Made by a program: the position numbers and the translations under genes
In this document: positions 1-64,000 of the stretch, piece after piece
How positions within the stretch are numbered: position 1 is the stretch's first letter
Layout of the letters: each line of letters opens with the position of its first letter
Notes under the pieces: generated by a model
Seen by the model: the letters and a program-made list of their open reading frames with translations, nothing else
What the model was told of the DNA's origin: nothing
Databases searched by the model: none
Source: Malacoraja senta
Lineage: Eukaryota
Assembly (NCBI GenBank): GCA_038087875.1
Contig: CM075978.1
Location: 140,492,001-140,556,000 of the forward strand
Direction of reading: 5' to 3'
Length of the DNA stretch: 64,000 nt

Positions 1-364
1 ATGTGGAAACACAACTGAAACATTTACAGCTGAACTCTGTTTTATTTACAGGATAAACGGTTAAGGAAACAATTGTTGTTCACTAAAATTAACTATCACC
101 AAAATAGAACCTCAACAAGCTGAATCGGCTAAAACAGACGAGTGGAAAATCATTAATGATCACAGCAATATTTATATTTGCAGAGTATCAGTTAATTCTT
201 TTGAAGATTTACATTGTTATGCCAATTTATCAATGCAGAAAGGATTGAGTCAAACAATTCTGGATACAGACACAAAATGCTGGAGTAACTCAACGGGACA
301 GGCAGCATCTTCAGTCTGAAGAAGGGTCTCGATCCTTTATGATGACAGAATGGGTCGATATGAT

Positions 365-752
365 GAAAGAATGGGTGGACTGGGCTTGTATTCACTGGAA
401 TTGACGGATGAGAGGGGATCTTATAGAAACATAAAATTCTGAAAGGATTGGACAGGCTAGATGCAGGAAAAAATGTCCCGATGTTGGGGGAGTCCAGAAC
501 CAGGGGCCACAGTTTAAGAATAAGCAGTCAGCCATTTAGGATTGAGATGAGGAAAAACCTCTTCACCCAGAGTTGTGAATCTGTTTTCCAGAGTTAGATT
601 TAGCTCTTGGGGCTCAAGGAATCAAGGGATATGGGGAAAATGCAGGAACTGTGTACTGATTTTAGATGATCAGCCATGATCATGTTGATTGCCGGTGCTG
701 GCTCGAAGGGCTCTGGGGCCTACTCCTGCACCTATTTTTCTATGTTTCTATG
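365..752 (+). mobile_element. CR1 LINE 3' fragment
   Basis: Degenerate ORF2 C-terminus (GLYSLE..RGDLIE, FFTQRV motifs), CR1 3' UTR and ctatgtttctatg tail. Flanked by Penelope terminal fragments at about 266-335 and 753-860. Confidence 0.85.
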
Positions 753-1915
753 AAATGTCACCCATTCCTTCTATCCAGAGATGCTGCCTGGCCCGCTGAG
801 TTACTTCAGCATTTTTTGTCTATCTTCGGTTCAAACCAGCATCTGCAGTTCCTTCCTACACTACTTGACTTTGATGCAGGTTTGGTGGAGGGTTCCACAA
901 AGAAATGCAAAATATCAAACCATGTTAGAAAATGCAGGAATCATTCAGCAGGTCAGGCAGCACCTGCGGGGGGAAAAAGAGTTCAAATGTTTTTCCTTGC
1001 TCTGTTATTGTACCTCCCTGATCTCATAGCTGCTTGGCCTTTAACATTGCTGTTAGGAAGCATCATGTTTTTCTCCCTGGCCATACTTGTTTAGTTTAGT
1101 TTAGAGATACAGCGCGAAAACAGGCCCTTGGGCCCACTGAGTCTGCTCCGACCAGCGATTGGTACCATTTTAAATGCAGAAGCCATCCATCATCACTGGG
1201 TTTTCAACCGCTCTGTCCAAGAGGCCTTGCAGCTTTTAAACTTTTCATTAATTTTTATGAGAAGTGGGCATGACTGTCATTTATTAGGCATCCCTGAATG
1301 CTTGAACCAATCTCTGTAATGGATTGTTTGGCTGTATCAGAAGAATGTTCAGGAACCAAGCACGCTGTTGGGTTTGGGTTGGTGTGTAGGCCAGACTGGG
1401 GAAGGACTGCAGAGTGCCATCCTTGAAACTATCTAACCAGATGTGTTCTGCAACCAGATGTGTTCTACCCGTTTCATGTCTATTGTAATGGATGTTATAA
1501 TTCCAGTCCAGTATGCTACTGTACCTTCAAGGTGAAGACTATGTTGGCTGGTCAGGCCTTTCGCTTATATAATTGGGAGGAATCTTGGGAGTTGCTTTTT
1601 GGAAAGTGAGAGCATGTGCAAAGAGTAAATGAAAATTAATTTCTGCAGACTGGGTCGAGTCCGAAATATCACCTATCCATGTTTTCCAGAGATGCTGCCT
1701 GACCTGCTGAGTTACTCAAATACCTTGTGTCCTTTTGTGTATTAACTAACATCTGCAGTTTCTTGTTTCTACAGTCTAATCTCAGATATTAATCGTGTTT
1801 CTCTTTTCACAGTTGCAGATTTACAGTATTTTTATTTTTTTATTTTGGACTTCTCCGTATGTTGTTTAATCGTTGCTTAATTGTGAGTGAGCTTTGTTTC
1901 CAAAGATGTTTTTAA

Positions 1916-2410
1916 GCACGGTGGCACAGCGGTAGAGTTGCTGCCTTACAGTGCCAGAGACCCGGGTTTGATCCTGACTATGGAAGCTGTCTGTAAGGAG
2001 TTTGTATTTTCTCCCTGCGATCTGCGTGGGTTTTCTCCGGTTTCCTCCCATTCTCTAAAGACGTACAAGTTTGTAGGCTAGTTGGCTTGGTTAAATTGCA
2101 AAGAGTTTTGTCATGAAGCAGACACCTAAACCTGGCAGAAATACTACACAGTGGAACAGCAGTAGAGTTGCTGCTTGACAGTGCCAAAGACCTGGTTCGA
2201 TCCTGACTACCGGAACTATCTGTAGGGACTTTGTACATTCTCCCTGTGACCGCATGTGTTTTCCCAGGTGCCCGTTTCCTCCAACATTCCAAAGACATGC
2301 AGGTTTCTGGTTAATTGACATCTTTAAATTGCCCCTGGTGTGCAGTGCATGGGTGATGACTGGTCAGTGTGGGCTGAAGGGCCTGTTTCCACGCTGTATA
2401 ACTAAACTAA
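1916..2410 (+). mobile_element. Two tandem HE1/V-SINE-type tRNA-derived SINEs
   Basis: A/B-box-like heads (ggtggcacagcggtagagttgctgcc...gggtttgatcct) at about 1917 and 2148. CR1-derived tail gggctgaagggcctgtttccacgctgtata(actaa)n. Confidence 0.85.
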
Positions 2411-2946
2411 AATTAAGGAACCCAAAAATCTATTGAGAATGAGGAAATGGAAGAAAACAAGTGCAAGCGAAATTGGTGAACATGAAAGCAAACAAATACA
2501 AGGACCTAGAGATCTGCGTCCTGGTGTTTTGAAAAATATAGCAAGATGATAACTAGGGCATTCACTAAGTCGCAGGTTCTGGAATTGTTCCTGTAGATGG
2601 AAGATGGCAAGCATGACCCTATTGCTGAAGAACAGTATATAGAACAATACAATACAGGAACAGGCCTTTGGCCTGTGATGGCTGTGCTGACCATGATGCC
2701 AACTTAAACTGGTTTATGTTCCTTAATTCACTGTCTATCTATGTGTTTAAATGCCTCTTAAACATTGGTTTTGTATCTACTTTCGCTACTTCCCCTCAAG
2801 GTACTCCCGCTTTGTGTATATTAAAAAAACTTTAAACTTTGCCGTCACTTCTTAAAGCTATGCCCTCTGGCAATTGACATTCCAACCCTGGGATAAAGAC
2901 TCCGTCTGCACAACCTGTCTATGCCCCTCATAATTTTATTTACTTA

Positions 2947-3593
2947 CTAGACCAAGTGCAGACCCATTGGGTCTGCTCCCCCAACGCACCCGTTCCCTAC
3001 ACATAGCCCCCACGGGAGGCTTGGTCCTCCAACTCAAGCCATTCACGAACGTAAGTGAAACTGATCACTGCTAGCCGAGCCATTGTGACGTCATCAGTTG
3101 AAGCTGGTCATTTTTAATTCAAAGTATTTTGATCTTTTTAAACTTTAATCAGTAATGTCGAGAAATAAAGCATAAAATGTTCAGTGAAGGTGATATCTGC
3201 CTAGAGGGGAATAATGTGAACCAGAATATGTAAATATCTTGTGAAAGTTGTCATTTTTAAAGCTTTAATCACGAATAACGTGAAATATAAGATGAAATAT
3301 TCAGTGAAGCTGATCACTGCTAGCCGGGCCATTGTGACGTCATCAGTGAAAGCTGGTCATTTTAAATTCAAAGTCTTTTGATGATTTTAAACTTACTTTT
3401 AATCAGTAATAAGTCGAGAAATAAAGCATAAAATGTTCAGTGAAGGTGTTCTCAGCCTTGAGGGGAAAAATGTCAATCAGAATATATGAAAATGTAATCG
3501 TTACCACGTAGTGTTTTTGCGAAGATGTAAAGACAACCACATATACACACACATATACAAACGTACAAGATCAGACTTTTAATAAGTATATGA
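2947..3593 (-). mobile_element. Non-autonomous Helitron
   Basis: On the minus strand it starts A|TC (tcatatacttattaaaag) and ends CTAG|T. A hairpin gcagaccca-t-tgggtctgc (2958-2976) lies 7 nt before the CTAG. No TSD. Internal tandem duplication with a period of about 250 bp. Inserted in a minus-strand CR1 3' fragment (about 2640-3760). Confidence 0.75.
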
Positions 3594-3824
3594 TATATGA
3601 TATGATGATGATATATCACCACTCAGCCTCTGGCACTCCACAGAAAACAATCCGTTCGTCTAAACGTTTCCTTACGTCTAATACTCTCTAATCCTGGAAA
3701 TATCCTGGTGAACTTCTTCTGTACCCACTCCAAAGCCTCCGCATCCTTCCTGTAATGTAGTGAAAGTGAAAACAGAAAAAATGGACAGAAAAAAATGGAC
3801 GGGAGCGAATGACTTTTTAGCCTA

Positions 3825-4370
3825 AAGTGAGTGGTCAGGGAAATACTGTGAACTATAATGAAGGAGGTGATTGCAGGATCCCTTAAAAGAATAATAGAAT
3901 TGAGCAAAGTCAGCATGGCTTTATGACAGGAAAATCATGTTTTACTGATCTTGTATTGATATTGATTCTTTGATGATGTGACTCATGGAATAGATAAGGG
4001 GTTCCAGTGAATGTGTTGTATTTGGATTTTCAAAAGGCTTTTGACCAGGTTCCACATAGAAAGTTGGTCAATACGGTTATACATATGGAATTGGGGATCA
4101 TGTGCCAACATAAATTTAGAATTGCTATCAGAAAATAAAAGCAAAGATCAGGAATAAAGCGACCCGTTGCAGGTTGCCAGGCTTAAATATTGGGATTACA
4201 GCTGGAGGGACCTGGGTTTGAGCACCACCTGTTCACGATCGATACCAATGCTTTGGCAGAGGCAATCGAATATCACATTTCTAAGATTGTTTACGATACC
4301 AAGTGAGATAAGATTATAAATATGGAGGAAGATGTCGAGAGGCTTTGAGGGAATTTTCATGGGCTATGAG
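3825..4370 (+). mobile_element. Degenerate CR1 reverse-transcriptase fragment
   Basis: SQHGFM, YLDFQKAFD and SK..DTK remnants with many stops and frameshifts. Confidence 0.75.
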
Positions 4371-6303
4371 ACACAGAGCATCTCTGGAGAACATGGATCA
4401 GTGATGCTTCGGGTTGAACATGCATAGGAAACGGGGGTCTCGATCTGAAACATCACCTATCCATGCTCTCCAGAGATGCTGCCTGACCTGCTAAGTTACT
4501 CCAGCACTTTGTGTCCTTTTGTGTATTAGCCCGCATCAGCAGCTCTTTGTTTCTACATTCTGAAGACTTTATTTTACATTATTGAAAACTTTGCAGAAGA
4601 AGAATCCAACTTTTTGCTGAAACATACTTTGCATTTTGTCTTTAAATTTGGGTCTGCTAACTATGTCTACTGGGGGATGCGATCATGCATATCTGGAAAC
4701 AGTGGAATAGTTATCTGTATGGACTGCAAAAGGAAGAGCTGACATCAGCAATTCTCACATCTGCTTTCTCTGAAGAATTGAGTGTTCTTGGAAATATTGA
4801 AGCATAAAATAAGCTGCTTACAATTTAGGTAGCTGGAGATTTTCTTTTGTTACTTAATGAATTTACTTTGGAATAAATTTCTATCCAGAACAGAATCAGA
4901 AAAGATCAAATGATATGTGGTTAAAAGTTAATGGCATTTTTGCTTTTGGTAATTGCACTTTGGGATCCATATATAGATTTGTTGCTGCCTGATGTATTTT
5001 GTTGAATAATTGCTAATTACTTCACTTGCAGCATTTTGTAACTTTTAAATTGTTACGCTGACTATAAGCTTGAAGACTTTCAATTTAAACATGTACAATA
5101 TTCACATCATATGAAGTTCCAGCCTCTTATGCCTTTTTGCGAAAGGTGGAAAATCGATGGAATTGCCAATAGCATCGGCCTAGTTTGCTCTTGTCATGTG
5201 CTTCAGCTATGTGGCGAGTTTTAATTTCAGTTCAAGAGTCAATTGTTTTACTGTTACGTCCTGAAACAGAATAATCAAATTCTTACGTATGGATTCTTCT
5301 CTCCATAGATGCTGCCCTCACCCGCTGAGTTCCTCCAGCATTTTTGTCTACCTTCAATTTTTCCAGCATCTGCAGTTCTTTCTTAAAAATTAAATTCTTG
5401 CCGTATGTGTGTATGTATGTATGTATGTATGTGGATGTGTATATATGAGTGTATACAGTCACACGCGTGTTGAAGTGCCCACGCAAGTACGCATGCACAG
5501 ACAAAAACAATGCCCCCAAGTCTATGTAGTTCAAAGCTAATTTAGAGATTGTAGCTTTAATAGCCTGATGGTTGCTATTAATTTGTACTTTATCCCAGCT
5601 GAATGAATTAGAACTCTAATTGAGACTCCACCTCCCTTTGGTGTATTTCTAGTTAAATAGCACAGAATAAGTAACATTTATTAAATTGTTTTGTGTTGAC
5701 TTGATACAGATTAGGAGATCCATTAGAAGTGTCGTTCGCAGTCTATGCATAATTGCTACATGTGCGCAAAGGAGCATTTTCTTTTGACAGCATCACCAGC
5801 TACGGGTCAGGAATCCTTCTATGAAGTTAGGACATAAAAAAATTGCAGCAGACCTTTAAATATTTTGGAACATGAAGTGAGTGAAAGCTTTCCAATTTCT
5901 TTGTTGATATGGTTGTCTTGGCTGCACACTGAGCTATTTGAACTCTGTAACCTCCAGTGTTTAAAGTTGCTGCCTTTTTAAACATGAACTAGTTTGCTTT
6001 GTTATTAAATACAACCTTTAACTGCAGATCCAGTCCTGAGTGTAAAATCAGAGTTCTCTGTTTGCCTATAATGTGAAGTGTAGAAAAAACGTGGCAAATT
6101 TATAACGCTCCAACAAACATGATCACTTACTCCAATTGCTCCTTCAGATTGCTTCCGGAAACCTCTGCAAAATCTTTGTAATCCAGAGAACAAAAGCTTT
6201 TTATTGTACCTCGGTACACGTGACACTAAATTAAACTAAACTAGAGCAGTTGCCCACCTGATACTAAGAGAGGGAACAAAATCAAAGCAGCAGTTAGGAG
6301 TAA

Positions 6304-6530
6304 AGGGCCTGTCCCACTTTCACGACCTAATTCACAACCTCTGCCGAGTTTGCCCTTGACTCATACTTGCAGCGTGGTTGTCACGAGGTCGTAAGTAGGT
6401 CGTAGGAGGTCGTGATGCTAGTCGTAGGTACTCGTGGCATCAAGTAGGTCGGAGAGTTTTTCTAGCATGATAAAAAATATCCACGAGTAAAAAAGATTGT
6501 AAATTAGGACGTGAAAGTGGGACAGGCCCT
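6304..6530. mobile_element. PIF/Harbinger-type MITE
   Basis: TIRs of about 34 bp (AGGGCCTGTCCCACTTTCACGACCTAATT...) and a TAA TSD (6301-6303, 6531-6533). Removing the element restores the Penelope consensus ggagtaactcagcg. Confidence 0.85.
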
Positions 6531-6742
6531 TAACTCAGCGGGACAGACAGCATCTCTGGAGAGATGAAATGAGTGACATTTCGGGTCGAGACCCTTCTCG
6601 ACCCGAAACGTAGTCTGAAGAAGGGTCTCGACCTGAAATGTCACCCATTCCTTCTCTTCAGAGATGCTGTCTGTCCCGCTGAGTTACTCCAGCATTTTGT
6701 GATATCTTCGGTTTAAACCAGCATCTACAGTTCCTTCCTACA
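6531..6742. mobile_element. Penelope-like terminal repeat, fold-back pair
   Basis: Inverted copies of the taactcagcgggacaggcagcatctctggaga...tttcgggtcgagaccc unit around agtctgaagaagggtctcgac. Confidence 0.75.
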
Positions 6743-7372
6743 TATCCAAACAACAGTTATCCTTTTACAAAATTGCTATGTACACTACTCCCTTTTAATG
6801 TAAAATAACAGTTGCAGACATTTATGGACTTGAGGAAATAGCTGCATTGAAAAAATATATATAATTTGAACTGCAGATTTTCTCACTCTGTGGGACCTTC
6901 TTCGTGGTGCTGTGTTGACTGATGTCTCTCTAACCCACTCTATATGCTGTCTGACCAACCATCTCAGAATTTACAATGATCTCCCTTGGGCTGTCAATAA
7001 CTTCCTTGCATTCTACTGTGAAATTCTCTACCAGCATGTACTGAACTGATGATTTGATATATCATCATTCCTTGCATCTTGGAAGTTGTGTACAAGCAAT
7101 GAATAATCTACACACAAACTTAACTAAACTTTCTGTTTGACTGTCAATGAATAATTCTTGTTTTGACATATCTTAGCCTTTTCCTGCAACTAGTCTGGAT
7201 GTCTGTGTCTGTAATTACCTGGACCTTGGCATTCACTCAAAACTAACTTTCTTTGTCATAGTTGCAAATGGCACCATTGGCTCCCTCCCCTCCACTCTCC
7301 CCTCTAAATGTAGCCGCACATTGTTTAACCTTACCCTGAGCCAGTGGATCATCAGCATCTCAGTCAGAGTGT

Positions 7373-8303
7373 ATGTGCCAAATTTTCTCCAACTAAATAA
7401 GGACAAAACGGAGATAATTGTTTTTGGTGCTAAAAAAGAAAGGCTTAAAGTAACCCAACACCTTCACTCCCTGTCCCTGAAAACTTCAAACAAAGCCAGA
7501 AATCTCGGGGTTATTATGGATTCAGATTTACATTTCGACAGTCACATCAAATCAGTAACAAAATCGGCCTACTATCACCTCAAAAACGTAGCAAGACTAA
7601 GAGGACTCATGTCAGCTCAAGACTTAGAAAAACTTGTACATGCCTTTATTACTAGTAGGCTAGATTATTGTAACGGTCTCCTTGCAGGTCTTCCGAAAAA
7701 AAAACTGTCAGGCAGCTACAGCTTGTTCAGAACGCTGTTGCCAGAGTTCTAACAAAGACCAAAAAATTTGAACACATTACACCAATTCTTAAATCCTTAC
7801 AATGGCTCCCTGCATGTCAGAGAATTGATTTCAAAATCCTGCTGCTCACCTATAAATCACTACATGGTTTAGGGCCAAAGTATATCACTGACATGCTTCC
7901 ACTATATAAGCCTTCTAGACCGCTAAGATCTTCTGAGACCAATCTGTTAGTGATTCCCAGAGTAAATACAAAACATGGAAAAGCAGGATTTAGTTACTAT
8001 GCAACAAATAGCTAGAATAAACTTCCTGAAGATTTAAGACTTGCCCCTACTTTCACCACTTTTAAAACAAGACTGAAAACTTTTATGTTTACTTTAGCTT
8101 TCAGCTAAATCTTAACTACATTGCACTTTTAACTTTTGCACTTTTTTATAATGCATTTTTAACTTTTCTTTTCTTTTCTTTTAATTCTTCTATTTTATTT
8201 CATTTTATTGTATGACGTGTTTTTATGTGAAGCACTTTGAGTCTGCCTCGTGTATGAAATGTGCTATATATATATAAAGTTGCAGTTGCAGTTGCAGTTG
8301 CAG
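7373..8303 (+). mobile_element. 5'-truncated L2-clade LINE (ORF2 C-terminus, 3' UTR and (GTTGCA)n tail)
   Basis: LQLNKDKTE, ARNLGVIMDSDL, LVHAFITSRLDYCN and HITPIL..L.WLP motifs. Frameshift in the A-run near 7700. The 3' end gcactttgag...aaatgtgctatata is L2-typical. Confidence 0.9.
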
Positions 8304-8599
8304 TATGCAGTAGTGGTATGTGTTTTGTCCTACATGATCAAGAAACACAGTAGGTGTGTGTTGCGTAGATCTGTCCGACCAGTGATCCATTAGCCATTAC
8401 TTTAAAACCTTCTTCACAGTCTGATTAGAGTGCTCGGTTTTCCCCATTTGAGATGGGGGAAATCGAGATGGGAGATTGACAATGTTGACAATGTCCCAAA
8501 TTGTCTGGACCTGAACATGGTGCATTGACTGGAACAATTCCACTACCAACCCGATAATGCTGAAGATATTCCATTTGCTTGTGGTGGCCATTTAATAGG

Positions 8600-9250
8600 A
8601 AACAGAATAGCTGTGAAAACTTTGTTTGGACTGGAAAGAAATGTACATTGGAGTTCCCCAGGGCCGGCATTTCTTAATGTGAAGGTCTTGAACAAAACTT
8701 GCAAATGACAACAAAAAAAACATGAGGTGCAGTGAACTGTGAGTAGGATTGAAAAAATATTTCATTTGGCGGGCGAAAGTGGTGGTGTGAGAGTAAGGAG
8801 GGGGGTTAGAGAGGTGGCAGATGAAGCATCTTGGTGAGAATGTAAGGTGTTATTTTTTTGGTGGAAAGAATAAGCTGAGCCAATTATAGAATACAGTTGT
8901 GGGGCATGTGAATTTAACTCTGATAAGTGTGAGGTGTTGTACTTGGGTAAGTCAAATTAGGGCAGGACTTCAACAGCAAATGGTAGAGCCGTGCACAGTG
9001 TTGCGGAACAGGAAAATCGAGGAGTATGGGTGCATTGTTCTCTAAAAATGACAGTTCAGGTGGACAGGGTGATGAAACAGTTCAGCACACTTGCCCTAAT
9101 TTGGAAGAGTATCGAGTACAAAAGTTGGGACATGATGACACAAGACATTGTGAGACACACTTGGAGTACTGTGTGCAGTTCTGGTTGCCCGGCAGGAGGA
9201 AAGAAGTCATTAACATGGAAAGGATTCAAAAGAAATTCACCAGAATGTTA
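8600..9250 (+). mobile_element. Degenerate CR1 ORF2 fragments
   Basis: GVPQG, DKCEV, HLEYCVQFW and ERIQKKFTRM remnants. Confidence 0.75.
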
Positions 9251-9409
9251 CCTTTTTTTTAAAAACAAAATGTTTTAATGTTATGTGGTGGTGTTTCCTT
9301 TGTTTTAGCAAGCAACAATGTACATTAAGAGAGGTGTTTAGAGCAAATGAACTTAAGTACCGGGTGAGCGCTGTGGCGGCGCAGTGGGAAGCTCCCGGCT
9401 AATACAGCC

Positions 9410-10265
9410 CCTCATACTTTCTCAGTTAAACTCCATTTACCCTTTCTCTGCCCATAGCTGTGGCTGATCTATATATATTGCAAACAATGGAGGGCCCAGC
9501 ACATATTCCTGCAGAACTCCACTGGTCACAGACCTCCTGCAAGAATCACATCATATAACCATATAACCAAACATCTTTCCACCATGACCCCCTATCTTTT
9601 ATGCGTAAGCCAGTTCTCAAATCCAAACGACTTAAGTTGTTGTGGTCCCACACATCTTAATCTTCTGGATCAGCCCACTGTGAGGGACTTTATCAAATGC
9701 CTTATTATAATTCTTGTACACAACATCCACTGTCCTAACCTTATCAATCACATTCGTCACCCGAAAAAAACTCAAATCAAGTTCGAAAGACATGACCGGC
9801 ATTGGACAAAGCCATGCTGACTGTCCCCAAGTAGCCCATTCTCTTCCAAATGAGAGTAAATCCTATCCAAAATATCCTTTCCAATAGCTTCCCAACCACT
9901 GACGTCAGGTTCGCCATCCTATTATTTCCTGGGTAGACAAAAATGCTGGAGAAACTCAGCGGGTGCAGCAGCATCTATGGAGCAAAGGAAATAGGCAACG
10001 TTTCGGGCCAAAACCCTTCTTCAGACGTTCTTCGGCCCAAAACGTTGCCCATTTCCTTCGCGCCATAGATGCTGCTGCACCCGCTGAGTTTCTCCAGCAT
10101 TTTTGTCTACCTTCGATTTTCCAGCATCTGCAGTTCCTTCTTAAACTATAATGTCCTGGATTGCCTCTACTTCCCTTCTTAAACAAAATAGCAATATTGA
10201 CTATTGTCCAGCCCTCCAGGGCCTTGCCTGTTGGCCGGCAGAGATGCAAAGGTCTTTGTCAAGGC
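9410..10265 (-). mobile_element. CR1 RT fragment interrupted by a fold-back Penelope fragment (9932-10146)
   Basis: LFKKG, LTSVVGKLLE and SQHGFV motifs. The insert is flanked by an imperfect ~14-bp duplication (ctattatttcctgg / ctataatgtcctgg). Confidence 0.8.
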
Positions 10266-11049
10266 TCCAAAATTGTTTTTTTGAGAGAGGTACAATAACA
10301 GAGCAAGGAAAAACATTTGAATAAAGGATCTCCTCTGTGACTAGTATTGGTATCATTTGCTTGAATTATAAGAGTTTATTGGACAACTTAAGCCCTTGAA
10401 CCAGCACAATTAGTTCACGATTTACAATTGGGGTTGTACAATTTAAATTAACTTTAACAAGGCATTCAAACTGAAAGAAAGACAATGATAGCATTTCTCT
10501 CAACTCCCTTTCAGGGTATCCAAAAGCACTTTGCAGCTAATGGAACACTTTGTGTAGTGACTGGCTTTGCTGCATTGTAGGAAATACAACTCAAAGGACA
10601 AAGTTTATAATTAAGAACTACAGGAATTAAAAATACATGTGCTGACATGCTATATTAAAAGTACCTGGAACAAAATGATTACTCTTTGGGCCCTTATCTC
10701 TCAGATCTATCAATTTATTTTTGAAATGCCAGAGAAATGACTCAACATCACCCAAATATACAGCATCAGTTCACGTTTTAGCACTAACAACACCCAGCAC
10801 TATCTCAACACCAATGTTCACGACGTCTCCATGATCTTTCAATTCTCAAACTACCAAAATTATCACCACCTCCACCGTCAGTAATTGCTGGCCTACACCA
10901 ACTCTCAGTTATGTAATGTCTCGGTTTTACAGTTCCCACCAAATTGTTTTCGAATTGTCCACAGTCTCTCTTCTCTCCACATGTGATCTCCTATTCCGTG
11001 AGCCTCAAGTTCTGTTAGCACTCCTCCAGTTCTAGCCTCTGAATGCAAA

Positions 11050-11380
11050 TCCAAGACAATATTTTTCCCAAGGTAGGAGAGTCTAAAACCAGGAGGCAAA
11101 GATTCAAGGTGAGAACGGAAAGATCTTAAATGGAGCCAAGAGGCAACTTGTTCACACAATGGGAGATGAGTACATGGAACAAGCTACCAGGGGTAAATGT
11201 GAGGGGTGGGGGGTGTTCAATTGCAATGTTTGAAAGGCATTTAGACAGGTACATACATAAGTGAAGTGTGGAGGAATATGGAGAAAATGCAGGCAAATAG
11301 GACACACTCAATTAGACAACTTTGTTGGCATGTAACAGTTGGCCCAAAAGGGCTGTTCAGGTGCTGCATATCCCTATAAT
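11050..11380 (+). mobile_element. CR1 3' end
   Basis: FPKVGESKTR..RFKV and WNKLP motifs followed by the CR1 3' UTR. Confidence 0.75.
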
Positions 11381-11984
11381 TCCGTTGGGTGGCAAGGAGA
11401 GAACGCCAACTAAGTCTTCCTCAATAAAATATTGATAGTATGATCACAAAACTCAACTTTGTCTGAAAGATAAACACCTCATAGGAACATCTTCAATCCT
11501 GGTGCAGTTATTTGTGAGATTATTGCAAGGAAGAATGTCAAAAAATACAGCAAGAAATTGATCTGTTGGAAATTTGGGTCAGGAAGTGGCAGATGGAGTT
11601 TCATTTGGACAAGTGTGAGGTGTTGCACTTTGGGAGGTCAAATTCCAGTGGAAACTATCCTGAAAATGCAGCACCTTTAGCAGCATTGATGTACATAGGA
11701 ATCTTGGGGTGCAAGATCACAGCTTGCTGAAAGTGCAACACAAGTAGAAAGCGTGGTAAAGGCGGCACTTGGTAGAGTCACACAGCATGGCAATAGGCCC
11801 AACGGCTACTTTTGTTTTTGCTGTTTTCCCGATCAGGTTTGTCAAGTCCTATTTGCCTTTTTGAACAATTTTGAATTTTGAATCTAATTGGCTAGCTGAC
11901 TCTGGATCCCATGTGATATGATCTTCCAGGCGAGGCTAACATGCCAAGAATGGAGGGGACAAAATACTCTAATATAGAGAGGGA

Positions 11985-12650
11985 GCCAGTAACCACTGGA
12001 AGGAACACCTCAACAACTTCTGAACTATGCCTCCGTCACTGATGCGAGTGATTTTAACTCCATCCACAGCAAATTGTCCTGTCTCGCCCCTATGTCACGT
12101 CTGACCAAATACCAGCTCAAAATCACGACTTCTGAATCAAACAGTGTTCCATACTGAAGCTCAAAAAAACTTGATAGAGAGGAAACAACAAACAATCTGT
12201 TGGAGGAACTAATCAGACCTGGCAGCAACAGTAGAGAGAAATAGACGGTCAACGTTTCGACTGGATGAACAACGGACATGTCCACGAGACAACTCTCAGA
12301 GAAATGTAGGGAGCAGCATCACTTGCAAATCGTTACATTATGACTCCAAGAAGCCTTTGGTTTTCAATTGAGAGAGTGTTGTACTCTTCTCAAGTAGGGC
12401 TGCATGGAGGAGTCAGTCATCTTGCCATGATCACACTCCACTGTTGGGATCTCAGTGCAGGCTGCTGTACAGCAATTCGATAAATCCTTCCAAGGACTAG
12501 CACCAGCTCGATGGAGTGAATGGGCCACTGCAGGCTGTATCAGCAACAAGTTATATTTACAGAGCTCCTTCAATGCTGCAAAGGAACACGCAATGCTCTC
12601 CAACAGCATTTTAAAGCAACAATCAATATCTTGCTCCATAAATAGATAAG
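11985..12650 (+). mobile_element. Old RTE-clade LINE fragment
   Basis: Remnants resembling HWKEH, RQL.EKCREQH and KAF; heavily decayed. Confidence 0.5.
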
Positions 12651-13098
12651 AGGGGAGGGGACCAAATGCTTGGTCAAAGATGCAATGCGAGGAGGAGTGA
12701 GGTAAAAGAGTTGCAGGGGTATTGGTGGACGTTTATACTTTAGATACTTGACAACTTGAAGGCAAGTGACCAATGATAGAAGCAATTAATACAGGGCTGC
12801 CAACGCTCACGCTTTGAGCGCGAGTCACGCATTTCAGCCAATTCACATGGTGATGACAGAATTCTCACGCAGTCTTCATTCCCTACACAGTTTGTCTCTG
12901 CGCCACATGACAGCGATCTGTGCGGTTTGGGGAAGTGCGTCGGTTGACGGCTGTGAGTGACGTCGCATCTCTTCTCTTCTCTCTTGGTCAGATGTGCAGC
13001 CGCCGACAACATGAAGCAGCCGGAGATGGAACTAACTAGGTGAATCGGTTGTAAAACATGGAGTGGGGGGGGACCACAATGAGGCCAAACATCTAGGA

Positions 13099-13275
13099 CA
13101 GGGTTCGGCAACCTACGGCACACGGGCCGAATCCGGCCCGTAACCCGAAAAACCATGAGGTTTTTTTCAATTCGTTTTCGCGGGGTCGGGCAGGCGAGCC
13201 GACCTGGGAACTGCAGCAAGTCCCTGGTACGCGAGCTGATCTGGGAACGGCAGCCAGTCCCGGGGCACGCAGAAT
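13099..13275. mobile_element. hAT-Charlie-type left end with GC-rich interior (right end not found)
   Basis: cagggttcggcaacctacggcacacgggccgaatccggcccg is the same family as the end at 28894. Preceded by an NTCTAG-type target, atctagga. Confidence 0.65.
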
Positions 13276-13736
13276 GCCAACTTGATCAGTATGGACAAAT
13301 TGGGCCAGCCATGTACATGTTGTATAACTCTGACTCTCTGCAGATCTGAATGAGCTTAGAATTACCATTTAACAGGGCTCTCGTTTAACTTTTTTTCCCT
13401 GTTGCCAGCCGGGCAACCTCGGCAGCTTTTTAGGTTGCCAAATGACAGTTTAGGTGGTCATTTAAGATGGCTTGCATGATGCATGCGATAATGTGCTCGG
13501 ACGAATTGCGTAGTTACCAGTCGGAATTATGGTCAATGAAGCTTTCACATATTATTTCTGCTTCAAATAAAGTCACAAACTAAACGTATTCACCAATCAA
13601 GACATATATACCACAATGACATGCATCAAAATTACAAAACAGTATCTCATCTCTTTTTACACGTTGCAATGAATGCAATTTCTATTATCTCTTTCCACTT
13701 CCAAACAAAAATATGGTTATTCAGCGTATGATCAAC

Positions 13737-14148
13737 CTCGGTGAGACCAAGCGCAGGCTTGGCGATCGCTTCGCACAACACCTCCACTCAGTTCGCAATA
13801 ACCAACCTGATCTCCCGGTGGCTCAGCACTTCAACTCCCCCTCCCATTCCAAATCCGACCTTTCTGTCCTGGGCCTCCTCCATGGCCTGAGTGAGGCCCA
13901 CCGCAAATTGGAGGAACAGCACCTCATATTTTGCTTGGGTAGTCTACTTTCTTTCCTTTTGTTTTCTCCCTCCTTCCCCTCCCATTCCCAGCTCTCCCAC
14001 AGCCTCTCCGCCTCTTCCTTTCTTTTTCCCGCCCCCACCCCTCCCGACATCAGTCTGAAGAAGGGTCTCGACCCGAAACGTCGCCTATTTCCTTCGGTCC
14101 ATAGATGCTGCCTCACCTGCTGAGTTTCTCCAGCATTTTTGTCTACCC
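13737..14148 (+). mobile_element. Penelope-like element 3' fragment (GIY-YIG C-terminus plus terminal repeat)
   Basis: GETKRRLGDRFAQH...PVAQHFNS...RKLEEQHLIF.LG, followed by a hammerhead-like core at 14055-14082. Confidence 0.9.
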
Positions 14149-14373
14149 ATTCACACATGTTCTGTTATCCCACTTTCCTCACCCACTCCCTGCACATTAG
14201 GGGCAATTTTACAGAGACAAGTTAACCTACAAAGCCAATGCGCCTTTGGGATATGGGAGGAAACCCACATGCTTGCAGGGAGAATGTGCAAATTCAACAC
14301 AGACAGTGCCCGAGGACAGGATCGAACACAGATCTCTGGCGTGTGAGGCAGCAAGTCCACCAGCTGTGCCACT
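14149..14373 (-). mobile_element. HE1/V-SINE
   Basis: Reverse complement of the tRNA head and V-domain seen at 1916. Confidence 0.8.
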
Positions 14374-14524
14374 ACATTTTATTTTCCAACACACAAAAAA
14401 TTATACGTTGATAACTTTGGTTACTAAAAAAAAAGAAATTATCCATTTTCAGTCTTAAATCTCTAAGTGATGCTATGTCCCCCTTTACAGCTACTGTATG
14501 TTTTAATTCAGTTCAAGGCTATTG

Positions 14525-14830
14525 GGGCAGTACATTGGCCATAGATTTGCTGCCTAAAATTGCCAGAGACCCGGAATTGATCCTGAATATGGGTGCTGTC
14601 TGTATGGAGTTTTGTTTTCTCGTTTATAACATTGTTTACAGAGTACTATGTTTACATATTCTGTTGTGCTGCTGCAAGTAAGGATTTCATTGTTCTAACT
14701 GGGACGTGAGAGAATAAAACACTCTTGAGTTACGTCGCTGATGTGTGGGATAGAACTAGAGTACGGGTGATCGGTGGTCGGCATGGACTCGGTGGGCCGA
14801 AGGGCCTGTTTCCACGCTGTATCTTTAAAT
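14525..14830 (+). mobile_element. HE1/V-SINE interrupted by a Rex1-type 3' tail
   Basis: SINE head at 14525-14612, Rex1-like tail (ttctgttgtgctgctgcaagtaag...aataaa) at 14620-14730, SINE tail at 14740-14830. Confidence 0.65.
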
Positions 14831-16304
14831 TAAACTAAAAACACTAAAACCAGAGGAAATGTAAAGAAGGGTTTCTACCCGAAACGTCACCCAATTTTTT
14901 CTATCCAGAGATGTTGGCTGCTGCATGGAGTTCCCCCGCACAATTAAAGCATGGAATAGTCTTCACCCTACCATAGTTACCAACCAGACGCAACTAAATT
15001 TAAGGTCGCTTTTTTCCCCCCCAAGAACCCATTTTTGCTTAAGTCCAAGTCAAGAGTCAAGAGAGTTTTATTGTCATGTGTCCCAGATAGGGCAATGAAA
15101 TTCATGCTTGCTGCAGCACAACAGAATATGTAAACATAATACAGAACAGGAGGTAAAAGTTCAGTGTCTATATACTATAGACCATATATATACACAATAA
15201 ATAAACAGATAAAATGCAATAGGCTGTTATTTTTCAGAGTTTGGAGTTTGGTGGTGGTGGGTCCACCAATTTAAATTCCATTTCGAATATTTTTGGAGGA
15301 CCAGGAAACCAAGAAGCAAGAGTTACTCCAGGGAGTTACTGCAGCTCCAGGAAGTGATTCTGCATTGTTTTTCAGCAGTCACGGTGAGGCAGCGATCGGA
15401 CAGCAATGGCGGCCAGAACTCACACAATGCAAAGGGAGGGAGAAAGTGGCCGACGCCGACCACTTGCCGTGGCAGTGCGCATGTGCAGGGCTGCACTTGC
15501 CCACAACCACGGCCGATGATGTGCTCGGCGGCCGGCCGTGCCGAGCGGAGACCCGAGACCCGAGAGCAGAGCCGAGAGCTAGCGCCGAACGGAGAGCCGA
15601 GAGCTAGCACCGTGCGGAAAGCCGAGCGGAGAGCTAGCGGCGAGAGCGAGAGACGAGAGCTAGCGCCGAGCGCCGAGCCGAGACCCGGACAGCGGGCGGG
15701 TGTCCCGGTTGCTTGCCAAGGCGGGCAAAATGGCATGGCTTTAAGGTTGCTCGGCGGGACTGCAAGTTGCCATTGGCACCCGGGCAACCACTAATTTCGA
15801 GCCCTGTTTAAGCAAAATTGCCCCCACTTTCCCCATTTTGATTCTTGAGATTAATATCCCTTTGCTCTGTTAACAGTGTTAAAGTACATATGAGGTAGAG
15901 TCAGGAAAGGGAACATGTTATTTTTTTTAAAGTTTGCTTTAATTTGTTAGTTGAATGTTAGTTGACTGCCAACATTTCTGAAATAGTCTTAAATTAACAA
16001 CTGTTATATAGCAGTAATAAGTGATTTTAGTCCAAACAATTGGAACTTGCATAAAATGTTTGCATTATTAGCAGGGCTGCCAACTCTCACGCATTGAACG
16101 TGAGACTCACGCATTTCACAAAATTCACATGCTCTCACGCTGATCACAAATTTCTCACGCTCAAAAATATGCAGGTGCTGGAAGTTCAAAATAAAGCAAA
16201 AATTGTTTTAGAGGTGAGTAAAAACCATGAGTGGAATATAAGGTGAATGCATAGTCTTTTCCCCGGGATATGTGATTCAAGAACTAGAGGGCATTGGTTT
16301 AAAG

Positions 16305-16792
16305 CAGGGCTGTCAAACTACCGTCCCGCGGGATGATTTTGGGGGGAAAAAAAGTAGTTTAGTTTCTCCCGTGCAGATGGTGTGATAGGTGAGACACGGC
16401 GGTGGTCCCAGCACCGACCCCCCTCCCCCCCGAGGCACCGCTCACATCTCCCACCCTCACCTCCGGCGGCTCTGTGTCCGTCAGCCGCTCTGTCCACACC
16501 CCATGGAGTTTTAACCCCGGCCCGGAGCCAGGAGCGGACCAGGTGAGTGGGGGCGTCGGTGCCGCCTCCGGAGCCACGGGGATGAATCTCGGGCTAAGGC
16601 TCTGCTCCAATGCCCGACCCCCAGGTCACTGACCCTCACTTCCCCCGGACCCCAGCTGGACACAGAGCACCTGGGCCGGCCCGCATTCCCAGGGGGGGGG
16701 GAAGCGGGAAACGCTCCCCGGCCATCGCCAATCCTCCGCTCACTCCGGATGTTGTCGCCGCTTCACTGACACACACTATCACACACACACAC
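16305..16792. mobile_element. hAT-Charlie-like left end with CpG-rich cargo, splitting a CR1 3' fragment
   Basis: Starts cagggctgtcaaactaccgtcccgcggg. GC-rich from 16370 to 16770. CR1 sequence on both sides (16215-16304, 16795-16900). gtttaaag occurs on both flanks. Right TIR absent. Confidence 0.55.
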
Positions 16793-17959
16793 AAGGTTTA
16801 AAGGGATATGGGCCAAATGCAGATAAATGGGACTAGTTTAGATGGGGCATCATGATCTGCATGGACAAGTTGGGATGAAGGGGCTGTTTCCATGCTGTAA
16901 TGACACATTGTAGAAAGGGTGCAATTGCTCTGGAGAGGATCCAGGGACGATTTATGAAGATGTTATAATCTGATTTCCATACATGGTCCCTGTGTCATTC
17001 CTGTGCTGCACCTGTTGATCAGAGCCTGGCTCTACTGTGGAATGTAATTAGGAATGTAATTTAGCCTAACCTTATTCATACATAATCCAATTTAAAGCAT
17101 AAATGTTGCATTCAAGGGAAAGTTAAGACTCGCTACAGTATGCACCAGATTGCACAATTTCAAGCTGAAAAATGCAAAGCTCCCCCCTCCCACACCCTCC
17201 CCCTCTCGGTCACTACACTCCCTCGCAATTTCTCACTCTCAACCAAAATGTTGGCAGCCCTGAATTAATATCAGGGATGGTCAAAAGCCCAGATTTAGAG
17301 AAAGACAGTTATTTAAGGGGGGTGTCAGGTTGGTCACATTCCAGAGATGGAGAGTGGCCTAATCAGAAATATCCTTCCCAAGTGCTGCTGTAATGCTCTC
17401 CCCAATTAGCCGTGGAACACCCTCTCCCATTTTGTTCTCTTATCTGTCATAAATGAAACTCCTATACCCTTGAGCAGCCAGTCTTGCCCTTCCCAGAACC
17501 ACCTTCCATGATTGCAATAATAGCATAATCCCATCTGCTGATCCGCACTTTCAGCTCACCCATTTTACATGAGGTGCCTCACATTAAAATGAATGCAATT
17601 AACTATGAACTGTAGAGATTCAAAGGCCTCTTTCTGTGCTATAACAATCGTATTAACACAAGTAATCAATTTCAAATCGAATAAGGATTCTCAAATCATG
17701 TTATGCTCTCGAGGCACAAAGTGTTGGAGTAACTCAGTGGGCCAGGCACCATCTCTTTTTACGGGTCCCAACCCAAAAGGTCACCTATCCACGTTCTCCT
17801 GAGATGCTGCCTGACTCACTGAGCTACTCCAGCAATTGAGTCTTTTTTTGTAAACCAGCATTTGCAGTTCCTTGTTCTAGGGATACTGAACCAACTGTGG
17901 GCAGATTATTTAGTACAGTACTTCAGGACAGCTGGTACATGGGATGTCATTTAGCTTGG

Positions 17960-18212
17960 ACACTAGAATGACAATTCAGATGGATGCAGAAGATTATTTG
18001 CATTGTTTGAAAGAAAGTTGGATGCCCTCACTAACCTCATACTCTCAACAACTATAAATTGTTCACTCCTTTTGTTTGCTGTTTGTGGAGCCATGCTGTG
18101 CTCATGTGGGAAACATTTGCTAAACAACCATGAGAGTAACCCACAAGTAACACATTGGCTGCAATTCACTTTTAGAAATTCAGAGCTATATAAATATAGA
18201 CTGCTTCTTTCT
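17960..18212 (+). mobile_element. Ancient Deu-domain SINE (SacSINE1/AmnSINE-like)
   Basis: ttgctgtttgtggagccatgctgtgc...cattggctgc...gctatataaat...cttctttc matches the recalled Deu domain and tail. Similar relics at about 10475-10590 (-) and 41650-41830 (+). Confidence 0.6.
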
Positions 18213-18669
18213 CATTCGTGTCTCTCACAGCAGAGAGAATACCACTGAAAACAAGTCATGGAGTTAGGATGTAAATCAAGAGACTGGGGAGATTAAGAAA
18301 TGAGGATCACAGACTAAAAAAAAACATTTTACAAAATGGATGGAGAAAAGAGATTTTTTTTAAACTGAACTGCATTATCAATTACTCAGTACTCACTCAG
18401 AATTCATCCAGCAGTTCATTTTAAGACCCTAGACAACACAAATGCATACACCTCTGGCTGCTCTGGTTTCCTCCCTCATCCCAAAGACATGTGTATTTGT
18501 AGGTTAATTGGCCTCTGTAAATTGTCCCTAGCGTGTAGGGAGTGGATGCGAAAGTGGGAAAACATGGAACTAGTGTGAACAGGTGATTGATGGTAGGCAT
18601 GCACGTTTGTTTCCATGCTGTATCTCTAGAACCAAAATCTAAAACAATCATTTAGCTTACTGTAAAATA

Positions 18670-19650
18670 GAGACATGGAAAGTACATAGTTAAATAGCAT
18701 GGAAACAAGCCCTTCAGCCCAATTTGTCCAAGCTGAACAAGGTGTCTTTCTGAGTTAGCCACACTTGGTTGCATTCGACACATATTCCTCTATACCTTTG
18801 ACATCCATGTCCCTGTCCAAATATGTAGGAAAGAACTGCAGATGATGGTATTAATCGAAGGTAGACACAAAATGCTGGAGTAACTCAGCGGGACAGGCAG
18901 CTTCTCTGGAGGACATAAAATGCTGGAGTAACTCAACGGGACAGGCAGCATGACCGTCTGAAAAAGGGTCTCGACCCAAAACGACACCCATTTCTTCTCT
19001 CCAGAGATGCTGCCTGTCCCACTGAGTTACTCCAGCATTTTGTGTCTATCTTCCTATCCAAATGTTTTCTAAACATTGTAATTGCTCTTTCCTTCTAAAG
19101 CTTCCAATGGCAGCTCGTTCCATATACCCGTCACCCTGTGTGAGAAACAAATTGCCCCTCAGGTCCCCATTATATCTTTTCCCTATCATCCTAAACCTAC
19201 ATTCTCCAGTGTTAGACTTTCCTATCCTTGGACAAAGATGGTGTCCATCGACCTTATTTATCCCTTTCATGATTTATACGGCACCACAATGTCATCTCTA
19301 CCTCAGTTCCAGGGAAAACAATTCCAGGCTATCCAGTCGCTCCAACTAACTCAAGCGTTTCACTCCCAGCAACTTCCCTTTTCTGCACCCTCTCTGGCTT
19401 CCTTCATACAATGGTGACCAGAACACATAATGCTTCAAGTGTGGTCTCACCAACAGATTACATAGGTGTAACATGATGCCCCAACTCCCCTACGCAATGC
19501 CACGACCAATTAGCCCAAAACGTACCTTACACCTTCACCGCCCATCTGTGTTGCAACTTTCAATGTACTTGTACCCCATGGTCTCGCTATTCTACAACAT
19601 TCCTCTGGACCCTATCATTCACTCCTCCTATCCTACCTAGGTATAACCAA
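18670..19650 (-). mobile_element. CR1 3' fragment interrupted by a fold-back Penelope fragment (about 18825-19052)
   Basis: MKGINKVD and RGNLF motifs. The insert is flanked by cctgtccaaatat / cctatccaaatgt. Confidence 0.75.
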
Positions 19651-20147
19651 GCAAAATATTTTCACTATATTCAAATATTTCAGATTTGTGATGTATGCCT
19701 TATTTTATATGTCTGCACATGAATGGCAACATTTAACAAATAAGAATGTGACAATGAAATGTATCTGCCACTGGCACAGATCAGAAGTTGTGCGCTGTGT
19801 TAAGTAGCTCACCTCCTGGCCCCTCAAAGCCTTTCCACGATCCACAAGGCACATGTCACAAGTGTATGAAATGCTGGCCAATTACTTGAATGAATGCATT
19901 CTCTCTCTCCACTTAGGGGTAGTTACTTTCTCCACGTAGGGTTAGTGTAAGTGTGTGTAGCCTCTACAAGAAACAAAGTACAACCTGCCAAGATTTCTTT
20001 CTGCACTTTCCAAATCTGTGACCTCTGCCACCTAAAAGTACAAGGGCAGCTATTCAATGGAATAGTTCAAGTCACACACATAATCACTTGAAGCTATAAC
20101 CCAATTCTTTTTTCACTGCCAGATCAAAAATTTCCACTCAACATTAT

Positions 20148-21110
20148 TAGAGTCAAGAGTGTTTTATTGTCATATTTCCCAAATAGAACAATGAAATTCT
20201 TACTTGCAGCAGCACAACAGAATATGTAAACATAGTACACTGTAAACAATATAATAAATGAGAAAAAAAAGTTCAGTGTGTGTGTATACACACACATACG
20301 TACACATAAAAAACAAACAATAAGTCTATGTAGGTCAGAGCTTTTTTGAGATTGCAGTGCTTAATAGCCTAATGGCTGTTGGGAAAAAGCTGTTCCTGAA
20401 CCTGGACCTTACAGTTTTCAGGCTCCAGTACCTTCTTCCCAATGGCAGGGGTGAAATGAGTGTGTGGCCAGGATGGTGTGGGTCTCTGATGGTGCAGGCT
20501 GCCTTTTTGAGGCAGCGACTCCAGTAAGTCCCTTCGATGGTGGGGAGGGCAGAACCGTGATGGACTGGGCAGTGTTCACAACTTTTTGCAGTCTTCTTCA
20601 TTCCTGGGCATTCAAGTTGCTTAACCATGCCGTGATGCAACCAGTCATTATGCTCTCTACTGTACACCTGTAGAGGTCCAAGAGAATCATTTCTGACATA
20701 CTGAATCTCCAAAATTTTCACAGGAAGTAGAGGCGTTGATGTGCTTATTTTATAATTGCGTCAGTGTGCTGGGTCCAGGAAAGATCTTTATAAATATGTA
20801 CGCACAGGAATTTGAAGCTTTGGCTCTCTCCCCCATCGTTCCGTTGATATAGACAGGTTTATGGGTCCTCATCCTTCCTCTTCCAAAGTCCACAATCAGT
20901 TCCTTGGTCTTATAGATATGGTCAGTCGATCCATTTGGTCAGTCGATCGATCTCACGTCTATACTCTGTCTCATCACCATCTGTAATTTGTTCAATAACG
21001 GTGGTCATTGGCAAACTTGAGGATGGAGTTCGCACTGTGTCTGGCAACACAGTTACGAGTATAGAGTGAGTGGAGCAGAGGGCTGAGCACACAGCCTCGA
21101 GGTGCTCCCC
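20148..21110 (-). mobile_element. Rex1/Babar-clade LINE, 5'-truncated
   Basis: GAP.GCVLSPLL.SLYT, ILKFA.D, DPHHPGH and RFRNSFFP.AIRLL motifs. 3' tail gacaataaaacactcttgactc. Confidence 0.85.
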
Positions 21111-22703
21111 AATGTATTAATTTCACTACGTTGACAATACCAGCTGTCTGAAGAAGGGTCAGGACCCAAAACGTCACTTATCCATATTCGCCAGAGATGC
21201 TGCCTGACCCACTGAGTTACTCCAGCACTTTGTGTCCTTTTTCGTAAACCAGCATCTGCAGTTCCTCGTTTCTACAATTCCAGCTTAATTCAGATCTCCA
21301 TCATTTTAAGAGAAATTAAGGAAGGACAAAATGCATAAGTTTAGGATTAGTTTCAGAGACTTTAATGTGGTATAATCAATAGAGGTTGGTTTTATCATAA
21401 TGTGTGCTGGTCAACACCATCACTTATGAAGTCAAACAGGAAAATAAAATCCTATTCATTTTCTCCAGAGACGCTTCAGTACTTTGTGTCTATCTTTGAC
21501 ATAAACCAGCATCTGCAGTTCCTTTTTATTACACGGAAATAAAATGCTGGCTATAATCATGACATTTTTTTTCTTCCTCAGTTACCTAAGTAATAGCCAA
21601 TGAATATTCCTCGAAGGTGTCCAGAACAAATCCGTCAAATGTCTCTGTTACTGCAAAAACATTTCAGAGATACCTTAAAGTGGACAAGAAATAGAAGCTG
21701 AAGCAGGCTGTTCAGCTCTCTTACTTTGCTACTTAATAAGATCGTGGCTGATCATTTATCTCAACACCATTTTTCTCCAATAACTGTATGTTACGTACTA
21801 TCCAAAAGTATATTGAGCTCTACCTTCAATATTGTTGACTAAGACTCCTCAGCCCTGTTCAGAAGGAAAATCCAAAAATTCGCTCCTACTAGATTGAAGA
21901 AATCTCTTCCCATTTCAGTCCCGATGAATGATTCCTTTTGAGAGTCTCACTCCAACCAGGAAACCATCAACTGCTCTTTCAAGTTTCTCTTCTCTCATTA
22001 TTCTCTTCTCTCATTATTCTATCGACCCAGTTTGCTCAACCTTGCCTCCTTGTTCCACCCGAAATACCCACCCTAGGATTCAATCTGGTAAGCCTTCATT
22101 GTATTCACTTCATCGCAGGCAGCAACTACACAGAGAACAGATGAGTCAACATCTTTGGATGAGAATCCAGTGGAGAGTTGGTTGAATTCCATTAGGCTTC
22201 AAAGCTCATGATTACTGTTGCAAACACATTTATTGAAAAGAGAACAATGACACAAATAGCACCGACTTCCTTTCCCAATTTCAGATCAAAATCACCTTGT
22301 CAAAACTTCCACAATCTTTCCAATGCCTTCTTCCTGCCCTCTTCTCAAGTTCAGGTATAAATTATGCACATTGTCAACCCTTTTAACCCCAAAGGTTTAC
22401 ATAGTTCAGAGACAGGCAAGACTCAATGTAAATCTATGGAAATAAATTATGTGGTCAATATTTTGCCTTCCTTTCGAGATCATAGATCTCATAGATGAGG
22501 AGGAATTTCTTTAGTCAGAGGGTGGTGAATCTGGTGAATTCTTTGCCACAGAAGGCCATGGAGGCCTTCTATTGATATTTTTAAGGCATAGATAGATAGA
22601 TTCTTGATTAGTACGGGTGTCATGGGTTATGGGGAGAAGGCAGGAGAATGGGTTTAGGAGGGAGAGATAGATCAGCCATCATTGAATGGCAGAGTGGCTT
22701 GAT

Positions 22704-24141
22704 AGAAACATAGAAAATAGGTGCAGGAGTAGGCCATTCGGCCCTTCGAGCCTGCACCGCCATTCAAAATGATCATAGCAGATCATCCAACTCAGTATCC
22801 TGTACCTGCCTTCTCTCCATACCCCCTGATCCCTTTAGCCACAAGGGCCACATCTAACTCCCTCTTAAATATAGCCAATGAACTGGCCTCAACTACCTTC
22901 TGTGGCAGGGAATTCCACAGATTCACCACTCTCTGTGTGAAAAATGATTTTCTCATCTCGGTCCTAAAAGACTTCCCCCTTATCCTTAAACTGTGACCCC
23001 TTGTTCTGGACTTCCCCAACATCGGGAACAATCTTCCTGCATCTAGCCTGTCCAACCCCTTAAGAATCTTGTAAGTTTCTATAAGATCCCCCCTCAATCT
23101 TCTAAATTCTAGGGAGTACAAGCCGAGTCTATCCAGTCTTTCTTCATATGAAAGTCCTGCCATCCCAGGAATCAGTCTGGTGAACCTTCTCTGTACTCCC
23201 TCTATGGCAAGAATGTCTTTCCTCAGATTTGGTGACCAAAACTGTACGCAATACTCCAGGTGTGGCCTCACCAAGACCCTGTACAACTGCAGTAGAACCT
23301 CCCTGCTCTTATACTCAAATCCTTTTGCTATGAATACTAACATACCATTCGCTTTCTTCACTGCCTGCTGCACCTGCATGCCTACTTTCAATGACTGGTG
23401 TACCATGACACCCAGATCTCGTTGCATCTCCCCTTTTCCTAATCGGCCACCATTCAGATAATAGTCTACTTTCCTGTTTTTGCCACCAAAGTGGATAACC
23501 TCACATTTATCCACAGTATACTGCATCTGCCATGCATTTGCCCACTCACCCAACCTATCCAAGTCACCTTGCAGCCTCCTAGCATCCTCCTCACAGCTAA
23601 CGCTGCCCCCCAGCTTCGTGTCATCTGCAAACTTGGAGATGTTGCATTCAATTCCCTCATCCATTTCATTAATATATATTGTAAATAGCTGGGGTCCTAG
23701 CACTGAGCCTTGCGGTATCCCACTAGTCACTGCCTGCCATTCTGAAAAGGACCCGTTTACTCCTACTCTTTGCTTCCTGTCTGCCAGCCAGTTCTCTATC
23801 CACATCAATACTGAACCCCCAATACCGTGTGTTTTAAGTTTGTATACTAATCTCTTATGTGGGACCTTGTCGAAAGCCTTCTGAAAGTCCAGATATAACA
23901 CATCCACTGGTTCTCCCTTATCCACTCTACTAGTTACATCCTCGAAAAATTCTATAAGATTTGTCAGACATGATTTACCTTTCATAAATCCATGCTGACT
24001 TTGTCCAATGATTTCACCACTTTCCAAATGTGCTGCTATCCCATCTTTAATAACTGACTCTAGCATTTTCCCCACTACCGATGTTAGACTAACTGGTCTG
24101 TAATTCCCCATTTTCTCTCTCCCTCCCTTTTTAAAAAGTGG
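22704..24141 (-). mobile_element. Young 5'-truncated CR1 LINE inserted into the 3' UTR of an opposite-strand CR1
   Basis: The host CR1 gagtggcttgat|gggccgaatagactaattctgc is split at 22703/24140. (tttctatg)-type tail. Confidence 0.92.
22792..24111 (-). CDS. CR1 ORF2 reverse transcriptase, uninterrupted C-terminal 439 aa (5'-truncated, no native start)
   Basis: NYRPVSLTS, QHGF, LDFQKAFD, GIPQGSVLGP, FADD, RDLGV and HLEYC motifs in one open frame. Confidence 0.9.
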   Translation of the reverse strand: MGNYRPVSLTSVVGKMLESVIKDGIAAHLESGEIIGQSQHGFMKGKSCLTNLIEFFEDVTSRVDKGEPVDVLYLDFQKAFDKVPHKRLVYKLKTHGIGGSVLMWIENWLADRKQRVGVNGSFSEWQAVTSGIPQGSVLGPQLFTIYINEMDEGIECNISKFADDTKLGGSVSCEEDARRLQGDLDRLGEWANAWQMQYTVDKCEVIHFGGKNRKVDYYLNGGRLGKGEMQRDLGVMVHQSLKVGMQVQQAVKKANGMLVFIAKGFEYKSREVLLQLYRVLVRPHLEYCVQFWSPNLRKDILAIEGVQRRFTRLIPGMAGLSYEERLDRLGLYSLEFRRLRGDLIETYKILKGLDRLDAGRLFPMLGKSRTRGHSLRIRGKSFRTEMRKSFFTQRVVNLWNSLPQKVVEASSLAIFKRELDVALVAKGIRGYGEKAGTGY

Positions 24142-24977
24142 GCCGAATAGACTAATTCTGCTCCTATCACTTATGACCTTACGATCCCGGTTCCATTTCT
24201 AGTGCATGGAGCTCTGGCCCAATCACTCTATATTGAAAACAATATTACCTCATTTTATTATGATCACTGTGGATAATTTTTGCTCCTTTACTAATGGATC
24301 CAGATTTCTTTTATAATGAATACTGTGCAGTACTTCTTCCAATCAAAACACAACCCAATTAATCACCTAAAATCCTTTCACCAAAACTATTTAAAATTAC
24401 TCAGAGGTGGATTAAACAAACAACTTTCAATAAAAAACTAAATATTATTATTTATTCTTATTTGTTTTTCTGAAATTATGGCATGTTACAATTTAGAGTT
24501 TGAACAAAACTTAGAATTGGTATTATATTTTTAAAACAGAAAATGCAAGCAAACTACCATTTTGAACCATAATTGAGCATTCAATTTAATGTGAAGGTTA
24601 TCGTGACTTTAGTTTAATTTTAAAAGGCAGTTTCATTACTATTGCGCTAACACTAGCTTTAAGTGCAGCAAGGACAAAAATAACATTCAACATGTGTTAA
24701 AACAGCTGAACTGTGGTGTGAACATGAATACATTGGCCAAAATATAGAGTGTAGTACTAAGCTGCATAAAGAAAGCCCAGTTATATATACAGGATATGGG
24801 TGTGGGCCCAAGTTGTCCATCAATCAATGGATCATACGTGATTTGAACCTTTGCTTCATTTACCCAATTTCATCACTGTGGTTTACTAAATTATCCATTC
24901 CCATGTTGCAGATGTGCAAGTATTCTCAAATTATCAAATTAGGGAGGGAGGATGAGGACAGGGCAGCAAACATTTTC

Positions 24978-25497
24978 AGCTCCCGCAACCACCCATCACT
25001 CCCGGCTAGCAACGGGCCAGGACACTCCTGCGAGCAGGCCCGACTCGCCCGCTGTGGTTGGACCACTCGCCCCAAGGCCTGCGGAGAGGCCGATGCGGAG
25101 CAAACGGTCATGGCGAGGTGGTTGGGTCGGAGCCCTGAGATCGGGTCCAGCCAAGGAAGAGGTCGGGTCAGGCCGATGACGAGTCAGGGCCCCCTAGATC
25201 GAGTTAGAGCCCCCCCTGGATGAGATCGGGCCAGAGCCTCGAGGTCAGGCCAAGGACAGAGTCTTGAGGTTGGGCCAAAGTAGATGGGTCTCGTCGCTGA
25301 GAACAAAGGGCGGCCCGGAGTGGGAAGGCTGCCAAGAGCTAAGGGGGACCCGGTGGGGTGACGAAGAAGGAATAAGTACTTTTTGTAACTTTGTCGGCGC
25401 CTTTGTAGCAACTCTTTTGTGTACTTTTTATACAAAAACAAATAAGTTTACCGCATTTAGATAGGTACAAGTAACAATAAAGTATAATCATCATTAT
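24978..25497 (+). mobile_element. GC-rich non-autonomous retroelement with LINE-type tail
   Basis: GC-rich body, then tttgtaactttgtcggcgcc...acaataaagtataat(cat)n. A related minus-strand fragment lies at about 39580-39830. Confidence 0.5.
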
Positions 25498-26506
25498 CAC
25501 CACCCACCTCTCCCCAACTGTAAACTACATTTGAAGGTCTACTCCCAATATCCCTGAGAGCCTACCTGCAGCTGGTTGTACTATGTTACAGCACCAGTAC
25601 CCCCGGTTAAATCCTGGCTTTCGGTGCTGTCTATGTAATCTGTATCTGCACATGGAGAGGTGTGATTTCTTCGAGGTACGCCAGTTTTATCTCGAATCTC
25701 AAAGATATGCAGCTTGGTAGGTTAAATATCCACTGAAAACCATATGGAGTATCTTGAGTCAAGTGTTTTATTGTCATATTTCCCAAAATGGAACAATGAA
25801 ATTCTTACTAAAATCAGAAGGATATTGATGGGAATGTGGGGGGGATGAAATGGGATTGGTTATCACTGAAAGTAGGTATTTTATAGTCATTGCAAACTGT
25901 TTGCCGAAAGGCCTGCTTCAGAACAGGGTGATGCTATGAATGTGACATAAGGGTATCTATCTGGGCTTTTCAAAGAACAACAGGTGGAATAAAACTGGTA
26001 CTCATCTTAGAACAATTAAAGCTTTACAAGTTTGTCACAGGAAAACTACATTGGACAAAAAAGTTAACCGGTCTCTATGAGCACAGGCATGGTTAAAAGC
26101 AACTCTAATCGTCACCTCAAAGTTCTGTACAGTACAAAGGTTGCTCTGAAGCGATGACTGCTACGTTTGCATAAGACTTAGGATCCAGCAAAATTAAACC
26201 ATCTAAGAGCACCGAACTGGAAAAAATGAAACTACAGCTCCAGACTTGCAATCTAATGGTATTTTCACTATTCCCTGTACAATGCAAAAGAATGCATTAC
26301 TCAGACGTTTCCCTTGAATTTGCATGCACGCTTATTCAAGATCATTTAAAAAAAGATAAACTATGTGCAGGAAAAATGTAATCATCATTTTTTTAATCTA
26401 ATTACTTACTGTGACGAAAGCCTTCAATAGCATGATTGAACACAAACCATACGTTGGCTTTGACATAAAAATATCTTAAGACCAATATTAATGATTGGGA
26501 AACAAC

Positions 26507-27000
26507 AGGTAGACACAAAATGCTGGAGTAACTCAGCAGGACAGGCAGCATCTCTGGAGAGAAGGAATGGGTTTTGGGGCGAGACCCTTCTTCAGACTGA
26601 TGTCAGGGGAGTGGGCGGGCAGAGATAGAATATAGTCAGAGACAGTAAGACTGGTGGGAGAACTGGGAAGGGGGAGGGCATGGAGAGAGTGGGAAAGCAA
26701 GGGCTATTTGGAGTTAGAGAAGTCAATGTTCATAACGTTGGGGTGTAAGCTACCCAAGCGAAATATGAGGTGCTGTTCCTCCAATTTGCTCTGGGCTTCA
26801 ATCTGACAATGGAGGAGGCCGAAGACAGAAAGGTCAGATTAGGAATGGTTTGGGGAGTTAAAGTGCTGAGCAACCGGGAGATCAGGTAGGTTAAGGCGGA
26901 CTGAGCAGAGGTGTTCAGTGAAACGATCGCCGAGCCTGCGCTTGGTCTCGCCAATATACAGGAGATGACACCGGGAACAGCGGATACAGTAGATGAGCTT
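26507..27000 (-). mobile_element. Penelope-like element fragment with GIY-YIG endonuclease
   Basis: LIYCIRCSRC.LLYIGETKRRLGDRF.EH, plus terminal repeat. Confidence 0.9.
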
Positions 27001-28893
27001 CTGGCCGGGATTCTGTGGGCACAATTGCCTTATTCACATGCCGCTGCTCATGTGTGAGCTGTAACAGTCAATGATTACAGGCGATATAACTATCAAGGGG
27101 ATTACAAGCAGACATTATCTTCTCACCAAATGGCTTACACATGCAGTTACTGCCAGGTTCAGTGGGGAGCCATCAAGAGATGCCCAAGCCACTATTTTTC
27201 CTCCCCAAATACAAATGGCAACCAGAGCATTTTGACACCACTCAGTCATTCGGTTCAAATTGTTTCTACTTAATGTGGATGGCAACATAATAATTACTTG
27301 TGTATCAGATTCTAGCAACGGATGAAGGAAAATGGAAACAGCAACAAGCTTTTGTTTAAGGCTATAACATGTTTAATTTCATATATCTTAAGGTAGACAC
27401 AAAATGCTGGAGTAACTCAGCGGGACAGGAAGCATCTCTGGAGAGAAGGAATGGGTGACGTTTCGGGTCGAGACCATTCTTCAGATATCTTAAACTGGCT
27501 TAATTCTTTGAGATATTTTTGAACCGAGGGAACACTGCAATAGTTAGATTAGTACAAGTCGTTGAGAAAACAATCTTCATTCATGACATGTGGTAAAAAG
27601 GACAACTGATCAATCTCACAGTGAGAGGAGACAACAGGCATCTGACGTTGGAATTGTGAGCAAAAATTAAAATGTTCAAGATACTCAGTGAGTCAGGCAG
27701 CACCTGTGGGGGGAAATGGACAGATGTTTTGGGTTGGGACCCTTCTTCAGACTGGGTCTAAAAATGGAAAGCCTGATTTAAGTAAATTGGGGTATAATAT
27801 TTTTTGCTGGTCAGTGAACAACTGAAGGACATACATTTAAGTTGTTTTTTCACAAAACACGATAGATCTCAGCTTCCATTCACCTGCTGCAACACAAGCT
27901 TGGATGGGTCAGACTCCATAAATAGCTTCCAGAAATGGAGAAGCATGCGGAACAGGATGAGGAATTCGACTCCGTTCATTCTTTCAGTCAAGACAGGTGC
28001 TTTGGGCTGCTTGGTTGTCTTCCAAGATGCAAGATTTAATTAGAATTAACAAGTTCTGAAACGTTCCATGATTGCATCGAGGTAAACAGACCATCTTACT
28101 CGTCACATCGTCCTATTTGCACAGAACAATGAAATGCAACCATCCTATCAATGCTTGGTTTTAAACATGCTGTATATTGTATCACATTTAAAACTGAAAT
28201 GTACGTGATAACGTGTAATTTCATAGAACCAGGTCAGGTGACAGTATATAAGAAAACTTTGAACAACTCAAAAGTAAGAAGAAGATCAGTGTTTATGAGT
28301 TGATTGAATTTATAACACGGTACATACCAAACAGCTCCTGGATGGATAGTTGTCATTGTTAAGAGTAGTTTATCTGCTGCATTTTGACAAAAAAGCTCTT
28401 GTTACCTTATCCCAACCACAATATTAACTTAATTTAAAGCCAATGTGCCTGGCAACAATTCGAAACAATGTTGCACAGAAGTATCCTAACTAACTGTATT
28501 TTAGGACACAGAAGTATCCTAACTAACTAACTGTTGAAAGCCTTCGATAAATACAAAATATCCCAGAGAAAGGGCATATCATACAGTGCCCTCCATAATG
28601 TTTGGGACAAAGACACATCATTTATTTATTTGCTTCTGTACTCCACAATTTGAGATTTGTAATAGAAAAAATCACATGTGGTTAAAGTGCACATTGGCTG
28701 ATTTTATTATAGGGGATTTTTATACATTTTGGTTTCACCATGTAGAAATTACAGCAGTGTGTTTATACATAAGTGCCCTCATTTCAGGGCACGATAATGT
28801 TTGGGACACATGGCTTCACAGGTGTTTGTAATTGCTCAGGTGTGTTTAATTGCCTCCTTCATGCAGGTATAAGAGAGCTCTCGGCATCTAGTC

Positions 28894-29445
28894 CAGGGGT
28901 CGGCAAACTACGGCCCACGGGCCGGATGCGGCCCATAACCCAATATCACCCGGCCTGCTGGTGTATTATTTTTAGTCCGATGCGGTACTGCCGTCGCTGG
29001 AAGACGTCATTGTTGAGGGTGGGGGAGTCCCAGCTGTGATGTGTTTCCCGCAGGTAGATCTGTGGGCAGGAGGGTGCCTCGGGCAGGCTGTCCCGGGACA
29101 AGGAGCCTGTGCTGCAGTTGATGGCCTCGTTGGAGTTGAGCGTGCTGTCTGGGCTCTCGTTGTCCCCATCAGACAGCTCGGCCTCCGCTTTGCCATTGCG
29201 ACTGACCTCTCCAAGGGGGTCCAGGCGGGGGGGCAGGTGGGGCGAGGTGGGGATCTGGTGGACAGGGACGGGGAAGGGAGGCATGGGGGGTTGGGTCTCT
29301 GCCTCGTAGCCCAGGCCAGCTGCCGGCCCAGCGAGCCACGCTCAGACTGGTCGCTCATGTCCACCGAGCTGTCACTGGGTGGCTCGATGGTGAGCAGTGG
29401 CAGGTGGGCGGTGCGACGCCGGCATAACAAGCTTTCAGACCCCTG
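28894..29445. mobile_element. Pack-type hAT-Charlie non-autonomous element carrying a host gene fragment
   Basis: TIRs CAGGGGTCGGCAAACT and CAGGGGTCTGAAAGCT (reverse complement), 13/16 identical. 8-bp TSD atctagtc / acctaatc. Removing it restores the Tc1 5' UTR seen in the full-length copy. Confidence 0.88.
28974..29423 (-). pseudogene. IQSEC2: Captured coding fragment of an IQSEC/BRAG ARF-GEF gene (IQSEC2-like), region just upstream of the Sec7 domain
   Basis: [25 protein letters not shown], then a frameshift near 29315, then [30 protein letters not shown]...[28 protein letters not shown]. These match recalled IQSEC1/2 motifs ([50 protein letters not shown]). The family call is firm; the paralog call is less so. 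Confidence 0.85.
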
Positions 29446-30510
29446 ACCTAATCTTTCCTCCAGTCTTTCCATCACCTTTGGAAACTTTTATTGGTGTTTA
29501 TCAACAAAGATGTGCCAATGAAGTCAAAGAAGCCATTATGAGACTGAGAAACAAGAATAAAACTTTTAAAGAGCTCGAAAGGCAGAGTGTAGACATGAGA
29601 TAAACCATGATTTAAAGTAAAATAAGAATCAGTGAAGGAGGGCTGCAATGGAAAAAATGCTCTGTGCCTCCCTTATCAGTGTAGTTATTTCCTTACACAA
29701 GGAACGGAACATTGACTGAACTGGTGAGGCACAGTGACCAAACACAAGATCCTGAACTATGCGCTGTGCAAACTGGCTTGGAACATAGACAGCTGAACCT
29801 ATACACAACCAACAGCTGTTTTATGCCCATGAACTGTAAATTTACAGTGCACAAACATTTACAGCCTTCAGACAACAGGCCCATTTCATGCTGAATTTAC
29901 GGTAATTTTAAACATACAAACTAACAGAAACACTGATTTTGAACCAAACAGTAAAATTACTAAAGATGGACTGCAACACTATAAAAAATAATGTCATAAC
30001 TGCTTGTATCCAAGTGTCAGCATTAAGTAGTCTGAGATGCCAGTATCATACACTTCCTGCTCAGCATCAGTAGTAGCTTCATCTTCAACATCACAATAAA
30101 CTGAGACGGTATGAATATAACATTATCCATGAAAACCAGCCAACATAAAATTAAAGGGAGCTTTGTGCTGCAAGATTCCACTCACGAGAAACCGTACCCA
30201 AGCCTTTTGCTATAAGAGAGAAAATAGTCTTTGCCATCAAATTCAATTGTCTTTGAGCACAAATCTCAAAAATAGATCAATGTATATAATGTTTCAGTGA
30301 CCTTTAGGATTTTTTCAACACAGATTTTCAATCAGACTTTCTCAGCCAAATAACAAAACCTTTGATCAAATACTCCATGAACTTTGACAAGCACCAACAC
30401 CCATCAAGCAATTTATTAGCTTATGAAGCACACTACTGCAGCCACCATATATAAAAAGCCATGCAGTTTACTGGAAGGCTTCAAGTTTGGAAGTCTCTAA
30501 AAGAAACAAT

Positions 30511-30947
30511 GGCCTGGTGGGAGACCGCTTTTCAGAGCTCCCGCAACGGCAACTTCTCCCGCCCAAATTGCGGGGTTGAAAACGACCTGGAGCGGGGCCT
30601 TACATCGCCCAGCGCGGCTTAAACGGCCGCGGGACTTGCCATCGCCCACCGGGGGGTCCAACATCAAGACCCGGCGCAGGGCCTTACATCGCCCGGCGCG
30701 GCCTTAACGGCCGCGGGACTTGCCATCGCCCGCCGGGGCTTTAACATCGGGAGAAGAATGGAAAACAGGGGAGAATACAACGACTTTGCCTTCCATCAGT
30801 GAGGAGATTCACCGTGATGGATGTTTGTGTAAATTGTGTTAATTGTGTGTCTTGTTTTTTTTTTCCTTTCTTGTTGTATGACTGCAGAAACCAAATTTCG
30901 TTTGAACTTCATTTGAGGTTCAAATGACAATAAACGGTATTGTATTG
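30511..30947 (+). mobile_element. 5'-truncated copy of the GC-rich non-autonomous retroelement at 49221-50070
   Basis: Shares ggtgggagaccgctttt..gctcccgcaacggca and the tail aaatttcgtttgaac..ttcaaatgacaataaa. Internal duplication of about 80 bp. Confidence 0.65.
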
Positions 30948-31781
30948 TTAAAGTTAGCAAATTCACCTGCAGGGCACATGGATCGTAGAGCGAAAACAAA
31001 GCAGGGATGAATGGTAACTTGCATGTTACCAGTGGCAATGAATATATACAGACAGGAGAGGATATATTAGACAGCACAATTTTTGACAAGTTAGAGATGA
31101 AAAAGTCTAAGCCAGTAAAGACACTGCTCAAACAATCAAATCAGAGATTGTGAAGGGATGGATAAAGATCTCAAGATTGAGGAAGGGAGGAGCAGGAAAT
31201 TGGACGAAGCTCATTTTGGGTTGAACATGATTTATAACGCTATAAACTGACTAATTTTCCCTGAGAATGTAGATTGGAAAGTGCTTGAAATCAGGGCAAC
31301 GCAGTCCACGGCAGACACCAAATTTGTTTTGAGTCATCTCAATAATGAGTCAGAGGAACTAAGATGGATCTTTCAGAATAATTACATGTTTACCTTGTAT
31401 TTGGAATAAATGCAGGCCAGATGGAATTTAAAATGTCTCCATTAATTCTGCAACACAAGTACGAAGTAATTCTTAACTGCAACAAAGCTTCAAGGCTAAG
31501 ACCACAGGACTAACGAATCTGCCAAGTTGAGTATAGGGTGCACCTTGAACCACCATTTGGATTTTGAATATACATGAACAATAATAGATGTCATTTCTAA
31601 GCATGCAAAGACTTAAGCAACCTCATACTCATGTAAAGTGTAAGCTTGGCTATTAACGTGCAGCATTCATGGCCATGTTTGTAGAGTTTCATTACAATCT
31701 TAAAAAAATGATTGAAACCAAAACAAATAATATTACAGTTCTTTATGCAATTATTTAGACTTTATTAGACCATAAGTCATA

Positions 31782-33427
31782 CAGTGCCCTCCATAATGTT
31801 TGGGACAAAGACCCATCATTTATTTATTTGCCTCTGTACTACACAATTTGAGATTTGTAATAGAAAAAAATCACATGGTTTAAATGCACATTGTCAGATT
31901 TTAATAAAGGCCATTTTTATACACTTTGGTTTCACCATGTAGAAATTGCAGCAGTGTTTATACATAGTTCCCCCCCCATTTCAGGGCTCCATAATGTTTG
32001 GGACACAGCAATGTCTTGTAAATGAAAGTAGTCATATTTAGTATTTTGTTGCATATCCTTTGCATGCAATGACTGCTTGAAGTCTGCGATTCATGGACAT
32101 CAGCAGTTGCTTGGTGTCTTCTCTGGTGATGCCTCTGCCAAGCCTGTATTGCAACCATCTTTAGCTTATGCTTGTTTTGGGGGCTAGTCTCCTTCAGTTT
32201 TCTCTTCAGCATATAAAAGGCATGCTCAATTGGGTTCAGATCGGATGATTGACGTGGCCACTCAAGAATTTACCACTTTTTCGTTTTGAAAAACTCCTCC
32301 GTTGCTTTAGCAGTATGTTTGGGATCATTGTCTTGCTGTAGAATGAACTGCCGGCCAATGAGTTTTGAGGCATCTGTTTGAACTTGAGCAGATAAGATGT
32401 GTCTATACACGTCAGAATTCATTATGCTACTACCATCAGCAGCTGTATCATCAATGAAGATAAGTGAGCCAGTACCTTCAGCAGCCATACATGCCCAGCC
32501 AACCCCCACCACCGTGTTTCACAGATGGGGTGGTATGCTTTGGAACTTGGGCAGTTCCTTCCCTCCTCCATACTTTGCTCTTGCCGTCACTCTGATATAA
32601 GTTAATCTTCGTCTCATCTGTCCACAAGATAATTTTCCAGAACTGTGGTTGCTCTTTTAAGTACTTCTTGGCAAATTGTAACCTGGTCATCCTATTTTTA
32701 TGGCTAACCAGTGGTTTGCATCTTGCAGTGTAGCCTCTGTATTTCTGTTCATGAAGTCTTCTGCGGACAGTGGTCATTGACAAATCCACACCTGACTCTT
32801 GAAGAGTGTTTCTGATCTGTCGGACAGGTGTTTGGGGATTTTTCTTTATTATTGAGAGAATTCTTCTGTCATCAGCTGTGGAGGTCTTCCTTGGCCTGCC
32901 AGTCCCTTTGCGATTAGTAAGCTCACCAGTGCTCTCTTTCTTCTTAATGATGTTCCAAACAATTGATTTTGGTAAGCCTAAAGTTTGGCTGGTGTCTCTA
33001 ACAGTTTTATTCTTGTTTTTCAGTCTCATAATGGTTTCCTTGACTTTCATTGGCACAACTCTGGTCCTCATGTTGATAAACACCAATAAAATGTTTCAAA
33101 GGTGATGGAAAGACTGAAGGAGACTGGGTGCTGAGAGCTCTCTTATACCTGCATTAAGGAGGCATTTAAACACACCTGAGCAATTACAAACACCTGTGAA
33201 GCCATGTGTCCCAAACATTATGGTGCTCTGAAATGGGGGGACTATGTATAAACACAGCTGTCATTTCTACATGGTGAAACCAAAATGTATAAAAATTGCC
33301 TTTAAATAAATCTGACAATGTGCACTTTAACTACGTGATTTTTTTCTATTACAACTCTCAAATTGTGGAGTACAGAGGCAAATAAATAAATGATGGGTCT
33401 TTGTCCCAAACATTATGGAGGGCACAG
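31782..33427 (-). mobile_element. Full-length Tc1 transposon, IR/DR type (1646 bp)
   Basis: TA TSD. TIRs of about 220 bp starting CAGTGCCCTCCATAATGTTTGGGACA, with an inner direct repeat ctccataatgtttgggaca at about 31988. Confidence 0.95.
32038..33071 (-). pseudogene. Tc1 DD34E transposase, inactivated
   Basis: GRPRK, WTDETK, KHGGG, QQDNDPKH and SDLNPIE motifs (34 residues between the second D and E), ending KGYATKY*. Frameshift near 32510, in-frame stop at 32270, second frameshift near 32130. Confidence 0.92.
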
Positions 33428-34976
33428 TAGGAGCTGAATTGGGCCATTCAGCCCATCTAATCTGCTCTGCCATTCGATCATGGCTTGTATATTTCTCCCA
33501 TAACCTTCGACACCCTTACCAATCAATTATTGCTGTATGTGATTTCATTAAAGATGAAAATACACAATACTGCCATCTGAGCAGATACAAAAGCAGCAAA
33601 TGGAAAGAGCAAGTTATGTCATGTAACCATTTGGGGCAATCGATTAACCATTTTCTTGTTTTCTGCTGTATTCATTGACTAACATTTATGCCACCCTTAA
33701 ATAAAACCTGCAATAAACCTATAGCTTTGTCAACAATCCTTATCAATGGTGTTTCTGAAACTAATACAAATGGCTGTATACTTAAATGGATAATTTACTG
33801 TAAACTATCAATTCCAAGTTATAAATTTAATCAACATTAAATATTATCCCAATCCAATGAAACATAGGAAGATATTTGTGTAAGTACATATCAACAGAAC
33901 ATCAAATAAATAGGAAGATAATTAGCACGTGATTTTTTCCCCCAATCCTGATCATTATATATCAACAAAAACTGGGAAGAGCTATTACCAAAGAAGTGAA
34001 CTCATTGCTCCTTGTTATTAATTCATGATGGAAGAACCAGAAAATACTAATGACAAACCTTCAAATTAAACACCAATGTCCAATATAAATACATCATGAA
34101 GTAATTAATGATCTGCAAAATACTTTGAAATATCCAAAGCATGATATGAACAATATAAATGCAGATTATTTCTTGGCTCTGCATGTGCTATGTAATAGTG
34201 ATGAAAAGAAGCAGAGCTCCTGGAGAGCACAGGAATTCCCATGTGCCCAAAAACCTGGTCTGATTCCTTGTTTCCTCAGTTAGTGAGCTAAATGATGTCA
34301 ACACAAGATACAACAGATTGTGCAAAATTCAGAAAGGTATTCATATTCGTTTCTCAAACAAAACAAAAAGCATGTATTTTTTAAAGTCAGTATTTATCAC
34401 TTAATTAAATCAGAGATGTGCAGCCCATGCCACTGCCTCACACCTCCAGTGACCTGGGTTCAATCTTGGTCTTGGGTGCTGTCTGGGCAGTTTGAACATT
34501 CTCTCCATGAACATCTGGATTTCTTCAAGATACTCCAATTTCGCCCCATGTCAAAACAACTTTCCAGTTGATGGAATGGCAGCAACAAATGATCCTAAAA
34601 TGCAGCTTCATTGAAAACTGAAAACAATTGGGGGGGGGGGGGTTAAGAATGGCAGGCGTATATGTTTCAGGGGTGCAGGAAAACAAGGAGAGCAAGAATG
34701 GCATTGATGAGACTGCTCACGTTAGCTGGTATGGGCCTGATGTGCAAAAAGGCCTCTTTCTGTGCTGTTGTACATACATGTAGTCCCACGTCAAAAGGTT
34801 GTTAAAAACACTACATTTTATAATTGTGGATAGCAATCCAGGGTGCCATTAAGACTATAAACAAAACCTCTCAAATCCATAATCACTACCTTGAATGGCA
34901 AGGACAATAAATGTGTGCAAATATTATCCCCTCCAAAACCACACACACCAACAGGATGTGAAAATTCCAGACTGAC

Positions 34977-35130
34977 AAGTTACTCATATATAATTTGATT
35001 CTAATCAAGTTATCCATGTATTGTTTGATTGTAATCATGTTATCCATGTATGCTTTGAATGTAATTATGTTATGCGTGTATTGTCTGAATGTAATCATGT
35101 TACCCATGTCTGGTTTGATTGTAATCAAGG
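34977..35130. repeat. 30-bp minisatellite, about 5 copies
   Basis: Unit approximately a(a/t)gttatccatgtattgtttgattgtaatc. Confidence 0.9.
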
Positions 35131-36589
35131 ATGTATGTAATGATACACTAATACCAATGCCTTCAAACACTGTTATTGCATTTAAATCTTACAATTCAGA
35201 ATTGAACAGATTATGGGAATGTATTCATCATTGAATCTCAACAAAAGAAAAATCACATGGACGATTAGGCTTTAAAATCCTCTCCAACGCCTCTTGCAAA
35301 ACTAGTTTACCCATCTTCCACAAGTCTAGCCCTTTGCCAAGCTGTAATTAATGCAACCAAGAGGTAAATCACATCATCCCAACCTAATTATCAGAATGCA
35401 ATGCCCACACCAATACAAGGTGGTAGCAGATATGGTTTATAGTTGTGTGGACATCTGGTTTGGATTGCAGCTGGAATTCTACTGTCAGTTGTCAGCTCCA
35501 AATCTTGAGAATGTATTGGTCTTGGAGAGCTTTGAATGGACTTGCAGAGAAAGTGAGTGTTCACATTTGAGATGGTACGACATAAACCAAATCCTTAAAT
35601 ATATAGATTGCGATCCAATTAGAGTTTAGGATGACCTTATAGTGAAAAAAAAATGTCATGGGCTCGTGAGAAACTTTCTTATTGTAATTTTTGACACAAC
35701 CTGATCTGAAAGTAAGTGTATTAAGGAAAATATCCTTATGGATATTCCATGAGGAATGCATGATGACATGGCAAGTAGAGCTGCTGCCCAGTATCGCCAG
35801 AGACCCAGATTCATTCGTGACCTCGGGTATTGTCCTTGCCGAGATTGCACGATCTTCCTGAGTGTGTGGGCTTCTTTTAAAGACAAGCGAGTTAATAGAT
35901 TAATTAGCCACTGTTAATTAACAAATAAAAACAGGATTCACGTAGGATTAATATAAATGGGTGATTGATGATCTGTTCGGATTTAGGCAGTGGGCCTATT
36001 CCCACACTGTATCTCACTACACTATCATCAATTGTTTCTCAGCAAGCGAGAATGTCTGCAACATTACAGACTTCTGCGAAATATTTGACAATATTCCAAT
36101 TTGAATTGTTAATGGTTGCCTTGACATCTGCACAATTTAATTCAGTCCTGCAAAAATGTAATCAACAGTACATTTGTCAAAGCCTAATCAAAAATCTGAA
36201 ATCTCAGGAGACGATTATATTTCAAATCCGAAGTTTCTTTTTGTCTACTCTTTGCAGTGCACACGGGTTTCTGCTCAAAGGTTCCACATAAGGAAAGGAC
36301 GGTTCAACCATAAGTGCACAAGTTTTTGCCAGACATACATGACATCGATGCGATTAAATAAATGCAGAAAAGCCAACTCAATTTACATTTGCTTCACTCC
36401 AGCAGTGACAAGTTCACCTGACTGTCATGCCCTTAGAGTGTGCGCACCTTACTCAAGATTTAAGGAGCCTTCGTCCTATTTCCCTGCGAAGAATTTGTCC
36501 CAACCCAAAAAACAATCCAACAGCATGTCTTTTGGACAAGACCGACGACTTCTGCTTTCAACTTCAATGAGAACTGTACACCCAGTAAC

Positions 36590-37640
36590 TCCCCGCCCCT
36601 TCCTTGCAGTGTTGCAACAAGCTCAGTGAAGGCAGGTTATTGCGGGGAGAGGGGGGTGGGAAAAGGAGAAAAGGCAATCAACTTCCTCCAACTATCCTTG
36701 AAAATGACTTATTCAGTGCCAACATGCGAGCGTCAGTTAACTTTCTAACCTTTGCAAGCATGCAGCAAGCGCTCGCACACAATAAAAAAAAATGTGCGCA
36801 AAGGAGCAGCAGCACCGTTGCCTGTGGTTGCAACCGCTCCTTGGCCAAGCCCCCCCCCCCCCCCCCCCGGCTCCGCAGCGCGGCGCTCAGCCCCGGGATG
36901 CCTGGTGCCAATGTCAAGGGAGGTTTGACAGGCTTGCACCCCAGCCAGGTAAGTGCACCACCTACCTAATCGCCCAGTGCAGCTGTAAACCACAAAGTGC
37001 ATGCCAGGCCTCTCCCCGCTGCTGCATACCGACGCCTTGGAGGGAGAAAAAAAATCCAACCCCACAAAAAGTCATCTTTTTACCATCATCCAAAAATAGC
37101 CCAGAATTCTCACCTGCCTCTTGCAATCGCATGCAATCCCTTTGCCCCGCTTCTGGATGCAACGAAAAGGCGACAAGAGCCAAACTGGGAGCTGATAGTT
37201 TATTTCTTCGTGGTGCAAATGAGTTAATTTGTTGCAAAAAGTTTCCCCTTCGGTGACTCCCCTGTCTCAGCCGCGACACTTTAGCCTTTTACAGTAGGGC
37301 GCGTTGCATCCTGTAAACAGATAACATTGCGCGGCCATGTTCAGGAGAATGTAGTGCCCCGTCGCAAAGTTTGCCTGGCGGTTGCCTGGTTCACGCCTGG
37401 TGTTCGCTATTCCGTTTTTAAGTTTCTGCCAACTGAGCAGAAAAGCTCCTGGGGGACTTGACTCGCTGATAGTGAACATCGCGAAAACGGAGGAAAAAAC
37501 CCTCCGCCGGGATCAGGACTTCGCTTGCAAAGCAGGAAGTAAGGTGGCCAGGCTTGCCTCGTCTCAACACATTGCAGTGCTGCCCAGAGACACTCATCCC
37601 TCCGGTCCTGGGCGCAAAACCCACTCATCATTAACTAATC
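36590..37640. promoter_or_regulatory. CpG-rich promoter region of an unidentified host gene (main direction probably minus)
   Basis: Non-repeat CpG-rich island. YY1-like GCGGCCATGTT (37331-37341) next to a ZNF143/SBS-associated ACTACA-type motif (37344-37355, minus). GC box ccccgcccc near 36591, ETS-like caggaagt near 37533, C19 run at 36850-36868. Confidence 0.65.
37114..37345 (-). other. Candidate first exon (probably non-coding)
   Basis: Begins near the YY1 motif and ends at the donor GAGGCAG|GTGAGA. The start is approximate. Confidence 0.45.
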
Positions 37641-38099
37641 TAGTTAAATCTGCATGTGTACCGTTTAATATCAAGGAATTATTTTATGGTGTGCATGTAT
37701 CTCCAGCAAAGTCTGCATTTATTGTCAATCCCTAATTGTCCTTTTGAAATATTTCAGTCATTTCATAGTCACCCTCACTCTAGATTTATTTCCCAATTAT
37801 GTAAAGTGTCATTCACTGTTTCTGAGACCTATGCATTAGCATGCAATCTCACACATTCCTACACATACCTTCGGAAGCATGAAATGCCAGACCTTAAAGG
37901 AAACATTGATTTCTGGGCTCGCAGTAGAATTTAAATTTATTTAGGTTTACAAACAATTTGTGGATGACCCCAGGTCAACCCCACCTCGATTTAGGAAGTG
38001 GCCAGCTATGTTATTCAGCAGGAAAGCATGGGGACCAGGAAGAGCAAATCAGCCAGGATAGGCATGACCTTGAACATGTTGACCAATACACTGAGTGAT

Positions 38100-39015
38100 C
38101 TAGGAAGGGTTCTGTCTACCCCGTCTATGCCTTTCATAATTTCATTATTCTATCAGGTCTGCCCGCAACCTCCAGCATTCCAGAGACAAAAAATTAAAGT
38201 CAATCCAATCTCCCCCAACAGTTAATACCCCCTAATCCAGGCATTGTTCTAGCAAACCTTCTCTCCGCCCTTTCTAAAGCCTCCACATCCTAACTGTAAT
38301 GGGGTGACCAGAACTCCAAATGCTGCCTAACCAAATTCCTATAAAGCTGCAGTATAACTTCCTGTCTCATACTCTCAATGCCGCAAATATAAAAGCAAGC
38401 ATACCATATGCCTTCTTTACCACTCTATCGACTTGTGTTGCCACTTTCAAGGAGTTATGGACTTGAACCCCAAGATCCGTCTATGTCAATGCTGTTAAGG
38501 GTCTTGCCATTAATTGTATATTTTCCCCTTACATTTGACCTCCCAAAGTGCAACACTTCATACTTGCTCGGATTAAATTCCATTTGCCCGCCCATTTCTG
38601 TAGCTGATCTTTATCCCGACGTATACTTTTACAAATTCTTCACAGCAATCTTGGTGTCATCTGCAAAGTTAAGGCTCTGTCCCACGGGTTTGCGGTCGTT
38701 GGCGGTGAAGCGCGGTGTCGCCGGAAGAGGGGACTGCACGGCAACCACGAGAGCGCCGCACGGATGCTGCGCGGGGGGCCAAGTACGGCCGGTTCCACGA
38801 GCTTGCGGTTTCGGCTGATGACGTCTTTCGGATCGCGGGGCTGTGGCGGCGGCCATGCCGCACACGTACCTCACTGGCGGCGACTGTGGCGGCGGCCGTG
38901 CCGCACACATGCCTCACTGGCGGAGGCTGTGGCGGTGCAGGTTCGACTCACGGCGCTCGTGCCGCACTGGCGGCGGCTGTGGCGGTGACCGTGCCGCACT
39001 CCTAACCAACCCGTG
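38100..39015 (-). mobile_element. CR1 fragment interrupted by a Harbinger-like half element (about 38672-39000)
   Basis: CR1 FADDTK and DLGVQ motifs. The insert starts tta|aggctctgtcccac, related to the AGGGCCTGTCCCAC TIR, and has ~42-bp GC-rich tandem repeats. No right TIR. Confidence 0.65.
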
Positions 39016-39829
39016 TATATTTGCAAGACCTGGCATGATCTGCTGGGCCCAAATCCTGGCCTAGGTCTATCGCCAGCTTTAAACATGTATAAATATTATA
39101 GGTGTTATAATATAACAACTAAATAGAATTTGTGCATTGTGATATATAATGAATGATTATGATAAATAAATGCAGACTTACTGGTTATTTTCTTTGTTAA
39201 ATGGTAATAATATTTCTAATTCTGTCTACTGACTGCTTAAACCAGGGATTATTCTGATCTTTGCGGCTCCCCAGCCATCAATTAATGTGTTAAAATCCAC
39301 TGCTTTACATTACATGTAAAATTCTCATTTGTCCTACACTTTAATATTAATTATGGCATTTACCATTATTTTTTGTGGAGTACATTTTCAAAGAAACTGT
39401 AAAGCAATGTTTGAATTAAAAATTAGAAATATTAAATGTCTTCATGGATCAAAAATATGAATCCCTATTTTTAACAATAATATTATACTTCATCAGAAAG
39501 TCTCACTCTTTGGTTGTCTAATGGGATCTTGGGGTTGAAGTCCATGGCTCCCTGAAAGTGGCAACACTCGGAGAAAGAGTGGTAATTTGTCACATATGAA
39601 ATTCTTTTTGTATATATTACACATGCTGGCACGCCATTTTTGGCACCATTATTCCAATTCCCAAGACTGGTCGCCCCGCATGCTCGATGTAATGGAGCAG
39701 TGCCTGCAAACAGACGTCCCTCTCCTATCCTCGCTCGGCATATTTGTTTCCCGAGGGCACCTCCTGCAGCTGACCTTGAATGCACTAGAAGAATTACCCC
39801 GATTCATCCTCTTACCAGCCACAATATCA

Positions 39830-40230
39830 AGGAGAGATTGGACAAAATTGGACAACATTTCTCTGTAATGTCAGAGGTTGAGGGGATACCTGCTAGAAGT
39901 ATATTCAATAATGAGAGGCATAGATAGGGTAGACAGTCAGAACTATTTTCCCCAAGGTAGAAATTCAAAAACGAGAGAGCATAGGTTTAAGGTGAGTGGA
40001 GCAAAGTTTAAAGCAGATGTTGGGCCATTTTTTGAGACAGAGAGTAGTGGGTGCTTGGAACGTGCTGCCAAGGGTGATGGTGGAGGCAGGTATGATAGGG
40101 GAATTTAAGAGGCTTTTAGATGCAGGGCATGGAGGGATATGTTCTCATGCATGCAGAGGAGAATAGTTAAACTTGGCATCACGTTCAGCATAGACTTTGT
40201 GGGCCAATGGTACTGTTCTATATTCTATGA
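39830..40230 (+). mobile_element. CR1 3' end
   Basis: EVYSIMRGIDRVD and HRFKV motifs plus 3' UTR. Confidence 0.8.
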
Positions 40231-40442
40231 ATCTCACTCTTAAGGAAAGCCAATCCTTGGCGTCTTTCCATTTTAGTTTTTATCAATTAACTATTTAAAT
40301 ACCTCAGTTGTTATGGTGGGATTTTAATTTACTTTTCCAGCTCTCTGAATTCCTTGTCAAGTAACTTAATGAATGTAGCTGTTATCCACAACTGCACAAT
40401 GTTTTAACCACAATGGTAACTGCATTTCAAAAGTTACCTTTA

Positions 40443-40796
40443 AGGGCCTGTCCCACTTACGCGACCTTTTCGGCGACTGCCAGTACCCGTCATAGGTTGC
40501 CGAGAGTTTTCAACATGTTGAAAATTCTGCGGCGACCAGAAAGACACTACGAATCTTTGGGTGACCCCTGGCGACGTGTCGCGGGGTGTCACCAGGGGAC
40601 ATCCCGCCAGGGGTCGCCTGTATGGTCATGAGAGGTCGCCAGGGTCGCCTGTGTGGTTGTGAGAGGTCTCCTAGTCACCCAAAGAGTCGTAGCGTCTTTC
40701 TGGTCACGGCTGAATTTTCAACATGTTGAAAATTTTCGGCAACCTATGATGGATGCCGGCAGTCGCCAAAAAGGGCGCGTAAGTGGGACAGGCCCT
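40443..40796. mobile_element. PIF/Harbinger-type MITE with ~125-bp TIRs
   Basis: AGGGCCTGTCCCACTTACGCG termini, with TTA (left) and TAA (right) flanks. Each arm holds the palindrome ttttcaacatgttgaaaa. Confidence 0.85.
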
Positions 40797-42133
40797 TAAA
40801 GCTAAACTTTCACAAACACTACACAAATGCAAATTCATTTTAATCAATTAGAACCTTATTAATAGACTGGAATTTCCCCAGGGATTTTTCTTCAAGTTCT
40901 CCCACAGACTGGCAGAAAACTTATAGAAAATGAAAAAAAATGTTCTGCCAACTTCCACCCTGCCCCCAGCTCCCCAAAATATTTAAGTACTTCCTATGTA
41001 AAAATGTCACTTTAATTGTCGATCAAACTTGGTGACCATTGCACTAAGTGATCAAGTTTGATTTATGCACACCATTTAAACACAAATTGGTGGAGGAACT
41101 CAGAGGATCAGCTATTTTACACCACTGACATCGCAATCTGACCCAAACTGCATGCCATATGTCAGCTGAGGTTAGAATGAGCCTTGGCAGTGATGACCAT
41201 CTGTTGACACATATGAACTTTTGCATGGATAATAATAAAAATAACTTGGGAGTGTATCTGTGGAACTGTACTTTGTTATGGAGTCAACACCATTAGGAGA
41301 GATGTGCAGGTGAGTAGAATATTTGGAGAGTCAATATTTTGTTTAAAAAAGGGGAGAATTTCAGCTCTCCAGAGGTACAAAATGAGACATCAAATCAGTG
41401 TCTCTTCAGATTCGCTCTCTCATTGCACAATGCTGTACAATGATATAAACACCTATTTTACACCACTGACATCAAATTCTGACCCAAAACATTGCCTATC
41501 CATGTTCTCCCTAGATGCTGCCCGACCCACTGAACTACTCCAGCACGTTGAGTCTTCTTTTGTAAGCTAACGTCTGCAATCCAACCTATGCAGTTCCTGG
41601 TTTCCACATTTATTATCTTTTCTATACTTTGTATCATCACCACGTAGCTGAGCCATCACAGGTTAAGCACATTATGTTAAATCCCTTACAAGAAACACTT
41701 TTTTATTTCTAATCGCATTGGTGCTTGATGGAATTTGCTACATAGAAACTGGCTTCCAAGTTTCTGATATTTGAGTCATGGATTATATACAGTGCCCACT
41801 TTAAAAGCACTAGAAAAGTACCATCAACACGGTCTCCATAAAATCCTCCAAACCCAGGTTTGTATCCTCAGTATCCACTCCCAAAGAGGTAACATCAACA
41901 TTGAGGCCTCAGTAGTAATTTTATGTAGGCCACACACTTCACTTCTCTGACACTGGATTCCTGACACAGGCACTTGGCTTTGAGCTCCTTCACTGTATCA
42001 GGTGAACAGAGGAAATAATGCAAGCGTGTTTCAAAGCCACTTTCAAAAGTGCAACATCCTCAACTGCCTGTGGGAATCACTGACCCATGTCTGTTCAAAA
42101 TAGAGACAAGTTAGGGTGGACTGAGCTTGTCAT

Positions 42134-42617
42134 ATCAACTGTATTCGCTGTTCCAGGTGTCAACTTCCGTACATCGGCGAGACCAAGCGCAGGCTCGGAG
42201 ATCGTTTCGCTGAACACCTCCGCTCAGTCCACCTTAACCTACCTGATCTCCCGGTTGCTCAGCACTTTAACTCCCCCTCCCATTCCCAACCTGACCTTTC
42301 TGTCCTGGGCCTCCTCCATTGTCAGAGTGAGGCCCGGTGCAAATTAGATGAACAGCGCCTCACATTTTGCTTGGGTAGCTTACACCCCAGCGGTATGAAC
42401 ATTGACTTCTCTAACTTCAAATAGCCCTTGCTTTCCCTCCCTCTCCATCCCCTCCGCCTTCCCAGTTCTCCCACCGGTCTTACTGTCTCCGACTACATTC
42501 TATCTCTGTCCCGCCCACTCCCCTGACATCAGTCTGAAGAAGGGTCTCGACCCGAAACGTCACCCACTCCTTCTCTCCAGAGATGCTGCCTGAGTTACTC
42601 CAGCATTTTGTGTCTAT
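42134..42617 (+). mobile_element. Penelope-like element 3' fragment with 13-bp TSD
   Basis: CIRCSRCQLPYIGETKRRLGDRFAEH. TSD ctgagcttgtcat (42121-42133, 42618-42630). Confidence 0.9.
42534..42561 (+). ncRNA. Minimal hammerhead-ribozyme-like core in a Penelope terminal repeat
   Basis: CTGAAGA-A-GGGTC(TC)GACCC-GAAA-CG-TC. Penelope-like elements are known to carry minimal hammerheads. Stem I pairing is weak in this copy. Confidence 0.55.
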
Positions 42618-44106
42618 CTGAGCTTGTCATGTCAGGATCATGCATAACCCACCATAAACAGCCAAAGGATTTTGCCAACCTCGAACTATCCCTGTGTAGC
42701 ATCTCCTGTCCCACAAATGGCAGAGTCTACATATCCCATAGAAGATCAAGAATGACCTCAAGACCCACAACATTGAAGAGGAAGCAAGTTACCATTGACT
42801 CCAAGAGACTATCCAAGAAATAGAAAAGGATGATGATAACTGACTATCAGGAAGATTTCACAGCCTATAGAGCACTTTGCAAAGTAAAAACAAGCTTTCA
42901 TATAATTATTAACAAAAGTCAGCAGTACACTACAAACATTTAGCATGGAGTGTAATAAACAAGCACAAATCTATAAGCATTACCTTAATTAAACAAATAA
43001 ACACTCCAAACATCTTTGAACCATAAAGAGGCCGAGTTTAATCTGCTACCTGCAAATAAGAGTACACAACTCACCTTAATGACCTTGGAATTCAGGTGTG
43101 TGGTTTTGAACACAAACAAATTAACAAAGCCCACTGTTCCACAGACATTTGACCCCAGATCTCATTATAAAAGTGTTGGAGGGTTGGTGGGCTCAGACAG
43201 CACACAGACCGCACCAGCAAAGCCACTGTTAAAATCAGGTCATCACTTTTTCTTAAAAGTGAACCTGGGGACCAACGATGGGGATGGACACAAAATGCTG
43301 GAGTAACTCAGTGGGTCAGGCAGCATCTCTGGAAAAAAGGATTAGGTGATGTTTCTGGTCGAGACCCCTCTTCATCGTGGAGTGTGGCACCACTGAACCA
43401 GAGGCATGAAGTCTCATATGTTGAGGGTCAGGACCAACATTGCAGGTCCATGATGGAGAAGGCATTGGTTGATGCCAGGAACTGAATTAAGGGCAGAGAG
43501 TAATAGACCCAGGAAACAGGAATTAGTGTACCAGCATCAAGCTATGTGTACAAAGATGGTGTTGGAGATGAAGAGCTATCAGGGATTGCTGAGGTCAGAA
43601 CCAGAGATTACAATGCTGCTACCTGTCTAAGGTCAAAGCATTTTGGAAAAGGATACCAACTTGAAACAGGCATTAGGCCATTTATTGAATAATTTGAATC
43701 TAATGTTTACTTCAGAAGAAATGTTAAGGATGTTCTGTTTGATAGAGTCCAATCTTGGATGGCACATTTTCTCCCATATTAAGACACGATATTGACTGGA
43801 CTGATTTTTACGGTAATGTTCTCAAGTTTCTCACTTCAAACACCTTGCACTAATTCCATTAGAAGCCCTGCACCAATCATTTCAGGGAAATTCTGTTTGA
43901 GTCTAGCCGTTAATTACTTATTGACAAAGTGCATGTCATCAGAAAAAAAATTACTATACGGATGGACCCCAGGTACCTGTAATGATGTTCGAGCACAAAT
44001 TGGGAACAAGCAAGAGTGCACCAAACAACAGTAAACCTGGGTTTCAGAGCCATTTAGCCGACATCTCTGAAATAATCTCTAAACCAGTATTTTAACTTGC
44101 CATGTT

Positions 44107-44330
44107 TAAGAAAGAACTGCAGATGCTGCAAAAATCGAAGGTAGACAAAAAACGCTGGAAAAGTTCAGCGAGTGAGGCAGCATCTATGGAGAGAAGGATT
44201 TGGCGACGTTTCGGGTCGAGACCCTTCTTTAGACGGTCTGAAAATCGGTCTCGACCCGAAACGTCGCCAATGCCTTCTCTCCATAGATGCTGCCTCACCC
44301 TTTGAGTTTCTCCAGCATTTTTTGTCTACC
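44107..44330. mobile_element. Fold-back Penelope terminal fragment with 17-bp TSD
   Basis: Inverted arms of about 90 bp. TSD ttttaacttgccatgtt (44090-44106, 44331-44347). Confidence 0.85.
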
Positions 44331-46009
44331 TTTTAACTTGCCATGTTCATGACGACAACATGCTCTATAATAAAACCATTTATTTTGAATCAAAAGTGGA
44401 TGTCTGGCAAGACCAGCCTTTTCCCCAAGCCAACTGGCCTTAGGAATTTGGCGTTCAGCCACCTAGTACTATTTGGGAAGACGTTCCAGTATTACAGTTA
44501 GAAACAGTGATAAATTTTACATGTCAGTAATTATGAATATGCAGCGATTGTAATTTTGGGTTTATAATTTGGATGCTTCAATTAGCAAACCTTGGAACTG
44601 GGATCCAGATCCAACCTTAGTTTCTGTGGAAATTATAGTCAGTTTAAAATTTATGAAATCTAAAATCTAACAGCAACAGAAGCAACCTTATAACTCTCAG
44701 ATTTGTCAAAAATAAATGGGCGTAATAGGAAATGTGTTATATGTGACTTCCAGAGTAAAGAAAGATCTTACATCTCTGTGCCGAGCAATCCTTTCCTCGT
44801 GTCTGTTGTGCTCAGTCATAACTTTAGGAAGATTCCCAACATTAAATCACATGATATTGTGAGTTGGCTGACCAGTTTATTTCATTGGAAATTCTGGCAA
44901 ACAGCAAGCCCTTGTGGTGGGGGGAATATGGAAATACAAAAACTGGATGAATTACACTAATTTATCAAACTGCATGATTTCGTACTAATCTATCAGATAT
45001 TTTTTGGTTCACCAATGCAGGTTGGCACACATACATTTCACCAGAGCAGAAGCTGAAATATCCTAAACATTATTTTAAAATAGTCCACTAAAAATTATTT
45101 ACCCAAGGGAAATATGATCCACCCACACAGAGAAAACAAAACAAAATCAGGGTTTTTCTCACAGCCGGAGTGTTTGCAAATCATAAATGTGACAATTTGC
45201 CGTTAAAATCTTTCATAACTGAAAATAAAAAGCATAATATTTTCACATATTATAGTAAGAATAATACACAAATACTTCTCAACAGATCACCCATTTCCCT
45301 CAATTACTAAGGCAAAGTCCATAAAACAGCAAAACCTGTAAGAGGAATGCTGAATCACTGAGCAATATTGTCATTTTTTAAGCTATCTATTCAGAAATTC
45401 CAAAATTTGATAATCATTCCAAGGTGAAAGACAACAGATTTTCCATCATTAAAAAGTTAAATCCAAGCCGATGGAAATGGATAATATGCAAAACCCCAGG
45501 CACACTTCACCCTACTTGTAAAAGCTTGCCAACCCAAACATGATCAATTCATTCCTGGACCTTTTCCATTCTTTATCTAATCTCCACATAATTTAAAAAA
45601 ATATACTCCACAGGCCTGAACCCTTTTTTGTAAAAGTCTAAATAAGGGCTCCAGTGTGACACGTTGCTGAACAAACTTTGAAAATACATATATTTTACAT
45701 TTGCGGGTTTCATTTAATTTACCTATTTGCATGCAGAAAACAAGTCTTTGATTTGTCGTGCAATTTTTCTTTCAAAAGACCACATTTATTATATTTGTAT
45801 TTTAAATGCCCTGTTATCATGTCTTAAAAGTGTATTTACCCAACAACTGAAGCCTGACCAAATTTCTAGAGATTTCCTATTTTCTTTATCATTCTCTTTT
45901 TGAATTCGGGTTAGATTTGGCACCTTCAAATGCACCTGGATTATTCGAAAACCTTGGAAATTTTGGACGATCACAATCAATGCTTCCAATCTGAAATTAC
46001 TTCTTCAAG

Positions 46010-46420
46010 TCATGGAAACAGAGTGATACAGTATGGAAACGGGCCCTTCGGCCCTACTCATGTATACCCACCAAGGTACATTCCCAAACTTGTCCCACAC
46101 CCCATATCCCTCCAGAACAGTCCTGTCCATGGTCTTATAAACAGTGTAGTTGCACCTGCTCTACCAATTCCACTGGCAGCATTTTCCATATACCCACAAC
46201 CCTTTGTGTGAAAAATGTGCCCCTCAGGTACCTTTTCAATTTTTCCTCTCTCTTCTTAAACCCATGCCTTCTAGCTTCCCCTACCATGGGAAATAGATTG
46301 TGACTATTCACCTTATATACCCCCTTCATGATTATATAAACCTCCCCTCAGACTCCTTTGCTCCAATGAAGACAGTCCAAATATATCCACTTGCACTTTA
46401 TAACTCAACCCCTCCAGAAT
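46010..46420 (-). mobile_element. CR1 3' end
   Basis: FFTQRVVGIW and LFPMVG motifs. Confidence 0.8.
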
Positions 46421-47559
46421 GGAGTTTGCATGTTCTCCTTGTGACTGCATGTCCTCCTTGAACCCAACACACACATTGTATGAACAAAAATCCTTGGCTT
46501 CCATTCTAAAATCTTTATACTGATCACAACCTTGTGTACTTATCTGCTTTGAGAAATAGGTCCTTTGTAGTCATCCTTGTTTAGTCCTCATGCAATGTCA
46601 GACATCCTATTTTCCAATATAAACAACTCTTGCATTGCATTCCAAATATTAAACTCCTTCATCCCTGAAAGCATGCAGATAAATCTCTTTTACACCCTCT
46701 CTTGTGCTATCACAACCCTCATGCGGTGAGGAAATTAAGAGAGTACTAAGCACTGTAATTGAGGCCCGACCAGCATATTACTCGGCTTTTTCTTTTAATG
46801 ATCAACCTGTTCTTATAATATTTCAAAAAAGCTTTCCTTATGCCTGAAAAAATCATCTGGAGGAACTCAGCAGGTCAGGCTACATCTGTAGAAGGAGGTG
46901 GACCATCAGCATTCTGGAGAAGAGGATGGGTGAGGAGGAATGAGAAAATTTGGGAGTCACAGAGAAAGTGGTCCCTGTGGAAAGCAGAAAGGAATGGAAG
47001 GGAAGATGTGACTTGGTTCAGCATCTGCAGTCTCTTGTGTCTTCATATCCTTCAGCCTTCCTCACCAGCTCAGCTGTCTAGACTGTTGTCTTCAGCTATT
47101 TATGTATGTGCATTTCCAAGGCCACTTTCTCTACACTTCTGAGCATTATAGTGCCCATTGTGCAGTGCCTTGTTTGCTCTCCCCAAATGCATGACTTTTC
47201 TCTTGAAGACCATCTGCATTTATTTTTTCCACCCAATATAACCATTGATATTTTTTCACTAACTTTTGTTAGATATGAATTTTAGATTTTGTTATTGAAC
47301 ACAAGGCTTATATTTTAATCTAAGAATACAAATATTTGCAATGGTGCAGTAAACGACTCAATTCCATTCCAACATATTTAAGAACAGTTCTCAAAATTTA
47401 GGTCACTATAAATAGGAGTACATCTTCTGAGTTAATTGTGCGAAATCTATTTGTAACTCGGGGCTAGAATTTCCTTTCGGATCTATTTTAACAAAGCAGC
47501 AGACAGAGTTGCCAAGATTTAATTCAAAACGAATGGACTGTTTAAAAACCCCTTTATAT

Positions 47560-47900
47560 TAAATCTTCATGGCCTCGGGGTAATCTCACAGCCTTGCAGC
47601 CAAAGTAGTCACTGGTGAAATAAAAGGAAACACTGCAGCTAATCTGCACACTTCAAGTTTCCACAAATAGCAATGTGAAAGGACATGACCACCTGTTTGT
47701 TTAATGTTGATTGAGCAAAACAAATTGGCTGGAATACATTCCGGATAACACTTCTGCTCTTCTTTAACATAATGTCAAGTGCTCCCTTAAGAGGGCAACA
47801 GTGCCTTGGCTTCACCTTTCCTCCAAAAGATGGCTGATCGAAAAGTGTGATTTTTTTTATAGCTTCACTATAGTGGTTCAGGTGTTTTTGAATGAGATTT
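47560..47900 (-). mobile_element. Ancient Deu-domain SINE
   Basis: gtagtcactg..ggaaacactgcagctaatctgcacac..ccacaaatagcaatgtga is the reverse complement of the recalled Deu domain. Confidence 0.65.
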
Positions 47901-48004
47901 GAGCCGAAAATCTACTGATTGAGGCAAGATGACAGCTGACAAACGATCATCCATGATATCGTTGTTACAAGAGATGTGATCATTTGGGAGAAGGGCCGTG
48001 GGAA

Positions 48005-48290
48005 TTTAGTTCAGAGGTACAGTCTAGAAACAGTCTTCACCGACCATCTGTTCACACTAGTTCCACATGATCCCACTTTTCATTCACTCCCAACACACAA
48101 GTGGCAATTTACAGTGGCCAATTAACCTACAAACCTGTACATCCTTTGCATGTGGGAGGAAAACGGAGAACCTGCAGAAAATCTACACGGTCACAGAGAG
48201 AACAAGCAATCTCCACACAACAGCAACCGAGGTCAGGATTGAATCCGGGTCCCTGGCACAGTAAGGCAGTAGCTCCAGCAGCTGCACCTC
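48005..48290 (-). mobile_element. HE1/V-SINE
   Basis: Reverse-complement SINE head and body. Confidence 0.8.
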
Positions 48291-49220
48291 TGGTCGTAAT
48301 TGATAACCAACTGAAATGGGAGAAGAAACTCCTGGTCTGGATCTATTGCATCCATACATTTTAAAAGTCAGTGAAATGTTACCAGAAGCATTTACATATA
48401 CAAGATGAAAATATAATATATATTAACATCAGTGGTTGTAAAGACAATAATCATTACCTAAAAGATGCAGAAAATGCAGATAATGCTGCCTGACCCGCTG
48501 AGTTACTCCAGCACTTTGTGTCCATCTTCGGTATATATAGCAGCATCAGCAATTCCTTTCTACACATAGGAAGATTGGAACCAATTTCTGAAGCAAATTC
48601 TTTAAATACGTACAAGAGGGCATAGGTTTATGGCGAGAAGGGAAAGGGGTATGAGGGGTACCTTTTTCCACACAGAGGTGGTGTGTATATGGAAGTAATT
48701 GCCAGAGGAAGTGGTAGAAGTGGGCTATGACAGTTAAAATACACTTAGGCAAGTATATTGTTTGGAAAGGTTTTAAGAGATATGATCCAGGTGCTGACAA
48801 ATCGGATTGGCACAGTTAGGCAACTTCTTTGGCATGGACAAGTTGGTCGAAGGTGCCTGTTTCCATGCTGTAGATTTTTGGAAACCAGTACAATTAGTAA
48901 GCTAATGACTGTCAGGAATAAAAAGAAAGGATAACAAGCTGGAAACAGAAACGAGATTTGAGAATTTAAGAATAGTGACTCAGATCAGATAAGTTGGCAA
49001 GTGATAGTTCACCATGACCAATGCCTTGGACCGCAGCTGTTTACTGTTACTAAATTGATTGTGTTCAGGAATCAGAAATATAAATTCAAGATTTATAGAT
49101 TTTACCAAATTGCTTATTTATATACCGATAAATATGCACCAAAATATGAGGCAGCATTTATAAACTTGCAAAATGGCATGTAAAAAGCAAATAGCGAAGT
49201 CATTTCAACACAGATCATTA

Positions 49221-50070
49221 TAGATATTTAGATATTTATTTGTTGTCATCTGAACCTAAGTTCAAACGAAATTCTGTTTCTGCAGTCATACAAACAAGTA
49301 AAAAGAACCAAGACACAACACAATTTACACAACATCCATCACAGTGAATCTCCTCCTCACTGTGATGGAAGGCAAAGTCTTATCTCTCCCCTGCACTCCA
49401 CATTCTCCTCCCGATGTCAAAGTCAAAGCCCCCGGCGGGCGATTGTAGATATGTCCCGCGGCCATTAAAGCCGCGCCGGGCGATGCAAGGCTACGCTCCG
49501 GGTCTTGATGTTGTAGCCCCCGGTAGCGCCAGCAAGTCCCACGGCCACCAATGCCGCGCCGGGCGATACCAGACCCCGCTCCAGGTCATCCTCAACCCCG
49601 CAACTCGGGCGGAGTAGCTGCCGTTGCGGGAGCCCCGAAAAGCGGTCTCCCACCATGGACCCGCGAGCTCCCGATGTTACCATCCACCAGACCTGCGGCT
49701 GAAGCCTCCGAATCTCCGGGGTCGGGTAGCAGCAGCGCGCCACCACAGCTCCTCCTGCTCCGAACTCGGCCAGCTCCACGATGGTAAGTAGTCCGCAGGC
49801 TCCGCGACTGGAGCCCCAGGTCGTCCGGTTGGAGGCCGCTCCACGGTGCTAGGCCCCAACGACAACGGAGACCCGACAGAGAAAGGTCGGGTCTCCCGTG
49901 CAGGGAAAAGATTTAAAAGTTTCCCCACCCCCACCCCCCCACACATACCCAGTTTAAAAATTAAAAAACAAAAACAAAAAAACACTATATAAAACTCAAA
50001 CGAAACAAAAAATAAATAAAAAGACAGACGACTGCAGAGCCCGCTGCAACGTGAGTCACGCCGCCAACCA
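49221..50070 (-). mobile_element. GC-rich non-autonomous retroelement, apparently full length, inserted in a decayed CR1
   Basis: 5' ggttggcggcgtgactcacgttgcagc plus a T-rich tract, CpG-rich body, and a LINE-type tail with a short tandem repeat. No credible ORF. Confidence 0.6.
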
Positions 50071-50509
50071 ATTATTATGTTATATATTTTGGCAGAAAGA
50101 ATAAGGAAGCTTGGAAAATTATGGTTGAAGTGCGGTAGAGAAACAAGGGCACCAGTGGCAGATATAAAAATTATTTCAATCTTCCCAAGAGGGGAATAGA
50201 ATGGTAGAACAGGAAGATCAGGGAGATTTGATTAGAACCTAGGTGAGGCTACAATTACAGTGCAATGAATAGTTCCGATTTTGGTGTCAAAAGGTAATGA
50301 AGTCGGGGAAGGTGTAAAAAAGACTGTGTGATATGGAACTAAAATATTTTTTTCTCTCCATACAAATGAAGGTCGAGGGGTGATGTAACTGAGATATTTT
50401 AAGAATATAACAAAGCATAATCATTTCTGACAAGACCAGTGCTTGGGCCATTAAGAAAGTCACCAATACATCTAATATGGAATTTAAGAGAAAGTTTTTT
50501 ACATTGAGA

Positions 50510-53500
50510 GTAGTCATAGTCATAGAGTAATACAGTGTGGAAACAGGCCCTTCGGCCTAACTCGCCCACCGGCCAACAATGTCCATCTACCCTAGTCCCA
50601 CTTGCCTGCGCTTGGTCCATAACCCTCCAAACCTGTCCTGTCAATGTACCTGTCCAACTGTTTCTTAAATAATGGGATAGTCTCAGCCTCAACTACCTCC
50701 TCTGGCACCTTGTTCCATACATCCACCACCCTGTGTGAAAAAGTTACCCCTAGGATTCCTATTAAATCTTTTCCCCTTCACCTTGAACCTATGTCCCTCT
50801 GGTCCTCGATTCCCCTGCTCTGGTAAAAGACTATGTGCATCTACCCGATCTATTCCTCTCATGATTTTGTATACCTCTATAAGATCTCCCCTCATCCTCC
50901 TATGCTCCATGGAATAGAGACCCAGCCTACTCAACCTCTCCCTATAGCTCACACCCTCTAGTCCTGGCAACATCCTCATAAATCTTTTCTGAACCCTTTC
51001 AAGCTTGACAATATCTTTCCTATAACATGGTGCCCAGAACTGAACACAATATTCTAAATTCGGTCTCACCAACGTCTTATACAACTACAACATGACCACC
51101 CACCTTCCATACGCAATACTCTGACTGATGAAGGCCAAAGTGCCAAAAGCCTTTTTGACCACCTTATCTACCTGCGACTCGACCTTCATGGAACCATGCA
51201 CCTGTACTCCTAGATCCCTCTGCTCTACAACACTACCCAGAGGCCTACCATTTAATAACCATATAACCATATAACAATTACAGCACGGAAACAGGCCATC
51301 TCGGCCCTTCTAGTCCGTGCCGAACACTTACTCTCACCTAGTCCCATCTACCTGCACTCAGACCATACCCTCCATTCCTTTCCCGTCCATATGCCTAACC
51401 AATTTATTTTTAAATGATAAAATCGAACCTGCCTCCACCACTTCCACTGGAAGCTCATTCTACACAGCTACCACTCTCTGAGTAAAGAAGTTCCCCCTCA
51501 TGTTACCCCTAAACTTTTGTCCCTTAATTCTCAAATCATGTCCTCTTGTTTGAATCTTCCCTACTCCCAATGGAAAAAGCTTATCCACGTCAACTCTGTC
51601 TATCCCTCTCATAATTTTAAAGACCTCTATCAAGTCCCCCCTTAACCTTCTGTGCTCCAAAGAATAAAGACCCATCTTGTTCAACCTGTCTGCTGAAACC
51701 CAGGCAACATTCCAGTAAATTTCCTCTGTACTCTCTCTATTTTGTTGACATCTTTCTTATAATTTTGGCGACCAGAATTGTACACCATATTCCAGAATTG
51801 GCCTCACCAATGCCTTGTACAATTTTAACATTACATCCCAACTTCTATGCTCAATGCTCTGATTTATAAAGGCCAGCACACCAAAAACTTTCTTTACCAC
51901 CCTATCTACATGAGATTCCACCTTCAGGGAACTATGCACAGTTATTCCTAGATCCCTCTGTTCTACTGCATTCCTCAATTCGCTACCATTTACCATGTAT
52001 GTCCTATTTTGATTTGTCCTACCAAGATGTAGCACACTTATCAGAATTAAGCTCCATCTGCCATCTTTCAGCCCACTCTCCCAAATGACCTAAATCTCTC
52101 TGTAGACTTTGAAAATCGACTTCATTATCCACAACACCAATTATCTTAGTATCATCTGCATACTTACCAATCCAATTTACCACACCATCATCCAGATCAT
52201 TGATGTATATGACAAACAACAATGGACCCAACACAGATCCCTGAGGCACCCCACTAGTCACCGGCCTCCAACCTGACAAACAGCCATCCACCATTACTCT
52301 CTGGTATCTCCCATTCAGCCACTGTTGAATCCATCTTGCTACTCCACTATTAATACCCAACAATTGAACCTTCTTAACCAACCTTCCATGTGGAACCTTG
52401 TCAAAGGCCTTACTGAAGTCCATATAGACAACATCCACCGCTTTACCCTCATCAATTTCCCCAGTAACCTCTTCAAAAAATTCAAGAAGATTAGTCAAAC
52501 ATGACCTTCCAGGCACAAATCCATGTTGACTGTTCCTAATCAGACCCTGTTTATCCAGATGATTATATATATTATCTCTAAGTATCCTTTCCATTAATTT
52601 GCCCACCACTGACGTCAAACTAACAGGTCTATAATTGCTAGGTTTACTCTTAGAACCCTTTTTAAACAATGGAACATGCGCACTAGGCCAATCCTCCGGC
52701 ACCATTCCCGTTTTTCAGTTCCACCCAAATAGCCTCCCTAGACGAGCCCTCTAATCTATCCTGCCAAAGCACTGCTGTAATACCTTCCCTGACAAGCAAT
52801 GCAACACCTCCACCTCTTGCCCCTCCAATTCTATCACACCTGAAGCAAGGAAATCCTGGAATATTTAGTTTCCAATCACAGCCATCCTGCAACCATGTTT
52901 CACTAATCGCCACAACATCATACTTCCAGGTGTCAATCCAGGCTCTAAGCTCATCCACCATTCTTACAATGCTCCTAGCATTAAAATATACACATTTAAG
53001 AAACCCACCACCTCTTATTCTCTGTTTATTATCTTCTTCTTCTTTCTCCCCTACATGTTGGATCTGAGTGCTTCCCTTCTCTGCCTCCTGCCTCACACAC
53101 TGTCTACTAGCTTTCTCTATTTGAGTCCCTTCCCCCAACCATTCTAGTTTAAAGTCTCCCCAATAGCCTTTGCAAATCTCCCCGCCAGGATATTGGTTCC
53201 CCTCGGGTTCAAGTGCAACCCGTCCTTTTTGTGCAGGTCACACCTTCCCCAAAAGAGGTCCCAATGATCCAGAAACTTGAATCTCTGCCCTCTGCACCAG
53301 TCCCTCAGCCACGCATTTATCCTCCACCTCACTCCATTCCTACTCTCACTGTCGCGTGGCACAGGCAGTAATCCTGAGATTGTTACCTTTGCGGTTTCTC
53401 CTTAACTCTCTTCCTAACTCCCTAAATTCTCCTTTCAGGACCTCTTCCCTTTTTCTACCTATGTCATTGGTACCTATATGTACCACGACCTCTGGCTCCT

Positions 53501-54420
53501 CTCCCTCCCATTTCAGGATATCTTGGACACGTTCAGACACATCCCAGACCCTGGCACCAGTGAGGCAAACTACCATCCGGGTCATCCTGACTGCGTCCAC
53601 AGAATCCCCTATCTGACGCCCTAACTATAGAGTCCCCTATTACTACTGCCCTCCTCTTCTTTTCCTTACCCCTCTGAGCAACAGGGCCGGTCTCTGTGTC
53701 GGAGGCCCGGCCGCTGTCGCTATCCCCAGGTAGGCTGTCCCCCCCCAACAGTACTCAAACAGGAGTACTTATTGTCAAGGTTTACAGCCACTGGGGTACT
53801 CTCTAGTCCCTGCCTCTGCCCCTTGCCCCTCCTAACCGTGACCCACTTGTCTGCCTCCTGTGGTCTTGGAGTGACCACCTCTCTATAACTCCTCTCTATG
53901 ACTTCCTCACTCTCCCTGACCAGACAGAGGTCATTGAGCTGCTGCTCCAGGTTCTTAATACGGTCCCTTAGGGGCCCCATCTCGACGCACCTGGCGCAGA
54001 TGTGGCGTAGATTTACTGTGTAGGTCCTGCCCTTGTTCGGCATCGCAAAATGCAACACCTCTCACTTCTCTGTATTAAATTCCATCAACTATTCCTCCGC
54101 CCACCTGGCCAATCGATCCAGATCCTGCTGCAATCATTCACAACCATCTTCACTATCTGCAAAACCACTAACTTTTGTATCAGCAGCAAACTTGCTAATC
54201 TTGCCTTGTATGTTGTCATCCAAATCATTGATGTAGATGACAAACAGTAACAGGCCCAGCACCAAACCCTGTGGCACACCACTAGTCATAGGCCACCATT
54301 CTGAGAAGCAACCTTCCACCATCACCCTCTGCTTCCTTCCATGGAGCCAATTTGCTATCCATTCAGATATCTCTCCTTGGATCCCATGAGATCTAACCTT
54401 CCAGTGCAGCCTACCATGCA
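50510..54420 (-). mobile_element. CR1 LINE (host copy) split into 50510-51254 and 54011-54420
   Basis: The RT reading ...KGRTYTVN (54011) resumes as NGRPLGSVVEQRDLG (51254). ATTTA is duplicated at both junctions. Confidence 0.88.
51255..54010 (-). mobile_element. Nested CR1 with SGNH-esterase ORF1 and internally deleted ORF2
   Basis: ORF1 motifs VIGDSIVR, VVHIGTNDI and DGLHLN (frameshifted). The ORF2 endonuclease start (YFNARSI, ISETWL, GGGVA) is fused near 52710 directly to MVPEDW and the RT (GVPQGS, YADD). (accatata)n tail. Confidence 0.9.
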
Positions 54421-55033
54421 GGATGGGAAATTCATTAAAGTAGGTAATCATTAAGATAAACACAAAGTGTTGGAGTAACTCAATGGGTCAGGCAGCATCT
54501 CCTGTATTTTCTGCATCTTTTAGATAATGATTATTGTCACTTATTAAGAAGTTAAAGCAAAGAGAGCCTAAACAGCATACAAGATGGAAATCAAATGATG
54601 CAACATACCCTAAATCTGCCCCTGACCATTCAGATGCTGGAAATAGTTGATAAAGCAAATTTAAGACATTAAATCCTGCATATTAGATTTTACATTGCAA
54701 GATGCAGAACACTAACGGATTAGAAAAAAATGCAGCAAATTATTATACCTGTGGAAGCCATTTAGGTTTAGGCTAGCTACTGTTGGCATATCATATTATT
54801 TTGTCTAGATATTTCTGGCAGTATTATTTTGAATGCTTGGGGGAAGCCATTTGATACGTAGATTGGCGTTACTTATATCATAGTTGGAGAGGGAGTGGTC
54901 AGATCAGACTAGGCACGGGAGAGAGAGTGCACAGATCTTAGCAGATAGTAAGAAAGCTACAATTTGTATAAGAATCAAGAGGATCTGGTATGTTCAACTA
55001 CTTCAATAAAGAACCAATTAAGCTGGAAATAAT

Positions 55034-55546
55034 GACTGGAAGATCCGTTCTTTTTGTCTGCGTAAGATCACTCACACATTCCCGTGTAGTAATGGCAACG
55101 GAAAGTTGGACATTGAAAAAGTTAGAAATTGCCATTACATTAAAGTAATAACTTGTCTCTATGAGTGAAACTGGAGCTTGTGAAAACCGGGAACAAAGGA
55201 TCTATCTGACGCTGTCAATTGGACAAGGTCGCTACCGGCGCTTATCAGACTAACGGAGATTGGAAACTTCGAAAGCCAACACGCAGGGAGTGTGGGTACC
55301 TACAGCTGAACGTACAGCATTAAGCTTTATTGGAACAGCTACTATAAGAGAAGCTGTATTGGAACAGGTACTATAAGAGCTGTATTGGAAAACGGCTGTT
55401 ACTGTGGAGATTTGAGAAGTGACCTTGAGAATCACAACGATATCTGTTGTTTTGAATTCCCAGTCAGTAGTTTTGAATTCCAGCCTGTAAGCATACGGCT
55501 TTGTCGGCGTGATCTTACGCAGACAAAAAGAACGGATCTTCCAGTC
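55034..55546. mobile_element. Non-autonomous TIR element with perfect 38-bp TIRs, superfamily unassigned
   Basis: gactggaagatccgttctttttgtctgcgtaagatcac (55034-55071) is inverted at 55509-55546. Followed by a direct copy of 55062-55139. Confidence 0.75.
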
Positions 55547-55659
55547 GTAAGATCACTCCCACATTCCCGTGTAGTAATGGCAACGGAAAATTGGACATTG
55601 AAAAAGTGAGAAATTGCCATTACAATATCTATGTCTTGTTTTAAAAGCACTACTTCTTT

Positions 55660-55933
55660 TGAGACATCAGAGTATCATGCCAAACATCGATCACTCACAC
55701 ACTAGTTCTGTGTTATCTCACTTTTGTATCCTACACACTAGGGGCAATTTACAGAAGCCAATTAACCTACAAACCTGCACGTCTTTGCAGTGTGGGAGGA
55801 AACCGGAGCGCCCGGAGGAAACCCACGCGGCACAGGGAGAACGTACAAACTTCGCTCAAACAGCACACGTAGTCTGGATCAAACATGGATCTCTGGTGCT
55901 GTGAAACAGCAGCTCAACCACTGCGCCACTGTG
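55660..55933 (-). mobile_element. HE1/V-SINE
   Basis: Reverse-complement SINE. Confidence 0.8.
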
Positions 55934-56505
55934 CATTTTTAATATGCATTTTTTCCTGCAGGAATGAACACATAGTGTATTTTGACCTATAATAGAACTA
56001 CAACAACCTTTGACGAGATTTAGCTTTTTTGGATTTCAAGTAAAAATGCAAATATAGCATTCGACAAAAAAAATGCCTAAATATATTTAGATGAGTAAAC
56101 TGAAAGTCTATGACATTCTGTTCACACAACAAAGAAGCTTATTTAAATGTATTCTGCTGCTTCAGCTCTAACATTTTGAAATACTGAGTCAGGATTTTGT
56201 CTTGTGTTGGGGACAAATTTGCCATTGTTAATACAATCAGAAGATGCAGATCGAACAAAAGTGAAATCAAACAGCTAATTTGTGTCACACAATGGGATCG
56301 TGGGTCCAGGACTCAATGCCCGATCCATGATAATTTAACCTATTTAAGATTGGAAGGCATGACAATTTGATCTCCCTACTACAGGCTTAACATGGGGGGA
56401 GATACAGCAAGTGTTCTGTCAATAAATGGGCAATCACCTACCCTATCATTCAAAGTACATGGAGAATATATCTGGGAAGAAAGACAGGAAAATAACATTT
56501 ATAAT

Positions 56506-57698
56506 CGGGGTGTGGTGCTGCCGGAGCTCACCGGAGCACCGCTCCGGCACTTCTGTAAAAAAAAGCCAATAAAAAAACTAGCAGGAATTTTAAATAGCGG
56601 GTGTGTGGTCGGGGTAACCTGGTTGAAAGAGTGGGAAAGGGAAGACCCATCACTACTGAGGTTCCCTGTCGGACCTCCATGTAGGATGGGGTAGCAATAG
56701 GACCCAGCAGAGTCAGACCACGTGCTGTCTGCATCATGGAGGTTGTGGGCCTGGTGCTGAGCCTGGAATTCTGGTGAGGTGACGCCTCATGCCCGCTGGT
56801 GGCCGGTAGAGAGGCGAGGGTCGGTGGTGGAGGCCCATGGGGGGCAGGAGTAGAGATACGGTCGGCGGCAGCAGCATCGGTGGCCCCGGGGAAGTGGTGA
56901 GAGTCAGCGACAACAGCACGGTGGCCCCAGGGAGGCGGTAAGAGTCGGTAGCTGTGGCAGTTTTGGTGGTCCGGGCCTGGGTTTGGCTGGGATGGCGGTG
57001 AGGGTCGGAGAGGTGGTGGATGTTGTTGCTGCTCCTTGTGGTGGCCATCTCGGCCTAGTGGTGGTCGTGCAGGCGGCGCTGCGGTCCAGCGGTAGAGCTC
57101 CGGGCCTGTGGGCGGGCGGTCGAGTCGTGGAGTGTCAGTGGAGGGACCGGTCTGGAGGCGGGCAAGCTTGTGATCCTTGGTAAAGTCCAGATTAGGCGAG
57201 GAAGCATTTGTTGAGGATGTGGATTTGGCGTTGAATGAAGTAGAGTTGTGGTCCATTGCAGGAGTGAGTGAGTGAGTGAGAGTGTGTACATGTGCGTGTG
57301 TGCGTGCAGGCCCAGAGCTGCGGGAGAGTCAGGGCGAGTTGGTGACGAGCCGGCACCTCTGTAAAAATACATGATTACCGTCTTCTTCTTTACTTGCTTC
57401 ATAATTATATTTCATGATAATTAGTGAGTGCAACCGTGCAATATTTTGTCATATTATTAAATTAAGTACTATATGCCTACTATGTTCTGTTGTGCTGAAG
57501 CAAAGCAAGAATTTCATTGTCCTATCAGGGACACATGACAATAAACTCTCTTGAATCTTGAATGTTTTATTGTACTAGTTATACACTGGGATGTAGTGAT
57601 AGGCTATAATCTTGTTTGACCCCCCCCCCAAAGCAAAACCTGAAATGATGCCCCTGTTTGACAGCACCGGCACCTAAAAAATTAACACTGCAACACTG
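56506..57698. mobile_element. Non-autonomous hAT-like element with GC-rich cargo
   Basis: Perfect 8-bp TSD TTTATAAT (56498-56505, 57699-57706). Imperfect termini CGGGGTGTGGTG and CAGTGTTGCAGTG (reverse complement). Repeated ccggcac/ccggagc subterminal motifs at both ends. Confidence 0.7.
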
Positions 57699-58563
57699 TT
57701 TATAATGCATCCTTTAAAACAAAGAACAGGGAGGGCGAGGGTGAAACGCAAAAGTTTATTACTCAATAAGGTGCTACAAAGTACAATTAGAAATTATTGG
57801 GATTTTTTATTACCGCCTAAGAGAGCAGATGGACCTCTTTAATAACTCTATCACAAGAATGCACCTTCAATGGTGCCACAGCCCTTTCATACTAAACTAA
57901 AACACAAGGTTAGATTATGCTTCATTTCTGGTCGGCCTTGAACAGGGGTGAAAAATGCTACTCTTTTGCCAAGGCAGCAAATTGGGAGAGTAATAAAAAA
58001 CAGCATCCACTTCAAGTCAGGGAAGGTGTTTTAGTTTATTGAAATCTTTCACGAGACAAAGGGACATAAAAAGAACAAAATTACAATGCAGCAAAAAAGT
58101 GTCCATTCACATTTTGGAACACAGAAATGAATGCATAACAAGTGATTGTCTATTATGGAACCCATAAGTTATTCATCCATGTCCAGAAATAGCCAATAGG
58201 ATCTGCATGATACGTTTTAAAATAAATTGTAAAATGGTTGATTGGTAAACTTCAGTAAGCCACAGTATGTGACCAATATCTGGTGCCATAATGTTCACTG
58301 TTGGGGCCACAGTTGTTTTGAAATTTTAACAGGATGTATTCAAGGAAGGGTGTGGCCAAAGTGCCTGGACTTGTAGCACATTCGAATTATGAGTGTCAAC
58401 CTGACAAATATCATTGCATGCAAATAAAAGAGCTCAACTGACGCAGGTACAATCTGAAGCAGCAAAATGAAAATTTAGATTTTGCACAAGTAAATCGGTA
58501 TCAAGTATGAGATGGGGAATACAGCCATTAAAAATTATTGACTGTTTAAAAAAGACATTTGAT

Positions 58564-58890
58564 GGGGCAGCACAATGGCGCTGCTGGCAGAGCTGCTACC
58601 TCACAGCACCAGAGACCTTGGTTCGATCTTGACATCAGGTGCAGTTTGTGTTGAGTTTGCATGTTCTCCCTGTGAGCAAGTTGGATTCCTCTGGCTGCTT
58701 CAGATTACTCCCATATCCCAAAGACGTGCCGGTTTGTAGGTTAATCAGCCTCTGTAAATTGTCCCTAATGTGTAAGGAGTGGATGAGAAAGTGGGATAAC
58801 ATAGTTCTGGAATGAATGGGTGATCAATGGTCTGCGTGGACTATGTGGGTTGAAGGGTCTGTTTTCATGCTCTATCTCTAAACTAAACTA
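58564..58890 (+). mobile_element. HE1/V-SINE, full length
   Basis: ggggcagcacaatggcg head, B-box ggttcgatc, CR1-like tail and (ctaaa)n. Confidence 0.85.
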
Positions 58891-59278
58891 TAACAGAAAA
58901 ACAAGTTATATTATAGCTAGAATCGGTACTGGAGAGATATCTGCAGCACTGCATGCAATTTTGTACTTTATAAACTTCAAAACATTATTAACAAAACAAC
59001 ATTGGATTTGAAATGAAGTCGCCAAATACCCCGTCACCCAAATGCATTTGTGAAAATCAGACCACCTGGCTGTGTTTCTACTCTCTGCTTACAACCAGAA
59101 ACTGATGCAGGAGGATCCAGTACAGAAAGTCATGCAGTACTGGTCTGAGGAAACAGAGGAGATCCTTTGTGACTGCTATGAGTTGGTGGACTGGCCACTA
59201 TTCACAGACTTTGTGGCCAACCTAAATGCATATACACTGCTGTCACAGACTTCATCAGTAACTGTGTAGAAGAATATG

Positions 59279-61455
59279 TGAGGAAATATTATATAATAGA
59301 ACCGCTCGGATAGTGACTTTTATAGAAGCTAGGTAATTTGCAAAAGAAAAGCTTAAGGTTTTCAGAAACATATGTCTCCTAACGAAATAAAGTACAACGA
59401 AACACACACACAGAGAACGATGAATCAAAACATAGAAACCTGAATCTGAACCTGCATAGCTTAGTTTATTGCTTTGAGGCAATTATAACACTGGAGGAAA
59501 TTGTATTTGATATGACTTTGTGTTGAAGAATGGATAGCTGAATAGGGGCCTCTTCTTAGGCCAGAGGTCATCTGCTCTTTCTCTATGGCACATTCTTGAG
59601 CTGTAAGGGTTATGCTGAATTTGAATTGAATTAGACTTTATTAATCCCCTTATTCAGGGGAAATTCAGATGTCCTTGCAGCACACTAATAAAATACAACA
59701 TAGTATTAAAAAGAAGTTCAACACCAAAACATCCCCCCAGAGTGGTTCCCTCTGTGGGGGAAGGCACAAAGTCCAGTCCCCATCCTCTTGTCCACCCAGA
59801 GTCGGGCCCACTGAGGCCTCCACAGTCGCCGCCACGGCGCCCGATGTTCTCGCCGGGTGATGGTACTCCGGCATCGGGAGAACCCCCAGCGGCTTGGGGT
59901 ACCAGGAACGACCACCTTCCCACTGAAGACCGCAGCTTCCAAGCCAACAGACCACGCCGGACGGAGCTCCACACACTGGCAATCTCAGCAAGAGATCCCA
60001 GGCTCCGGGATGTACCGTTCAGCGTCGCAGCTGGCTGCTCCACAGAACCGCGGCTCCACGATGTTCTCATCGGCAGTCCCAGTATACTGGAGTTCCAGCG
60101 CGGCGACCCAGGAAAGGCATCGCCCGCTCCACGACAGCGCTCCAGCGCTGCACCGCCGCCAAAGCCGATGTTCTGTGCCGCCGCCAAAGCCGATGTTCTG
60201 TGCCGCCGCCAAAGCCGATGTTCTGGCCAGGTCCCCTCAGGGAAACGTCGCTCCAGGACCCGCTGGTAGGCCGCAAGGACAGGTCGAAGGCGCTGCTCGG
60301 AGGAAGGCAACCCCTCCGACCAGGTAGGGACTCGAAAAGCAGTTTCCCCCTTCCCCCCCACCACCCCCCACACATAAAAAGATTAGGCCCCTGACTACAC
60401 ACTCAACGTACTAAAAATAATAAAAAAGAAGGGAAAAAAACGGACAGCTGCAGGACAGGCAGCCGTTCTGGACAGCGCCTCCTCTGAGATCGAGAGAGAC
60501 TTCAAGGCTGAAATATAATAGACTATGTAGTTAGCCTTGGCTATGTTAAATTATAATGAGGTTGTGATAAGGGATAGATGCTTGGAGAGGAAAATAATTA
60601 GATTGATGGATTTGTTTATAGAAAGTCGAAGAAGCGGATGTAATTCTGATGTAATGGTCTGAGTTGTAAATCTACCTTGTGTTCTGCCTTGTACATGAGA
60701 TTGGAAATCCAGCTTCCATATAGTAGGAAAGGGGCTACAAATTAGAATTAAGTTGTATTCTGGCACCAAACACTTATTAATTAAGTTGACAGATTTATGA
60801 CCCATGTATGCTTGGTTGGGGAGGTGTGTGTGGGTTTTGAACCTAGAAAATGTAATTCGGCAAACTCATATAATTAATGTTTTAAATACATAGGTAATAA
60901 TATTTTAAACTGTGTAAAATTGTAGTGAAACAATTTATGAAATGTATTGTCTTAGTAGGACAGTAAACATTAGACTTTGTTTAGATTTATAGAAATAGCT
61001 TTCTTCTTGGTATGGAACGTGCGTATGACTTATGTGATCATTGTGTTACATATGTATCTTATATTTTGAGGAGTGGTCTTTGATAATTGAGCCTACTGGG
61101 GTTTTGCTGTGTTGAAATAAAATAATTCTAAGCAAAGTTATACCACAGGCAAACAAAGGTTGTAAATGAGGCCAGGGAAGGGGGGGGGGGAATCATGTGA
61201 ATGATGTTGTAAATCACCAGAAGGACTCAGATGATTGGTTACTAGCTTGTCATAACCTCTGTATCTGAAATGTCTAATACCTATATAAATGCCATGAGTT
61301 ATGTCAATGTTACTCTTCTCTGGACACGCCCCAGAGCATCAGCTCTGTGTTGGAAGGTTCAGAGACTAATCTCAGCTGAATAAAGAATCAATTTCAACAG
61401 CTACAAGCATTTGAGTCAAGTTGACTTTAGATTGACAAAATAACTCAGTTTAACA
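59279..61455 (+). mobile_element. ERV-like solo LTR (about 1.3 kb net of an internal insertion)
   Basis: TG...CA termini (TGAGGAAA...TTTAACA) and 4-bp TSD TATG (59275-59278, 61456-61459). TATA box ctatataaat near 61281 and AATAAA near 61379. Interrupts a collinear Rex1. Confidence 0.78.
59619..60483 (-). mobile_element. GC-rich non-autonomous retroelement with Rex1-like tail, inside the LTR
   Basis: 5' aggaggcgctgtccagaacggctgcc plus a T-rich tract. Three 25-bp repeats at 60153-60225. Tail gggattaataaagtct(aattc)n. Confidence 0.6.
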
Positions 61456-63609
61456 TATGTGCCTAAGAATATGTGTTCACCAACCAGAAACCATGGATGA
61501 ACCATGACATCCATTCCCAGGTGAAGTCCATGAATAAACTCAATATATGCTCATGACTGTCCGGCAAAATTCTCAACTCCATTTCCAAATTTGCAGAAGG
61601 GGAGAGAGAGAGAGAGAGCCTAGTAACATGCCATCAAGACAACAACCTCCCTCAATGTCAGCAAGACAAAGGATTTCAGGAAGCAAAGTACACACCCCAA
61701 TCAACTTCAATGATGTCTAAGGGGAGATTGTTGAGAGTTTCAACTTCCTAGGAGTAAATATCACCCACAAATTTATCCTGGACCAACCACAGTGAAGCTA
61801 TGGCCAAGAAAGCACACCAATGTTTCTATTACCTCAGATGACTAAACTAGTTTGGCAAGACTCCAATGAATCTTATGATATTCTGCAGTTGTACTGTAGA
61901 AAGCACCGATCAGGATGCATCACTGCTTGGTTTGACAACAGCCAACACTATAAAAAATTGCAAAGAATTGTAGGTGTAGCCCAGACTATCACAGACCAGC
62001 TTTTGCACCGACTAAATTGACGTTGCCTCAGTATAGCAGCGAAATAGCAGAAAAATAACCTTTTTCATAGATCATTCTCTCCCCCATCAGGCAGAAGATA
62101 CAAACGCATGAAAGCACATACCACCCTGATTCAGGAACAGCTTTTTCCCAGCTGTTATCACCTGTTGGACTTGTATATGGCTTAATTGTACTCATGTGAG
62201 CATGATTTGACTGGATAGCGTGCAAACAAAGCTTTTCATTGCTATGTCATCACGGCATATGTAACATTAATAAACTAATACCAACTAATCAGAGAAAGGC
62301 AAACAAGTTAATCCCAGCAATAGTTAATGACATAAATCGATTACCCTTGTTAGAAAAGAGAAAGAGGAAATATGACAGATGTGCAAAATAATAATAGATT
62401 TACATATATTGAATTTAAACTTTTCTGCCACATGCAGATTTCAAGTTAATAAAAAGGTCAATTAAATGATGGATTTGTATCAGTTAGATTTTTATTCTAA
62501 CTGTTATTAGTGTATGCAATAGATTATTGGTTTTATACATTGAACAAGAAAGTTTAACAACTTAAAAAATGAATGACAACAGATTAGATTCAGTGCCAAA
62601 GAACAGACCTATGTTTAAATGAAGCAGATGATCAAAATGCACCTCAGTTCTGAAACTGTAGTGCATATGTGTAACTATGTCATAACATTGCTTAATTTAC
62701 AAAATATTGTGTTTAACTTGCAGCAATTAGCTCAGAATTTGTTTTAATAAGGCACACAGAAAAGGCATTGAGCAACACAGATATTCTTGCAATCTTGACA
62801 GAAAATCTGAACAATGTAAAAAATAACTCAATTTCATATCAGCAGAGTGCGAGCTTTGCGGAAAGAAAATCATTTCATTAATTTCCAGAAAAGAATAGAC
62901 AGGCAAAAAAATCTAAAGTGGTGAAATTTCTACAAGATAGGATTTTCTGTCTGAAATACATTGAATAATATTTTTCAATGGCGTCTTGAGCTTTGGGTTC
63001 TTACAGATCCAACATCCATTGATATGAGCAAGCCAGGCTATAACTCCCAGCCGTGCATTTGTGCATAACCTACAAAATTAATTTAAATATTGACAGCCAA
63101 TAAAAATGTTAAGATTTTGCAATATTAATTGTACTGTTTTGTTTTCTCCAAGCCATTGAAACATATTTTGAATTTGATGCCATGAACATTGTGTGAGATA
63201 GATTTTGTCAGGGAAGACCCTCATTTACAATAAGTTGAAAATTAAGGGAATTTTATACACCACCAGATCACAGTCTTGGTGGGGGGGACACTCCCAGTAA
63301 CGATTCATATGTATCTCAGGAATCCAACTTGGGTACGGTTTTTGTCTAGAAATATCGAGGCCTGCATTTTGCTACACACATTCACAAAATCTGCAATCCT
63401 ATTAAGTTAGATTAACAATTCAACCTAAGTTGAACAGTCTTTATATTTTCCTACACCAGAAGGATCATGCTGCTGTAGAATCTTGACAAAATGTGGCAAA
63501 ATATTCTTGACACTCTAAAAGAAGCAAGATTCAATGAAAGATCTGTTTCATTGTGATTAAAATCAAACTGACCTCTCCCTTGTTTGTGTTTTCATTAAAA
63601 CATAACTAA

Positions 63610-64000
63610 TTCCTCCAAGTTGCTGATAGTGAAGGAGATAGTCTCAGGCTACAGAATGATATTAATCAACCAGGGAGATGGGAATTTAATCCTGTTAAGT
63701 GCAAGAATATGCTCTTTGGGAGGACTACTAAGGGTAAAACATCATGAACGGTAGCACTCCAAGGAATCCAATGGAACAGAGGAACTTGGTGTACAAGTCC
63801 AAGGATCCCTGAAGGTCAATCAAATAATTGTTTTTTAAAAAAGGCTTGTCTTCTTAAGCCGGGGCATAGAAAATGATACCAAGGCAAGTTATGGTACGTC
63901 TTCATACAATATTGTTATGGCCACATAGTACTGTTGTAGATTTCTGGACACCACATGATAGAAAGGTTATGACTGCACTGGAGGGGGTGCAGAAGAAGTG
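63610..64000 (+). mobile_element. Decayed CR1 fragment running off the window
   Basis: SKL.D, LQNDI, FNP.KC and LGVQV remnants. Confidence 0.7.

What the first reader, a model, noticed from the sequence alone, without database searches (positions are those of the whole stretch)
28894..29445. Pack-hAT carrying an IQSEC2-like ARF-GEF exon fragment
Seen: a TIR- and TSD-bounded 552-bp hAT in which only about 80 bp (left) and 22 bp (right) are transposon ends. The other ~450 bp translate on the minus strand, with one frameshift, to IQSEC/BRAG sequence that stops abruptly at YRIGL just before Sec7. It sits cleanly inside a Tc1 relic, so ends and cargo most likely arrived together. Known: DNA-transposon capture of host exons is common in plants (Pack-MULEs) and much rarer in animals. 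Inference: a gene-fragment-mobilising hAT family in a cartilaginous fish. The cargo seems to lie within one large exon, which fits DNA-level gap-repair capture. Multiple copies could yield IQSEC antisense or small RNAs, or chimeric exons.
Basis: partly seen in the sequence, partly recalled or inferred. Interest (0 to 1): 0.85.

Follow-up and report, generated by a model that had tools for sequence, protein, structure and literature searches.

The report
Skate hAT transposon carrying IQSEC2 exon fragment
A 552-base non-autonomous hAT transposon in a skate genome carries about 450 bases copied from the middle of one exon of the host gene IQSEC2; it belongs to a family of roughly 10-30 copies found in at least three related species, but this copy is old, broken and shows no sign of function.

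Summary
Window 28894-29445 is a 552-bp element with hAT-type ends (CAGGG..., 13/16 inverted repeat). It is flanked by an 8-bp target duplication (ATCTAGTC / ACCTAATC) and sits inside a Tc1 relic. Other Tc1 copies, including one in this window at 32995-33254, carry a single 8-mer at that point and lack exactly 560 bp, so this is a true insertion.

Only 80 bp on the left and 21-24 bp on the right are transposon. The 448 bp between them read on the minus strand as IQSEC2, from RRRTAHLPLL to YRIGL. The closest proteins are shark IQSEC2-like. The fragment lies inside one large exon and ends five codons before the splice donor.

Contigs from public runs show the cargo is multicopy: about 15-30x single-copy depth and at least 10 variants in the source species, and 4-13x in two relatives. 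The same hAT/cargo left junction recurs in these copies, and one copy has a different flank. No other copy shares this copy's right junction. The single frameshift is a 5-nt insertion private to this copy, and its other private changes are largely CpG decay.

This is a new, unusually amplified member of the known animal Pack-TIR (Pack-hAT) class. I found no evidence of expression. The scan had noted other Pack-type elements in this genome, but not this cargo.

The parts
28582..28893 (+). Left part of the host Tc1 relic (5' inverted-repeat and UTR region)
   Evidence: Contig depth jumps from about 5 to 1e5-1e6 at 28582 in four runs. It aligns at 87% to the paralogous Tc1 at 32995-33254.
28886..28893 (.). 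Left copy of the 8-bp target-site duplication, ATCTAGTC
   Evidence: Tc1 contigs lacking the element skip exactly 560 bp.
28894..28973 (+). hAT left end, 80 bp (terminal inverted repeat 28894-28909)
   Evidence: Depth reaches about 57,000 against 26.6 for single copy in the source species. Cargo-free family contigs diverge exactly after 28973 (loose ends). The first 48 bp recur at window 13099-13146.
28974..29421 (-). Cargo: IQSEC2-like coding fragment, RRRTAHLPLL...YRIGL, all from one parental exon. The boundary may lie up to 3 nt further right.
   Evidence: Exon limits come from Danionella locus L001. Multicopy depth is shown.
29315..29319 (-). 5-nt extra GCCTG that causes the only frameshift; private to this copy
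   Evidence: The frame switches at RQL|GYEAE. Most other copies lack 5 nt here: 225 of 326 depth in X2 and 55 of 98 in X4 (table 4).
29422..29445 (+). hAT right end, 21-24 bp (terminal inverted repeat 29430-29445)
   Evidence: A relative's IQSEC mRNA contig stops matching at 29422. Depth here is 1x in the source species, so other copies do not share this junction.
29446..29453 (.). Right copy of the target-site duplication, ACCTAATC
29454..29580 (+). Right part of the host Tc1 relic (UTR and start of the transposase reading frame), truncated near 29580
   Evidence: Depth profile; alignment to the paralog
32995..33254 (-). Paralogous Tc1 copy that shows the uninterrupted (empty) target site
   Evidence: blastn covers query 1-253 across the junction at 87%. 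It has a single ACCCAGTC. The adjacent ORF has the Tc3-type HTH transposase domain.
13099..13146 (+). Second left end of the same hAT family, without this cargo

Best explanation
This is an old, decayed member of a multicopy Pack-hAT family. A non-autonomous hAT element of a very abundant CAGGGGTC-ended family picked up about 450 bp from inside one large exon of the host's IQSEC2(-like) gene. The capture was at the DNA level and happened once, most plausibly by template switching during repair of an excision gap or a stalled fork (inferred). The chimera was then mobilised in trans by a hAT transposase and reached roughly 10-30 copies before the three sampled skate species diverged (copy number and shared junction shown; transposition of the other copies largely inferred). 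The copy in this window inserted into the 5' region of a Tc1 element and made an 8-bp duplication (shown). It keeps only about 24 bp of right end. Either it descends from an internally deleted derivative, or it suffered the deletion soon after insertion (inferred). It has since drifted neutrally, gaining a private 5-nt frameshifting insertion and CpG-to-TpG decay that replaces residues invariant in real IQSEC2 (shown). The fragment encodes only the disordered linker before the Sec7 domain, contains no Pfam domain, and shows no sign of expression, so it is most likely inert.
For: Insertion: TIRs, an 8-bp TSD and exact 560-bp empty sites in paralogous Tc1 copies.

Cargo identity: phmmer and BLAST to IQSEC2. 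The best matches are shark IQSEC2-like proteins, at 88% over the first 34 aa and 73% over the last 73 aa. Shark-specific residues are shared (NCSTGS, SPxLNND, VPVPVH).

Single exon: Danionella exon residues 368-713 end at NLFNK, and gene-model read-throughs run on after NLFNK.

Multicopy: summed contig depth across the cargo is 400-900 against 26.6 for single copy in organism A. There are 9-14 distinct contigs per site. Depth is 4-13x in organisms B and C.

Shared junction: contigs span the left end, the 28973|28974 junction and the cargo in A, B and C. X4 record 24 stops exactly at 28894 and runs 200 nt into an unlike flank.

Orthology: a single-copy contig in organism C covers cargo, right end and Tc1 flank, and both unique flanks are present there at about 90-95%.

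Decay: 17 listed sites where the family majority differs from this copy. Nine are CpG transitions. Seven of the 8 nonsynonymous ones restore residues seen in real IQSEC2: R in ETRHSWD, T in KQTY, S in GSSSRD, T in NETINC, L in SLNS, R in SDRS and A in GEASRNGK. The frameshift is private (table 4).
Against: Copy number rests on summed assembler word depth of short contigs at 80% likeness, which the tool warns is not a true copy count. No other copy was read end to end, so their right ends, TSDs and loci are unknown. Only one contig shows a different flank. Only 24 bp of right end remain, which may be too little for efficient transposition, and this exact right junction is single-copy. The 8-bp target does not fit the weak hAT nTnnnnAn preference at position 7.
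Confidence: 0.8

Rival explanations
1. Single-copy capture in place. A plain hAT relic already sat in this Tc1, and a later double-strand break inside it was filled with IQSEC2 sequence without any transposition. This is the commonest origin of animal Pack-TIRs in Tan et al. 2021.
For: Most animal Pack-TIRs are single-copy gap fills (PMC8277862). This copy's right junction is single-copy.
Against: The cargo is 15-30x in depth. The identical 28973|28974 junction recurs in other contigs in three species, and one of them has a different flank.
Confidence: 0.04
2. The extra cargo copies arose by segmental or tandem duplication of a region that contains a hAT end joined to an IQSEC2 fragment, not by transposition. 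Only this copy happens to be TIR/TSD-bounded.
For: TSDs of other copies were not read. Other copies diverge from this one near 29409-29421 into unknown sequence.
Against: Tc1 flanks and the right end are not co-amplified with the cargo: depth is 1x at 29422-29457. Copies differ by 3-12% and by several indels, as a dispersed old family would. X4 record 24 breaks exactly at the terminal base 28894, as a transposon boundary would.
Confidence: 0.08
3. The fragment is functional, either as an exonised or expressed IQSEC2-derived peptide or as a source of antisense or small RNA that regulates IQSEC2.
For: The family ancestor had an open frame through the cargo: most copies lack the 5-nt insertion. 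Eight of the 17 listed private changes are nonsynonymous, fewer than a naive neutral expectation. Some animal Pack-TIRs are transcribed (PMC8277862).
Against: This copy is frameshifted and altered at residues invariant in IQSEC2. It has no Pfam domain, no splice-site context, and lies in a TE-rich region inside a Tc1 relic. No RNA run held more than 0.05 of the cargo words. The only RNA contig on the cargo continues into upstream IQSEC coding sequence, so it is the real gene. The excess of synonymous changes is explained by CpG sites at third codon positions.
Confidence: 0.05

Closest known systems
Multicopy Pack-hAT-N8_XT of Xenopus tropicalis (291 bp of CAPSL 5' UTR, three copies with distinct TSDs; Tan et al. 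2021, PMC8277862)
   Same: A non-autonomous hAT with short retained ends and a host-gene fragment of a few hundred bp as its interior. It is amplified after capture, and the copies lie away from the parent.
   Different: Here the cargo is coding sequence, an in-frame piece of one exon. The inferred copy number is several-fold higher (about 10-30 against 3-5). The family is old and shared by at least three species. The host is a cartilaginous fish, and I found no paper describing Pack-type elements in skates.
Single-copy animal Pack-TIRs made by transposition-independent gap filling (Tan et al. 2021)
   Same: TIR-transposon ends flank non-TE filler of similar size (median 224 bp), and hAT is the commonest carrier (208 of 370).
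   Different: Those are single-copy, usually lie within 15 kb of the parent, and have an orthologous cargo-free TE. This one is multicopy and was inserted as a unit with a TSD.
Pack-MULEs, Pack-CACTA and other Pack-TYPE elements of plants
   Same: Capture of gene fragments between transposon ends and their amplification. The fragments are mostly non-functional.
   Different: A different superfamily (hAT, 8-bp TSD) and a vertebrate host. It carries a single fragment rather than the multi-gene chimeras common in rice.
Pack-Harbinger with an IGSF10 fragment in the same skate genome (earlier scan note s1-174990)
   Same: Same genome and the same phenomenon: a DNA transposon carries a neutrally drifting host coding fragment.
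   Different: A different superfamily and cargo. That note was not re-tested here.

Membership tests
hAT superfamily, non-autonomous element | 8-bp target-site duplication | tested here: met
   ATCTAGTC / ACCTAATC (6/8). Paralogous Tc1 copies carry one 8-mer and lack exactly 552 + 8 bp.
hAT superfamily, non-autonomous element | Short terminal inverted repeats beginning YARNG | tested here: met
   Both ends begin CAGGG, with a 13/16 inverted repeat. That YARNG is the hAT rule comes from general knowledge, not from a tool.
hAT superfamily, non-autonomous element | Target preference nTnnnnAn | tested here: not met
   The inferred target ACCTAGTC has C at position 2 and T at position 7. This is only a weak statistical preference, not a requirement.
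hAT superfamily, non-autonomous element | A cognate autonomous element encoding a hAT transposase with the same ends | not tested
   None is present in the window, and the genome could not be searched.
Pack-TIR / Pack-TYPE element | Transposon ends on both sides of an internal non-TE sequence | tested here: met
   80-bp left end and about 24-bp right end around 448 bp of non-TE sequence.
Pack-TIR / Pack-TYPE element | Interior homologous to a host gene | tested here: met
   IQSEC2, E = 3e-21; the closest relatives are shark IQSEC2-like proteins.
Pack-TIR / Pack-TYPE element | Parental copy identified in the same genome | not testable with these tools
   The source genome cannot be searched. 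Only a relative's IQSEC mRNA contig (about 90% identical over 107 nt) was seen. Shark loci returned no DNA.
Pack-TIR / Pack-TYPE element (multicopy, transposition-dependent class) | Several copies with the same cargo junctions at different loci, each with its own TSD | tested here: inconclusive
   Multicopy depth and a shared left junction are shown in three species. One contig has a different flank starting at the terminal base. The TSDs and right junctions of other copies were not readable.
Functional IQSEC2 exon or gene | Open frame, splice sites, and continuation into the Sec7 and PH domains | tested here: not met
   The sequence is frameshifted. It ends 5 codons before the exon's donor and runs into transposon sequence. 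No Sec7 domain, and no other IQSEC-like sequence in the window.

The most novel reading that the evidence does not exclude
The family may be the most highly amplified exon-carrying Pack-TIR yet seen in an animal. It would be one of several cargo-carrying CAGGG-ended hAT lineages in skates, which would mean hAT-mediated exon shuffling was a recurrent process in this clade. Some members with the ancestral open frame may be transcribed, as chimeric exons or as antisense RNA to IQSEC2.
Probability: 0.1. Interest if true: 0.65.

Novelty: new member of a known kind. Interest (0 to 1): 0.42.

Why it matters
Capture and spread of gene fragments by DNA transposons is well documented in plants. In animals, one survey of 100 genomes found only four multicopy cases, each with a handful of copies. 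A coding-exon fragment carried by a hAT element, amplified to tens of copies and kept across several skate species, would extend the phenomenon to cartilaginous fishes. It would also give a good system for asking how such chimeras arise, because both cargo ends are mid-exon, which fits DNA-level template switching. It also has a practical side: these copies can be mis-annotated as IQSEC2-like gene fragments.

Tried and rejected
- A short-query protein search for ORFs from other copies found only one real-gene fragment, P0036.
- Two long-query searches found shark IQSEC2-like proteins but no skate or ray IQSEC2.
- Fetching shark IQSEC2 loci failed: no record, or the file was too large. Danionella L001 was used for exon structure instead.
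- Logan contigs L002-L004 (P0157) are not close to the cargo and were dropped.
- Two exact-pattern scans of metagenome contigs, one for the junction and one for a conserved cargo stretch, found nothing.
- The window holds no second cargo copy.
- Rfam found nothing in 26000-32000.
- The cargo has no Pfam domain.
- The right end of the 13099 element could not be found, so the family's canonical right end is unknown.
- The scan's own notes hold no IQSEC entry and no look-alike by sequence.
- Rejected: a real exon, chance TIRs, capture in place, and an assembly artefact. Two runs of the source species (X1 and X2, different samples) give zero-difference contigs over 28912-29014 (X1 only) and over 29120-29475 (X1) or 29120-29457 (X2), which include the right junction.

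Full report
**What is there**

Window 28894-29445 is a GC-rich island (61-69% GC against about 35% around it). It begins CAGGGGTCGGCAAACT and ends with the reverse complement of CAGGGGTCTGAAAGCT, a 13/16 inverted repeat. It is flanked by ATCTAGTC (28886-28893) and ACCTAATC (29446-29453).

The surrounding sequence is a truncated Tc1 element running from 28582 to about 29580. That Tc1 family is enormously abundant: summed contig depth is 1e5-1e6 in four public runs from four organisms.

**The element is an insertion**

Among those Tc1 contigs, many join 28885 or 28891 directly to 29446 or 29452. They skip exactly 560 bp, which is the 552-bp element plus one 8-bp repeat.

A paralogous Tc1 copy inside this same window (32995-33254, minus strand) aligns at 87% straight across the point and has a single ACCCAGTC there.

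So the element is a genuine insertion with an 8-bp target duplication, as hAT elements make. Each TSD copy is one transition away from an inferred ACCTAGTC.

**How much is transposon**

A second end of the same family lies at window 13099 and shares the first 48 bp.

When contigs were laid on the element alone at 80% likeness, the left end reached a depth of about 57,000 against 26.6 for the single-copy contig of this locus in the source species. That implies thousands of copies. Cargo-free members follow the element up to 28973 and then continue with the family's own interior (CAATTCGTTTTC..., as at window 13160-13180). The left transposon part is therefore exactly 80 bp.

On the right, a 408-nt RNA contig from a related organism matches 29316-29422 at about 90% and then continues upstream. 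On the minus strand it reads in frame ...SECRDY|RRRTAHLPLL, which is real IQSEC coding sequence. The cargo therefore ends at 29421-29424, and the right transposon part is 21-24 bp.

**Cargo identity**

On the minus strand, 29421 to about 29320 reads [34 protein letters not shown]. After a frame change, 29314-28973 reads LGYEAE...[21 protein letters not shown].

An exhaustive phmmer search gave 24 hits. The five full-length hits scanned against Pfam all have Sec7 and IQ_SEC7_PH domains, and the source names seen for them and their cluster members are IQSEC1 or IQSEC2. The best was bullfrog IQSEC2 at E = 3e-21, where the match ends at residue 552 and Pfam Sec7 starts at residue 545.

Among 253 IQSEC proteins collected, the four best matches to the cargo are the four shark IQSEC2-like proteins (Carcharodon, Mustelus, two Scyliorhinus). 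Identity is 88% over the first 34 aa, 73% over the last 73 aa, and 56-61% over the alignment that includes the variable proline-rich middle. The cargo shares shark-specific residues: NCSTGS, SPxLNND, the VPVPVH motif and SRNGKAE. A chondrichthyan host origin is therefore the natural reading.

The cargo carries no Pfam domain. It is the disordered linker before Sec7.

**Exon context**

In the Danionella IQSEC2 locus (L001), tblastn places residues 368-713 in one exon, which ends exactly at ...[10 protein letters not shown]. Several gene models from other vertebrates read through into junk right after NLFNK, which fits the same boundary.

The whole cargo therefore lies inside one large exon and stops five codons short of its donor. 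Its 5' end is also mid-coding. This fits capture of genomic DNA. It does not formally exclude cDNA, because no intron is spanned.

**Copy number and family**

At 80% likeness in the source species (X2, single copy = 26.6), summed depth across the cargo varies by segment:

| Segment | Summed depth | Multiple of single copy |
|---|---|---|
| 28982-29180 | 340-780 | 13-29x |
| 29222-29280 (variable middle) | 50-72 | 2-3x |
| 29302-29400 | 300-460 | 11-17x |
| 29422-29457 | 26.6 | 1x |

- In the variable middle, many contigs skip from about 29150-29228 to about 29316.
- Nine to fourteen distinct contigs carry alternative bases at single sites.
- Two other species show 4-13x.
- At 90% likeness only about 1-5x remains, so most copies differ from this one by 10% or more. 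The family is old.
- Contigs in all three species span the left end, the 28973|28974 junction and the cargo.
- One 348-nt contig in organism C stops exactly at the terminal base 28894 and continues for 200 nt into sequence unlike the Tc1 flank.

The capture therefore happened once and the chimera spread. Capture in place is refuted.

Two caveats apply. Summed assembler depth is not a true copy count. And I could not read any other copy end to end.

**The right junction is private**

No other copy continues from the cargo into this copy's 24-bp right end. Either the family's usual members have a longer right portion and this copy descends from, or became, an internal-deletion derivative, or the cargo extends further in the other copies.

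A single-copy-depth contig in organism C covers 29152-29457, including the right end and 12 nt of Tc1 flank. Both unique flanks of the locus are present in that species at about 90-95%. The insertion, with its short right end, is therefore probably orthologous and predates that split.

**Decay**

The frameshift is a 5-nt extra GCCTG between RQL and GYEAE. Most other copies lack those 5 nt: 225 of 326 depth in X2 and 55 of 98 in X4 (table 4). The family ancestor therefore read straight through.

At 17 well-supported sites the other copies (the majority in the source species or in both relatives) differ from this copy:
- Nine are CpG-to-TpG or CpA changes in this copy.
- Seven of the eight nonsynonymous ones restore residues found in real IQSEC2, several of them invariant: R in ETRHSWD, T in KQTY, S in GSSSRD, T in NETINC, L in SLNS, R in SDRS and A in GEASRNGK.

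This is what a methylated, unselected transposon copy looks like.

**Expression**

The search for runs holding the cargo found only DNA-type holders above 0.05 of its words. The one RNA contig on the cargo is the relative's real IQSEC mRNA. Rfam finds nothing nearby. The neighbourhood is TE-rich, with LINE reverse transcriptases and Tc1 copies. I see no support for the proposed RNA or chimeric-exon roles. RNA of the source species itself was not examined.

**Comparison with what is known**

Tan et al. 2021 (PMC8277862) catalogued 370 Pack-TIRs in 100 animal genomes, 208 of them on hAT elements. Nearly all were single-copy gap fills close to the parent. Only four were multicopy (three in Xenopus tropicalis and one in alligator). 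One example is Pack-hAT-N8_XT, which has a 291-bp CAPSL 5' UTR piece in three copies. About 13% carried exonic sequence.

The present element belongs to that rare multicopy class. It differs by carrying an in-frame coding fragment, by a several-fold higher apparent copy number, by its age and multi-species spread, and by its host clade.

Literature searches found no report of Pack-type elements in skates.

The scan's own notes mention a Pack-Harbinger with an IGSF10 fragment, and three CAGGG-ended hAT-like elements with GC-rich cargo elsewhere in this genome. These are untested leads. They suggest the phenomenon recurs in this genome, but none concerns this cargo.

**Verdict**

This is a new member, with a notably large family, of a known kind of element. 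This particular copy is an inert relic.

Noticed in passing
window 32478-33254 (-): A better-preserved paralogous Tc1 copy. It has a 202-aa ORF with the Tc3-type HTH transposase domain. I used it here as the empty-site reference.
   Followed up: partly
window 13099-13146 (+), inside 12792-17262: A second left end of the same CAGGGGTC hAT family, nested in a larger CAGGGCTGCCAAC...GTTGGCAGCCCTG element. No matching right end was found for it in the window.
   Followed up: partly
window 30584-30738: A GC-rich (about 64%) 84-bp unit repeated 1.8 times at 90% identity, in an otherwise AT-rich stretch. Its nature is unknown.
   Followed up: no
window 22792-24111 (-) and 52019-52705 (-): ORFs with reverse-transcriptase (RVT_1) domains, probably LINE relics. 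The window as a whole is TE-rich, and no host gene was detected among the large ORFs tested.
   Followed up: no
window 28582-28893 and 29446-29580: The host Tc1 family is extremely abundant (summed contig depth 1e5-1e6) and shared at 90% or more among at least four organisms, including an RNA run.
   Followed up: no
window 29150-29151: This copy has TG where most other copies have CA. Both states look like independent decay of an ancestral CpG.
   Followed up: no
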